Origin: Squalus acanthias
Lineage: Eukaryota
NCBI GenBank assembly: GCA_030390025.1
Contig: CM059431.1
Location: 100,380,001-100,444,000, forward strand
DNA length: 64,000 nt
Reading direction: 5' to 3'
The notes under the pieces are model-generated. The model was given only the letters and a program-made list of their open reading frames with translations, was not told the DNA's origin and did not search any database. Made by a program: the position numbers and the translations under genes. Shown here one piece after another: positions 1-64,000 of this stretch. The first letter of the stretch is position 1; each line of letters starts with the position of its first letter.

Positions 1-372
1 TCAGTTAGCCTTCTAAACAGGCAATAATAATCTCCTTATCAAACTTGGTTAATCTTCCCACTATTCCCTCTTACAACAGTTCTGTATTCTCTTATAGAAT
101 TACCCAGAATGTACAGCACAGAAACAGGCCATTCGGCCCAACTGGTCCGTGCCGGTGTTTCTGCTCCACACGAGCCTCCTCCCACCTCTCTTCATCTCAC
201 CCCATCAGCGTAACTTTCTATTCCTTTCTCCCTCATGTGTTTATCTAGCTTCCCCTTAAAAGCATCTTATATCTTCTATATATATTTGTTACTTTTAACA
301 AGAATACATTTCCTAACCCCTGTGTCCAGTATTTTTACATTTCTCGATTTGGGGAATGATATCTATATTAAG

Positions 373-935
373 AATTATGCTAAACCTTTATAAATCACTG
401 GTTAGGCCCCAGCTGGAGTATTGTGTCCAATTCTGGGCACCGCACTTTAGGAAGGATGTCAAGGCCTTGCAGAGGGTGCAGAGGAGATTTACCGGAATGG
501 TACCAGGGATGAGGGACTTCAGTTACGTGGAGAAGCTGGGGTTGTTCTCCTTAGAGCAGAGAAGGTTAAGGGGATATTAAATAGCGGTTTTCAAAATTAT
601 GAAGGGTTTTGATAGAGTAAATAAGGTGAAACTATTTCTACTGGCGAGAGGGTCAGTAACCAGAGGGGACAGATTTAAGTTAATGGGCCAAAAAATCCAT
701 AGGGAAATTTTTTTTACACAGCGAGTTGTTGTGATCTGGAATGCGCTGCCTGAACGGGCGGTGGAAACAGATTCAATAGTAACTTTCAAAAGGGAATTAG
801 ATAAATACTTGAAGGGGAATAATTTGCAGGGCTATGGGGAAAGAGCAGGGGGGAGTGAGACTAATTGGAGAGCTCGTTCAAAGAGCCGGCACAGGCACGA
901 TGGGCCGAATGGCCTCCTTCTGTGCTGTATGATTC
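373..935 (+). mobile_element. CR1 LINE 3' fragment
   Basis: LYKSLVRPQLEYCVQFWAP, TRG..FK and WNALP motifs; (attctatg)n tail. Confidence 0.9.
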
Positions 936-937
936 TG

Positions 938-1066
938 ATGCGGAGATGCCGGTGTTGGGCTGGGGTGGACAAAAGTGAGAAGTCGCACAACACCAGGTTA
1001 TAGTCCAACAGTTTTATTTGAAATCACAAGCTTTCGGAGCTGCTGCCCCTTCGTCAGGTGAAGTGA
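938..1066 (-). mobile_element. Penelope-like short insertion (family B) with a minimal hammerhead motif at 1024-1061
   Basis: Minus strand reads tcac CTGACGA a ggggc agca gctcc GAAA gc tt gtga. Same element as 57512-57807. Confidence 0.65.
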
Positions 1067-1273
1067 TTCTATGATTCTATGATCTCTATTGCGGTACCAA
1101 TTCTCCAAACTTTTTGTGCTCCTAACAACCATCAGTATCAAAATCATGAGGTGCCACTCTTTGCAGCTTCTTGCAACCCTGCCTAATATATAAAAGAAAA
1201 AGTAATGGCATCAGTCCTTCAGTGTGTACGGTAGTTTTGTTTGTGACGTAAAACACAGTTCAGTTATATGATT

Positions 1274-1468
1274 TAAAAACAGAAAATACTGGAGATACTC
1301 AGCAGGGCAGGCAGCATCTGTGAAGAGAGAAACAGAGTTAACGTTTCAGGTCGATGACCTTTTGTCAGAACTGGAAAAAAGCAGGAAATGGAACAGATTT
1401 TTAAGCAAGTGCAGGGGCTGGGAAAGGCGGGGGGGGGGGGGGGATGAAAGAACAAAAGGGAAGGTCAA
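1274..1468 (-). mobile_element. Penelope-like short insertion (family A), degenerate hammerhead core
   Basis: 14-bp TSD tcagttatatgatt (1260-1273 / 1469-1482). Minus strand reads agtt CTGACAA a aggtc atc gacct GAAA cg tt aact. Confidence 0.65.
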
Positions 1469-1567
1469 TCAGTTATATGATTGATCCTCAGTCAGGTTAT
1501 TTAGTACCGCTTTTGGCGAAATGGATTACTATTTAAAAAAATATCTAATGTTATGTTTGTTTATCAG

Positions 1568-1770
1568 GCCATTAATTATAATTACTACTACTCTCTGAAT
1601 ACATGGCTACTCGTGTGTCCCTGGTGGCTGTGCTTTGATTGGTCAATGGGCTGTATACCTCTGATTAAATCAATCAACGACATTAGACTGTTTGCCCCTC
1701 TCGTACTTTGGCTCTTCCTCCTCGGCATCATGGTGCAAGCTTTGTGCTCCAAAAACACAGATGAACGAAG
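1568..1770 (+). CDS. TMTC4: TMTC4 internal coding exon (protein O-mannosyltransferase TMTC4, membrane region)
   Basis: cag| acceptor at 1565-1567 and |gtaagg donor at 1771. Translates AINYNYYYSLNTWLLVCPWWLCFDWSMGCIPLIKS...DER, matching recalled TMTC4 sequence. Ends in phase 2. Confidence 0.95.
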
Positions 1771-1886
1771 GTAAGGTGTTTGGTTTTGATAAATATTTAC
1801 CGTTACCAGTTGCATGTGAAGTTCCTTTGTGTGGCACTGAAAACTTATTATATTGGGCACACTGATGAGATCTGAGAAAATACATA

Positions 1887-2469
1887 GGGCTGGATTTTGT
1901 CTTGGGGTCGTGTTACCCACATTTCGTGTTGTCCCCCCGACTCCAGATTAATGTGGATGAATGATGCAATGTTCACTTAATTGGGCAATTGAGTTCCAGC
2001 ATGTGGGAACCCATGAACCAATTAGTGGTTTCATTGGGAAAGTCGCCTCTGATGATGTCATCATTGCAGGCTGCCTGGTCTCAGAGATTGCCTGGCTTTT
2101 GCTGTGAGTGGACCTGGATGCAAAATGAGGAGAGAGAGAGAACCTTCATCACATCTCCGTTGTAACAGTGGACCTGCAGCTGATAGTCAGCTATCCACTT
2201 GTGCTCCCGCCAGGTTTCACTGGAGTGTTTCACATCAGGCGTACTTCACGTCGGAAAAACTAGCTAAAACGTTTCAAAATGGCATTACAGAGCCAATTTA
2301 GGGCTTGTTAAGGGCTTTAATGGCCTCTCCCGCCTCTTGGAGGCGGGACGGAGTCGGGAACTCTGACCGATTTTGTCAAAATTGCGTGGGGTCGGGACCC
2401 CCGACCCCGCAACTTTAACCCCCCACACGCCTCCAAACCCGACTCTACAGGTCATTCAAAATCCAGCCC
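1887..2469. mobile_element. PIF/Harbinger-type MITE
   Basis: Perfect 13-bp TIR gggctggattttg / caaaatccagccc with 3-bp TSD ATA. Confidence 0.75.
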
Positions 2470-2579
2470 ATAGGTTTTTTTAAATGCCTTTCTTAATGAT
2501 TTATTTCCCTTTTTATTACTTTTATATTTTAAAAAATCCCATGTGCCGTGACTACAGAAGCTTGGATTGTTCTCCTTAA

Positions 2580-2998
2580 GAAAGAAAGAGTTGCATTTCT
2601 ACAGCACCTTTCACGACCTCAGAATGTCCCAAAGCACTTCACAGCCAATGAAGTACTTTTTGAAGAGCAGTCACTGTTGTAATGTAGGAAACGCGGCAGC
2701 CAATATGCGCACAGCAAGCTCCCACAAACAGCAATGTGATAATGACCAGATAATCTGTTTTAGTGATGTTGGTTGAGGGATAAATATTGGCCCAGGACAC
2801 CGGGGAGAACTCCCCTGCTCTTCTTCGAAATAGTGGCCGTGGGTTCTTTTACGTCCACCTGAGAGGGCAGACAGGGCCTCGGTTTAATGTCTCATCCGAA
2901 AAACGGCACCTCCGACAGTGCAGCACTCCCTCAGTAATGCACTGGAGTGTCAGCCTAGATTATGTGCTCAAGTCTCTGGAGTGGGACTTGAACCCACC
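2580..2998 (-). mobile_element. Deu-domain tRNA-derived SINE (SacSINE1-like), no array
   Basis: B box gggttcaagtccc on the minus strand, Deu-like core, aaatgcaa tail. Confidence 0.8.
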
Positions 2999-3119
2999 AC
3001 TTTCCAAGACACTGGGGATAACGACCCTGCTCCTCTTCGATATAGTGCTGTGAGATCTTTTACGTCCACCTTAGAGAGCAGACAGGGCCTCGGTTGAACC
3101 TGTCATCGCCTTGGTTCTA

Positions 3120-5070
3120 ACATCTTAGAGCAGAGAAGGTTAAGGAGAGATTTAATAGAAGTGTTTAAAATCATGAGGGCATTTTGATCGAGTAAATAAG
3201 GAGAAACTGTTTCCAGTGGCAGGAGGGTCGGTAACCAGAGGACACAGATTCAAGGTAATTGGCAAAAGAACCAGAGGGGAGATGAGAATGTTTTTTACGC
3301 AGCGAGTTGTTATGATCTGGAATGCGCTCCCTGAAAGGGCGGTGGAAGCAGATTCAATAGTAACTTTCAAAAGAGAATTGGATAAATACTTGAAAAGGAA
3401 AAATTTGCAGGGCTCTGGGGACAGAGCAGGGGGAGTGGGACTAATTGGAGAGCTCTTTCAAAGAGCCGGCACAGGCACGATGGGACAAATGGCCTCCTCC
3501 TATGCTGTAAGGGAGGGGGTGAAGGCAGGGTGCTTGCTCTTAAGACATGTGCTGGTTGCACTCCTGAGCTAGTTGGTGGGAAGTACTCAAGTCCTGTATC
3601 GATTCATTATACAATCTTTCCTCCTTTATCATGGTTAAGCGAGTCTTCTGGGAGAAGTAGTTGAATGGAGAAATACTTTTTTTGGGGGGTGGGGAGGGTA
3701 ATTTGCAAAAAATATTTATTTCTCTGTTGGTCAAAATGCTGCCTCATATGAGATCCATCATATTCGATCCCACAGCCAGAAAGCATCCACTTGGTTGACA
3801 TATTTAATGTACCCATCTTTGGGTGACTACCATTGATTTGAGTAGGAATCTGTACCCTTTTGAAAAATTAATTACATAGAATTGACAGCACAATTTGGCC
3901 TAACTGGTCCGTGCCGGTGTTTCTGCTCCACACGAGCCTCCTCCCACCTCTCTTCATCTCACCCTATCAACATATCCTTCGATTCCTTTCTCCCTCATCT
4001 GTTTATCTAGCTTCCCCTTAAATGTATCTACGCTATTCGCTTCAACCACTCCCTGTGGTAGCGAGTTCCACATTCTCACCACTCTCTGGGTAAAGAAGTT
4101 TCTCCTGAATTCCCTATTGGATTTATTAGTGGCTATCTTACGTTTCTGCCCCCCCCCCCACCCCTAGTTTTGAATTCTCCCACAAGTGGAAACGTCTTCT
4201 CTACATCTGCCCTATCGAACCCTTTCATAATCTAAAGATCTCTATCACCATCTCACCACTCTCTGGGTAAAGAAGTTTCTCCTGAATTCCAATACAATAT
4301 TCTTTTCTTCTCTCTTGTGTTTGCTGAGCTTCCCCTTGAATGAATCTACGCTACTCGCCTCATCCATTTTACGTGGCAGCGAGTTCCTTATTAGATTTAC
4401 TAGTGACTGTCTTGTATTTATGACCCTTGTCATTCAAGTGCTATTCAATAGCTCGGTTTTGGCCCATAGCTCAATGATAGATTGTTGGGGGCGTACCTGT
4501 TGGATATGTACCTAAGTAGGCATTCTCCGGCTGGAAATCAGGCATTATTCACTGCGAGGCTGCAGTTTGATTTACAAGACCGAACTCTTCTGACTCTTGG
4601 ATAATGGGAGATCACTTTTTTTTTTAAGAAGCAGCAGAGGAGAGGTTGAGTAGATTGGGCCTATATTCCCGAGAGTTTAGAAGAATGAGAGGTGATCGCA
4701 TTAAAACATATACAATTCTGAGTGGGCTTGACAGGGTAGATGCTGAGAGGCTGTTTCCCCCTGGCTGGAGAGTCCAGAACTAGGGGGGTTGCAGTCTCAG
4801 GATAAGGGGTCGGCCATTTAAGACTGAGACAAGGAGGAATTTCTTCACTCCGAGGGTTGGGAATCTTTGAAATTCTCTACCCACAGAGGGCTTTGGATGC
4901 TCAGTCGTTGAGTCTAGACTGAGATCGATAGATTTTTGGACTCTAGGGGAATCGAGGGATATGGGGATCGGGCGGGAAAGTGGAGTCGAGGTCGAAGATC
5001 AGCCATGATCTTATTGAATGGCGGAGCAGGCGTGAGGGGCCGAATGGTCGACTCCCATTTCTTATGTTAT
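3120..5070. mobile_element. Cluster of CR1 3' fragments (3120-3510 +, 3875-4430 -, 4640-5070 +)
   Basis: Repeated FFTQRVV..WN.LP motif and gggccgaatggcc 3' UTR. Confidence 0.85.
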
Positions 5071-5385
5071 GATTTCCCTACCCCTCGGTGTCATTTCCCC
5101 TTATAAATCTGTGACTCTAGTCATTCATCTCCTTAATGAGATCAAGATGGGTTTTAAGGTACGGTACTGCAGGAGCAGAGCTTTGATTTACTTGCTGTGC
5201 AACTCCCAAAGCGAATGTTAAAAAGGTTTTATTATTTGTGTGTGTGATGGGTGGCTAATTCTAAGGCAGCTTCTACCCCTCTCCAAAAGTCTTTTTAACT
5301 GTGCCGACTTTTAACACCACTAAAATCTATACTGGAATGTTCATCTGACAGTAATTGTAACAAATGTATTTGAATACATTGACAG

Positions 5386-5560
5386 AATCCTCGCCTCTGG
5401 AATCACTCTTGTGATCATCCCATTCCTTCCTGCATCTAACCTTTTCTTCAGAGTGGGGTTTGTGATTGCAGAGCGAGTCATCTATCTCTCCAGTGCTGGT
5501 TATTGCATGCTGTTGTCTTACGGCATTTGCATCTTGTCCAGACAAGGCAGGAGAATCAAG
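5386..5560 (+). CDS. TMTC4: TMTC4 coding exon
   Basis: cag| acceptor and |gtaggg donor. (R)ILASGITLVIIPFLPASNLFFRVGFVIAERVIYLSSAGYC...RIK contains the TMTC PFLPASNLFF.VGF..AER motif. Phase matches the previous exon. Confidence 0.95.
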
Positions 5561-5689
5561 GTAGGGGCATGCATTTATTTGGATTTTTTTTTTCCTGTTC
5601 CTGTATGAACGAATGTTAGCTTCACAAATTGCAGGCTTGAAATGGGTTCTCGATCTCAATTTTATTTTTTGCTCCGTAACTTTCTTTAG

Positions 5690-5821
5690 AATGTCATCTC
5701 TGTTGCTGTGACAGGCTTGGTAATCCTGAATATTCTGCGATGTATCAGGCGGAGTTACCAGTGGCGGACAGAAGAAGATCTTTTCACAAGTGCCTTGTCG
5801 GTCTGTCCCTTCAATGCTAAA
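5690..5821 (+). CDS. TMTC4: TMTC4 coding exon
   Basis: tttctttag| acceptor and |gtaaga donor. NVISVAVTGLVILNILRCIRRSYQWRTEEDLFTSALSVCPFNAK, 132 nt, phase 0-0. Confidence 0.95.
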
Positions 5822-5904
5822 GTAAGAAAATACATTTATTTGGAAGAAAAGAAAAGAACTCAATGTTTTGAAATAATTGATTTAGACAAATCATATTTTT
5901 ATAC

Positions 5905-6357
5905 TGCAGGTTGTCTTATGAGGAAAGGTTGGGCCTATACTCATTGGAGTTTAGAAGAATGAGAGGTGATCTGATTGAAACATATAAGATTCTGTGGGGG
6001 ATTGACAGGGTGGATGCAGAGAGGATGTTTCCCCTAGTGGGGAATCTAGAACGAGGGGGCACAGTCTCAGGATAAGGGGGTCACACGTTTAAGACGGAGA
6101 TGAGGAGAAATTTCTTCTCTGAGGGTCGTGAATCTTTGGAATTCTTTACCCCAGAGAGCTGTGGAAGCTGAGTCATTGAAGATATTCAAGGCGGAGATAG
6201 ACAGATTTTTGAGCAACAGGGGAGTCGAGGGTTATGGGGAGCGGGCGGGAAAGTGGAGTTGAGGCCAAGATCAGATCAGCCATGATCTCATTAAATGGCG
6301 GAGCAGGCTCGAGGGGCCGAATGGCCGACTCCTGCTCCTATTTCTTATGTTCTTATA
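5905..6357 (+). mobile_element. CR1 3' fragment
   Basis: LGLYSLEFRRMRGDLIE-type sequence and ttcttatg tail. A near-identical copy lies at 7355-7790. Confidence 0.85.
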
Positions 6358-6647
6358 TTGGAAGATAAATCTCTTATTCACTGACTAATCATGATTGAAG
6401 TTTTTATATTGCGGGTTGAATTTAATTTGCTCAGCAATGTAATTGTTTGTCACAATGCGCTGCCTCTTGCACTAAAAAAAGGACTTGCATTTAACAGCGC
6501 CTTTCACGACCACCGGACGTCCCAAAGTGCTTCACAGCCAATGAAGTATTTTTGAACTGTAGTCACTGTTATAATGTAGGAAACGTGGCAGCCAATTTGT
6601 GCACAGCAAGCTCCCACAAACAACAATGTGATAATGACCAGATCATC

Positions 6648-6951
6648 AGGGTGTGAGTGTGAGAGAGGGAGGAAGGGTGTGAGTGTGAGAGAGGGAGGGA
6701 GGGTGTGAGAGAGGGAGGGAGGGCGTGAGTGCGAGAGGGAGGGCGTGAGTGCGAGAGGGAGGGCGTGAGTGCGAGAGGGAGGGCGTGAGTGCGAGAGGGA
6801 GGGCGTGAGTGCGAGAGGGAGGGCGTGAGTGCGGGAGGGAGGGCGTGAGTGCGGGAGGGAGGGCGTGAGTGCGGGAGGGAGGGCGTGAGTGCGGGAGGGA
6901 GGGCGTGCGGGAGGGAGGGCGTGAGTGCGGGAGGGAGGGCGTGAGTGCGGG
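6648..6951. repeat. 20-bp G/A-rich minisatellite running into the gap
   Basis: Unit gagggagggcgtgagtgcg(a/g). Confidence 0.95.
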
Positions 6952-7151
6952 NNNNNNNNNNNNNNNNNNNNNNNNNNNNNNNNNNNNNNNNNNNNNNNNN
7001 NNNNNNNNNNNNNNNNNNNNNNNNNNNNNNNNNNNNNNNNNNNNNNNNNNNNNNNNNNNNNNNNNNNNNNNNNNNNNNNNNNNNNNNNNNNNNNNNNNNN
7101 NNNNNNNNNNNNNNNNNNNNNNNNNNNNNNNNNNNNNNNNNNNNNNNNNNN
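6952..7151. other. Assembly gap (200 N)
   Basis: Run of exactly 200 N directly after a G/A-rich tandem repeat. Confidence 1.
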
Positions 7152-7973
7152 TTTTATAATATTTCCACAAGCTATTCTACCCAATCTAACATTTCACCTT
7201 CACTGTGTCAGTAGCCTACAAACATTTCTGGGTGGCTATTAATTCCCTTTATTCCACCTCCACCTCGCCCCCACCATCATCATTTTACTGCATGGGTCTG
7301 GCTGGGAGATGTCCCTCCCTTGGGTGGATGGATGGCTAACACATCTCCAGGCTCTTGAGTAGGTTGGGCCTATACTCTCTGGAGTTTAGAAGAATGAGAG
7401 CTGATCTCATTGAAACATATAAGATTCTGAGGGGGATTGACAGAGTAGATGCTGAGAGGTTGTTTGCCCCTGGCTGGAGAGTCTAGAACTAGGGGTCACA
7501 GTCTCAGGATAAGGGGTCGGCCATTGAGGACTGAGATGAGGAGAAATTTCTTCACTCAGAGGGTGGTGAATCTTTGGAATTCTCTACCCCGAGGGCTGTG
7601 AAGGCTCAGTCGTTGAGTATATTCAAGACAGAGATCGATAGATTTTTGGACTCTAGGGGAATCGAGGGATATGGGGATCGGGCAGGAAAGTGGAGTTGAG
7701 GTCGAAGATCAGCCATGATCTTATTGAATGGCGGAGCAGGTTCGAGGGGCCGAATGGCCGACTCCTGCTCCTAAATCTTTTGTTCTTATATCCTTTCACC
7801 AACCTTCAGCCAGTCACTAGACCATGTGGGATAATAGCCTGGCGATAAAACTTCACTACATTGCAAGGCCTAGAAATGAGAAGACAGGTGGCCATAAAAC
7901 TTTGGGCAAAGGTAGATCATGAAGTGATTTTATTTTTCTTTGGCCTGTTATCTAATCTTTCCTTTGCTTTTAG

Positions 7974-8088
7974 TACGCAGACCTGCATCGGAACGTAGAT
8001 GCTCTCAATGCGTGGCGGAATGCTACCCTTCTCAAACCTAACCATAGCTTGGCTTGGAACAACTTGATCATATTACTTGATAACACAG
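7974..8088 (+). CDS. TMTC4: TMTC4 coding exon (TPR region)
   Basis: ttttag| acceptor and |gtaac donor. YADLHRNVDALNAWRNATLLKPNHSLAWNNLIILLDNT(G). Confidence 0.95.
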
Positions 8089-8224
8089 GTAACAGGTTGT
8101 ATTCTAGTCCTGTCCAGTGTTGTTTATTTTCTCTTATACCAGTTAGGCAGTTTAGTTTAAGATAACAATTGATGAATTATTTAGAATTATTATGTTAAGA
8201 TTTTTTTTTTTGATTTCCGTACAG

Positions 8225-8630
8225 TTTTGGCTGCCGGTCAGGCAACATTTCAGTTTTAAACTCCTCATCCTTGTTTTCAAATCCCTCCATGGCCTCGCCC
8301 CTCCCTATCTCTGTAACCTCCTCCGGCTCTACAATCCTCCGAGATCTCTGCGCTCCTCCAATTCTGGCCTCTTGCGCATCCCCGATTTCCATCGCCCCAC
8401 CATTGGTGGCCGTGCCTTCAGCTGCCTGGGCCCCGAGCTCTGGAATTCACTCCCTAAACCTCTCCGCCTCTCTCTCCTCCTTTAAGACGCTCCTTAAAAC
8501 CTACCTCTTTAACCAAGCTTTTGGTCACCTGTCCCTAATATCTCCTTATGTGGCTTGGTGTCAAATTTTGTTCAAACGCTCCTGGGACATTTTACTATTT
8601 TAAGGCGCTATATAAATGCAAGTTGTTGTT
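8225..8630 (+). mobile_element. L2-clade LINE 3' fragment
   Basis: WLPV..FK.LILVFKSLHGLAPPYL..GGRAFS..GP.LWNSLP; tail aaggcgctatataaatgcaagttgttgttg. Related copies at 13820-14270 (+), 20400-21090 (-) and 48935-49400 (-). Confidence 0.85.
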
Positions 8631-9251
8631 GGGAAGGGGAAAGAGGAATTTAGCACGATGTGGTATGGAGTGTTTACCTCCGTTTATGTTGGCCTTGGAG
8701 AGATGCTTGCGTTGATGGTTCCTGAAGAGCTGGTGCACCCAGTAGCAACCACAGTGTGACATCGGCTGGGTTTGCCAGGTGGGAAGGACCTGGCGCACAT
8801 GGGTTTTCCTGATAGCCGATCACAGAGAGTCTGGTAAGTTTACATTGGAGTTGCCACTTGGGTGGGTGAGACATTTGCGTCAGAACCATTACAAACACCT
8901 CTCCAAGGCCATTTTGAAAGAAAGAACGAACTTGCATTTCTATAGCGCCCTACACGATCTCCGGACGCCCCCAACTGTTGTAATTTAGGAAACACGCAGC
9001 CAATTTGCGCACAGCAAGCTCCCACAGACAGCAGTGAGATAACGACCCAGTAATCTGTTTTTAGTGATGTTGGTTGAGGAAGAATATGTAATATGGAGCA
9101 TTGCTGCTCTATCTACTTCCCCCACTGCACCACTCTCCTGCACACAGTAGGGCTGGAACCTTGACCAAGTTCTTCTGCACGTAGATCCTACACCACAACA
9201 CAGCATCCAATTTTAAAATGTACATTTTTTTGTATATTCTCCTGCCAGTGA

Positions 9252-9901
9252 CATAGAACGATACCGCACAAAAGGAGGCCATTCGGCCCATCGTGCCTGT
9301 GCCGGCTCTTTGAAAGAGCTCTCCAATTAGTCCCACTCCCCCCATCTCTCTCCCCACAGCCCTGTAAATTTTTCCTTTTCAAGTATTTATCCAATTCCCT
9401 TTTGAAAGTTACTATTGAATCTGCTTCCACCGCCCTTTCAGGCAGCGCATTCCAGATCATAACAACTCATCTCCCCTCTGGTTCTTTTTGCCAATTATCT
9501 TCAATCTGTGTCCTCTGGTTACCGACCCTCCTGCCACTGGAAACAGTTTCTCCTTATTTACTCATCAAAACCCATCATAATTTTGAACACCTCTATTAAA
9601 TCTCCCCTTAACCTTCTCAGCTCTAAGGAGAACAACCCCAACTTCACTAGTCTTCTTCGGCAGCACCTCCCAAACCCGCGGCCTCTACCACCTAGAAGGA
9701 CAAGGGCAGCAGGCGCATGGGAACACCACCACCTCCAAGTTCCCCTCCAAGTCACACACCATCCTGACTTGGAAATATATCGGCCGTTCCTTCATCGTCG
9801 CTGGGTCAAAATCCTGGAACTCCCTCCTTAACAGCACTGTGGGAGCACCTTCACCACACGGACTGCAGCGTTCAAGAAGGCGGCTCACCACCACCTTCTC
9901 A
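9252..9901. mobile_element. CR1 3' fragment (-) joined to the 3' fragment of a second LINE family (+, 9650-9901)
   Basis: WNALPERAVEADS on the minus strand; ..KSWNSLLNSTVGAPSPHGLQRFKKAAHHHLL on the plus strand. Confidence 0.75.
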
Positions 9902-10092
9902 AACTCTTCATATTGTTGAAAGCTCTATGAAAGAAGGACACTATCGAGCATGACTGGAATAAAACAATAATTTAAAACAAAATTAAATTTTACAAATTGA
10001 ATTTACTATAAACTGTGTTTTCAAGATATGTGCTATTAAGTTACGCAAAGGTGTAATTTAGTGTGTGTGTGTGTATGTATATATTATATATA

Positions 10093-10795
10093 GGGGCAGA
10101 TTTTCCGCTTTGGCCGCCATCGGCGATCCAGTCACAGATTGCGGCCGTTTTGAGAAGTGTTTTATTTTCCCTGTGTTTCTGCTCAAACTCATTTGCATAT
10201 CGCCGAATGCCAAATCTGCCCTGAACCAGTGCAGTCGGGCAGCGTTTTAAAATGTAGTTTTAAAAAAAAAAAATTCCTTGATATATTTAAGAGCGGCAAC
10301 TTGGCGCAGTTTGATTAATCCAGCTGATAATATGGTTCATCACAAAAAAAAATAAGCATTTTAAATCACGCTGTCAATTTTGCCAGCACCTGTGAGGAAC
10401 CCGATTTTAAATGACTGAAAATGACTTTTAAAAATAAATAAATGCAGAACCATTTGCTGTTACACCGGCGGTACAGCAGTCAGTTTCTTAGTAAAGTAAA
10501 AAAAATAGCTTTCAAAACGTTCCTATTGGTGTCCTTGCGCCCAAAAGTTTCAGCTTAATTTTTTGGAGCCTCCTCGAAGGTTCAGAAACGGGCGCAATTA
10601 GCGGAAACTCGCCGCGGTGATTAATTCACCCTGGGGGCGGGGCCGGCTTCTAGCCTGATGTTTTTTTAAAAACAAGTGCAAAAGATCGCGAAAACTCGAG
10701 TTGCGCTTAAAATTCCGCGATGTTTTGCGCGGGTTACGGCGATTTCGGGCGAATTGCGCCAAAAACCCAGCGCAACCGAGCGGAAACTCACGCCC
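10093..10795. mobile_element. CpG-rich MITE-like element (Harbinger-like termini)
   Basis: Imperfect TIR ggggcagattttccgct / agcggaaactcacgccc. CpG-rich ends and an AT-rich middle. Confidence 0.5.
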
Positions 10796-10858
10796 AATTA
10801 CAACTGCTAGAAGTGACTGTTATTTTAATATCTAAACCAGTGTTCTTTTAATAACTAG

Positions 10859-10971
10859 GCAATTTAGCACAAGCTGAAACAGTTGGAAAAGAAGCCCTAA
10901 AATTGCTACCCACTGATCACACAATTATGTTTTCGTTTGCGAATGTGCTTGGTAAATTGAAAAAGTACAAG
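10859..10971 (+). CDS. TMTC4: TMTC4 coding exon (TPR region)
   Basis: tag| acceptor and |gtgagt donor. (G)NLAQAETVGKEALKLLPTDHTIMFSFANVLGKLKKYK; phases consistent with both neighbours. Confidence 0.95.
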
Positions 10972-11101
10972 GTGAGTTCTTACAAATTGGGAACTTTTGT
11001 ACCGCTTTATTTTTAAAGTATAAGAAACGCACACACAATTCCACTCTTGGGTATGCAAGGTCAAGTGCTTTTTACTCTGTTTTCATACCATTTTAAACGG
11101 T

Positions 11102-12050
11102 ATCAGCTGTGGCTCAGTGGGTAGCACTCTCTCCTCTGAGTCAGAAGGTTGTGGGTTCAAGCCCCACTTCAGAGACTTGAGCACAAAAAATCTAGGCTGA
11201 CATTCCAGTGCAGTGCTGAGGGAGCGCTGCACTGTCAGAGGGGCAGTACTGAGGGAGTGCTGCACTGTTGAGGGGCAGTACTGAGGGAGAGCTGTACTGT
11301 CGGAGGGGCAGTACTGAGGGAGTGCCGCACTGTCGGAGGGGCAGTACTGAGGGAGTGCTGCACTGTCAGAGGGGCAGTGCTGAGGGAGCGCTGCACTGTC
11401 GGAGGGGCAGTACTGAGGGAGTGCTGCACTGTTGAGGGGCAGTACTGAGGGAGAGCTGTACTGTCGGAGGGGCAGTACTGAGGGAGTGCCGCACTGTCGG
11501 AGGGGCAGTACTGAGGGAGCGCTGCACTGTTGGAGGGGCAGTACTGAGGGAGTGCTGCACTGTTGGAGGGGCAGTACTGAGGGAGTGCTGCACTGTTGAG
11601 GGGCAGTACTGAGGGAGAGCTGTACTGTCGGAGGGGCGGGACTGAGGGAGCGCCGCACTGTCGGAGGGGCGGGACTAAGGGAGCGCTGCATGGTCGGAGG
11701 GGCAGTACTGAGGGAGTGCTGCACTGTCTGAGGTGCTGTCTTTTGAATGAGACATTAAACCGAGGCCCTGTCTGTTCTTTCAGGTGGATGTAAAAGACCC
11801 ACTATTTCGAAGAAGAGCAGGGGAGTTTCTCCCCAGTGTCCAATTTTTATTCCTCAACCAACATCACTAAAACATGATCTGGTCATTATCACATTGCTGT
11901 TTGTGGGAGCTTGCTGTGCGCAAATTGGCTGCCACGTTTCCCATATTACAACAGTGACTACACTTCAAAAATACTTCATTGGCTGTAAAGCGCTTTGGAC
12001 GTCCTGAGGTCGTGAAAGGCGCTGGAGAAATGCAAGTCTTTCTTTTCTTT
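11102..12050 (+). mobile_element. Deu-domain SINE with internal 33-bp array (about 16 units, 11205-11730)
   Basis: A box tggctcagtgg, B box gggttcaagccc, array, Deu core, aaatgcaagtctttc tail. Confidence 0.88.
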
Positions 12051-12227
12051 TTTAAATACTTTTCCTAATTTAACATAATTGCTTTATGAAAATTGTTTTC
12101 AGCAATGTGACATCTTGCACCCCATAACAACTGACAGTATAGTGTCTGGAAGTATGTTTGCAAGAAATTGGCAATGGATTAAGGCTTGTAAGAGTGTTTT
12201 GATTCTCGGTTGGTGTCGATAATATAT

Positions 12228-13196
12228 GAAAGAAAGACTTGCATTTCTGTAGCGCCTATCACGTCCTCAGGACGTCCCAAAGCTTTACAGCCAATGACAA
12301 TCTGATTTGTTGGTTGAGGGAAAAATATTGGCCAGAACTCCTGTGCTCTTCTTCGAAATAGTACCAAAATATTACATCCACCTGAGGGGGTAGACGGGGT
12401 CTCGGTTTAACGTCTCATCTGAAAGATAGCACCTCCGACAGTGCGGCGCTCCCTCAGTACCGCCCCTCCGACAGTGCGGCGCTCCCTCAGTACCGCCCCT
12501 CCGACAGTGCGGCGCTCCCTCAGTACCGCCCCTCCGACAGTGCGGCGCTCCCTCAGTACCGCCCCTCCGACAGTGCGGCGCTCCCTCAGTACCGCCCCTC
12601 CGACAGTGCGGCGCTCCCTCAGTACCGCCCCTCCGACAGTGCGGCGCTCCCTCAGTACCGCCCCTCCGACAGTGCGGCGCTCCCTCAGTACCGCCCCTCC
12701 GACAGTGCGGCGCTCCCTCAGTACCGCCCCTCCGACAGTGCGGCGCTCCCTCAGTACCGCCCCTCCGACAGTGCGGCGCTCCCTCAGTACCGCCCCTCCG
12801 ACAGTGCGGCGCTCCCTCAGTACCGCCCCTCCGACAGTGCGGCGCTCCCTCAGTACCGCCCCTCCGACAGTGCGGCGCTCCCTCAGTACCGCCCCTCCGA
12901 CAGTGCGGCGCTCCCTCAGTACCGCCCCTCCGACAGTGCGGCGCTCCCTCAGTACCGCCCCTCCGACAGTGCGGCGCTCCCTCAGTACCGCCCCTCCGAC
13001 AGTGCGGCGCTCCCTCAGTACCGCCCCTCCGACAGTGCGGCGCTCCCTCAGTACCGCCCCTCCGACAGTGCGGCGCTCCCTCAGCACTGCACTGGGAGTG
13101 TCGGCCTGGATTTTGTGCTCTAGTCTCTGGAGTGGGACTCGAACCCATGACCTTCTAACAGAGGCGAGCGTGCTGCCCACTGAGCCATGGTTGACA
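12228..13196 (-). mobile_element. Deu-domain SINE with homogeneous 33-bp array (about 20 units, 12434-13090)
   Basis: Identical copies of gtgcggcgctccctcagtaccgcccctccgaca. tRNA head at 13130-13196 on the minus strand. Confidence 0.88.
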
Positions 13197-13406
13197 ATAA
13201 TAATTAGAAAGCTGAGAAACAGACTACAGACACCTAACCAATGGGAAGATCAGAAGAACGGGCACATAGTCACGCAGTCACTTCAAATGAATCGTCCAGA
13301 ATAAAGTTAATCTCGGACCTTACTCAGTCGTGTTCCTTTAAGTTAATAATTTTTAGATTTTACCAATAAAAGAGTCTGACCCTGTTAACTGTTTTTGTTT
13401 GTACAG

Positions 13407-13476
13407 GATTCTGAAAGTCTGTTTCTAAAAGCACTTCAGATTAATCCGACCATAGCAAGCTATCATGGGAATTTAG
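13407..13476 (+). CDS. TMTC4: TMTC4 coding exon (TPR region)
   Basis: cag| acceptor and |gtaggt donor. DSESLFLKALQINPTIASYHGNL(A). Confidence 0.93.
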
Positions 13477-14514
13477 GTAGGTGTTATTTTTAAGCATCTG
13501 AAAACTTCAAAGTACTTCAAACTACTTGCTGCGTTTAATAGCAGAGCTGTATATCTTCGCAGATTTCGTTACTGTATGGAGAATACTATTTTTTCCTGTC
13601 AGTACTTGGATTTAAACCTCGCTAACATTCCTTACAATTGCTGAAACGATAGCTAAAATACTGATGATGATTGTATTATTAGATAAATTAACTTAAAAAA
13701 AAATACAAATTCAGTGATCCCTGAATGTAAATACATTCTATAATGAAGATTTTTACTATGCTTCCAAAAAGCAGTTTGTGCCAAATTATGGCAATGCTGT
13801 GAGCTCGCGCCTATTAACAACTATACAATTCCCGTTCTCCCGTCACCCCTGTGCTTGCTGACCTACATCGGCTCCTGGATAAGCAACGCCTTGATTTCAA
13901 AATTCTCATCCTTGTTTTCAAATCCCTCCATGACCTCGCCCCTCCCTATTTCTGTCCCCATCTCCAGCCCCACAACAACCCCCCCTCCCCGAGATCTCTG
14001 CGCTCCTCCAATTCTGGCCTCTGGCGCATCCCTGATTTTCATCGTTCGACCATTGGCGGCCGTGCCTTCAGCTGCCTGGGCCCTGAGCTCTGGAATTCCC
14101 TCCCTAAACCTCTCCGCCTCTCTCTCCTTTTTAAGACGCTCCTTAAAACCTACCACACCTGCTCTAATATGTGGCTCGGTGTCAAATTTTGTCCGATAAT
14201 CGCTCCTGTGAAGCGGCTTGGGATGTTTTACTACGTTAAAGGCGCTGTATAAATGTACGGTGGTGTTGTGCAATGAGAGAGCGATACATTAGGGAGACAC
14301 ATTAGGAGGCTAGGCTGTCTGGTATAACAATAGGTGATAGTTGGAGGGGAAAATGGCTTTTCCGCTGAGCAGTACCTGAAATGAGGCAGAGCATTTAGAG
14401 ACCCACTAGTATTGAACAGATAGGCATGGATGTGGTAAATACAAGATAAAGCTCCCTTTATATTTACCCAGTAGTACACCTTAAGCATAATCCCAGGAGC
14501 AGCTCACACTGAAC

Positions 14515-14940
14515 CATAGACTCACACAGCACAGAAGGAGGCCATTCGGCCCATTGTGCCTGTACCGGCTCTTTGAAAGAGCTCTCCAATTAGTCCCACT
14601 CCCCCTGCTCTTTCCCCATAGCCCAGCAAATTTTTTTCCTTTTCAAATATTTCTCCAATTCCCCTTTGAAAGTCACTATTGAATCTGCTTCCACCGCCCT
14701 TTCAGGCAACGCATTCCAGATCACAACAAATCACTGCGTTAAAAAAATTCTCCTCATCTCCCCCTCTGGATTTTTTTGCCAATTAGCTTAAATCAGTGTC
14801 CTCTGGTTACTGACACTCCTGCCACTGGAAACAGTTTCTCCCTGTCTACTCTATCAAAACCCTTCATGATTTTGAACACCTCTATTAAATCTCCCCTTAA
14901 CCTTCTCTTGCTCTAAGGAGAACAATCCCAGCTTCTCCAC
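14515..14940 (-). mobile_element. CR1 3' fragment
   Basis: Reverse complement of the family at 3120-3510. Confidence 0.85.
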
Positions 14941-15013
14941 TCCTTTTCTTTTCCATTTTCTAGTCTGTTTTCTTAGAACACCAAACCAGTCTGCAAGCCA
15001 AATACATTCTATC

Positions 15014-15108
15014 TTTCTCTCTCCACGGATGCTGCCTGGCCTGCTGAGTTTTTCCAGCGTTTTCTGTTGTTATTTCGGATTTCCAGCATCCGCAGTATTT
15101 TGCTATCG
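15014..15108 (+). mobile_element. Truncated Penelope-like family A insertion (no hammerhead core)
   Basis: 11-bp TSD tacattctatc (15003-15013 / 15109-15119). Ends about 50 nt before the TMTC4 last exon. Confidence 0.65.
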
Positions 15109-15158
15109 TACATTCTATCCATGTTTTGGATCATGAAAAGTTTGTCCTTGCGTTGCAG

Positions 15159-15307
15159 CTGTACTTTACCATCGCTGGGGGAGATTCGATCTGGCCAAGG
15201 AACGTTACGAGGTCGCTCTGAAGCTTGATCCAGCCTCTCCGGGGATTGTGGAGAACTACAACCTGCTGAGGAAAAAACTTGAACAAATAAAGAAGGAGCG
15301 ACTATGA
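15159..15307 (+). CDS. TMTC4: TMTC4 terminal coding exon
   Basis: ttgcag| acceptor. (A)VLYHRWGRFDLAKERYEVALKLDPASPGIVENYNLLRKKLEQIKKERL*, TGA at 15305-15307. Confidence 0.95.
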
Positions 15308-15567
15308 TGGGAGAAAGTTAATGGACAACTAAATCTACGAGAGCTCACGGTTACCGGTTCAAAACATTCCTACCTGATAAACAGTTCACTGCAACGCAGA
15401 AATCTCAGCACAAGCCAGTTGTCCACCATGCTTGTACTTGTGTCAGTGCACGCTCCACATCTATTTAGTCCCGTGTCGCTGTACCCTTCCTCTCCAAATG
15501 TTTATCCAATTCCCCTCTTAAATGTTGCGATTGACTCCGTTTCTGCAGCCATTTGCAGCACTGCATT

Positions 15568-16269
15568 GGCCTGGATTTTTTTGCGGTCGGCGGGGTAACT
15601 ACGGATTACGCCTTACCTGATGGTGGCGGGGGGGGGAAACCCCCCTTCGCGAACTTGCTGTTTGACGCTGTGTGCTCGAGGGCAGCGTGATGGCCCACGG
15701 ATCCCGGGGGGGGGGGGGGGGGCGCGCAGCGTGTGGGATCACGTGGGCCTGGTGCTCCAATCAGCAAACAGCAGGTCTCTCATTCGTTTCTGATCTCCGG
15801 GGGGGAAAAAAAAATCAAACCCTCGTTACTAGAGCCTTCCGGGATAAACATCTATACTTTGGATTTTTTTTCAGCTTATGCTCCACATGGATGCCAAACA
15901 AATAAATAATGTGCTCAATGAAGCAGCTGCTTCCTCTGAGCTTTCCATGGACAAATAAAGACTTTCCATGGACAAAATCCTAAAATGTTTCCTCCTAAGT
16001 TTTTAAAATTACTTGCATTTGTCAGGAGGTTTCCCCTTGCACCGTGGAAACAGGCCCTATTTCCACCAGCCGTAAAGTTTTTGTACGTAATTGGGGGGCA
16101 ATTCGCCCAACTCTGCGCCAGCAATTAGGTTTCCAGTGTCGATGTGGATGATCTGTCGAGTCGGAACTTTGACAGATCGCAAGTTTGGCCGAACCTGCTG
16201 TCCATTTTAAAGGCGGTATGATGGCGTACTCTGAGCACACCGTCATAACCCACCGCAAATTCTAGTCCC
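15568..16269. mobile_element. Harbinger-like MITE downstream of the TMTC4 stop
   Basis: Imperfect TIR ggcctggatttttttgcggt / accgcaaattctagtccc; att/ctt flanks. Confidence 0.5.
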
Positions 16270-16424
16270 CTTGTCTTGGAAACCCCAGTCCCATCCCAAA
16301 TATAAGACTTTTATAGTCTTTGGACCTGGCGATGGCATTGCTTCAATCTGATAATAAATCCCATGGATCCAGTGTCACAAGTTGTAGAATGCCATGAGTT
16401 TGAACCTAGATTTACAGGAGGTAG

Positions 16425-18775
16425 AATACATCAGAACAGGAGGAGGCCATTCAGCCCCTCGAGCCTGTTCCACCATGCAGTTAGATCCTGGCTGATCTGT
16501 ATCTCAACTCCATCTACCTGCCTTGGTTCCGTAACCCTTAATACCCAACACCAACAAATATCTCTCAATCTCAGTTTTGAAATTTTCAATTGACCCCCAG
16601 CCTCAACAGCTTTTTGGGGGAGAGTTTTCCAGATTTCCACTCCCTTTGTGTGAAGAAGTGCTTCCTGACATCACCCCTGAATGGCCTGGCTCTAATTTTA
16701 AGGTGATGCCCCCTTGTTCTGGACTCCCCCCACCAGAGGAAATAGTTTCTCTCTATCTACCCTATCAAATCCTTTAATCATCTTAAACACCTTGATTAGA
16801 TCACCCCTTAATCTTCTAAACTCGAGGGAATACAAGCCTAGTCTCTGCAACCTGTCCTCGTAATTTAACCCTTTTAGCCCCGGTATCATTCTAGTGAATC
16901 TGCACTGCCCCCTCCTCCAAGGCCAATATATCCTTCCTGAGGTGCGGGGCCCAGAACTGAATGCAGTGACTCTAAATGGGGTTTAACCAGAGCTCTGTAC
17001 GACTGAAGCATAACATCCACCCCTTTGCATTCCAGCCCCCTTGAGCTTAATGGCCAACATTCCATTCACCCTTTCAATGATATGTTGTACCCGTCCACCA
17101 GCTGTTTAGTGATTTCTGTCCATGAACCCCTGAATCCGCTCCTCCACAGCTCCTAGCTTCTCGCCGTTTAGAGAATACTCTGGTCCATCTTCCTTGGGTC
17201 AAAGTGGATGGCCTTTGGAAAGGAAGGGAGTCGGGAGCAACTGGCTTCTGTTTAGTTTTCCCTGCTTGAAACCTGTTTGTTGCCGGGATCATTGAGGATA
17301 GATGTGGAGACATCACAGTAAGACCCCTCTGCACCTGAAAGATACTGACTGAATGAAAACATTTGATCTTTTCATTTTTTGTTCAAGTATCTTACATAGT
17401 TTATAAATGTGCCTTCCTTTGGATCACCTTGAGAAGTCCCACAATCTGGAGAGAACATTTAAGCAGACAGTGAGTTTATACTGAAAATTACTTGTCCAAC
17501 GGGTCCATTAATGGCATGTTATGAACTGTATATATTTTAATGTGTAAAACATTTATATTGTCATTAAAATATGCTTTTACACCCAACCTTTGTTCTATTT
17601 TGTTGCATTAAATCTTTGTAATGCGACCAATTTCAGGAGTTGTAACTGGTGTCCACCTCGCATAGCACTGGAACACACAAATAATTAGATCTCCCTTGAT
17701 AGAATTTACAGCACAGCAACAGGCCATTCAGCCCAACTGATCTATGCTGCTGTTTATGGCCCACTCCTACTTCATCTCACCCCATCAGCATCTCCTATTC
17801 CATTCTCTCTCATGTACTTATCTAGTTTCCCCTTAAATGTATCTATGCTATTTGCCTCAACCACTCCCTGTGGTAGCGAGTTCCACATTCTCACCACTCT
17901 CTGAGTAAAGAGGTTTCTCCTGAATTCTCTATTGGATTTATTAGTGACTATCTTGTATTTAATGGGCCCGAGTTTTGGTCTCCCCCGCAAGCAAATTGCC
18001 TTCATTAGCCGAGGCATAGAATATAAGAGCAGGGAGGTTATGATGGAGCTGTACAAAATGCTAGTTAGGCCACAGCTGGAATACTGTGTGCAGTTCTGGT
18101 CGCCACACTATAGGAGGGATGTGATTGCATTGGAGAGGGTGCAGAGGAGATTCACCAGGATGTTACCTGGGCTGGAGCGCTTCAGCTATGAGGAGAGACT
18201 GGACAGGCTGGGGTTGTTTTCCTTAGAGCAGTGAAGGTTGGAACACTGTGTGCAGTTCTGGTCGCCACACTATAGGAGGGATGTGATTGCATTGGAGAGG
18301 GTGCAGAGGAGATTCACCAGGATGTTACCTGGGCTGGAGCGCTTCAGCTATGAGGAGAGACTGGACAGGCTGGGGTTGTTTTCCTTGGAGCAGAGAAGGC
18401 TGAGGGAGGACCTGATTGAGGTATACAAAATTGAGGGGCATAAATAGGATAGATAGAAAGGAACTTTTCCCCTTAGTAGAGGGGTCAATAACCAGGGGGC
18501 ATAGTTTCAAGGTAAGGGGGATGGAGGTTTAGAGGGGATTTGAGGAAAAACTTTCACCCAGAGGGTGGTTGGAATCTGGAACTCACTGCCTGAAAGAGTG
18601 GTAGAGGCAGGAACCCTCACAACATTCAAGAAGCATTTAGATGAGCACTTGAAACGCCATAGCATACAAGGCTACGGACCAAGTGCTGGAAAATGGGATT
18701 AGAATAGACAGGGCTTGATGGCTGGTGCAGGCATGATGGGCCGAATGTCCTTCTGTGCTGTATGATTCTCTGATT
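16425..18775. mobile_element. CR1 fragments (16425-17220 -, 17698-17985 -, 17995-18775 +)
   Basis: CR1 ORF2 C-terminal motifs in the ORF track. Unique AT-rich sequence lies between them at about 17220-17700. Confidence 0.8.
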
Positions 18776-19529
18776 CTTTGTTTTCTCTCCCCAATTGTAA
18801 ATGATGAAACCTCCAGGAATATGTCCAACCAGGGCAGACCACAGCAAATGATCATTGGTTCAGGCGCTGCTCATTGGAGATTCAGCAGTGGGGGAAATGT
18901 GTCCAGATGATGCCACACCAACAACAGTTTCTGATCTAGAAATCCACCCGAGTTTGAGGGAGAGAAGAACGTGATAAAGTGGAAGGTTTTGAGAAGGGAA
19001 GAAACAACAAATTAATAAAATATTTGCATCTTAAGGAAATAATGGAAATCTACCATGAAGGTGGAGGAAAAATACGACCTGCTTCTAACTGCCCCACCCC
19101 TACACGCCGCCATTGGTCGCCCAACATGTCCATCCACACTGTGCCCTGCCTTCCCACAGCCAATCGGAACACAAAGACACTCTTCATTAGCAGACTGGAT
19201 GATTCTTGACCGCCAGCCTTTTTTTCCCCCCATCTCCAATATTTTTATCATAATAAACAGAAGCGGTCAAGGAAAATTAAGAACAAACACAATCTTTTTC
19301 AGTGCCCCGGTGATTTTTTTCTCCCGGGCTTGCTCGCAGCAGTGATTAATTCTTGGAGACTCCAGGGACAATCCTGAAGTGTTGGCCACCCCGAGCTGCC
19401 AATGAGTTAGTAATTTCATCAACTCATCCCCTACTGACAGCATCTCTGCCAACATCTACGCCGCCTCCTGTCTTGTGTATCAACATAAATCTTTCCCATT
19501 TGTGCCACCTCGTCAAAGCCATTTCCAAG

Positions 19530-19986
19530 CAGGGCTGCCAACTCTGGTTGGCCATATTCCAGGAGCTTTCATTGCCTGAGCTTTCGCCTCCAACCGTCCC
19601 GCCCCTACACTCCTGCCATTGGTCACCCAACAGGTCCATCCTCATGGTGCCCGCCTTCCTGCACTAACTGGAAAGCAAAGACACTCCTCATTACCCGATA
19701 GCAAAATACTGCGGATGCTGGAAATCTGAAATAACCACAGAAAACGCTGGAAAACTCTGACGATATTGGATGAGTTTTGACTGTCAGTCAATCAAACAAC
19801 CTTCCCCCCACCCCTCCCCCTCCCCCAATCTCCAATAGTTTCCTAACTGATAAACAGAAGCGTTGAAGGAAATAATGCTTCATAAACACAAGGCCTCCAT
19901 GATTATCTCAAACAGCAGTCTCCCGGGAGAATCACTGCTCAATTCCAGGAGACTCCCGGGCAATCCTCGAGAGTTGGCAACTTCTA
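19530..19986. mobile_element. Non-autonomous DNA transposon (hAT-like termini); related partial copy at 19080-19392
   Basis: Termini agggctgccaactc / gagttggcaacttct. Contains a 60-bp family A Penelope-like fragment at 19698-19757. Confidence 0.5.
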
Positions 19987-19999
19987 AATCTTGCCAAAA

Positions 20000-20272
20000 A
20001 ACGAGTGCATGTGCGCACAACTTCGGTGCAATCATAACTAGTGAGAAGCATTAGGCAGACGCACACAATAAAAAAAAGCCCGCTGTACGGAAATTGTGCT
20101 GCATTTGGGTGAAAGCTTGTCTTAGATCTCCTCCCGGTATTTGGGTTCAACACTTCCGTAATCCTGTCCGCTGGGTTTAGGTTTCAGCGCTGAGCTTTGC
20201 ACAGCGATCCGGGGGGCGGGGCAAAGGATTGGGACTTCCAGCTGTTTCACGGTGCGATCTTCGCAGGTGAGT
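20000..20272 (+). promoter_or_regulatory. Candidate GGACT promoter and non-coding first exon
   Basis: Non-repeat, CpG-containing stretch. NRF1-like tgcatgtgcgca (20006-20017), ETS-like acttccg (20152-20158), GC box ggggcggggc (20213-20222), then a consensus donor cag|gtgagt (20264-20272). Lies downstream of TMTC4 and upstream of GGACT on the same strand. Confidence 0.55.
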
Positions 20273-21395
20273 GAGGGGAGAAGACACATTAATGTCCATC
20301 TGGGCCCCCCGGGGGGCCAGCTGTCAATCAATCGCTGCTGCAAAGCCCTGTTAAAGCTGAAGGGGTTGGACTGCCCCAGGGTCTGACTGACCTAATGCCC
20401 AACAACAACAACAGCCGCTTGCATTTCTACAGGTAGCAAAACGTCCCAAGGCAAAAAGTTTGACAGGGAGCCAGGTAAGGAGAAATTAGGCCAGGTGACC
20501 CAAAGCTTGGTCAAAGAGGTAGGTTTTAAAGAGAGGCTTAAAGGAGGAGAGAGAGGCAGAGAGGTTTAGGGAGGGAATTCCAGAGCTTAGGGCCTAGGCA
20601 ACAGAAGGCACGGCCACCAATGGTGGAGCGATTATAATCAGGGATCCTCAAGAGGGCAGAATTAGAGGAGGGCAGATATCTTGGGGAGTTGTGGGGCTGG
20701 AGGAGATTACAGAGATAGGGAGGGGCGAGGCCATGGAGGGATTTGAAAACAAGGTGAGAATTTTAAAATCGAGGCGTTGCTTAACCGGGAGCCAATGTAG
20801 GTCAGCGAGCACAGGGGAGATGGGTGAACGGGACTCGGTGCGAGTTAGGACACAGGCAGCAGAGTTTTGGATGAGCTCATGTTTACGTAGGGTGGAATGT
20901 GGGAGGCCGGCCAGGAGTGCGTTGGAACAGTGAAGTCTAGAGGTAACAAAGGCATGGATGAGGGTTTCAGCAGCAGATGAGCTGAGGCAGGGGCGGAGAC
21001 GGGCGATGTTACGGAGGTGGAAATAGGCGGTCTTAGTTATGCTGCGGATATGTGGTCGGAAGCTCAGCTCAGGGTCAAATATGACACCAACAAAGTAGAT
21101 TTCCTCGACCAGACACTAATGCGACTCAAAACACTCCTCCACTAGGTCGCTGATGCAGCAAATTCAAGTGTTAAAATTAAAGAAATCTACAAGGCGCTGC
21201 CTGAAGGAGCGGTGGGAGCAGATTCAAGAGTAACTTTGAAAAGAGGAATTGGATAAATACTTGAAACAGGTCAAATTTGCTGGGCTTTGGGGCAAGAGCA
21301 GGTAGCGGGGAGTGGGACTAATTGGAGAGCTCTTTCAAAGAGCCGGCACAGGCATGAAGGGCCGAATGGCCTCCCTCTGTGCTGTATGATTCCAA

Positions 21396-22110
21396 AGAAC
21401 TTGCATTAATATAGCGCCTTTCACAACCTCCGGGCATTCCAAAGGGCTTTGGGAAGTACTTTTTGAAGTGCAGTCACTGTTGTAATGTAGGAAACGTGGC
21501 AGCCAATTTACACACAGCAAGCTCCCACAAACAGCAATGAGATAAATGACCAGATAAACGGTTTTAGTGATGTTGGATGAGGGATAAATATTGGCCCAGG
21601 ACACTGGCCAGAATTCCCCTGCTCTTTGAAATAGTGCCGCGGGATCTGTTACGTCCACGTAAGCGGGCAGATGGGGTCTCGGTTTAACGTCTCATCTGAA
21701 AGGTGGCACCTCCGACAGTGTGGCGCTCCCTCAGTACTGCCCCTCCGACAGTGCGGCGCTCCCTCAGTACTGCCCCTCCGACAGTGCGGCACTCCCTCAG
21801 TACTGCCCCTCCGACAGTGCAGCACTCCCTCAGTACTGCCCCTCCGACAGTGCGGCGCTCCCTCAGTACTGCCCCTCCGACAGTGCATCGCGCCCTCAGT
21901 ACTGCCCCTCCGACAGTGCGGCGCTCCCTCAGTACTGCCCCTCCGACAGTGCAGCACGCCCTCACTACTGCCCCTTCGACAGTGCGGCGCTCCCTCAGTA
22001 CTGCCCCTCCGACAGTGCGGCGCTCCCTCAGTAATGCCCCTCCGACAGTGCAGCGCGCCCTCAGTACTGCACTGGAGTGTCAGCCTGGATTATGTGCTCA
22101 AATTTTTGGA
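21396..22110 (-). mobile_element. Deu-domain SINE with 33-bp array (about 11 units, 21708-22072)
   Basis: Same architecture as 12228-13196. Confidence 0.88.
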
Positions 22111-22918
22111 GTGAGGCTGTGATGTGATAACTCAGGGATGGAACCTTGTACTCCCTCATCCGTAGGAGTTGCTGACTATATTTGGAGTCACAAGGGTTGG
22201 GGGGGGGGGCATAAGAAAATTGATTTGTGTCCCCAAGGATATCAATTGAATTCTGAAATGTAACTGATCAGTTAGATTGATAATCTAATGCTGTAAATTT
22301 CTATGATTCTAAGATTCTAGGATCTGTAGTACAGTTAGAAAAAGTACCTTTTAATTATGTCTCGATTACCTCTTGTGCTCAGTATGCCATATAATTTTCT
22401 AAACTTCTCAAATTTGTTTAATGTTAACGAGCATTAAATAAAGGTGTATGAGTGAAGTAGTAATTGTTTTTAAGGCATTTTAAGTAATTTAATGTTCAGC
22501 TTTTTGAGTTTTGGACTCAAGATGGCTCCTGGGCAGTCGGCTCCCTCGGGAGCTCCTCGCTGTGCACCTCTATCCTTAGCCTTCCTCTGTCACCCTTTGC
22601 CCTTTATGCTCCCAATCTCCTCCCCTCCATATCTTTAAGTTCCCTTGGCTCTAATAGCAGTGCATTTTAACCCTAACTACAAGTTAACTGCTAGTTTAAA
22701 GTTACCTGGGCCCACCTGCCCAATCCCCCGACCATGCCCGCTCTTTGTTTTTGCTCAGTGAGCACTGGGATCTTTGCTCAAATTTTGCATTAGAAAATTC
22801 CTGGGTTTCTCTGGACATCAAGACTACGCTCCTACACTGGACCACACCGTAAGACTCAGCTGCTGTGTCTCTGGTCGACTGGCCAATATTTGTCCCTCAG
22901 CCAACATCAGGAACGATA

Positions 22919-23306
22919 CGATAGCAAAATACTGCGGATGCTGGAAATCCGAAATAACAACAGAAAACGCTGGAAAAACTCAGCAGGCCAGGCAGCATCT
23001 GTGGAGAGAGAAACAAAGTTAACGTTTCAGGTCGAAGACCTTTCGTCAGAACTGGGATTAGTGTTTGGTCCGCTGCCACCTCTCTTCTAGGAATGCCCAC
23101 CTTGAAGAAGTTCTGCTCTTCTCTTCGACGGGACTTCCGTTTGTCTCTTCAACCTTGTTCATCTTCACTGCTTTCAGTTTAAATCTATTTCATTTCCTGC
23201 TTTTTTCCAGGTCTGATGAAAGGTCTTCGACCTGAAACGTTAACTCTGTTTCTCTCTCCACGGATACTGCCTGGCCTGCTGAGTTTTTCCAGCGTTTTCT
23301 GTTGTT
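22919..23306. mobile_element. Penelope-like family A inverted-repeat insertion with two hammerhead motifs
   Basis: 13-bp TSD atcaggaacgata (22906-22918 / 23307-23319). Inverted arms around a spacer. Hammerhead motifs at 23017-23053 (-) and 23209-23245 (+). Confidence 0.7.
23017..23053 (-). ncRNA. Minimal type I hammerhead ribozyme motif
   Basis: AGUU CUGACGA A AGGUC UUC GACCU GAAA CG UU^ AACU. Helix I AGUU/AACU, helix II AGGUC/GACCU, palindromic ACGU helix III. Confidence 0.65.
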
Positions 23307-24705
23307 ATCAGGAACGATAGCCTAGTTGTAATGTCACTGGGATAGTCATCCACAGGCCTGTACCTAATGATCTGGAGACAGGAGTTTAAATCCCACCAAT
23401 GCAGCTGAGGAATTTAAATTCAATTAAATCTGGAATAAAAAGCTTGTATCAGTAACCATGAAACTACAGGATTGTTGTAAAAACCCATCTGGAAATCTGC
23501 TGTCCTTACCTGGTCTGGCCTATATGTTGACCCTTAACTGCTCTCTGAAATGGACCTTCTCAAGGGTAATTCAGGGTGGTTGATTGCCAGCGACTCCCAC
23601 AAATGAATAATAAAAAAATCTAAACAGAAATCTTGTCATTATCACATTGTTGTTTGTGGGAGCTTGCTGTGTGTGATTTGGCTGCTGCATTTCCTATACG
23701 TTAAAACAGTGACTTCATTGGCTTTGGCATGTCCGGTGGTCGTGAAAGGTGCTGTAGAAATGCAAGTCCTTCTTTGTTGCTTATATTTTAGAGTAACTTT
23801 GATCAGCTCACCTGCCGAGCTGAGACTGGAACGGCCGATCCTGCAGCTTCTTCAGGTTCAGCTTCAGTCTGTTTCACTCTCCTGGGCTGAAGCACATTTC
23901 TCAGCCGCTTCTGGATCTGATGGTGACCTCCAGCTGCGCCGTCATCTTTCTTCCCCCGCCACCGATTCTGCTCACCTCCTGGATCTTCATTCCCACCGAA
24001 ATACCTCCGTCGGTGCGTCTTGCGATACTCTACCCTTGAAATAGCTTCAGGACTTCACTTGCCCGCACACCTGTCTCCGAACTTGGACCCTCGCCGACCC
24101 CACCCTACCTACCTCAGCTTTATCCCACCATGGGACCTCTGACTTTAACTCTGGACTCCCTCCTATTGTCTCCTATTTATTCCCAGTTTACTACCAGGAT
24201 ATATGGATCCTAATAATTGCTCTGTAAGCAGGCCTATGTAACTTGAGTTCTCCCTTTGTCCATTCGCGTGCATGTTTTGTCTGCCGCTCCGGACTCGAGC
24301 CCATCACTTCTATTTCCACTTTTTTCTCCCCCTTTTTTACTTTTTTCTCTCTATCCCTCCCTGACACCTCTCTCTCCTGTCATCATGCCACCTTTCATCT
24401 CTCCTCTCTCGGAAACTCTACCCTCCCAAATCCCTACCCCAACCCTTCAGCACTCCTCGACCTTCCTGCTCTCCTGCCACCGTCCCAGGCTTGACTCCCT
24501 CTTAGATAAGCCCACAGCTGCCCTCTGTGCCTGTGTTGGCATCCTACGAAGGCCCCATCGAGGCACTCGTCGCTGCCGTCTTACGAGCAGCAACCCCAAC
24601 TGTCCCATCCTCCTCTCTCGCTGACCTTCCCGCCCAACGTGCCCACTGGGGGCAAATCTTGCCAATCTCCTCCCCATCCAACTCATCCCCCCCAGCGCTG
24701 ACCCT

Positions 24706-27685
24706 GTGGATGCTGGCAGTGGATCAGCCATCAACGAGCCTCACCGCATCTCCCTCCAGAATGTCCGTTCACTTGCGAACAAGGCTCTTGCCATCCATGA
24801 GCTTATCATGGATGATTACATCGACATCATGGTCCTGACGGAAACTTGGTTGAGGGGTGATGACACCTTACCCTTAAATGAAGCCTCCCCGCCTGGCTAT
24901 ACCTTCCACCACTTGCCCCGCTCAGACCGCCATGGTGGCGGTGTAGCTCTCATCACCAAATCACACCTTGGTCTGTCCCCCTACTCCTCCGGCACTTTCT
25001 CCTCCTTTGAGCATCTCACCTTATTCCACCCCTCTCACCTCTCATTTAAAATTCTTGTTCTCCACCGCCCACCCAAGTACCATAAACATTTTATTACTGA
25101 GATATCTTCACTGCTTTCCTCCCTCAGCCTCTGCACCGAGCGACTTCTCATCCTCGGTGATTTCAACCTCCATCTCAATTCATCATGCTCTCCCTCCTCT
25201 GAGTTCACTACCCTCCTATCCTCCCCTAATCTCTCCCTCCATGTAAACTCCCCAACCCATATTCACGGCCACCCCCTCGACCTTGCCATCTCTCGTGGCC
25301 TCACTACCCCTATTGTATTAATCGCAGATAAGGCCATCTCTGATCACTTCCTCGTATCGCTCTCCACCCAAATCCCCCTCCCCGCCCCCCCCCCCTCCCT
25401 CCACCCAACCCTACTTCCTCCTGTGTCCCCCCCCCCTGGAAAAAACTCTCCCAACTCTCTTACAACTGCACTTTTAAAATCCCAACTGTCCAGCCTTTAG
25501 CCCTCCATTCACCATGACATTTCTGCCGCTACTGATCTGCTCAACCACACCCTCACCTCCACCTTTGATGCCTTAGTCCCCATTAAAACAATTACTCTCT
25601 CTCACCCTGGCCGTTCCCCCTGGTATGGCCCTCATCGCCACACTCTTAAGTCCAAGAGATGCAGACGTGAGCGGATATGGCGGACAACTGGTTTAGCCAT
25701 TCACCGCCAGATCTGGCTGGACCACATAAAGCATTATCGGGTCCTGCTCTCATCGGCCAAAACTGCTCACTATCCCAGAATCATTCTGGAATACAAAGAT
25801 AACCCCCGGCTTCTTTTTTCTCTCCTGCAAACCGTCTTCTTAAACCCCTCTCCCCTGTCTCCTCCACCCTCGCCTCTAACAACAAGTGTGAGGAGCTCAT
25901 GGACTTCTTTGTCTCTAAGATTGAAACCATCCATTCAGCTGCCTCTGCCACTTCCCTTCCTTCCCCTAGCCCACTGAGCCAAACTTCCTCTAAGGTTCCC
26001 CCCTGCCCTAGCCTTGAACTCACATCTTTCTCTAGTTTCTCTCCTATCTCCCCTCATGACCTCTCCAAGCTCATCTTGTCCATGAGACCCACCTCCTGCT
26101 CCCTCGAGCCTATTCCCACCAAACTGCTGACCACCCAACTTCCCTTCCTGGCTCCCATGTTAGCTGACACTGTTAACGGTTCTCTCTCCTCAGGTACTGT
26201 CCCCCTCTCCCTCAAATCTGCCGTCATCACCCCTCTCAAAAAAATCCTTGATCCCTCCGTCCTTGCAAACTACCGCCCCATCTCCAACTTCCCTTTCCTC
26301 TCCAAAGTCCTTGAACGTGTTGTCGCCTCCCAAATCCGTGCCCATCTTTCCCACAATTCCATGTTTGAATCCCTCCAATCAGGTTTCCGCCCTTGCCACA
26401 GTACCGAAACAGCTCTCATCAAAGTCACAAATGACATCCTTTGTGACTGTGACAAAGGTAAACTATCCCTGCTCGTCCTTCTTGACTTGTCTGCAGCCTT
26501 TGACACGGTTGACCACTCCATCCTTCTGCAACGCCTTTCCACCGTCGTCCAGCTGGGTGGGACTGCACTCGCCTGGTTCCATTCTTATCTATCTAATCGT
26601 AGCCAGAGAATCACCTGCAATGGCTTCTCGTCCTGCTCCCGCATCGTTACCTCTGGTGTCCCCCAAGGATCTATCCTTGGCCCCCTCCTATTTCTCATCT
26701 ACATGCTGCATCTTGGCGACATCATCAAAAAACACAGCGTCAGTTTCCACATGTACGCTGACGACACCCAGCTCTACCTCACTACCTCTTCTCTCGACCG
26801 CTCCACGGTCTCTAAATCGTCAGACTGCTTGTCCAACATCCAGTACTTGATGAACAGAAATTTCCTCCAACTAAATATTGACTTTGGTCCCCGCCACGAA
26901 CTCCGTTCCCTAGCCACTGACTCCATCCCTCTCCCTAACATCTGTCTGAGGCCGAACCACACTGTTCGCAACCTTGGTGTCATATTTGACCCTGAAATGA
27001 GCTTCCAACCACATATCTGTGGCATCACTAAGACCGCCTATTTCCACCTCCGTAACATCGCCCGTCTCCGCCCTTGCCTCAGCTCATCCGCTGCTGAAAC
27101 CCTCATCCATGCCTTTGTTACCTCTAGACTTGACTATTCCAACGCACTCCTGGCTGGCCTCCCACATTCCACCCTACGTAAACTTGAGGTCATCCAAAAC
27201 TCGGCTGCCCGTGTCCTAACTCACACCAAGTTCCATTCACCCATCACCCCTGTGCTCGCTGACCTACATTGGCTCCCGGTTAAGCAACGCCTCAATTTTA
27301 AAATTCTCATCCTTGTTTTCAAACCCTTCCATGTCCTTGCACCCTCCCTATCTCTGCAATCTCCTCCAGCCTCACAACCCCCCGAGCTCTCTGCGCTCCT
27401 CTAATTCTGCCCTCTTGAACATCCCTGATTATAATCGCTCAACCATTGGTGGCCGTGCCTCCTGTTGCCGAGGCCCTAAGCTCTGGAATTCTCTCCCTAA
27501 ACCTCTCCGCCTCACTGCCTCTCTTTCCTCCTTTAAGACGCTCCTTAAAACCTACCTCTTTGACCAAGCTTTTGGTCACCTGCCCTAATTTATCCTTATG
27601 TGGCTCGGTGTCAAATTTTGTCTTATGACACTCCTGTATAGCACCTTGGGACGATTTACTACTTTAAATACAAGTTGTTGTTGTC
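24706..27685 (+). mobile_element. Near-complete L2-clade LINE ORF2 (APE endonuclease + reverse transcriptase), disrupted
   Basis: APE motifs QNVRSL, LTETWL, GGGVA, LGDFN, GHPLDL, SDH (24706-25500). RT motifs YRPIS, QSGFR, DLSAAFDTVDH, GVPQGSILGP, YADD (25899-27404). Stop at 25498-25500 and a frameshift near 25815; gttgttg tail. Confidence 0.92.
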
Positions 27686-27704
27686 ATTTGTTTAGAGTTG
27701 CAAA

Positions 27705-27901
27705 ATGTCCTTGCAACACATACGGTACTGGCTTTATTTACTGGTCATCTTCAAATTATTTCTCAACAGATTTGCAGTGATTGCATCGATCGGCAATCCT
27801 TCAGTGTTGGATGTTTTCTCTACGAAGTGTACTGGGCATCGTTACACACACTCCAAACTACTGTTGGCAAAAGAAAATAGACTGTACCATCAAGAAGTTT
27901 G
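27705..27901 (+). CDS. Candidate upstream GGACT exon encoding a hydrophobic N-terminal extension (or a uORF)
   Basis: tttag| acceptor at 27694-27695, aaaATG at 27705, tg|gtaagg donor at 27902 (phase 2). In frame with GGACT if spliced to the aaccag| acceptor at 57874-57875. Confidence 0.4.
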
Positions 27902-28035
27902 GTAAGGCTGTAGTGTATAAGAACGTAAGAAATAGGAGCAGGAGTCGGCCATTTGGCCCTTCGAGCCTGCTCTGCCATGCAGTAAGATCATGGCAGATCT
28001 TCGACCTCAACTCCACCTTGTTGCACTATCGCCAT

Positions 28036-28246
28036 AAAACAACCTACTGCACCTGGTATTCCCAGGCAGCCTCTCATTGAAATACTAACCAGGCCTGACT
28101 CTGCTTAGACTTTGAGATCAGACAAGATCGGGTGTGCCCATAATAGTGTGGCCCAACATTTCCCTTTAAGCTGTGTGCAATTTTGAATGGCCCGCGCGGC
28201 CCATTAACGGGCCAAAAAAAAATGACATTGGTGTGGTCAAATAGGC
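28036..28246 (-). pseudogene. 5S rRNA pseudogene (or 5S-derived SINE head) interrupted by a MITE
   Basis: Minus strand cccgatcttgtctgatctc...ctaagcagagtcaggcctggttagta...gcctgggaataccaggtgcagtagg follows vertebrate 5S rRNA with many substitutions. Confidence 0.85.
28154..28230. mobile_element. hAT-type MITE (internally deleted, 77 bp)
   Basis: Ends caacatttccc / gacattg. 8-bp TSD gtgtggcc / gtgtggtc. Confidence 0.7.
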
Positions 28247-28404
28247 AAATAAGCTCTGTCAGAAAATCTGGCGGGAGTGAGATGAAATACAGTAATGAAA
28301 AGATTTGTAAATGGAATGCGCCTGGGGAACTGTGCAACAAATTTATTTCACTCACGAGAAAATCCTTATTGTCACGTGAAATATTGACACCCAACATGGC
28401 TTCA

Positions 28405-30575
28405 TAAAAAGGAGGTCATGTCTTACAAATCTAATTGTATTTTTTGAAGAAGTTACAAAGTTGGTGGATGAGGGAAGCCCAGTAGACATTGTCTGCTTAG
28501 ATTTCCAAAAAGCTTTTGATAAGGTACTGCATAAGAGGCTTCTCTATAAGATCGAAGCCTCTGGTATTAGTAGTAATATATTGAGCTGGATTCAGAACTG
28601 GCTGGCAGGACGTAGGCAAAAAGTAGTTCGAGATAGATTTGGATCTGTTTGGAGACCGGTCACCAGTGGTGTCCCGCAGGGATCGGTGTTGGGGCCGTTG
28701 TTCTTTACTGTTTTTATTAATGATCTGGATGTAGGTGTTGGGGGCACGATCTGAAAATTTGCAGATGATACCAACATCTGTGCGAGTGTTCGAACCGTAG
28801 ACGATGCTCGTCTGCATCAGGCAGATCGTAATGTGTTGGGTGATTGGGCTCAAGACTGGAAAATGATTTATAAGTGCAGTGTTATGTATGTGGGCAGGGC
28901 AAATGCTCAACATTCATACACCCTTCAGGGAAAGGCATTAAGGATGGTGGAGATAGAAAGAGATTTGGGCATTCTAGTGAATACATCCTTAAAGGTACAT
29001 GAGCAATACCCTGGAGTGATAGCTAGAGCGAATAGGGTGTTGGGGTGTATCCATAGGACAATTGAGTACAAGATGAGGCAGACTGTTTTGTCCTTGTACA
29101 AGACCTTAGTCAGGCCGCACTTGGAACACTGTGTCCAGTTTTGGGCTCCTCACATGGTGGGTGATATTGAAGCTTTGGAAAGGATGCAGAGGAGGGCCAC
29201 TGGACTAATTCCCAGTCTAAAGCATCTTAGTTATCAAGATAGGCTAAAAGAGTTGGGACTCTTCACCTTAGAGAAGCGTAGACTTAGGGGGGGATCTGAT
29301 TGAGGTTTATAAGATCATGAAGGGAATCGATTGCGTTCCAGCTGACAGTTTATTTCAATTAAACAGGTTAGGCAGCACCAGGGGTCACAAATTTAAGTTG
29401 TATAAGGCTGGATCTAGGTTAGATGTCAGGAGGTGGACCTTTCCCCAGAGAATCGTGGACCTCTGGCACAGGCTGCCGGCTCGTGTGGTGGACGCGGACT
29501 CGCTGAATTCCTTCAAGCGAGAGCTGGACCTGTTTCTGGCTGGGGCGGAGATCACCTCTTACAGAAAGTGGGTACTGCAGGGAATTCAGGGCCAGACTGG
29601 ACTAGTTTCGATTGCCGAGGGGGGTCGGAGAGGAATTTCCCAGATTTTTTCCCCCAAATTGGCCTGGGTTTTTTATGTTTTTTTGCCTCTCCCAGGAGAG
29701 CACAGCGTTTCGGGTGGGGTAGAGAGTGTATATATTGGCCCAGATATTCCGATCGCAGGCCTCCCGCGGGCGGAGGACTGTGATCTGGAAAAATCTACGC
29801 CCTTACCTGAGGGCTCCCCGGGAGGCGCACAGTTCCACTCCTGGGCCTCTCCAAACTGCCGGTGTGCAGGGCCCACGTATCCCAGAGGCGCAGGTAGTTC
29901 GCAACGTCCCTGGGATCACGTGGGCCATGGGGAGCCAATCACAGAAGGGAATCTCCTTTCATACATTTGACAGGAAGACCTGTCAAATATATGAATGGAG
30001 ATCACCCCCAAAACATAGTAAAACTTCAAATAAATTTTTTTTTAAAATCACATTTTTAAAATGACTTGAAATTACATAAATTAACTATTTTAAACAAAAA
30101 ATTTATTTTTTGAAAAAAATAATTAAAGTTTTTAACGGGGCTAAAAATAAACTTACCTTTCTTTAAAGTATTTTTAAATGATAAATCAGTTGAAATTTTT
30201 TTAAAAACTTTTTTCAACTCTTATCCTGGTAAAAGCAGGCCTTACGCTTGCTTTTAACAGGCGCAAGAATTGTAAGTGTTTTCTGCGGGCGGAGGGTCTC
30301 CAAAAAGCGGAACTATCTGCCCACAGAGACCCTTCTCCCGGGCAGCCGGAGCATCTGTCAAGAGCTTTCTTGACAGATCGGAAATGCCGGTTTCCAGCGC
30401 ATGCGCAGTGCATGCCTGAAACCGGCATTTCCAATGTCCCTACGGGTGAGTACACAGCGCGTACCCACCCGTAGGGATCGGAATATCCGGCCCATTGTGT
30501 TACACAAGGCATCGCAATTATGTGGGACAGGCTCGATGGACCAGAGGGTCTTTACCTGTCCTGTCATTGTTCGCA
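28405..30575 (+). mobile_element. CR1 LINE RT/3' portion interrupted by a MITE
   Basis: [32 protein letters not shown] motifs with stops and frameshifts. Confidence 0.88.
29737..30493. mobile_element. PIF/Harbinger-type MITE
   Basis: 18-bp TIR ggcccagatattccgatc / gatcggaatatccggccc (2 mismatches), 3-bp TSD ATT. Confidence 0.75.
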
Positions 30576-31239
30576 TAAATAAGACTATAAGAACATAAGA
30601 ATTAGGAACATTCGGCCCCTCGAGCCTGCTCCACCATTCAATAAGATCATGGCTGATCTTCTACCTCAACTCCACTTTCCCGCCCGATCCCCTTATCCCT
30701 CGATTTCCCATGAGTCCAAAATTAATTTCAGCCTTGAATATACTCAACGGCTGAGCATCCGCAGCCCTCTGGGGCAGAGAATTCCAAAGATTCACAACCC
30801 TCTGAGTGAAGAAATTCCTATGTACTGTGGTACTGTTCCCAATTCTGTCCTGCCCATAATGAACATTTAGGAAGACAGGATTTGGGATCCAGGATTCGGA
30901 AAGATGTCTGCTCCTGCTCCAGTTGGATCTGCGATAAATGTGAGATCTGGCCGAAGATGGATCGTTCATGAAGATCATGAAAGTTTTTTTTATTCCCCTC
31001 CTGTAGTTGGGAAAACCAGGATTCAGAAGATGTATTTATTTGCAAGCGATTTGGGGGAAGAGTTATTTTTGCAGGGACAGACACAGAAGGAAGTAGGGTT
31101 GGAAGAGGGTGAAAACTTAGAACATGAGCCCTTCCGAAGAACAATGACTTTAAGTTGATGTCACATGGTAGAAGCTAGCTGGTTTCTGGTTACTACATAG
31201 ATTTTATTTATTTTTCAAAAATGATGGTTTAATAGGTTC

Positions 31240-34200
31240 TTGTTGTGATCTGGAATGCGCTGCCTGAAAGGGCGGTGGAAGCAGATTCAATAGTAACTTT
31301 CAAAAGGGAACACTTGAAAAGGAAAAATTTGCAGGGCCTATGGAGAAAGAGCAGCGGGGGAAGAGTGGGACTAATTGGAGAGCTCTGTCAGAGAGAGCCA
31401 GCGCAGGCACGATGGGCCGAATGGCCTCCTTCTGTGCTGTAGGATTCTGAGAGGATAGCCGCTGACAGGAGATTTTTAAGGGTGCCACATCGCACCCCCA
31501 CCAAAGCACTTAAAGGTGCGACACAGGTTAGCAAGACCATAAAAAAAGCAAACCAAGCACTAGGGTTTATTTCTAGAGGGATAGAATTGAAAAGTAGGGA
31601 AGTTATGCTAAACCTTTATCGAACCTTGGTTAGACCACACTTGGAGTACTGCGTACAATTCTGGTCGCCATATTATGAAAAGGATATAGAGGCACTGGAG
31701 AGGGTGCAGAGAAGATTTACAAGGATGATACCAGAAATGCGAGGTTATACCTATCAGGAAAGGATGAACAGGCTGGGTCTCTTTTCTCTTGAAAAAAGAA
31801 GGCTGAGGGGTGACCGAATAGAGGTCTATAAAATTATGAAAGGTTTTGATAGAGTGGATGCAGAGAGAGTGTTTCCACTTGTGGGGAAGAGCAAAACTAG
31901 AGGCCATCAATATAAGATCGTCACCAATAAATCCAATAGGGAATTCAGAAGAAACTTCTTTACCCAGAGAGTGGTGAGAATGTGGAACTCACTACCACAG
32001 GGAGTGGTTGAAGCGAATAGTATCGATACATTTAAGGGGAGGCTAGACAAGCATATGAGGGAGAAGGGAATAGAGGGTTATGCGGATAGATTTAGATGAG
32101 GAAAGGACGGGAGGAGGCTCAAGTGGAGCATAAACACCGGCCTGGACTGGTTGGGCCGAATGGCCTGTTCCTGTGCCGTGTATCCTATGTAATCCGATGT
32201 AAACCGAGTCGTGCTGCTAATGTAAGAAAGGTGTTGCGGAGAAGTATTTTTTTTTGTCGAGTAGTGGTACAGGGGGTCAGCCAAAGCAGGAAGCCCCAGC
32301 TCTGGGCTGGGAAGAAAGGAGCAAAGCCAAGAGCAGCTTCAAAGGAAGGGACAGGATACAATCCCACGAGTCTGTTCAACTTCAGTGGCTTCTTTTATGA
32401 AGGTTAGCATTGAAAGAGCGGTGACCTTTACAGCAGCTTCAGTCAAACCAACGGGGTTCAGGTTTAATGTTTTAGTACAGTTTGTTTTCTCACCTGTTTC
32501 CTGAAAGCTTTCTGAAGAATTGAGTTGTGACTTTTCTGCCAAGTGAGGCAGATAAGTTTGCTTTCTTCAGATGGCAGTGGGGTTGTTGCTGCACTTTTGA
32601 TTCTCAATGTTCCTCGAATTGTAGAACAGTACAGCACAGAAGGAGGCCATTCGGCCCATCGAGTCTGCGCCAGCTCTTTCGAAGAGCAATCCAGTTAGTC
32701 CCACTCCCCCGCTTTTTCCCCATATCCCTGCAATTTTTTCTCCTTCCCGTATTTATCCAATTCCGTTTTGAAGACTACTATTGAATCTGTATCCACCGCC
32801 CGATCATAGAAAGTTACAGCACGGAAGGAGGCCATTTCGGCCCATCAGGCAGCTCTTTCCAAATCCCAACCACTCGTTGCGTAAAAAAGTTTGAGCTGAG
32901 CATTTCACCAAATCATTTAACTTACAATAATGGAACAGCATACTCCTGTTGTATTTTTGAAATCTCAAGTGAAAATTGATAATTGAAATGAGTTTTACAT
33001 AGAATTTACATAGAAAAAGCACATGGGATCCTTGGCTTTATAAATAGAGGCATAGAGGACAAAAGCAAGGAAGTTACACTAAACCTTTATAAATCACTGG
33101 TTAGGCCTCAGCTGGGGTATTGTGTCCAATTCTGGGCACCGCACTTTAGGAAGGATGTCAAGGCCTTGGAGAGGGTGCAGAGGAGATTTACTAGAATGGT
33201 ACCAGAGATGAGGGGGTTTCAATTACGTGGAGAGACTGGAGAAGCTGGGGTTGTTCTCCTTAGAGCAGAGAAGGTTAAGCGGAGATTTAATCGAGGTGTT
33301 CAAAATCGTGAAGGGTTTTGATAGAGTGAATAAGGAGAAACTGTTTCCAGTGGCAGGAGGGTCAGTAACCAGAGGACACAGATTGAAGGTAATTGGCAAA
33401 AGAACCAGAGGGGAGATGATTTTATTTTACGCAGCGAGTTGCAACTTTCAAAAGGGAATTGGATAAATACTTGAAAGGGGAAAAATTTGCAGGGCTGTGG
33501 GGAAAGAGCAGGGGAGTGGGACTAATTGGAGAGCTCGTTCAAAGAGCCGGCACAGGCACGATGGGCCGAATGGCCTCCTTCTGTGCTGTATCATTCTATG
33601 ATGTGTCAAGATGGGATCCTTTTGATAGATCAATAAAGACAGCTGATAACTTCATTTTGTTAAAGTTATTTTCTCCATCATCTCTCAGCCTGTACTACAC
33701 ATTCTCCCACTGAACTGAGAGGGCAGGCAGTTAGGTTGGGAAATGTTGATGTACAAAGGGACCTGGGTGTCCTTGTACACCAGTCACTGAAAGCAAACAT
33801 GCAGGTGCAGCAAGCAGTTAGGAAGGCAAATGGTATGTTGGCCTTCATTGCAAGAGGATTTGAGTACAGGAGCAAGGATGTCTTACCACAGTTGTACAGG
33901 GCCTTGGTGAGACCACACCTGGAGTACTGTGTGCAGTTTTGGTCTCCTTACCTCAGAAAGGATGTAGTTGCCATAGAGGGAGTGCAGCGAAGGTTCACCA
34001 GACTGATTCCTGGGATGACAGGACTGTCGTATGAAGAGAGATTGGGTCGACTAGGCCTGTATTCACTAGAGTTTAGAAGAATAAGAGGGGATCTCATTGA
34101 AACGTATAAAATTCTGACAGGGCTAGACAGACTGGATGCAGGGAGGATGTTTCCCCTGGCTGGGGGCTCTAGAATGAGGGGTCACAGTCTCAAGATACGG

Positions 34201-34480
34201 GGTAGGACATTTAGGACTGAGATGAGGAGAAATTGCTTCACCTAGAGGGTGGTGAACCTGTGGAATTCTCTGCCACAGAAGGCTGTGGAGGCCAAGTCAC
34301 TGAATATATTTAAGGAGATAGATAGATTTCTAGACACAAAAGGCATCAAGGGGTATGGGGAGAGAGCGGGAATATGGTATTGAGATAGAGGATCAGCCAT
34401 GATCATATTGAATGGCGGAGCAGGCTCGAAGGACTGAATGGCCTACTCCTGCTCCTATTTTTCTATATTTCTATGTTTCT
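31240..34480. mobile_element. CR1 3' fragments (31240-31450 +, 31515-32200 +, 32620-32890 -, 33020-33600 +, 33730-34480 +)
   Basis: ORFs 31482-32099 and 33736-34245 carry LVRPHLEYCVQFWSP and related motifs. Confidence 0.88.
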
Positions 34481-34528
34481 TAACAAATTCGTACGAATGT
34501 GGTTCTGAATCAGCCAGTAGGATCTGTC

Positions 34529-34793
34529 TCTCAATGTCTCCTACTCTCTCCTGCTTTCTATCCCACCACTGACCTTCCCCTTTGTTCTTTCATCCCCTCC
34601 TCCTTTTCCCAGCTTTATACTTGCTTTAAATCTATTTCATTTCCTGCTTTTTTCCAGTTCTGACGAAAGGTCTTCGACTTGAAACGTTAACTCTGTTTCT
34701 CTCTCCACGGATGCTGCCTGGCCTGCTGAGTTTTTCCAGTGTTTTCTGTTGTTATTTCGGATTTCCAGCATCCGCAGTATTTTGCTATCATAC
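34529..34793 (+). mobile_element. Penelope-like family A insertion with a hammerhead motif at 34656-34692
   Basis: 11-bp TSD taggatctgtc (34518-34528 / 34794-34804). agtt CTGACGA a aggtc ttc gactt GAAA cg tt aact. Confidence 0.7.
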
Positions 34794-35956
34794 TAGGATC
34801 TGTCATCTGGGAATCTAATTTGCAGTCCTTCCCTGAAAGGATGCGTCTGCCATTCGCTGGGCTCTTCCCAGATACCCCCCAGCGGAGACCGGGAATTTCT
34901 TGCAGGTATCACAAGAGACAGGGCGTTTATTATTTAAGTCCACAGTCTCCTGGGCCAATGTCCTGCAGCACTGGAGGTCAAGAGCTTTCTTGTTTGAGCT
35001 AAGTTAAAACAATTCTTTAGGGGGGAGACTAAAACTCGGGGCCATAAACGTAAGATAGTCACTAATAGATCCAACAGGGAATTCAGGAGAAACTTCTTCA
35101 CCCAGAGAGTGGTGAGAATGTGGAACTTGCTACCACAGGGAGTAGTTGAGGTGAATAGCATAGATGCATTTAAGGGGAAGCTAGATAAACACATGAGGGA
35201 GAAAGGAATAGAAGGATATGGTGATAGGGTGAGATGAAGAGGGGTGGGTGGAGGCTCGTGTGGAGCAGAAACACCGGCATCGACCAGTTGGGCCGAATGG
35301 CCTGTTTCTACATAACAAGAATTAGGAGCAGGAGTCGGCCGTACGGCCCCTCGAGCCTGCTCCGCCATTCAATAAGATCATGGCTGATCTTCGACCTCAA
35401 CTCCACTTTCCTGCCCTATGCCCGTACCCCTTGATTCCCTTAGATCCTGTGCTGTAATTTCTATGTACAGTACAAAAATATTGAGCGTTTATACTTAAAA
35501 CATGTACAGTGCAAGAACCTTGAGCGTATCGACTCATAGAACAGGAGGCCCATTGAGTCTGCGCCGGCTCTTTCGAAGATTAGATAAGACTTGTACAGGA
35601 AGCCAGGCAATGAACTTTTGTAAAATGATGTGGGGTTAGGGTTAACCGAAGGGTAGATGGGGGGAGCTCCTCGTCTTTGTTCTTTCAGCTTAGGTGCCAT
35701 TTTTTTTGTCCACTAGAATAAATGTATTGTTGTTTTAACCAAATTAATTTTGTGTACTTTGGTACAGTGTTTAGAAAAGACTTGAAATGAAACTCGCCAA
35801 GTGTCACGCCAGCATGTATAATGGGAGATTCTGGCTTTATAAGGTTCAGGATATGATTTCAAAGCTTTTATTGTCTTCAGTGTTGGAGCATGATTACTTC
35901 AAGATGTTGCAGCCTGCTTTCTTGGACCTTGATGAGTTCTGTCAAAATTCAAATGC

Positions 35957-36148
35957 TGTGTGTGGGGGGGGGGGGGTGGTGGGGGGTGTGGGGGGGTGGG
36001 GTGTGGTGGGGGTGGAGGGGAGGTGTGTGTGGGGGGTGTGTGTGGGGGTGTGTGTGGGGGTGTGTGTGAGGGGTTGTGGGGGGGGTGTGTGTGGGTGTGT
36101 GTGAGGGGTTGTGGTGTGTGGGGGGGGGTGGGGGGTGAGGGGGAGGGT
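35957..36148. repeat. G/T-rich low-complexity tract (G-quadruplex-prone)
   Basis: Many G3+ runs separated by gt dinucleotides. Confidence 0.9.
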
Positions 36149-36500
36149 GCGCGGTTTGGGAAGAGCTTCACATTTCCTGTCGTGCAGTTGCGTTCCTGTT
36201 GTTTGATTAACTGAATGGAGATGTCGGTCTGTTTGATTTATCTTTGCCACGGACTGTGTGGTTTATCTTCACGAACCGTTTACGTATTTATCAAAAATTC
36301 CAACAGTTTTCTCCAGTTGGTTTCTCTCTTTGAACACTTGGCTTGCTCTGTGTAGGATTAATCCGCATCTCTTGCACTTTTTTAGCACTGCAATATTCAA
36401 AGTCCTAGTGCAATGGCTCGCTTCAGGAATGTGTAGTGTTAGCTGCAGTGGTTGGCAAGAACCCACCTTGCATTGTCGAGAGGGCAGTGACAGGTACGTT

Positions 36501-37213
36501 AGCCCGGAATTTGCAGTCAGTGGCGAAGGAAAGGTGCTCGCCACCGGCCCCGAAGAAAGCTGCCAGAAAGATCTCGCGATCTCTGTGGCGAGAAGTTTGC
36601 CTTTTTCACCGTTCAGTTGATTTCAGCGTTGTGTAGTGGGTGTTCCCAGTGCGGTGCTGCTGTGACGTCAACAAGCAGCCAATCACATTGCAGAATTCTC
36701 ACAGACAGGAAATGAGAACCTGCTTTTATCCGGACTTTTTAAAAATGTTACAGAGAGCGAAAAAAAGATTGGGACTCCCACATGTGGATAAGGTAGAAGC
36801 TGAAATAATCATGAACAAATTTTTTTTTAAAATTTCAGTAAACTTGTAATTTTTATCATAATGGAGAAATTTGACACTCCACAAAATTAAAATTAGTTTT
36901 TCCGGGCCAGAACGTTTGTTTAGCCGCCAATACGCTGTTAAAACCCCAGTTACACCTAATCCAACAAGGTCTAACATTTAATGGAGTATTGAACAGCGAT
37001 ATTACTGCAGAAAAGCCCAAGTTTTGGTCAGTTCCACTGATTACAGGCTCCGGGGAGGGGGGTGGGTGGCCAGAGTGCAGCCAGTGTCGGAGCAGTGAAT
37101 GACTGGCCGCATCTTCAGGATGTCCGCACACTACGTCCTGAAGTTGTGGTCAGTTTCAGAGGGGTAATAAGGGCTGACAGTTCGGCGTTATTACCCATCG
37201 CAAATTTGGACCC
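36501..37213. mobile_element. Older Harbinger-like MITE
   Basis: Imperfect TIR agcccggaatttgc / gcaaatttggaccc; gtt/att flanks. Confidence 0.45.
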
Positions 37214-37280
37214 ATTATAACTGCACATGGCATTAACACTGCTTTCTATTTACATTTAGACTTCACTATCTATAGTAGAG

Positions 37281-37710
37281 AAAGACTTACATTGATATAG
37301 CGCCTTTCACGACCACCGGACGCCTCAAAGTGCTTTACAGCCAATGAAGTACTTTTTTGAAGTGTAGTCGCTGTTGTAATGTGGGAAACGCAGCAGCCAA
37401 TTTGCACACAGCAAGCTCCCACAAAAAGCAATGTGATAAATGACCAGATAATCTGTTTTTGTTATGTTGGTTGAGGGATAAATATTGGCCCCAGGACACC
37501 GGGGAGAACTCCCCTGCTCTTCTTCAAAATAGTGCTATGGGATCTTTAACATCTCATCCGAAAGATGGCACCTCCAACAGTGCGGCACTCCCTCAGTACT
37601 GCACTGGAGTGTCAGCCAAGCTTAATGTGCTCAAGGTCCCTGGAGTGGGACTTGAACCCACAACCTTCTGACTCAGAGGCGAGAGTGCTCCCAACTGAGC
37701 CACGGCTGAC
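37281..37710 (-). mobile_element. Deu-domain SINE, no array
   Basis: Full tRNA head and tail with a single hairpin unit. Other array-free copies lie at 56685-57127, 58797-59148 and 60487-60940 (+). Confidence 0.85.
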
Positions 37711-38272
37711 AAATTCAAGTACTGCTATTCTAATCTGTATGATCAGCTCTTTCAATCAGAAGAACATATCCTAGCAGTACAGAGGCTGATAAATTACATT
37801 TGAGAGTGTGTTTTTTTTAATTCATTCTTGGGAATGTGGCTGGCAAGGCCCAGCATTTATTGCCCATCCCTAATTGCCCCTTGAGAAGGTGGTGGTGAGC
37901 CGCCTTCTTGAACCGCTGCAGTCCGTGTGGTGAAGGTGCTCCCACAGTGCTGTTAGGGAGGGAGTTCCAGGATTTTGACCCAGCGTGTAGTGATTGTCTG
38001 ATTCAGCCATTATGATCTGGCGTTGAATTTCCATGCACAACAACAACAACAACAACTTGCATTGTGATCAACAGCTTGGCCAAAGAGGTGGGTTTTAGGG
38101 AGCGTCTGAAAGTAGGAGAGAGAGGCGGAGAGGCGGAGAGCATTAGGGAGGGAATTCCAGAGCTTAGGGCCCAGGCAGCTGAAGGCATGGCCACCAATGG
38201 TGGAGCGATGAATGTCGGGGATGCACAAGAGGCCAGAATTGGAGGAGCGCAGAAATCTCGGAGGGTTGTAGG

Positions 38273-40522
38273 CAATGTTCCCTCTAATTTGTTTTTGTGT
38301 GCATGGGCCCTTTAAATTTGCTGTGCAGCATCTTCCAGCAGCAACAGCTTGTGAGCAGCCTGCACGGGACCTCCCGATCGATGCCCGCCCGTGCACCTTA
38401 CATAGAAGCATAGAAACATAGAAGATAGGAGCAGGAGTAGGCCATTCGGCCCCTCGAGCCTGCTCCGCCATTCAATGAGATCATGGCTGATCATCCAAAT
38501 TCAGTACCCTGTCCCTGCCTTCTCCCCATATCCCTTGATCCCTTTAGCCTTAAGAAATATATCTATCTCCTTCTTGAATATATTTAATGAATTGGCCTCA
38601 ACTGCCTTGTGTGGCAGAGAATTCCACAGGTTCACCACTCTCTGGGTGAAGAAATTCCTCCTCATCTCAGTCCTAAATGGCTTACCCCTTATCCTTAGAC
38701 TGTGACCCCTGGTTCTGGACTCCCCTGCCATCGGGAACAGCCTTCCTGCATCTAGTCTGTCTAGTCCTGTTGAATTTTATAAGTTTCGATGAGATCCCCT
38801 CTCATTCTTCTAAGCTCTAGCGAATATAAGCTTAATCGACCCAATCTCTCCTCATACGTCATTCCTGCCATCCCAGGTATCAGTCTGGTGAATCTTCGCT
38901 GCACTCTCTCCTTGACAAGAACATCCTTCCTCAGATAAGGTGACAAAAACTGCACACAATACTCAAGGTGTGGTCTCACCAAGGCCCTGTACAACTGCAA
39001 CAAGACATCCTTGCTCCTGTACTCGAATCCTCTCGCTATGAAGGCCAACATACCATTTGCCTTCTTAACCGCCTGCTGCACCTGCATGCTTACCTTCAGC
39101 GACTGGTGCACAAGGACACCCAGGTCTCGTTGCACTTCCCCTTTTCCCAATCTATTGCCATTCAGATAATAATCTGTCTTCCTGTTTTTGCCACCGAAGT
39201 GGATAACCTCGCATTTATCCACATTATACTGCATTTGCCATGCATCTGCCCAATCACCCAACCTGTCCAAATCATACTGGAGTTTCTCTGCATCCTCCTC
39301 ACAGCACACACGCTCACCCAGCTTTGTGTCATCTGCAAATTTGGAGATATTACATCTAGTTCCCTCGTCTAGATCATTTATATATATATTGTGAATAGCT
39401 GGGTTCCTAGCACCGATCCCTGTGGTACCCCACTAGTCACTGCCTGCCACTCGGAAAAAGACCCGTTTATTCCAACTCTTTGCTTCCTGTCTGCCAACCA
39501 GTTCTCTATCCAAGACAGTACCTTACCCCCAATCCCGTGTGCTTTAACTTTGCACGCTAATCTCTTATGCGGGACCTTATCGAAAGCCTTCTGAAAGTCC
39601 AAATACACCACATCCACTGGTTCTCCCTTATCTATTCTACGAGTTACATCCTCAAAAAGTTCCAGTAGATTAGTCAAGCATGATTTACCTTTTGTAAATC
39701 CATGTTGACTTTGTCCGATCCTGTCACTGTTTTCCAAGTGCTCTGCTATTACATCTTTTATAATGGACTCTAGCATTTCCCCCACTACCGATGTCAGACT
39801 ATAATTCCCCGTTTTCTCTCTACCACCTTTTTTAAATAGTGGGGTTACATTAGTTATCCTCCAATCCATGGGAACTGTTCCAGAGTCTATAGAATTTTGG
39901 AAGATGACCAGCAATGCATCTACTATTTCTAGGGCCACTTCCTTAAGTACCCTAGGATGTAGATTATCAGGCCCTGGGGATTTATCGGCCTTCAATCCTG
40001 TCAATTTCCCTAACACCATTTCCCTACAAATACTGATTTCATTCAGTTCCTCCCTCTCATTAGACCCTATGTTCCCTGACATCTCTGGGAGGTTATTTGT
40101 GTCCTCCTTTGTGAAGACAGAACCAAAGTATGTATTTAATTGGTCTGCCATTTCTTTGTTCCCCATTATAAATTCCCCTGATTCCTACGCTTGACTTCAC
40201 CAATCTTTTTCTCTTCACATATATCTATAGAAGCTTTTACAGTCAGTTTTTATGTTCCCTGCAGGCTTACTCTCATAATCTATTTTCCCCCTCTTAATTA
40301 ATCCCTTTGTCCTCCTTTGCTGAATCCTAAACTGCTCCCAATCCTCAGGTTTGCTGCTTTTTCTGGCCAAATTATATGTCCTCTCCTTGGATCTTATGCT
40401 ATCCCTAATTTCCCTTGTTAGCCACGGTTGAGTCACCTTTTTTGTTTTATTTTTATGCCAAACAGGGATGAACAAATTCTGTAGTTCATCCATGTGATCT
40501 TTAAATCTTAGGGGGAACATTG
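38273..40522. mobile_element. hAT-type MITE inserted in an L2 fragment and itself split by a CR1
   Basis: TIR caatgttccc / gggaacattg with perfect 8-bp TSD gttgtagg (38265-38272 / 40523-40530). Confidence 0.85.
38401..40505 (-). mobile_element. 2.1-kb CR1 LINE (RT domain to 3' tail)
   Basis: ORFs 39378-40166 ([31 protein letters not shown]), 38761-39309 and 38501-38731; (ttctatg) tail. Confidence 0.92.
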
Positions 40523-41998
40523 GTTGTAGGGCCGGAGGAGGTTACAGAGATAGGGAGGGGGTGAGGCCATGGAGGGATTTGAACACAAGGATGAGAATCT
40601 GCAGTGGGAAATTCACATGGCATCATCCTTACACTTGTGCCCCGCTGACCCTCAGTATAGTTGTGTGGAACGTCCCTTCTCTATGGGTTGCGTAAACCTG
40701 GCGTACAGGAACGGAGAAGGCGCCCTTTGGTCCATCTCGCTGACCCTGGCATTCAGAAACAGAACGCATAGTTCACTGCCGATACCCTCGGTTGAATTCC
40801 TCACCAAATGTTTGTGTAACTCTCTCTGAAAAGCACTGATATTACCAGCCTCCCTGGGGCACTCTGTTCCAAATATTCACCACCCCTGTCTGTGAAATAG
40901 TTAAATCTGTTCCGTCCATTCACCTACCCTCTTCTGAGCTTCATCCCCTGCCCTCGATTATTGGCTGTCCGCAGGGTTCATCAGGGTTGATGCTCTTGAG
41001 GATCTTGACCGCCTCAATAAAATCCTCTCTGCCTTGTAAACAAACTCGTCTTCTGTAGACTCTCCTTGTAACTGGCACTGGAGAAGGTTCAAAAAAGATT
41101 TACAACGGATGATACCAGAACTGAGAGGGTATAACTATCAGGAAAGACTGAACAGGCTGGGGCTCTTTTCTCTAGAAAAGGAGAAGGCTGAGGGATGACC
41201 TGATAGAGGTCTTTAAAATTATGAAGGGGTTCGATAGGATAGACGCAGAGAAGATGTTTCCACTTGTGGGGAGTCCAGAACTAGGGGCCATCAAAATAAG
41301 ATTGTCACTAATAAATCCAATAGGGAATTCAGGAGAAACTTCTTTACTCAGAGAGTGGTGAGAATGTGAAACTTAGGGATGGGCAATAAATGCTGGCCTT
41401 GCCAGTGACACCCACATCCCATGAACGAATAAAAAAGGAGTGGTTGAGGCGAATAGCATAAATTTCTTTAAGGGGAAGCTAGGTAAACACATGAGGGAGA
41501 AAGGATGAGAAGGATATGCTGATAGGGTGAGATGAAGAGGGGTGGGAGGAGGCTGGTGTGGAGCAGAAACACCGGCACGGAGCAGTTGGGCCGAATGGCC
41601 TGTTTCTGTGCTGTATAGTTGATGTAACTCTGAGGCCAGATATCAGATCAGAAGCCCTTTCGGCCACATTTGCAGCCTCATAATTTGACAACCACAACTG
41701 CATGGAATGTTCTAGATGGCGACGAGCTCAATCTCGCGTCCTGTGATTTGTGCTCTGTTCCGTTCACTGCACGAACTCAGGATCCTGTTTGTTGTTGCTG
41801 GACAGTGAGGACAGTATCAATGATCTATCCCACCGATACTCCCAAATCCTCATCCTAAAGATTAAAACCATATCCTTTATATTCCCAATCTTTTAATTCA
41901 TCTTCTCTTGGTCTCATCACGCTGCATTTGTCGACATTGAATTTAATTTTCCATTCGCTGTTTCTCAGCTGATCAGCCTGCTCTTTTCTATTTGCAGC

Positions 41999-42598
41999 CA
42001 ATGTTCCCGTTAGGCTGTGTGGCCGCGCGGCAGTCTGGAGGTCCCGCGCGGCGGTCTGGAGGTCCCGCGGGGCGGTCTGGAGGTCCCGCGGGGCGGTCTG
42101 GAGGTCCCTCGGGGCGGTCTGGAGGTCCCTCGGGGCGGTCTGGAGGTCCCGCGGGGCGGTCTGGAGGTCCCGCGCGGCGGTCTGGAGGTCCCGCGCGGCG
42201 GTCTGGAGGTCCCGCGGGGCGGTCTGGAGGTCCCGCGGGGCGGTCTGGAGGTCCCGCGCGGCGGTCTGGAGGTCCCGCGCGGCGGTCTGGAGGTCCCGCG
42301 GGGCGGTCTGGAGGTCCCGCGGGGCGGTCTGGAGGTCCCGCGCGGCGGTCTGGAGGTCCCGCGCGGCGGTCTGGAGGTCCCGCGGGGCGGTCTGGAGGTC
42401 CCGCGCGGCGGTCTGGAGGTCCCGCGGGGCGGTCTGGAGGTCCCGCGGGGCGGTCTGGAGGTCCCGCGGGGCGGTCTGGAGGTCCCGCGCAGCTGACTCT
42501 CTGGTTGAATGGAAAAACCGCGCACGCATGGAAATTTGAATGGGCCGTGCAGCCCGTTAAAGGGGCCGCGCACCCAAAAAAAATTAGAGGGGGCATTG
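41999..42598. mobile_element. hAT-type MITE with internal 21-bp GC-rich array (about 22 units, 42025-42490)
   Basis: TIR caatgttccc / ggggcattg, TSD tttgcagc / tttgcaac, unit ggcggtctggaggtcccgcg(c/g). Confidence 0.82.
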
Positions 42599-42644
42599 TT
42601 TGCAACCCCTCCCCACTCCCACACAATTGGTGTCATTGTCCAAA

Positions 42645-45118
42645 CTCGCCTCTGAGTCAGAATGTTGTGGGTTCGAGTCCCACTCCAGATACTTGAGCAC
42701 AAAAAGCTAGGCTGACACTCCCAGCGCAGTACTGAGGGAGCGCTGCACTTTCGGAGGGGCAGTACTGATGGAGCGCCGCACTGTCAGAGGGGCAGTACTG
42801 AGGGAGCGCCGCACTGTCAGAGGGGCAGTACTGAGGGAGCACCGCACTGTAGGAGAGGCAGTACTGAGGGAGCGCTGCACTGTCGGGGGGTCAGTACTGA
42901 GGGAGCGCCGCACTGTCAGAGGGGCAGTACTGAGGGAGCGCCGCACTGTCGGAGGGGCAGTACTGAGGGAGTGCCGCACTGTCGGAGGGGCAGTACTGAG
43001 GGGAGCGCCGCACTGTCAGAGGGGCAGTACTGAGGGAGCGCCGCACTGTCGGAGGGGCAGTACTGAGGGTGTGCCGCACTGTCGGAGGGGCAGTACTGAT
43101 GGAGCGCCGCACTGTCAGAGGGGCAGTACTGAGGGAGCGCTGCACTGTCAGACGGGCAGTACTGAGGGAGCGCTGCACTGTCGGGGGGTCAGTACTGAGG
43201 GAGCGCCGCACTGTCAGAGGGGCAGTACTGAGGGAGCGCCGCACTGTCGGAGGGGCAGTACTGAGGGAGTGCCGCACTGTCGGAGGGGCAGTACTGAGGG
43301 AGTGCCGCACTGTCGGAGGGGCAGTACTGATGGAGCGCCGCACTGTCGGAGGGGCAGTACTGAGGGAGCGCTGCACTGTCGGAGGGTCAGTACTGAGGGA
43401 GCGCTGCACTGTCGGAGGGGCAGTACTGAGGGAGCGCCGCACTGTCGGAGGGGCAGTACTGAGGGAGCGCTGCACTGTCGGAGGGGCAGTACTGAGGGAA
43501 CGCCGCACTGTCGGAGGGGCAGTACTGAAGGAGCGCCGCACTGTCGGAGGGGCAGTACTGAGGGAGCGCCGCACTGTCGGAGGGGCAGTACTGAGGGAAC
43601 GCCGCACTGTCGGAGGAGCAGTACTGAGGGAGTGCTGCACTGTCGGATGGCAGTACTGAGGGTGCGCTGCACTGTCGGAGGGGCAGTACTGAGGGAACGC
43701 TGCACTGTCGGAGGGGCAGTACAGAGGGAGCGCCGCACTGTCGGATGGCAGTACTGAGGGAGCGCTGCCCTGTCGGGGGGCAGTAATGAGGGAGCACCGC
43801 ACTGTCGGAGGGGCAGTACTGAGGGAGTGATGCACTGTCGGAGGGGCAGTACTGAGGGAGCGCTGCACTGTCGGAGGGGCAGTACTGAGGGTGCGCTGCA
43901 CTGTCGGAGGGCAGTACTGAGGGAGCACCGCACTGTCGGAGGGGCAGTACTGAGGGAGTGATGCACTGTCGGAGGGGCAGTACTGAGGGAGCGCTGCACT
44001 GTCGGAGGGGCAGTACTGAGGGTGCGCTGCACTGTCGGAGGGCAGTACTGAGGGAGCACCGCACTGTCGGAGGGGCAGTACTGAGGGAGTGATGCACTGT
44101 CGGAGGGGCAGTACTGAGGGAGCGCTGCACTGTCGGAGGAGCAGTACTGAGGGAGCGCTGCACTGTCGGAGGGGCAGTACTGAGGGTGCGCTGCACTGTC
44201 GGAGGGGCAGTACAGAGGGAGCGCCGCACTGTCGGAGGGGCAGCACTGAGGGAGCACCGCACTGTCGGAGGGGCAGTACTGAGGGAGAGCTGCACTGTCG
44301 GAGGGGCAGTGCTGAGGGAGCGCCGCACTGTCGGAGGGGCAGTACTGAGGGAGAGCTGCACTGTCGGAGGGGCAGTGCTGAGGGAGCGCCGCACTGTTGG
44401 AGGGGCAGTACTGAGGGAGCACTGCACTGTCGGAGGGGCAGTACTGAGGGAGCGCCGCACTGTTGGAGGGGCGGTACTGAGGGAGCGCCACATTGTCGGA
44501 GGGGCAGTACTGAGGGAGCGCCGCACTGTTGGAGGGGCAGTACTGAGGGAGCGCCGCATTGTCGGAGGGGCAGTACTGAGGGAGCGCTGCACTATCGGAG
44601 GTGCAGTACTGAGGGAGCGCTGCACTGTCGGAGGGGCAGTACTGAGGGAGCGCCGCACTGTCGGAGGGGCAGTACTGAGGGAGAGCCGCACTGTCGGAGG
44701 GGCAGTACTGAGGGAGAGCCGCACTGTCGGAGGGGCAGTACTGAGGGAGAGCCGCACTGTCGGAGGGGCAGTACTGAGGGAGCGCCGCACTGTCAGAGGT
44801 GCCGTCTTCCAGATGAGATGTTAAACCGAGGTCCCGTCTGCTCTGACGTGGATATAAAAGATCCCATGTCACTATTTTGAAGAAGAGCAGGGGAGTTCTC
44901 CCCGGTGTCCTGGGTCCAATATTTATCCCTCAACCAACATCACTAAAACAGATTATCTGGTCATTATCACCTTGCTTATTGTGGGAGCTTGCTGTGCGCA
45001 TATTGGCTGCCGCGTTTCCTACATTACAACAGTGACTGCACTTCAAATAGTTCTTGATTGGCTTTAAAGCGCTTTGGGACGTCCTGAGGTTGTGAAAGGC
45101 GCTATAGAAATGCAAGTC
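42645..45118 (+). mobile_element. Deu-domain SINE with a 2-kb 33-bp array (about 63 units, 42725-44797)
   Basis: B box gggttcgagtccc, array, Deu core, tail. Confidence 0.9.
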
Positions 45119-45357
45119 GTTCGTGTGTTCTTGTTGCTTGGTTTGTGTGTGTGTGGACACCACACCCAGAGTCACTGCTACCATCTGACAGAAGTGGTTG
45201 CAAGTCTGATTAACGAGGTGGATTTCATGGGCACCTCGGGGACTTCAAACCATAACAGAGGTCGTGCAAAGCAAACTGATTTACTAGTAGAACAGAAAGG
45301 TAATAGCCGCCTTCTCATGGACTTTATAAATCATTGATAATCTCAATTGACCAATCA

Positions 45358-45770
45358 GGGGTATGGCAGCATAGTGGTTATGTTACTGGACTAGTAATCC
45401 AGAGGCCTGGACTAATGATCCAGAGATGTGAGTTCAAATCCCACCACGGCAGCTGGGAAATTTAAATTCAGTTAATTAAATAAATCTGGAATAAAAAGCT
45501 AGTGTCAGTAATGGTGACCATGAAACTACCGGATTGTTGTAAAAACCCATCTGGTTCACTAATGTCCTTTAGGGAAGGAAATCTGCCGTCCTTACCCGGT
45601 CTGGCCTATATGTGACTCCAGACCCACAGGAATGTTGTTGACTCTTCACTGAAATGGCCCAGCAAGCCACTCAGTTGTATAAGGCGGCTCACCACCACCT
45701 TCTCGAGGGCAATTAGGAATGGGCAATAATTTGCCAGCGACGCCCACATCCCGTGAATGAATAAATAAAA
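45358..45770 (+). mobile_element. Second tRNA-derived SINE family (degenerate copy at 23320-23615)
   Basis: A-box-like agcatagtgg and B box gagttcaaatccc. Its 3' tail aaggcggctcaccaccaccttctc is shared with LINE fragments at 9650-9901 and 37815-37985. Confidence 0.7.
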
Positions 45771-46427
45771 CCCATCCCATTTATAAAAATTGTATAAGAT
45801 GCAGAAAAGGTTGGATTCGAGACCCGTCTAAATACACAGGTCTGCTTGAACCAATGCTGGATTCAAAGAATACTATTTTTTTTAAATATATAATCGCATC
45901 TTGTAGGAGTTTATGAAAATATTCACTGACCTTTGTGTAGAGGGATGGTTCAATCATGCTAATTTTAGTGCGTTTAAAGGTTAAACTAGAGGCACCTGCA
46001 TGGCAGCCAATTCTCTCAAAAGCTGATCCACAGCAAGTGATGAGCCAGAAATGTCCAGTTCACTTCTGTGGGCGTCAACAATAATTATCACATTCCAGGG
46101 CCGTGGAATCAGTGACTTTTGTTTTTGCTTTGTGGTTTAATTATCACAGCAGTTTGCACTGTGCGCTATTTTCGAACGCATTTTTAGAAAGCTATCCAGT
46201 GGAATAAATAGAATCTTTAAATAATAATCAAATCTTTGGCAGCATCTGTAGGTTACACCGTGTAATCCACAGTCATTTGCTGCAGTGTCTTCAAGTTCTC
46301 CGTCTCAGTGTTGAATATTTAAAACAGCTCTGCCCGACAAAGCATAAGATTCTTTGTCTATATTCAAGTTACAGAGTAGGCCAGGAATATAGTGAAATGA
46401 TATTTTTTAAGAACCCTTGCTATTGAG

Positions 46428-47040
46428 AACATAAGAAGTAGGAACAGGAGTCGGCCATTCGGCCCCTCAAGCCTGCTCCGTCATTCAATGTGATCACAGA
46501 ATCATAGAATGGTTACAGCACAGAAGGAGGCCATTCGGCCCGTCGAGCCCGTGCCGGCTCTCTGCAAGAGCACTTCAGCTAGTCCCACTCCCCCCGCTCT
46601 TTCCCCGTAGCCCTGTGAATTTTTTTCCTTCAGGTACTTATCCAATTCCCTTTTGTGAGCCATGATTGAATCTGCCTCCACCACCCTCTCAGGCAGCGCA
46701 TTCTAGATCCCAACCACTCGCTGCATAAAAAAGTTTTTCCTCATATTGTTCATGGCTGAACTTCGACCTCAACTCCACTTTCCCGCCCGATCCCCATATC
46801 CCTCGATTCCCCTAGAGTCTGAAAATCTATCTAACTCAGTCTTGAATATACTCAACGACTGAGCATCCACAGCCCTCTGGGGCAGAGAATTCCAAAGATT
46901 CACAACCCTCTGAGTGAAGAAATTTCTCCTCATCTCAGTCCTAAATGGCCGACCCCTTATCCTGAGACTGTGACCCCTGGTTCTAGACTCTCCAGCCAGG
47001 GGGAAACAGGCTCTCAGCATCTACCTTGCCAATCCCCTTA
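46428..47040 (-). mobile_element. Nested CR1 3' fragments; similar fragments at 41075-41625, 48460-48935, 51660-52265, 52822-53378, 61090-61412 and 63890-64000
   Basis: CR1 ORF2 C-terminal and 3' UTR motifs. Confidence 0.85.
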
Positions 47041-47209
47041 TTCGTATTGGAAAAATATATTGACGTGTTCAAAAGCTAACCTCGCTGATTTGTCAGGTTC
47101 CATAAATGTCATCGAGATTGTCGATGCTGTGTGTTGTGGTCACATGGGCCCATGATTCCTGTTAGTGAATCAATAAATGTAATAGTGGGAGAGGGAAAAT
47201 GACACAATG

Positions 47210-47876
47210 CTGTCTGTCTGTCTCTCTCTCTTTCTGTCTCTCTCACTCTCGCTGTCTGTCTCTCTCTCCTTGTGTCTGTCTCTCTCTGTCTCTCTCACTC
47301 TCGCTGTTTGTCTCTCTCCTTGTGTCTGTCTCTCCCTCTCTCTCTGTCTGTCTCTCTGTGTCTATCTGTGTGTCTTTCTCTGTGTCTGTCTCTCGCTGTC
47401 TGTCTCTCTCTCTCCGTCTCTTTCTGTCTCTCTCTGTCTGTCTTTCTCTCTCTGTCTCTCTCTCGCTCTCTCTTTCTGTCTGTCTCTCACTCCATCTCTG
47501 TCTGTCTGTCTGTCTATGTCTATCTGTGTCTGTCTTTCTCTCTCTGTCTCTCTCTCTCTGACTCTCTGTCTCTCTCGCTCTCTGTCTGTGTCTCGCTGTC
47601 TCTCTCTCTCTGTCCGTCTCTCTCTCTCTCTCCCTGTCTATCTAGCTCTCTGTGCCTCTCTGTCTCTCTCTGTGTCTCTCTCTCTGTGTCTCTCTCTCTG
47701 TGTCTCTCTCTCTGTGTGTCTCTCTCTCTGTCTCTCTCTCTGTTTCTCTCCCTCTCTGTCTCTCTCTGTCTCTCTCTCTCTCCCTGTCTATCTGTCTGTG
47801 CCTCTCTCTCTCTCCCTGTCTATCTATCTGTCTCTCTCTGTGTCTCTCTCTGTGTCTCTCTCGCTCTCTCTCTCTG

Positions 47877-47909
<33 letters not shown>

Positions 47910-48030
47910 GTGTCTCTCTCTCTGTCTCTCTCTCTCCCTGTCTATCTATCTGTCTCTCTCTGTGTCTCTCGCTCTTGCTCTCTCTCTCTTGCTCTCTCTC
48001 TCTCTCTGTCTCTCTGTCTGTCTTTGACTC
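47210..48030. repeat. (CT)n/(CTGT)n polypyrimidine microsatellite, about 0.8 kb
   Basis: Direct inspection. Confidence 0.97.
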
Positions 48031-49799
48031 TTGAGTGTTTAAGGCTCTTCCATATATGCAAATCTTTTTTGTCATCCTTCAGCTGAATAGCAATTAGGCA
48101 TCTGACTAAAATGATCAGATCTCTATCTGACGTGTTAGCTAACCGATCAGTAGTCTTTGGGGTCTTTTGAAACGGTGTATTTTAAAACAGTAAGAATTCT
48201 CGCAGCTTGTGAATGTCCATCGTTTCCTTCGAACCCCGCTGTTACATTCTGGAGCCACCAGGTGGTGCCTGGGTAAACACATGTCGGTGATGTTGAGGTT
48301 ACTCTGTCCTTCTGTCAGATTTAAAGCTCACCCTGTGTCTGCTGCACATTCATTCCTTTTTGGGCCACAGCTCCTCCCCCTCAGCCCAGTTTTTTTGCCT
48401 CCTCCCCCTAGTACCAGCAAGATCTTGCTTTAATGACCACTCCCAGTAAGTTTAGACACAAGAACATAAGACGTAGGAGCAGGAGTCGGCCATTCGGCCC
48501 CTCGAACCTGCTCCGCCATTTAATAAGATCATGGCTGATCTTCGACCTCAACTCCACTTTCCTGCCGATCCCTATATCCCTTGATTCCCCGAGAATCCAA
48601 AAATCTATCGATCTCAGTCTTGAATATACTCAACGACTGAGCCTCCACTGCCCTCTGGGGCAGAGAATTCCAAAGATTCACCACCCTCTGAGTGAAGAAA
48701 TTTCTCCTCATCTCAGTCCTAAATGGCCGACCTCTTATCCTGAGATTGTGACCCCTGGTTCTAGACTCCCCAGCCAGGGGGAAACATCCTCCCTGCATCT
48801 ACCCTGTCAATCCCCTTCAGAATCTTATGTTTCAATGAGATCACCTCTCATTCTTCTAAACTCCAGAGAGTAAAGGCCCATTCTACACAATCTCTCCTCA
48901 TAGGACAACCCTCTCATCCCAGGAATCAATCTAGACAACAACGTGCATTTATGTAGCGCCTTTAATGTAGTAAAACCTCCCGAATCGCTTCACAGGAGCG
49001 TTACCGGGCAAACTTTGACACCGAGCCACAAAGGGAGATATTGGAACAGGTAAGAGGTCGGTTTTAAGGAGCATTCTAAAGGAGGAGAGAGAGGTGGAGA
49101 GGTTTAGGGAGGGAATTCCAGAGCTTAGGGCCCCAGGCGGCTGAAGGCACGGCCGCCAATGGTTGAGCGATGAAAATCGGGGATGCTCAAGAGGGCAGAA
49201 TTGGAGGAGCGCAGAGATCTGGGAGGGTTGTAGAGGATGGAGGAGGTTACAGAGATAGGGAGAGGGGCGAGGCCATGGAAGAATTTGAAAACAAGAATGA
49301 GAATTTTAAAATCGAGGCGTTGCCGGACCGGGAGCCAGTGTAGGTCGGCGAGCACAGGGGGTGTGAATGGGTGCGAGTTAGAACACGGGCAGCAGAGTGT
49401 TGGATTGTGCAGAGCATCGCAGCGAAATATGATCCGACCGGCATCTGACCTGCGTGCCCCTGACACAGCATTCGGACAAAAACGTTAGTGTGCTGCAGCA
49501 ACTCGACCCTGATGAGGGTGGATTTGTATCCCAAGCTTGACTGAGATTTGAACTCGGCTGCTCGGCATGTGTCCATAGTTGGAGTGTCTGTTGGAGTAGT
49601 GTGCGGTGGTAGTGCACTTAATCTTGGCAGTGTCAAACAGGAGTGAGCGCTTTGTCCATTGATTGTGGATTGGCATCGATACTGGCACAGTCCACTCTGG
49701 TGGAAGGAGAAGCAAAGGGGCCAAAATGGGGGAAAGGCCAATGTCAAATGGTGAAGTTGACAAGTTGCGCTTTCATTATCTTCTAGTGTTTGAAATTGA

Positions 49800-50938
49800 A
49801 AGACTTGCATTTCTATAGCACCTTTCACGACCACCGGATGTCCCAAAGCGCTTTACAGCCAATGAAGTACTGTTGTAATGTAGGAAACGCGGCAGCCAAT
49901 TTGTGCACAGCAAGCTCCCACAAACTGCAATGTGATAATGATCAGATAATCTGTTTTAGTGATGTTGGTTGAGGGATTAATATTGACCCAGGACACCGGG
50001 GATAACTCCCCTGCTCTTCTTCAAAATAGTGCCATGGGATCTTTTACATCCACCTGAGAGAGAGCAGACGGGGCCTCGGTTTAACGTCTCATCCGAAAGA
50101 CGGCACCTCCGACAGTGCGGCGCTCCCTCAGTACCGCCCCTCCGACAGTGCGGCGCTCCCTCAGTACCGCCCCTCCGACAGTGCGGCACTCCCTCAGTAC
50201 TGCCCCTCCGTCAGTGCGGCGCTCCCTCAGTACTGCCCCTCCGACAGTGCGGCGCTCCCTCAGTACTGCCCCTCCGACAGTGCGGCGCTCCCTCAGTACT
50301 GCCCCTCCGACAGTGCGGCGCTCCCTCAGTACTGCCCCTCCGACAGTGCGGCGCTCCCTCAGTACTGCTCCTCCGACAGTGCGGCGCTCCCTCAGTACTG
50401 CCCCTCCGACAGTGCGGCGCTCCCTCAGTACTGCCCCTCCGACAGTGCGGCGCTCCCTCAGTACTGCCCCTCCGACAGTGCGGCGCTCCCTCAGTACTGC
50501 TCCTCCGACAGTGCGGCGCTCCCTCAGTACTGCCCCTCTGACAGTGCGGCGCTCCCTCAGTACTGCCCCTCCGACAGTGCAGCACTCCCTCAGTACTGCC
50601 CCTCCGACAGTGCTGCGCTCCCTCAGTACTGCCCCTCCGACAGTGCGGCGCTCCCTCAGTACTGCCCCTCCGACAGTGCGGCGCTCCCTCAGTACTGCCC
50701 CTCCGACAGTGCGGCGCTCCCTCAGTACTGCCCCTCCGACAGTGCGGCGCTCCCTCAGTACTGCCCCTCCGACAGTGCAGCGCTCCCTCAGTACTGCCCC
50801 TCCGACAGTGTGGCGCTCCCTCAGTACTGCACGGGGAGTGTCAAACTTGATTTTTGTGCTCAAGTCTCTGGAGTGGGACTTGAACCCACAACCTTCTGAC
50901 TCAGAAGCGAGGGTGCTGCCCACTGAGCCACGGCTGAC
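49800..50938 (-). mobile_element. Deu-domain SINE with 33-bp array (about 22 units, 50108-50832)
   Basis: Complete head, core and tail plus the array. Confidence 0.9.
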
Positions 50939-51077
50939 ACCTGTGCAATATAATATAGTAAAAGTGAGACTACAGGAATCGGTGGGAATAATTTTACACC
51001 CCCCCGACACTAAAACTTAAATTTCAGTGGATGACAATGTGGGTGGAAACAGCCTTTCATCGAGGACAGGAGGTGAC

Positions 51078-51197
51078 CAACGTCCCCCTAAGGTGTGCCG
51101 CGCGGCAGCTCATCACCCGGGAGGTCCCGCGCAGGCCGCTCACAAGCCGTTGCCGCTGGAGGATACCGCGCACGCCGCGAATTTAAAGGGACCATTG
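51078..51197. mobile_element. hAT-type MITE (120 bp)
   Basis: Ends caacgtcccc / gggaccattg; TSD gaggtgac / gcggtgac. Confidence 0.75.
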
Positions 51198-53436
51198 GCG
51201 GTGACAGTATCCCAGCTTAAATTCACTCCACAGTTAAACACTGGCCTGTTCACGGCAAGCTTTCGTCTCTTTGGTATTTCGGTCTGATTCTGTATATATT
51301 TTTTTTTAAAGAAGTGTATTTTGGGGGTTTGACATTCAAATCCTTGCTTGTGTGAACAACTTTATACACAATTCGTTGCTGTTAACTAGGAGAGCCGCTC
51401 TCAGCAATTTAAACCCCTGCTGCGGATTAATTGCATGTTTTAGTCCTCACCGCTGACCTTCCGTGCCCCCTTTTGGGGCCAGTTTTATTCCCTTTTAGGA
51501 AGCAAGATGAGTCAGCCACAGCCAGACAAAAGATTTTATTTTATACTTGAGCAAAGAACGAGAACAATAGTAGCTTTATTTTATTGATTGTTTAAAAAAA
51601 AAACACCACCCCAAATGAATCGAGTTTGCCGTGCTGTGTCCTTAACTGCAGCTTGCTCCAGAGTGGTGAGAATGTGGAACTCGCTCCCACAGGGAGTGGT
51701 TGAGGCGAATAACAGAGACGCATTTATAGGGGTAACTCGATAAACACAAGATCTGTTGATAGGGTGAGATGAAGAGGGGTGGGAGGAGGCTGGTGTGGAG
51801 CAGAAACACCGGCATGGACCAGTTGGGCCGAATGGCCTGTTTCTGTGCTGTACATTTGATGTAATGCAGATGTAGAAGGCTAAGAGGAGATTTGCTAGAG
51901 GTGTTTAATATCATGAAGGGTTTTGATGGAGTAAATAAAGAGAAACTGTTCCCATTGGCGGAAGGGTCGATAACCAGAGGACACAGATTCAAGGTGATTG
52001 GCAAAAGAACCAGAGGCGACATGAGGAAAAACTTTTTTACGCAGCGAGTGGTTAGGATTTGGAATGCACTGCCTGAGAGGGCGGTGGATACAGATTCAAT
52101 TGTAGCCTTTAAAAGGGAATTGGATAAATACTTGAAGGAGAAAAAATTGCAGGGATATGAGGAAAGAGCGGGGGAGTGGGACTAACTGGATCGCTCTTCG
52201 AAAGAGCCGGCGCAGACTCGATGGGCCGAATGGCCTCCTTCTGTGCTGTACTGTTCTATGATTCGATGTAGTTCTTTTTTCAAACTGATGTTAGCACTTA
52301 TTGTGCAACAGTTGGCTGGGTTTGGGGATAATACAATCCCTGATATTGAACATTTTTTCTACATTACCTTTAATGTGCTCGCTTGACCTTTGACGCATGG
52401 ACCCGTCCCCAGCGTGACATCCAGTGCGAGAAAACCAAAACTCGGGGGTTTCGATTGGTCCATGTCAGCTGTCCAGAAATTGGTTAAAAACATCAAACTG
52501 CGTCGACGTGATCTTCCATTTCACGCTGTATATTTCCACACACCCACTTGTGTTGCTGACTTCTATGTATAACTGAAGTATGAGCATTGTATCGGGAACA
52601 CGGCATTCTAGTCTTTGTTCTGCTAGTGTTGGGGGCTGGAAGGTCCGAGCCGGAAGCTCCGAGCCGGAAGCTCAAATAGATGCTAGGATAGTAAAGACAA
52701 CAGCTGAGGAGGGCACAGCTCGGAGGTGCCCAGCTGAGTGGGCTTACAGATCCAGACGGATATTTCTGGACCTTTTCAATGAGAGCTGTGCTGCCCAGAG
52801 GTTTTGCAGAGAGTTCGTCTGAGAACTTAAGAATCAGGAGCAGGAGTTGGCCATACGGCCCCTCGAACCTGCTCCGCCATTCAATAAGACCTTGGCTGAT
52901 CTTCGACCTCAACTCCACTTTCCTGCCTGATCTCCATATCCCTCGATTCCCCTAGAGTCCAAAAATCTATCTATCTCAGCCTTGAATATGCTCAATGACT
53001 CAGCATTCACAGCCCTCTGGGGCAGAGAATTCCAAAGATTCACAACCCTCTGAGTGAAGAAATTCCTCCTCATCTCAGTCCTGAATGGCCGACCCCTTAT
53101 CCTGAGACTATGACCCCTAGTTCTAGACTCTCCAGCCAGGGGGAAACAACCTCCCAGCATCTCCCCTGTCAATCCCCTTCAGAATCTTGTATGTTTCAAT
53201 GAGATCACCTCTCATTCTTCTAAACTCCAGAGAGTATAGGCTCATTCTACACAATCTCTCATCATAGGACAGCCCTCTCATCCCAGGAATCAATCTAGTG
53301 AACCTTCGTTGCACCACCTCCAACGCAAGTATATCCTTCCTTAGATAAGGAGACCAAAACTGTGCACAGTACTCCAGAAGATGACCTCAAGCTACGGTCC
53401 ACATCACTGGCAGTGCCAATTAAACTCTCAATTTCT

Positions 53437-54761
53437 CTTCTTCTTAGGCAGTCCCTCGGAACCGAGGATGACTTGCTTCCACATTAAAAATGAGTTCGCA
53501 GGTGACTGATGAGTCCAATGCGGGACCTACAGTCTCTGTCACAGGTGGGGCATATGCTGGTTGAAGGGGCGGGTGGGTGGGTGGGGTGCTTGGGTTGACG
53601 TGCGCTCCTTGCGCTTGGCTTCCGCTTGCTCCCGGCGAAGAGACGCGAGGTGTTTGGTGCCTTCCCGGATGCTTCTCCTCCACTTTGTGCAGTCTTGGGC
53701 CAGGGATTCCCAGGTGTCAGTGGGGATGTTGCACTTTTTCAAGGAGGCTTTGAGGGTGTCCTTGAAGCGTTTCCTCTGCCCACCTGGGGCTCTCTTGCCG
53801 TGTCAGAGCTCCGAGTAGAGCGCTTGTTTTGGGAGTCTCGTATCGGGCATGCAGACGATGTGACCCGTCCATCGGAGCTGATCGAGCGTGGTCAAAGCTT
53901 CGATGTTGGGGATGTTGGCCTGAGCGAGAACACTGATGTTGCTGCGCCTATCCTGCCAATGGATTTGCAGGATCTTGCGGAGGCAGCGTTGGTGGTACCT
54001 CTCCAGCGCTTTGAGGTGCCTGCTGTACACGGTCCATGTCTCTGAGGCATACAGCAGGCCGGGTATCACTGCTGCTCTGTAGACCATGAGTTTAGTGCCG
54101 GGTTTGAGGTCCTGGTCTTCAAACACTCTCTTCCTCAGGCGACCGAAGGCTGCACTAGCCCACTGAAGGCGGTGTTGGACTTTGTCATCGACGTCTGCCC
54201 TTATTGACAATAGGCTCCCAAGGTATGGAAAGTGGTCCACGTTGTCCAAGGCCTTGTCGTGGATTTTGATAATCGGGGGGCAGTACTGTGTGGCGGGGGC
54301 AGGTTGGTAGAGGACCTTTGTCTTACGGATGTTTAGTGTAAGGCCCATGCTCTCGTACGCTTCGGTGAAGGTGTTGATGATGGTTCGGAGTTCGACCTCC
54401 GAGTGTGCGCAGACGCAAGCGTCGTCTGCATACTGTAATTCGACGACAGAGGATGGGACGACCTTGGATCTGGACTGGAGGCGACGGAGGTTGAACAGCT
54501 TCCCGTTTGTTCTGTAAATTAGCGCCACTCCAGTTGGGAGCTTACTGAGGGTGAGATGGAGCATTGCAGCCAGGAAGATCGAGAAGAGCGTTGGTGCGAT
54601 GACACAGCCTTGCTTGACCCCGGTCCGTACGTGAATTGGGTCTGTGGTGGAACCGTTGGTCAGGATCACGGCTTGCATGTCGTCGTCAAGCAGGCAGAGG
54701 ATGGTGACAAACTTTTGAGGGCAGCTGAATTTGAGGAGGACACTCCATAATCCCTCACGGA
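53437..54761 (-). mobile_element. RTE-clade LINE, 5'-truncated
   Basis: ORF 53803-54678 has GVKQGCVIAPTLF, QYADD, FPYLGS, LLYASETW. (aag)n tail and 10-bp TSD ctcaatttct (53427-53436 / 54762-54771). Confidence 0.9.
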
Positions 54762-54779
54762 CTCAATTTCTACACAATT

Positions 54780-56540
54780 ATAGAGAGACTGGAGAAGCTA
54801 GGTTTGTTCTCCTTAGAGCAGAGAAGGTTAAGGTGAGATTTGATAGAGGTGTTCAAAATCATGAAGGGTTTTGATAGAGTAAATAAGGAGAAACTGTTTC
54901 CAGTGTCAGGAGGGTCGGTAACCAGAGGACACAGATTTAAGGTAATTGCTAAAAAAAAGAGACGAGATGAGGCAAATTTTTTTTATGCAGCGAGTTGTTG
55001 TGATCTGGAACGCGCTGCCTGAAAGGGCGGTGGAAGCAGATTCAATAGTGACTTTCAAAAGGGAATTGGATAAATACTTGAAGGGGAGAAATTTGCAGGG
55101 CTGTGGGGAAGAAAGAGCAGGGGGAGTGGGACTAATTGGAGAGCTCTTTCACAGAGCCGGCACAGGCACGATGGGCCGAATGGCCTCCTTCTGTGCTGTA
55201 CGATTCTAATTGTGGGGTTTCAGGCAGCTACCAGTGATGATGCATGCTTTAGTCAGTGGGCAGTACCTCCACCAGGACAGGGCAAATCAATACATCATCG
55301 TGTTTGACAAATCTATTTTTTGAGGTTGTAACTAGCAGGGTAGATAAGGGGGAACCAGTGGGTGTGGTGTATTTCGATTTTCAAAAACATTCGATAAGTT
55401 GCCACACAAGAGGTTATTACACAAAATTAGAGCTCATGGGATTGGGGGTAATATATTAGCATGGATTGAGGATTGGTTAACAGACAGAAAACAGAGAGTA
55501 GGAATAAACGGGTCATTTCGGGTTGGCAGACTGTAACTAGTGGGGTACCGCAAGGATCAGTGCTTGGGCCTCAGCTATTCACAATCTATATTAATGACTT
55601 AGATGAGTGGACTGAGTGTAATGTATCAAGTTTGCTGACGATACAAAGTTAGGTGGAAAAGAAAGCTGTGAGGAGGACGCAAAGAATCTGCAAAGGGATA
55701 TAGACAGGCTAAGTAAGTGAGCAAGAACATGGCAAATGAAATATAATGTGGAGAAATGAGAAGTTATCCACTTTGGTAGGAAAAATAGAAAAGCAGAATA
55801 TTTTTTAAATGGTGAGAGATTGGGAAATGTTGGTGTTCAGAGGGACCTGGGTGACCTTGTACACGAATCACAGAAAGTTAACATGCAGGTACAGCAAGCA
55901 AATAGGAAAGCAAATGGTATGTTGGCCTTTATTACAAGAGGATTTGAGTATAAGAGTAAAGACGTCTTACTGCAATTATATAGGGCCCTGGTGAGACCAC
56001 ACCACATAGGTACAGCAAGTAATTAGGAAGGCAATTGGAATGTTGGCCTTTATTGCAAGGGGGATGGAGTATAAAAGTAGGGAAGTCTTGCTACAACTGT
56101 ACAGGGCGTTGGTGAGACCACACCTGGAGTACTGCGTACCGTTTTGGTCTCCTTATTTAAGGAGGGATATACCTGCATTGGAGGCAGTTCAGAGAAGGTT
56201 CACTAGGTTGATTCCTGAGTTGAAGGGGTTGTCTTATGAAGAAAGGTTGAGCAGGTTGGGCCTATACTCATTGGAGTTTTGAAGAATGAGGGGATGATCT
56301 TATTGAAACATATAAGATTCTGAAGGGGCTTGACAGGGTAGATGCAGAGAGGAGGTTTCCCTTCATGGGGGAATCTAGAACTAGGGGGCATAGTTTCAGA
56401 ATAAGGGGTCGCCCATTTAAAACGGAGATGAGGAGGAATTTCTTCTCTCAGAGGGTCGTGAATCTTTGGAATTCTCTAGCCCAGAGAACTGTGGAGGCGG
56501 AATCATTGAATATATTTAAGGCTGAGATAGACAGATTGCA
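54780..56540 (+). mobile_element. CR1 fragments (54780-55210; 55295-56540 RT plus C-terminus)
   Basis: [14 protein letters not shown] and LVRPHLEY motifs with stops. Confidence 0.85.
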
Positions 56541-57511
56541 GATTCTCAAAGTCCAGGCTTATTGCACATGAAGAATAGCCACTTGTATGAACTGTACCCC
56601 AGCAAAGAGTAATGCATTGAGAGGAAAAATTGCTGATGAAACCTTCACTGCAGTCAGAGGCTGGTAAAGTGCATTCTCACTAGTGTCAGCTGTGGCTCAG
56701 TGGGTAGCACTCTCGGAGTCAGAAAGTTGTGGGTTCGAGTCCCACTCCAGGAGACTTGAGCACATAATCTAGGCTGACACTCCCAGTGCAGTACTGAGGG
56801 AGTGCCGACTTTCAGGCAAGATGTTAAACCGTGGTCCCATCTGCCCTCTCGGATGAACGTAAAAGATCCCACGGCCACTATTTTGAAGAGGAGCAGGGGA
56901 GGTCTCCCGGTGTCCTGGCCGATATTTATCCTTCAACTAACCACGAAAAAAATATTAAAATCTGGTCATTATCATTGCTGTTTGTGGGAGCTTGCTGTGC
57001 GCAAATTAGCTGCTGCGTTTCCTACATTATAACAGTGACTACACTTCAAAAAAAGTACTTCATTGGCTGTAAAGCGCTTTGGGACTTCGAGGGTGTGAAA
57101 GGCGCTGGAGAAATGCAAGTCCTTTCTTGTCACGAGTGTGGTAAATTTTCATCTTTACTGCAATGGGCCATACTCTGACTGACTATTCTAGAACCCGGTC
57201 GATTTTCATTCCTTGAAGTCTACGAGCATTTACCCTTCCCCGTGTATTTCAGTAATGCTTGGTGCAATATAACTGAGCATTGGTTTTATCCCGTGGTATT
57301 CTATTCCTTTCCTGGTCTGTTCTACCGTTCTGTTAAATGTATCTAAATAAGCAATTGTGATCGAGGGGAATTGTGTGATTATAGCCAGGAAATTGCTGCT
57401 GTCATTATTTGTGGACACTTGCTCAATATGTGTACGCATCGACAGCCTTTTCTCTTTTAACAGCATTGCTAACTTTAAAGAAAACAGGTGAACCTCACTC
57501 ACTAATTTCTA

Positions 57512-57807
57512 TGATGCGGAGATGTGTTGGACTGGGGTGGACAAATGTGAGAAGTCGCACAACACCAGGTTATAGTCCAACAGGTTTATTTGAAATCACA
57601 AGCTTTCGGAGCGGCTGCTCCTTCATCAGGTGAAGTGAAGAGATGCATATAGGCACAGCATATATAGTCAGAGAACATGTTCTCTGTCTATATATGCTGT
57701 GCCTATATGCATCTCTTCACTTCACCTGACGAAGGAGCAGCGCTCCGAAAGCTTGTGATTTCAAATAAAGCTGTTGGACTATAACCTGGTGTTGTGCGAC
57801 TTCTCAC
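57512..57807. mobile_element. Penelope-like family B palindromic insertion
   Basis: Loopless palindrome 57547-57807 centred on aaca|tgtt (57677/57678). Flanking direct repeat ctcactaatttcta (57498-57511 / 57803-57816). Confidence 0.75.
57722..57758 (+). ncRNA. Minimal type I hammerhead ribozyme motif
   Basis: UCAC CUGACGA A GGAGC AGC GCUCC GAAA GC UU^ GUGA. Helix I UCAC/GUGA, helix II GGAGC/GCUCC, palindromic AGCU helix III. Confidence 0.65.
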
Positions 57808-57903
57808 TAATTTCTAAGCGTATGTTTTCAAATGCTCCTGTTGTTCCCCCACACCCCCCGCCCTGTTTTAACCAGCATGGTTTTTGTACTTCCTGTAGGC
57901 AGC

Positions 57904-58377
57904 ATGACCAATGTGTTTGTATATGGCACCCTCAAGAAAGGCCAACCCAACCACCATTACATGATCGATGGAACCAAGGGGAAGGGAAAGTACTGTGGCA
58001 AGGGTTGCACGGATGAGAAGTACCCACTGGTGATTGCAGGGAAATATAACATTCCCTTTTTGCTCAACGTGCCAGGAATGGGACAGGAAATCGCCGGAGA
58101 GATTTATTTAGTCGATGACCAACTGCTACAGTTCCTCGATGAGTTTGAGAGTTGTCCAGAAGTTTACCAGCGCAGACCTGTGGGGGTCCGCCTACTGGAG
58201 TGGGAAGATAAAGATGACACGCTGGGAGTGAAGCCAGGCGCTGACGGAATGCTAACGTGCTTTTTGTACAGCACAAATACCTATGATCAAGACTGGTTAA
58301 AACTTCCTTACTATAACAATTATGATCCCTTTGGGATGCGCGGGCAGGCAAAGTACGTCCTACGTGAGAGTAGGTAA
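57904..58377 (+). CDS. GGACT: Gamma-glutamylaminecyclotransferase (A2LD1), 157 aa core in a single exon
   Basis: MTNVFVYGTLKKGQPNH...YPLVIAGKYNIPFLL...GEIY...LDEFESCPEVYQR. Has the YGTL GGCT-fold motif and the conserved FES glutamate. Splice acceptors at 57874-57875 and 57897-57898. Sits between TMTC4 and PCCA, as in other vertebrates. Confidence 0.96.
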   Translation: MTNVFVYGTLKKGQPNHHYMIDGTKGKGKYCGKGCTDEKYPLVIAGKYNIPFLLNVPGMGQEIAGEIYLVDDQLLQFLDEFESCPEVYQRRPVGVRLLEWEDKDDTLGVKPGADGMLTCFLYSTNTYDQDWLKLPYYNNYDPFGMRGQAKYVLRESR

Positions 58378-60325
58378 TTTATCAACTTTCACATCCGAAG
58401 AGCGAATTAAATGCCATCAAATAGTTGGAGACTTGAAGCTCACTTGTTGTGGCAAGCAATCAAAATTCTAACAGGTCATCTTTGAAACAATCTACATGTT
58501 AATTTTGTTTTAATTATTTCTTAGTTCATTAAATTTGATTCCAATACTTACTTGTGGCATTGTATTTTTGGTCATTTGCTGCATTAAGCAAAAGACAAAT
58601 CACAAATTATACAGTTAGATTGGTTGTATTTCTGTACATTACTCAAAGCAGGCCCATCATCAGCAAATTGGATTATTTAAACGCAGTGAACTTTGTTGTG
58701 ATATTGGAGTCTTTCCTGTGCACACCTCCATTTTAGTCACATACGTCTTAGCTTTTTAAGTTGACATGTCTATGATTCAACTAAGGGATTGGCAGTGTCA
58801 GCCGCGTCTCAGTGGGCAGCACTCTCGCCTCTGAGTCAGAAGGTTGTGGGTTCGAGTCCCGCTCCAGAGACTTGAGCACAAAATCTAGGCTGACACTCCC
58901 AGCGCAGTGCTGACGGAGTGCCGCACTGTCGGAGGTGCTGTTTATCGGATGAGACGTTAAACCGAGGCCCCGTCCGCGCTCTCAGGGACATTAAAGATCC
59001 CATGGCCACTATTTCGAAGAGGAGCAGGGGAGTTTTATCCCCGGTGTCCTGGCCAATATTTATCCCTTATTATCTGATCATTGGCTGTAAAGCGCTTTGG
59101 GACGTCCGGAGGTTGTGAAAGGCGCTGTATAAATGCAAGTCTTGCTTTCATTACTGACTGATCAGATCGGTTGTAGGTGGAACATGAAAGGTGTCAGAAC
59201 CATTCAGAGTCCGGCAAGGAAGGCTGTTACGAAGAATCAATCAACATTACTTCCTCTGACTGTTGGTCGCACACTAACTAGAGGCAGTTTGGTGTCTTAA
59301 AGAGGAGAATTCTCTTCCCAGGGTGGTTCCACCTGCTTTTTAAGGTAAGAAAGAAGATCCCTGGCGTGAATCTGTTAAACTGGCTGTATTTCAGCACTCC
59401 TGTCACTACTTGTGAAAATGCCAGGGTTTGAGAATATAATGGGGGAGTAGGGCTGCAGCAATGATGTGGTTTTATAAACTGCGCAGACTCCCACATTTAG
59501 CACTCTACTGCAGTGAATTACTGTGATCCATGATGCAGATATATTCTTCCAACTTGGTCCGAAGGTTCTGTTTTGTGAAACTGACATACCCTTAGCGCTT
59601 TACAAGCTCTGGATATAGGGACACAGGCTATACGGAGCCACTTTTCTCATGAATTTACTAGCTGCAGGAGTCAGACTCCACAGTTTCAATTGTTCCCTTT
59701 CTGGGCCAGAGAGGTTGAGTTTCACATCAGGACCATAAACCACGTCATTAAAGGGGTTCCTTACGACATGAAATACCCGCCCTAAATATCTGCGCCGGGA
59801 TTCATTCGTATTTACGGCGCAAATCCAGCAATTTCTTGAAACTGGTGGGGAGGTTGAGGGCGCGCTCCCGTTTTCGCGAAGCTAACGGAAAATGGTCCGG
59901 CAGCTCGTGCCGATTCGCAACTCACGGGGAATCTCCTCCTCGCCACAGGTTGCTGGGTTATTTATGCATTAATAATAGCGAGCGCCGTTAAACGCACCGT
60001 TATTTGTCCAGCAATTTCAGGGCCAATAATTTCTTGTGTGGGGGGGGGAAGGAATTCCCTTAAGTTTCCCTCTTCCCCCCGCAAAGAAATAAATCTCACC
60101 TTCAATGAATTCTAAATCCACCACTGCTACTGATTATGCACGTCAGGTTTTGTCCTCTACATTAAAAATGGTCAGTTCTTGCGTCTATCTGCAGCTCAAG
60201 TTAAGATGAACCACATCTCAATGTACTTTCAGTCTAACTCCCCGTCTTCATGCCCCATAAGCCCATGTTTAGGGCTGGTTTGGTGCTCTGGCAGCAGCTT
60301 TTCCCAGTGCTTTAGTTTGGGAGGG

Positions 60326-60364
<39 letters not shown>

Positions 60365-61923
60365 GTCAGCAGAAAAGCTCAAAATCTCCAGAAGACAAAC
60401 ACTTCACATGAAGAACTAGTTAAAGTGAGTTTGCAGTATGTTCCAAAATGCAGATCAAAATGACAGCATTCAATGTTAGAGATAGTGTCGGCCGTGGCTC
60501 AGTGGGTAGCACACTCGCCTCCGAGTCAGAAGGTTGTGGGTTCAAGTCCCACTCCCAGAGACTTGAGCACATAAAGCTAGGCTGACACTCCCAGTGCCAG
60601 TACTGAGGGAGCACTGCACTGTCGTCTTTCAGATGAGATGTTAAACCGAGGCCCCGTCTGCTCTCTCAGGTGATCGTAAAAGATCCCATGGCACTATTTT
60701 GAAGAGCAGGGGAGTTCTCCCCGGTATCCTGGCCAATAATTATCCCTCAATCAGCATCTAAAACAGATTATCTGGTCATTATCACATTGCTGTTTATGGG
60801 AGCTTGCTGTCCGCAAATTGGCTGCTGCGTTTCCTACATTACAACAGTGACTACACTTCAAAAAGTACTTCATTGGCTGTAAAGTGCTTTAGGACATCTG
60901 GTGGTCGTGAAAGGCGCGATATAAATGCAAGTCTTTCTTTTAGATGATATTAATAATCAATCTTAGGTTTTAATCAAATAAAGCATTAGTAAGTTTTAAT
61001 AACGCCTCCCTTGTGACTGAGGTAGAACAGTTGAGTGCATGTTTTGGAGCGCTTGCTGTTCACTGGAAAGGACTGTCTCTGGACCACTTTCTGTGGCCAA
61101 TTCTCAAACTAGAATCGCACAGCACAGGAGGAGGCCATTCGGCCCATCGTGCCTGTGCCGGCTCTTTGAAAGAGCTCTCCAATTAGTCCCACTCCCCCCT
61201 GCTCTTTCCCCAGAGCCCTGCAATTTTTTTCTTTTCCAGTATTTATCCAATTCCCTTTTGAAAGTTACTATTGAATCTGCTTCCACCGCCCTTTCAGGCA
61301 GCGCATTCCAGATCACAACAACTCACTGCATAAAAACATTCTCCTCATCTCCCCTTTGCCAATTACCTTAAATCTGTGTCCTCTGGTTACCGACCCTCCT
61401 GTCAGTGGAAACTTGAATATGCTTCACCAACTATTGAAACAACATACAATAGCCAACGCTTTTCCCCCCCCAATTAGGTGCAAGAAAAAACATAAATGCT
61501 GATATTTGAAAAGCATTTTACTTATTTTCTTGGAAAAACATGAATGGCTCAATCTGAGGAAGTGGTAGATGTGACTGTAAAATGTCCATTAACTCTTCCG
61601 TGAAACTGATCATGATGTTCCTCCTCAACCGTTTAAGGACAAATGTGTTGATTAACAGCTCTGTGCGACTTTACATTTGCACATCAGCGAGCTGGGGAAG
61701 CGCTTCAAAATTCTGTAACGCTATCAGTTCTACGTCACATAAAATAGTTGAATTTGTTCCTATTTTGTAACAGACAATAAATATTACTGAAGTAATAACA
61801 AAACGAAAGAAATAATCCATGAAGGAATGTCTGCTGGAGTTTTAGGTCGAGAAGTTACGATCAAAAAATCTGGAGACATGATGCGAAGTAAAGCTTCTAA
61901 AATGCTGCTCTGTAGAAGGCACA

Positions 61924-61992
61924 TCACTCAAATTCAATAAGAATATCTCCTTCTCCAACAGTGTCCCCTGGCTTGTAGTGCACCTTCTTTAC
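61924..61992 (-). CDS. PCCA: PCCA terminal coding exon
   Basis: Minus strand: tttag|VKKVHYKPGDTVGEGDILIEFE*, matching the propionyl-CoA carboxylase alpha C-terminus. Confidence 0.95.
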   Translation of the reverse strand, partial: VKKVHYKPGDTVGEGDILIEFE

Positions 61993-62794
61993 CTAAACAA
62001 ACAAAGAGAGTCAAGAGGGGTAGACATGTTTACAGTTGTACACAGGTAACACTCCCATCAACAATCGAAACAATGCTCTTGCCTACAAACAGTGAGGAGC
62101 AAACACATTTACGCAACAGGGTAATGCAGCGTACCATTGTTTTTTCCAGTACCAGATCATCCACTCACCGTTCAGTTTAAAGTTTAATAAATATTAATAC
62201 TTAGTAATTTAATCGCTCCTGCCCTCCAGTCTAACCACCCTTTTTGTCCCTGGTTCTGCACTTGCTTAAAAACTGATAAATCTCTAACTTCTTCACCTGA
62301 AACCTTAACTCTGTTTCTCTCTCTACAGATGCTGCCTGACCTGCTGAGTATTTCCAGCATTTTCTGTTTTTATTTCAGATTTCCAGCCTCCGCAGTATCT
62401 TGCTTTCGTTTTCAGAGTCATTGTAATCTGGTTAGAATTCAACTTGGTTTCCAATCTACATTTCTCCTCATCTTAAGCTGCTTTTGAATTTTCAGTATTT
62501 TAATTACACCACCCGTTAAGATGGGAGGGAGGGAGGAACATATTCAAGGTGCATTTTGTTCAGATACAGTGAACTCAAAATGCAGCTTGCGGTGGGGGAG
62601 GGGGGCGGTAAAGTACTACCAGAAAGGTTACGACACAAGGCAAAACTAGTGCAACTTTTAGAAATTGTACTTTTCAATAATATGATCTGGCTCATACATC
62701 TGATGAGCATTTTTATTTAAAATTTTAAAAAAGTTACATTTTACTTTCTTCTGCCTCAAACAAGAATAGTTAATTACATGCCACTTGTGAGCAG

Positions 62795-62950
62795 CAATGT
62801 TCCCGCTAAGCCACGCGGCGGTCCGGAGGACCCGCGCAGGCCGCTCACCGGCTTTTCAATGGAAGAAACCGCGCACACACAAAAATTTGAATGGGCCGCG
62901 CAACCAGTTAAAGGGACCGTGCGACCAAAAAAAATATAGAGGAAGCATTG
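62795..62950. mobile_element. hAT-type MITE in the last PCCA intron
   Basis: caatgttccc / ggaagcattg; TSD gtgagcag / gtgagcaa. Confidence 0.8.
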
Positions 62951-63224
62951 GTGAGCAAGACTTTTGTTTTAAGTTCAAGGTTGGACCATAATATTCACTC
63001 AAAATAGATGCACCTAATGATGGTCGTCATGTCTTTCTAAACAGTCTCCCATTCAAAGCAACACATCAACCTTTAACTGAAAGATTCATGTTTGTAGATA
63101 GCAGTAATTAGAGTAAGAGGTATCTATATTCATTTCTCCAACTGCCCCCCACCCCCCCCAAAAAAATCATTGATTTCTATCGTTTTAATAAGTAAAAGTT
63201 TACAATCAGCGCCAGTAAACCTAC

Positions 63225-63302
63225 CTTTCCAGATTTCGCTGCAGTCAAACTGTTCTGCATTTTCATCGCTTCGATTACACAGACCTCCTGACTTTCTGAA
63301 AC
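63225..63302 (-). CDS. PCCA: PCCA penultimate exon (biotinyl domain)
   Basis: Minus strand: cag|VSESQEVCVIEAMKMQNSLTAAKSGK|gtag. Contains the EAMKM biotin-attachment motif; 78 nt. Confidence 0.95.
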
Positions 63303-64000
63303 CTGCACAGGTTGTTTAAATAAAAAAAATATAATGCTTCATTAAAAACTGCTGATGGTAAACGGCCAAAAGCCTCACATTTTATGGAAGGCCAACATTC
63401 TCACTCTTCCAGAAAAAAACCAGATGCAGGAAATGACTCGGAGAATTATACACCGAGAGAAAAATCATTACGCAAAATGAGCTCAATGGCATTGGACCAC
63501 CTGAGACCCTTTTTCTTAATTAAATTTGGAAGTTGAACCAAGCAGAAAGGCCCCCACGCTCGATCCTTGCTCTGTGCTGTCTGTGTTAGCTCTCAGCCGG
63601 GACAGGGGGGTAGGGAAGAAACACTGACTAACGTTACCGCTTCTGTGACCTTCTAATGGAAAATGCAAGTGTTGCATGGACACTGGGTGAGAACAGCATT
63701 TAGTGGGCAGCATATCCTGACGCTGCAAGTCCCGGCCAGAATGGAGATGATTGGGTAATTCCCCCATCAATCGCACCTGGAGATCGCGCTGCTGTGAGTG
63801 ACTGGGATCGATTTTACACACAGAATTTGTAACATGTAACTATCCTCCACTCACTGCATTTTGCTGGAGAAATAATCCTCCTGTACTCATAAGAACATAA
63901 GAAATAGGAGCAGGAGTCGGCCATTCGGCCCCTCGAGCCTGCTCCACCATTCAATAAGATCATGGCTGATCTTCGACCTCAACTCCACTTTCCCACCCGA

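Follow-up and report, generated by a model that had tools for sequence, protein, structure and literature searches.

Two families of hammerhead-bearing insertions in a 64-kb window of the Squalus acanthias genome are probably 3′ terminal regions of divergent autonomous Penelope-like elements

Minimal hammerhead ribozyme features were described in the pseudo-LTRs (pLTRs) of metazoan Penelope-like elements (PLEs) by Cervera & de la Peña in 2014, including opposite-strand pairs 100–700 bp apart and, in the available text of that paper, single motifs that did not cleave (PMC4209133). Minimal PLE hammerheads are reported to cleave poorly, or to cleave only with the element's protein (PMC4209133, PMC11167929); in the accessible part of the more recent of these two reports, cleavage was observed only with the PLE protein present (PMC11167929). 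PLE insertions have been described as having an adjacent inverted 5′-truncated copy and a 30–40-bp tail that is often single-ended (PMC8557442), while two reverse transcription start sites account for the tail and extension proceeds from both target strands (PMC11167929).

The original prediction held that two families of short insertions (A and B) in the window, i.e., the whole 64,000-nucleotide stretch analysed here, were non-autonomous Penelope-derived ribozyme elements. Our analysis suggests, with a probability of about 90%, that families A and B instead derive from two divergent autonomous PLEs, of which they form the 3′ terminal regions, and that the window copies are dead insertion products carrying the known PLE minimal type I hammerhead. 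The focal insertion, a 388-bp family A element at 22919–23306 with exact 13-nt direct repeats on both sides representing a target-site duplication (TSD), contains the following features:

22906–22918: left TSD, ATCAGGAACGATA, an exact 13-nt repeat of 23307–23319
22919–23055, minus strand: family A inverted arm, i.e., the PLE 3′ end reversed, including the 35-nt tail (22919–22953); 97.8% identity to genomic locus L031 5268–5404, reversed
23017–23053, minus strand: family A minimal hammerhead; passed the strict descriptor
23057–23180, plus strand: 124 nt of the PLE 5′ region; 97.6% identity to L031 5406–5529
23178–23306, plus strand: 3′ region of family A lacking the 35-nt tail; 96.9% identity to L031 5239–5367
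23209–23245, plus strand: family A minimal hammerhead with core CUGAUGA and a G-A mismatch in helix I (AGGU/AACU); failed the strict descriptor
23307–23319: right TSD, ATCAGGAACGATA, an exact 13-nt repeat of 22906–22918

The inverted arms of this insertion (22954–23055 and 23207–23308) are 102 nt each and 95% complementary, and the minus-strand hammerhead (23017–23053) reads AGUU-CUGACGA-A-AGGUC-UUC-GACCU-GAAA-CG-UU-AACU. In the PLE tandem array, sequence of the 5′ region, as found at 23057–23180, comes right after the tail end; in the focal element, this 5′ region is fused directly to the 3′ region and the ORF is absent. The 29-mer spanning the junction between the two regions matched only itself in the 3.7-Gb genome.

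All other family A and B copies in the window were recovered by blastn and are as follows:

About 938–1066 (blastn match 936–1066), minus strand: family B copy with tail, truncated just 5′ of the hammerhead (1061–1024), which matched the strict descriptor and scored 69.2 bits with the family B covariance model
1274–1468 (blastn match 1274–1400), minus strand: older family A 5′-truncated copy without tail; TSD CAGTTATATGATT at 1261–1273 and 1469–1481; 88–90% identity
15014–15108, plus strand: family A copy with tail, cut 7 nt downstream of the predicted cleavage site; TSD TACATTCTATC
19696–19754, minus strand: 59-nt terminal piece of family A spanning the tail and a few further bases, with no hammerhead
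34529–34791 (blastn match 34625–34789), plus strand: family A 5′-truncated copy with tail; TSD TAGGATCTGTC at 34518–34528 and 34794–34804
34656–34692, plus strand: family A minimal hammerhead within this copy, with a private C-to-U change giving G·U in helix II; passed the strict descriptor
About 57512–57807 (blastn 57500–57820): family B inverted dimer with hammerheads at 57633–57596 (minus strand) and 57722–57758 (plus strand), which matched the strict descriptor and scored 68.1 and 68.3 bits with the family B covariance model
62290–62408, plus strand: family A copy cut inside helix II; 90% identity

Readable TSDs measured 13 nt (22919), 13 nt (1274), 11 nt (15014), 11–13 nt (34529), 9–14 nt (57512), and 8 nt (938); inspection of the flanks revealed no TSD at the copies starting at 19696 or 62290. 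Genomic copies match the 34529–34791 element at 96–98% identity across the entire 265 nt, and position 34679 is a C in nearly all Logan sequence contigs compared. The copy at 1274–1468 has a degenerate hammerhead core (CUGACAA, G8 to A). The arms of the family B dimer at 57512–57807 are 96.9% alike over 262 nt, with the tail on the left arm and not on the right.

Six hammerhead motifs were found in the window, at 23213 (plus), 23049 (minus), and 34660 (plus) for family A and at 57726 (plus), 57629 (minus), and 1057 (minus) for family B. They share the fold helix I (4 bp)–CUGANGA–A–helix II (5 bp)–GAAA–CG/GC–UH–helix I′, and in all six GAAA is followed by a palindromic ACGU or AGCU, then by U or C and the 4-nt helix I partner. 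The strict descriptor gave five matches in the window and none in any of 200 dinucleotide shuffles; since these five matches are copies of only two families, they represent two independent events. The proposal that both families share a minimal hammerhead fold was thus upheld. Rfam represents hammerheads by the families type I, type II, type III, HH9, and HH10; no Rfam hammerhead model matched the whole window, or 76-base stretches around one family B and one family A motif, at the gathering score or at E ≤ 10, a result that the lack of helix III would lead one to expect. The family B covariance model recovered the three B copies at 68–69 bits, and the score of family A with this model was in the noise (8.3 bits, E = 9.6); the evidence for the common fold is therefore the descriptor match and inspection of the motifs rather than a model score.

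Conservation was counted in complete genomic copies (24 of family A and 32 of family B) sampled by a seed lying outside the motif. Exact CUGANGA was present in 19/24 family A and 31/32 family B copies, the GAAA box in 23/24 and 31/32, and the extra unpaired A in 24/24 and 32/32, respectively; the helix III palindrome was ACGU in 23/24 family A copies and AGCU in 32/32 family B copies. Position N7 was the sole freely variable core position (C in 12, G in 14, A in 4, and U in 2 family B copies), loop II ranged from 3 to 8 nt among sampled copies, and position 17 was U or C, never G, in all 56 complete copies. Pair 10.1–11.1 was G-C in all 23 distinct family B rows; in family A, the conserved G10.1-C11.1 was absent: of 21 distinct rows, 17 had A-U and 4 had G·U.

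The helices differ by family (AGUU/AACU versus UCAC/GUGA and AGGUC/GACCU versus GGAGC/GCUCC for A versus B), and the parsed motif columns show changes on both sides in seven of nine helix pairs, which agrees with the covariation between families that had been predicted. Covariation also occurs within family B, where one helix I pair switches from C-G (13 rows) to U-A (7 rows), with a U·G intermediate (1 row); no two-sided compensatory change was detected within family A by the per-family pair count. Pairs were counted per family; a joint MAFFT alignment shifts family A by one column in the 3′ half. In family B, 95.2% of helix cells were paired, as compared to 23.7–49.0% with the partner slid, and the corresponding values for family A were 97.9% and 3.2–47.1%. 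Nearest-neighbour energies did not favour the dimer in either family (family A, −10.9 kcal/mol for the double hammerhead versus −19.0 kcal/mol for two monomers; family B, −20.7 versus −23.2 kcal/mol), and the lowest-energy monomer fold of family A pairs core bases with the cleavage-site region.

Both families are linked to PLE ORFs. The family A tail repeats with a 3218-bp period in a tandem array on C17 (56071142, 56074360, and 56077578), and the 3218-bp unit encodes ORF pieces bearing YIDD and LYIGET; alignments of these pieces to an 806-aa homologue show 46% identity across 355 aa (E = 7e-101) and 47% across 325 aa (E = 1e-100). In Pfam, the 806-aa homologue scored 25.0 bits for GIY-YIG (cut-off 22.6) and 29.4 bits for RVT_1 (cut-off 29.6), and a shark homologue 66% identical to it scored 32.9 bits for RVT_1. 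The elements' own ORF pieces yielded sub-threshold GIY-YIG scores (19.2 and 20.2 versus 22.6 bits) and no RVT_1 match in Pfam; the reverse transcriptase (RT) assignment thus rests on the homologues. The PLE ORF lies directly upstream at 18 of 27 family A loci, while 9 of 30 family B loci have an upstream same-strand PLE ORF homologue that is 29–44% identical to the A protein; one family B ORF aligned with the 806-aa homologue at 33% identity over 287 aa (E = 2e-44). The suggested linkage to ORFs encoding RT and GIY-YIG was positive for both families, and identification of the motifs as Penelope-derived minimal type I hammerheads was supported. Frame breaks were present in the tandem copies examined. 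The AUG of CUGAUGA was also considered as the PLE ORF start, as in the Poseidon PLE PAc; the frame from this AUG is open for 225 codons in L031, and this candidate was dropped, as the homologue N-terminus is located about 170 codons downstream (a weak match, E = 0.068).

Exact hammerhead cores numbered 46,869 (family B) and 36,717 (family A) genome-wide, a total of 83,586, and exact tail 24-mers numbered 98,558 (family B) and 30,093 (family A); family B, whose words are too common for DNA similarity search, was counted by exact pattern. Copies have a constant 3′ end and variable 5′ ends, with TSDs, and truncation points, examined in a small sample, did not pile up at the cleavage site. The 35-nt tail was present in 11 of 30 family A and 11 of 31 family B sampled genomic copies, and on one arm only in both inverted dimers of the window. 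Among the first 100 family B seeds listed, 62 were in divergent (−,+) pairs within 3.5 kb (31 pairs, as compared to one convergent pair) and 34 were in tight inverted pairs. The designation of A and B as non-autonomous families was not sustained, as both appear to be the 3′ ends of autonomous PLEs and the focal junction occurs once in 3.7 Gb. Four Logan contig sets showed huge summed depth on the repeats and almost none on the unique flank, a contig-level pattern that is uninformative on expression or cleavage.

We propose that each 3′ terminal region would consist of a 3′ UTR or pLTR, the minimal hammerhead, and an optional 35-nt tail. Some window copies would result from target-primed reverse transcription that started at the constant 3′ end and left them 5′-truncated; others would have the inverted arrangement characteristic of PLEs, in which the two 3′ ends face outward and a single arm has the tail. 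In each complete copy, the putative ribozyme comprises a 4-bp helix I, CUGANGA, a single unpaired A (between positions 9 and 10.1), a helix II of 5 bp, GAAA, and the palindrome ACGU or AGCU as the reduced helix III. Published work suggests that the parent-element RNA would be cleaved after GUU/GUC (family A) or CUU/CUC (family B), and only if two sense copies pair via helix III or with help from the PLE protein. Within the window, the isolated monomers and the inverted dimers that form hairpins are most likely catalytically silent. An inverted dimer consists of one sense and one antisense copy and, therefore, cannot supply two sense hammerheads; structure prediction gives a near-perfect hairpin for its transcript, with the motif buried (−212 and, for 57512–57807, −238.6 kcal/mol). 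The inverted dimers proposed earlier are present (22919–23306 and 57512–57807), and they would not aid dimeric cleavage.

The family B inverted dimer precedes a host-gene exon, lying 91 nt upstream of its putative splice acceptor:

57904–58377, plus strand: GGACT-domain coding exon; ATG at 57904 and possible splice acceptor AG at 57897–57898

The GGACT domain in this exon spans 57913–58302 on the plus strand (PF06094, 75.9 bits, E = 9.8e-18). The idea that plus-strand copies lie in the sense of the GGACT pre-mRNA holds as far as the exon is on the plus strand; a pre-mRNA reaching 23 kb or 35 kb upstream is putative.

Non-LTR retrozymes of animals were reportedly described by de la Peña and co-workers in 2020. 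An origin of A and B as dedicated non-autonomous, retrozyme-like short non-coding units, mobilised in trans by PLEs and with transcripts self-cleaving as dimers, could account for tail copies (98,558 and 30,093 24-mers for B and A) that far exceed the possible number of full-length elements, but the same tails are found directly downstream of PLE ORFs and their 5′ ends are scattered as random truncation predicts. The focal element does join the 5′ to the 3′ region without an ORF, although this junction is unique in the genome. A 2026 preprint, in its available text, derives vertebrate non-LTR retrozymes from PLE pLTRs (10.64898/2026.07.22.740005); however, blastn revealed only dispersed and inverted copies in the window and no head-to-tail tandem array of short units, the defining trait of non-LTR retrozymes, and the inverted dimers pair a sense with an antisense motif and fold as hairpins. 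We consider this explanation highly improbable. Slimmer still is the chance that these dimers are not transposon remnants but genes for hairpin RNAs, serving as miRNA or siRNA precursors; the hairpin energies and matches to plant and animal miRNA-precursor models in Rfam on 57544–57810 (MIR821, 138.8 bits; mir-4536, 57.5 bits) point in this direction, yet these matches fall short of the gathering cut-offs (249 and 76, respectively) and occur equally on the two strands, the pattern expected of any long perfect palindrome, and they were accordingly rejected as palindrome artefacts. Moreover, the arms are PLE tails with TSDs, and the 34 of the first 100 listed family B seeds in tight pairs suggest an insertion by-product, not a hairpin RNA gene.

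It is possible, though unlikely, that the motif is no working ribozyme here but an RNA structure kept, for example, so that the PLE protein can recognise the 3′ end or pLTR, or else a passenger parasitising PLEs; motif conservation could reflect RT recognition of the 3′ end instead of catalysis. Several observations are consistent with this, including A-U or G·U in place of G10.1-C11.1 in family A, the thermodynamically unfavoured active dimer, and truncated 5′ ends that, in our small sample, do not accumulate at the cleavage site; in the available text of PMC11167929, catalytic mutants had no effect on in vitro insertion and no RNA-seq reads started or ended at the cleavage site, while hammerhead-less Naiads proliferate well and hammerheads may merely parasitise PLEs (PMC8557442). 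Against this, cleavage was lost in the C3G and G8C mutants and partly regained when the two were combined (PMC11167929), and the variation found here is as catalysis predicts, with N7 free, the remaining core fixed, position 17 never G, helix III palindromic, and a compensatory change in helix I.

These data add a record of two hammerhead-bearing PLE lineages at very high copy number in a cartilaginous fish and provide a natural variant series for the needs of minimal hammerheads (all four bases at N7, loop II of 3–8 nt, G-C, A-U, or G·U at 10.1–11.1, and C-G or U-A in helix I); they also flag tens of thousands of hairpin-forming inverted dimers within or near genes. A far-reaching extension, which we regard as distinctly doubtful, is that this genome is among those with the largest vertebrate ribozyme-motif loads (at least 83,586 sequence-intact minimal hammerheads from two PLE families), with about one-third of family B tails, among the seeds listed, in tight dimers that would form perfect hairpins of approximately 40–130 bp per arm if transcribed and would be a source of dsRNA and small RNAs if processed, and with the family A motif perhaps kept for a non-cleavage role. 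If the hairpins are processed, PLE by-products would be a major genome-wide source of dsRNA and small RNAs in sharks, and the 36,717 family A cores lacking G10.1-C11.1 could mean retention for a role other than cleavage.

The motif class itself has been known since 2014, and the TSD, inverted arms, and one-sided tail are published features of PLE insertions; what is notable is the very high abundance and the 10.1–11.1 helix II pair of family A, the locus being otherwise an ordinary example. The motifs resemble the minimal hammerheads described in the available text of PMC4209133 in being type I with no real helix III, a palindromic 15.2–16.2, and a helix I of 4–5 bp, in forming covarying consensus families within one genome, with most copies being single motifs of truncated PLEs, and in occurring both as opposite-strand pairs 100–700 bp apart and as tandem copies on either side of an RT ORF, at a spacing of about 3 kb. 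They differ in having a helix II of 5 bp, as compared to 7–8 bp in the Schistosoma families, and, in family A, A-U or G·U at 10.1–11.1 instead of the highly conserved G-C; the 83,586 cores from two families are also roughly ten-fold more than the approximately 4,000 in coelacanth and 9,000 in Xenopus that were termed remarkable there (PMC4209133). The Poseidon PLE PAc of Anolis carolinensis (Frangieh et al. 2024, PMC11167929) shares the pLTR-ORF-pLTR tandem with the hammerhead in the pLTR and an optional 30–40-bp tail matching two RT start sites, and the arms found here, inverted and pointing outward, are consistent with its extension from both target strands; however, the PAc ORF starts at hammerhead stem II, whereas the homologue N-terminus here is about 0.5 kb downstream of the motif. 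The strong 5′ truncation, pLTR-forming partial tandems, inverted 5′-truncated copy adjoining the 5′ end, and tail at one end all match the PLE insertions of Craig et al. 2021 (PMC8557442), although that work, in its accessible portion, covers mainly Naiad and Chlamys elements, which are without canonical hammerheads. Non-LTR retrozymes, reported by the 2026 preprint to occur in a cartilaginous fish, are likewise hammerhead-bearing non-coding repeats related to PLE pLTRs, but, as described in the available text of Li et al. 2026 (10.64898/2026.07.22.740005), they form head-to-tail arrays whose short units bear canonical type I hammerheads and give rise to circular RNAs, whereas the window contains dispersed truncated copies and inverted dimers.

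The sequence at 22919-23306, a family A insertion and our focal element, is a discrete insertion with an exact 13-nt direct repeat on both sides. Alignment to the tandem unit at L031, a genomic locus (contig C17, genome G000) with consecutive family A Penelope-like element (PLE) units, divides it into three pieces:

22919-23306: focal element, direct repeat ATCAGGAACGATA on both sides (sequence comparison)
22954-23055 and 23207-23308: inverted arms of the focal element (102 nt, 95% complementary)
reverse of L031 5268-5404: focal piece 1, carrying the 35-nt tail
L031 5406-5529: focal piece 2, the first 124 nt past the unit's end
L031 5239-5367: focal piece 3, the 3′ region without the tail

A 29-mer spanning the last junction of the focal element matched only itself in the genome, with one mismatch permitted; the element is a one-off complex product and not a propagating deletion derivative.

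Blastn searches of the window, with the focal element and 57500-57820 as queries, recovered every copy listed in the original prediction:

1274-1400, 15014-15108, 19696-19754, 34625-34789 and 62290-62408: family A copies
936-1066: family B copy
57512-57807: family B inverted dimer

The arms of the family B dimer (96.9% alike over 262 nt by blastn) are near-symmetrical and joined at a palindromic centre, and only one of them carries the tail of ~35 nt, as in the focal element. All window copies share their 3′ end and differ in their 5′ cut point, as expected from target-primed reverse transcription; in the genomic samples, the tail was present in 11/30 family A and 11/31 family B copies. Among the first 100 family B seeds listed, 34 formed 17 divergent (-,+) pairs within 300 bp (75-268 bp apart), with 14 further divergent pairs within 3.5 kb and one convergent pair; the near-symmetry of the arms in the tight pairs suggests that they arose by snap-back or two-strand priming. 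Many arms of these tight pairs (contig C1, same first 100 seeds) are cut downstream of the hammerhead. This anatomy is that of published PLE insertions, for which 5′ truncation, partial tandems, an adjoining inverted 5′-truncated copy, and a tail of 30-40 bp, often at one end only, have been described (Craig et al., PMC8557442); the tail has been traced to two reverse transcriptase (RT) start sites, with both target strands extended (Frangieh et al., PMC11167929). Just upstream of one family A copy, 34300-34490 is another very high-copy repeat, with huge summed contig depth in 4/4 runs; the unique flank at 34804-35000 was almost uncovered. Contigs with 88% or more similarity to the family A tail (34636-34803) numbered in the thousands in runs X1, X5, X7, and X19, labelled as four different coded organisms, so family A is common to several species or predates their split.

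A plain scan for CUGANGA...GAAA on both strands of the window gave 13 matches, six of which belong to families A and B. The parsed motifs are AGUU-CUGAYGA-A-AGGUC-UUC-GACCU-GAAA-CG-UU/AACU in family A and UCAC-CUGAYGA-A-GGAGC-AGC(N)-GCUCC-GAAA-GC-UU/GUGA in family B (slash, predicted cleavage point). A strict descriptor (4-bp helix I, core, bulge of 0-1, helix II of 4-8 bp, GAAA, self-complementary dinucleotide, U, H) matched five times in the window and in 0 of 200 dinucleotide shuffles; because the five matches are copies, they represent two independent occurrences. The sixth motif (23209-23245, plus strand) fails this descriptor solely by a G-A mismatch in helix I. The predicted hammerhead assignment was borne out by the descriptor and not by the Rfam hammerhead models, none of which matched the window or 76-base stretches even at E ≤ 10; a covariance model built from family B did not find family A. 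The fold proposed as common to both families is supported by their comparison, as 7/9 pairs differ on both sides with pairing intact.

Genomic copies were sampled by seeds downstream of the motif, avoiding selection on the motif itself, and were parsed from the fixed 3′ side. The motif was fully spanned in 24/36 family A copies (30 genomic, 6 from the window) and 32/34 family B copies (31 and 3), the others being truncated; three truncated rows (L083, one arm of L088, and window 62264; pattern matched flank) were left out of the counts. The predicted conservation of CUGANGA and GAAA extends across most of these copies.

Motif conservation and pairing in fully spanned copies
Exact CUGANGA: A 19/24; B 31/32
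GAAA: A 23/24; B 31/32
Extra A after A9: A 24/24; B 32/32
N7: A, C 16, U 8; B, C 12, G 14, A 4, U 2
Position 17: A, U 20, C 4; B, U 27, C 5
Cells paired: A 97.9%; B 95.2%
Cells paired, partner slid: A 3.2-47.1%; B 23.7-49.0%
Two-sided changes: A, none (one-sided, wobble-compatible only); B, one helix I pair (C-G 13, U-A 7, U·G 1, other 2)

Shuffles reached the observed family B covariation score in 0/500 cases, a result that related sequences can give without any structure, and reached that of family A in 500/500; with no two-sided changes either, family A itself provides no covariation evidence. Loop II of family B ranges between 3 and 8 nt in length with the stem kept, and family A has A-U (17/21 distinct rows) or G·U (4/21) in place of G10.1-C11.1. 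Exact core patterns occurred 46,869 (B) and 36,717 (A) times genome-wide, with 0 control matches.

In the 3.7-Gb assembly containing the window, the family A copy at 34529-34793 had many matches at 96-98% identity (42 scored of 3591 first-look candidates), three of which, at 3218-bp spacing, form the head-to-tail array L031. ORF pieces in this array include YIDD, an RT motif, and LYIGET, of GIY-YIG type. Among 7999 candidates scored, the first piece had 1769 homologues at E ≤ 1e-5, the best from sharks and rays and many with precomputed RVT_1 and GIY-YIG domains; the ORF pieces are 46% (355 aa, E 7e-101) and 47% (325 aa, E 1e-100) identical to an 806-aa homologue in which Pfam GIY-YIG is above cut-off and RVT_1 scores 29.4 bits (cut-off 29.6), and a closer shark homologue reaches 32.9 bits for RVT_1. 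Since Pfam gave only a sub-threshold GIY-YIG and no RVT_1 on the family A pieces themselves, the RT/GIY-YIG assignment is by homology. In the L031 units, the ORF is divided among three overlapping frames, meaning that frame breaks are present in these copies. The tail, which ends in ...GCTATCG, starts ~0.3 kb beyond the end of the ORF and is followed directly by the next unit. At L031 5244-5921 and 8462-9139, there is an open frame of 225 codons that spans the hammerhead, the tail, and the 5′ region of the following unit.

By tblastn, the ORF was present at 18/27 family A loci, and a PLE ORF homologue was found upstream of the tail on the same strand at 9/30 family B seed loci; a family B tail 24-mer had 49,232 + 49,326 exact genome matches (control matches 0). 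The family B homologues share 29-44% identity with the family A protein, and one of them matches the 806-aa homologue named above at 33% identity (287 aa, E 2e-44). Linkage to GIY-YIG and RT ORFs, proposed as a test of the original prediction, was thus positive for both families, and it identifies both as terminal parts of autonomous elements rather than separate non-coding families. The Penelope interpretation was largely right; its claims on autonomy and on dimers call for correction.

Each inverted dimer has one sense and one antisense copy, making a sense-sense dimer impossible; as single RNAs, both are predicted to form near-perfect hairpins (-212 and -238.6 kcal/mol) with the motifs buried. 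In the predictions, two monomers are also more stable than a double hammerhead (A, -19.0 vs. -10.9; B, -23.2 vs. -20.7 kcal/mol), and the predicted fold of the family A core includes an alternative pairing. The window copies, being isolated monomers, truncated fragments, and hairpins, are expected to be inactive. Beyond element identity, insertion anatomy, and motif conservation, which were observed here, the later steps would follow the literature: in a read-through or tandem PLE transcript, two sense motifs may pair via the ACGU or AGCU palindrome as helix III and then cleave after position 17; alternatively, the PLE's own protein may assist a motif. In the experiments cited from PMC4209133, single minimal motifs showed no cleavage in vitro and dimers cleaved weakly; in those cited from PMC11167929, an Anolis element motif cleaved only with protein present, and catalytic mutants of the element left insertion unaffected.

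A GGACT-domain exon lies downstream of the family B hairpin dimer (57512-57807), whose end is 91 nt before a putative splice acceptor AG and 97 nt before the exon's ATG:

57897-57898, plus strand: AG ending a pyrimidine-rich tract (putative splice acceptor)
57904, plus strand: ATG of the GGACT exon
57913-58302, plus strand: GGACT-domain exon

Elsewhere in the window, a 5S rRNA match at 28041-28159 (minus strand; 44.9 bits, Rfam gathering 38, E 4.5e-06) has several non-canonical pairs; it is isolated, in intergenic or intronic sequence, and so could represent a 5S pseudogene or a SINE derived from 5S rRNA. A sub-threshold tRNA-like match at 45368-45444 (plus strand; 21.9 bits vs. 29), with a long insertion between its anticodon-arm and T-arm parts, is probably a tRNA-derived SINE; similar sequence follows the focal element at about 23330-23420. 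Positions 6952-7151 are 200 N, an assembly gap.

The hammerhead-bearing repeats are real, and families A and B are further cases of already described PLE hammerheads. Neither family was described in the main texts covered by a literature search; in the matching text of one review, "shark" refers only to the shape of the fold, and a 2026 preprint includes one chondrichthyan, for tandem retrozymes. Cervera & de la Pena (PMC4209133) had already reported minimal type I hammerheads from the terminal repeats of PLEs, together with a palindromic 15.2-16.2 as in A and B, consensus families with compensatory changes inside one genome, single motifs from truncated PLEs, and opposite-strand motif pairs 100-700 bp apart. 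Families A and B differ from that class in their 5-bp helix II, and family A also in its A-U or G·U at 10.1-11.1; their copy numbers are ~10-fold over the cases called remarkable there in 2014.
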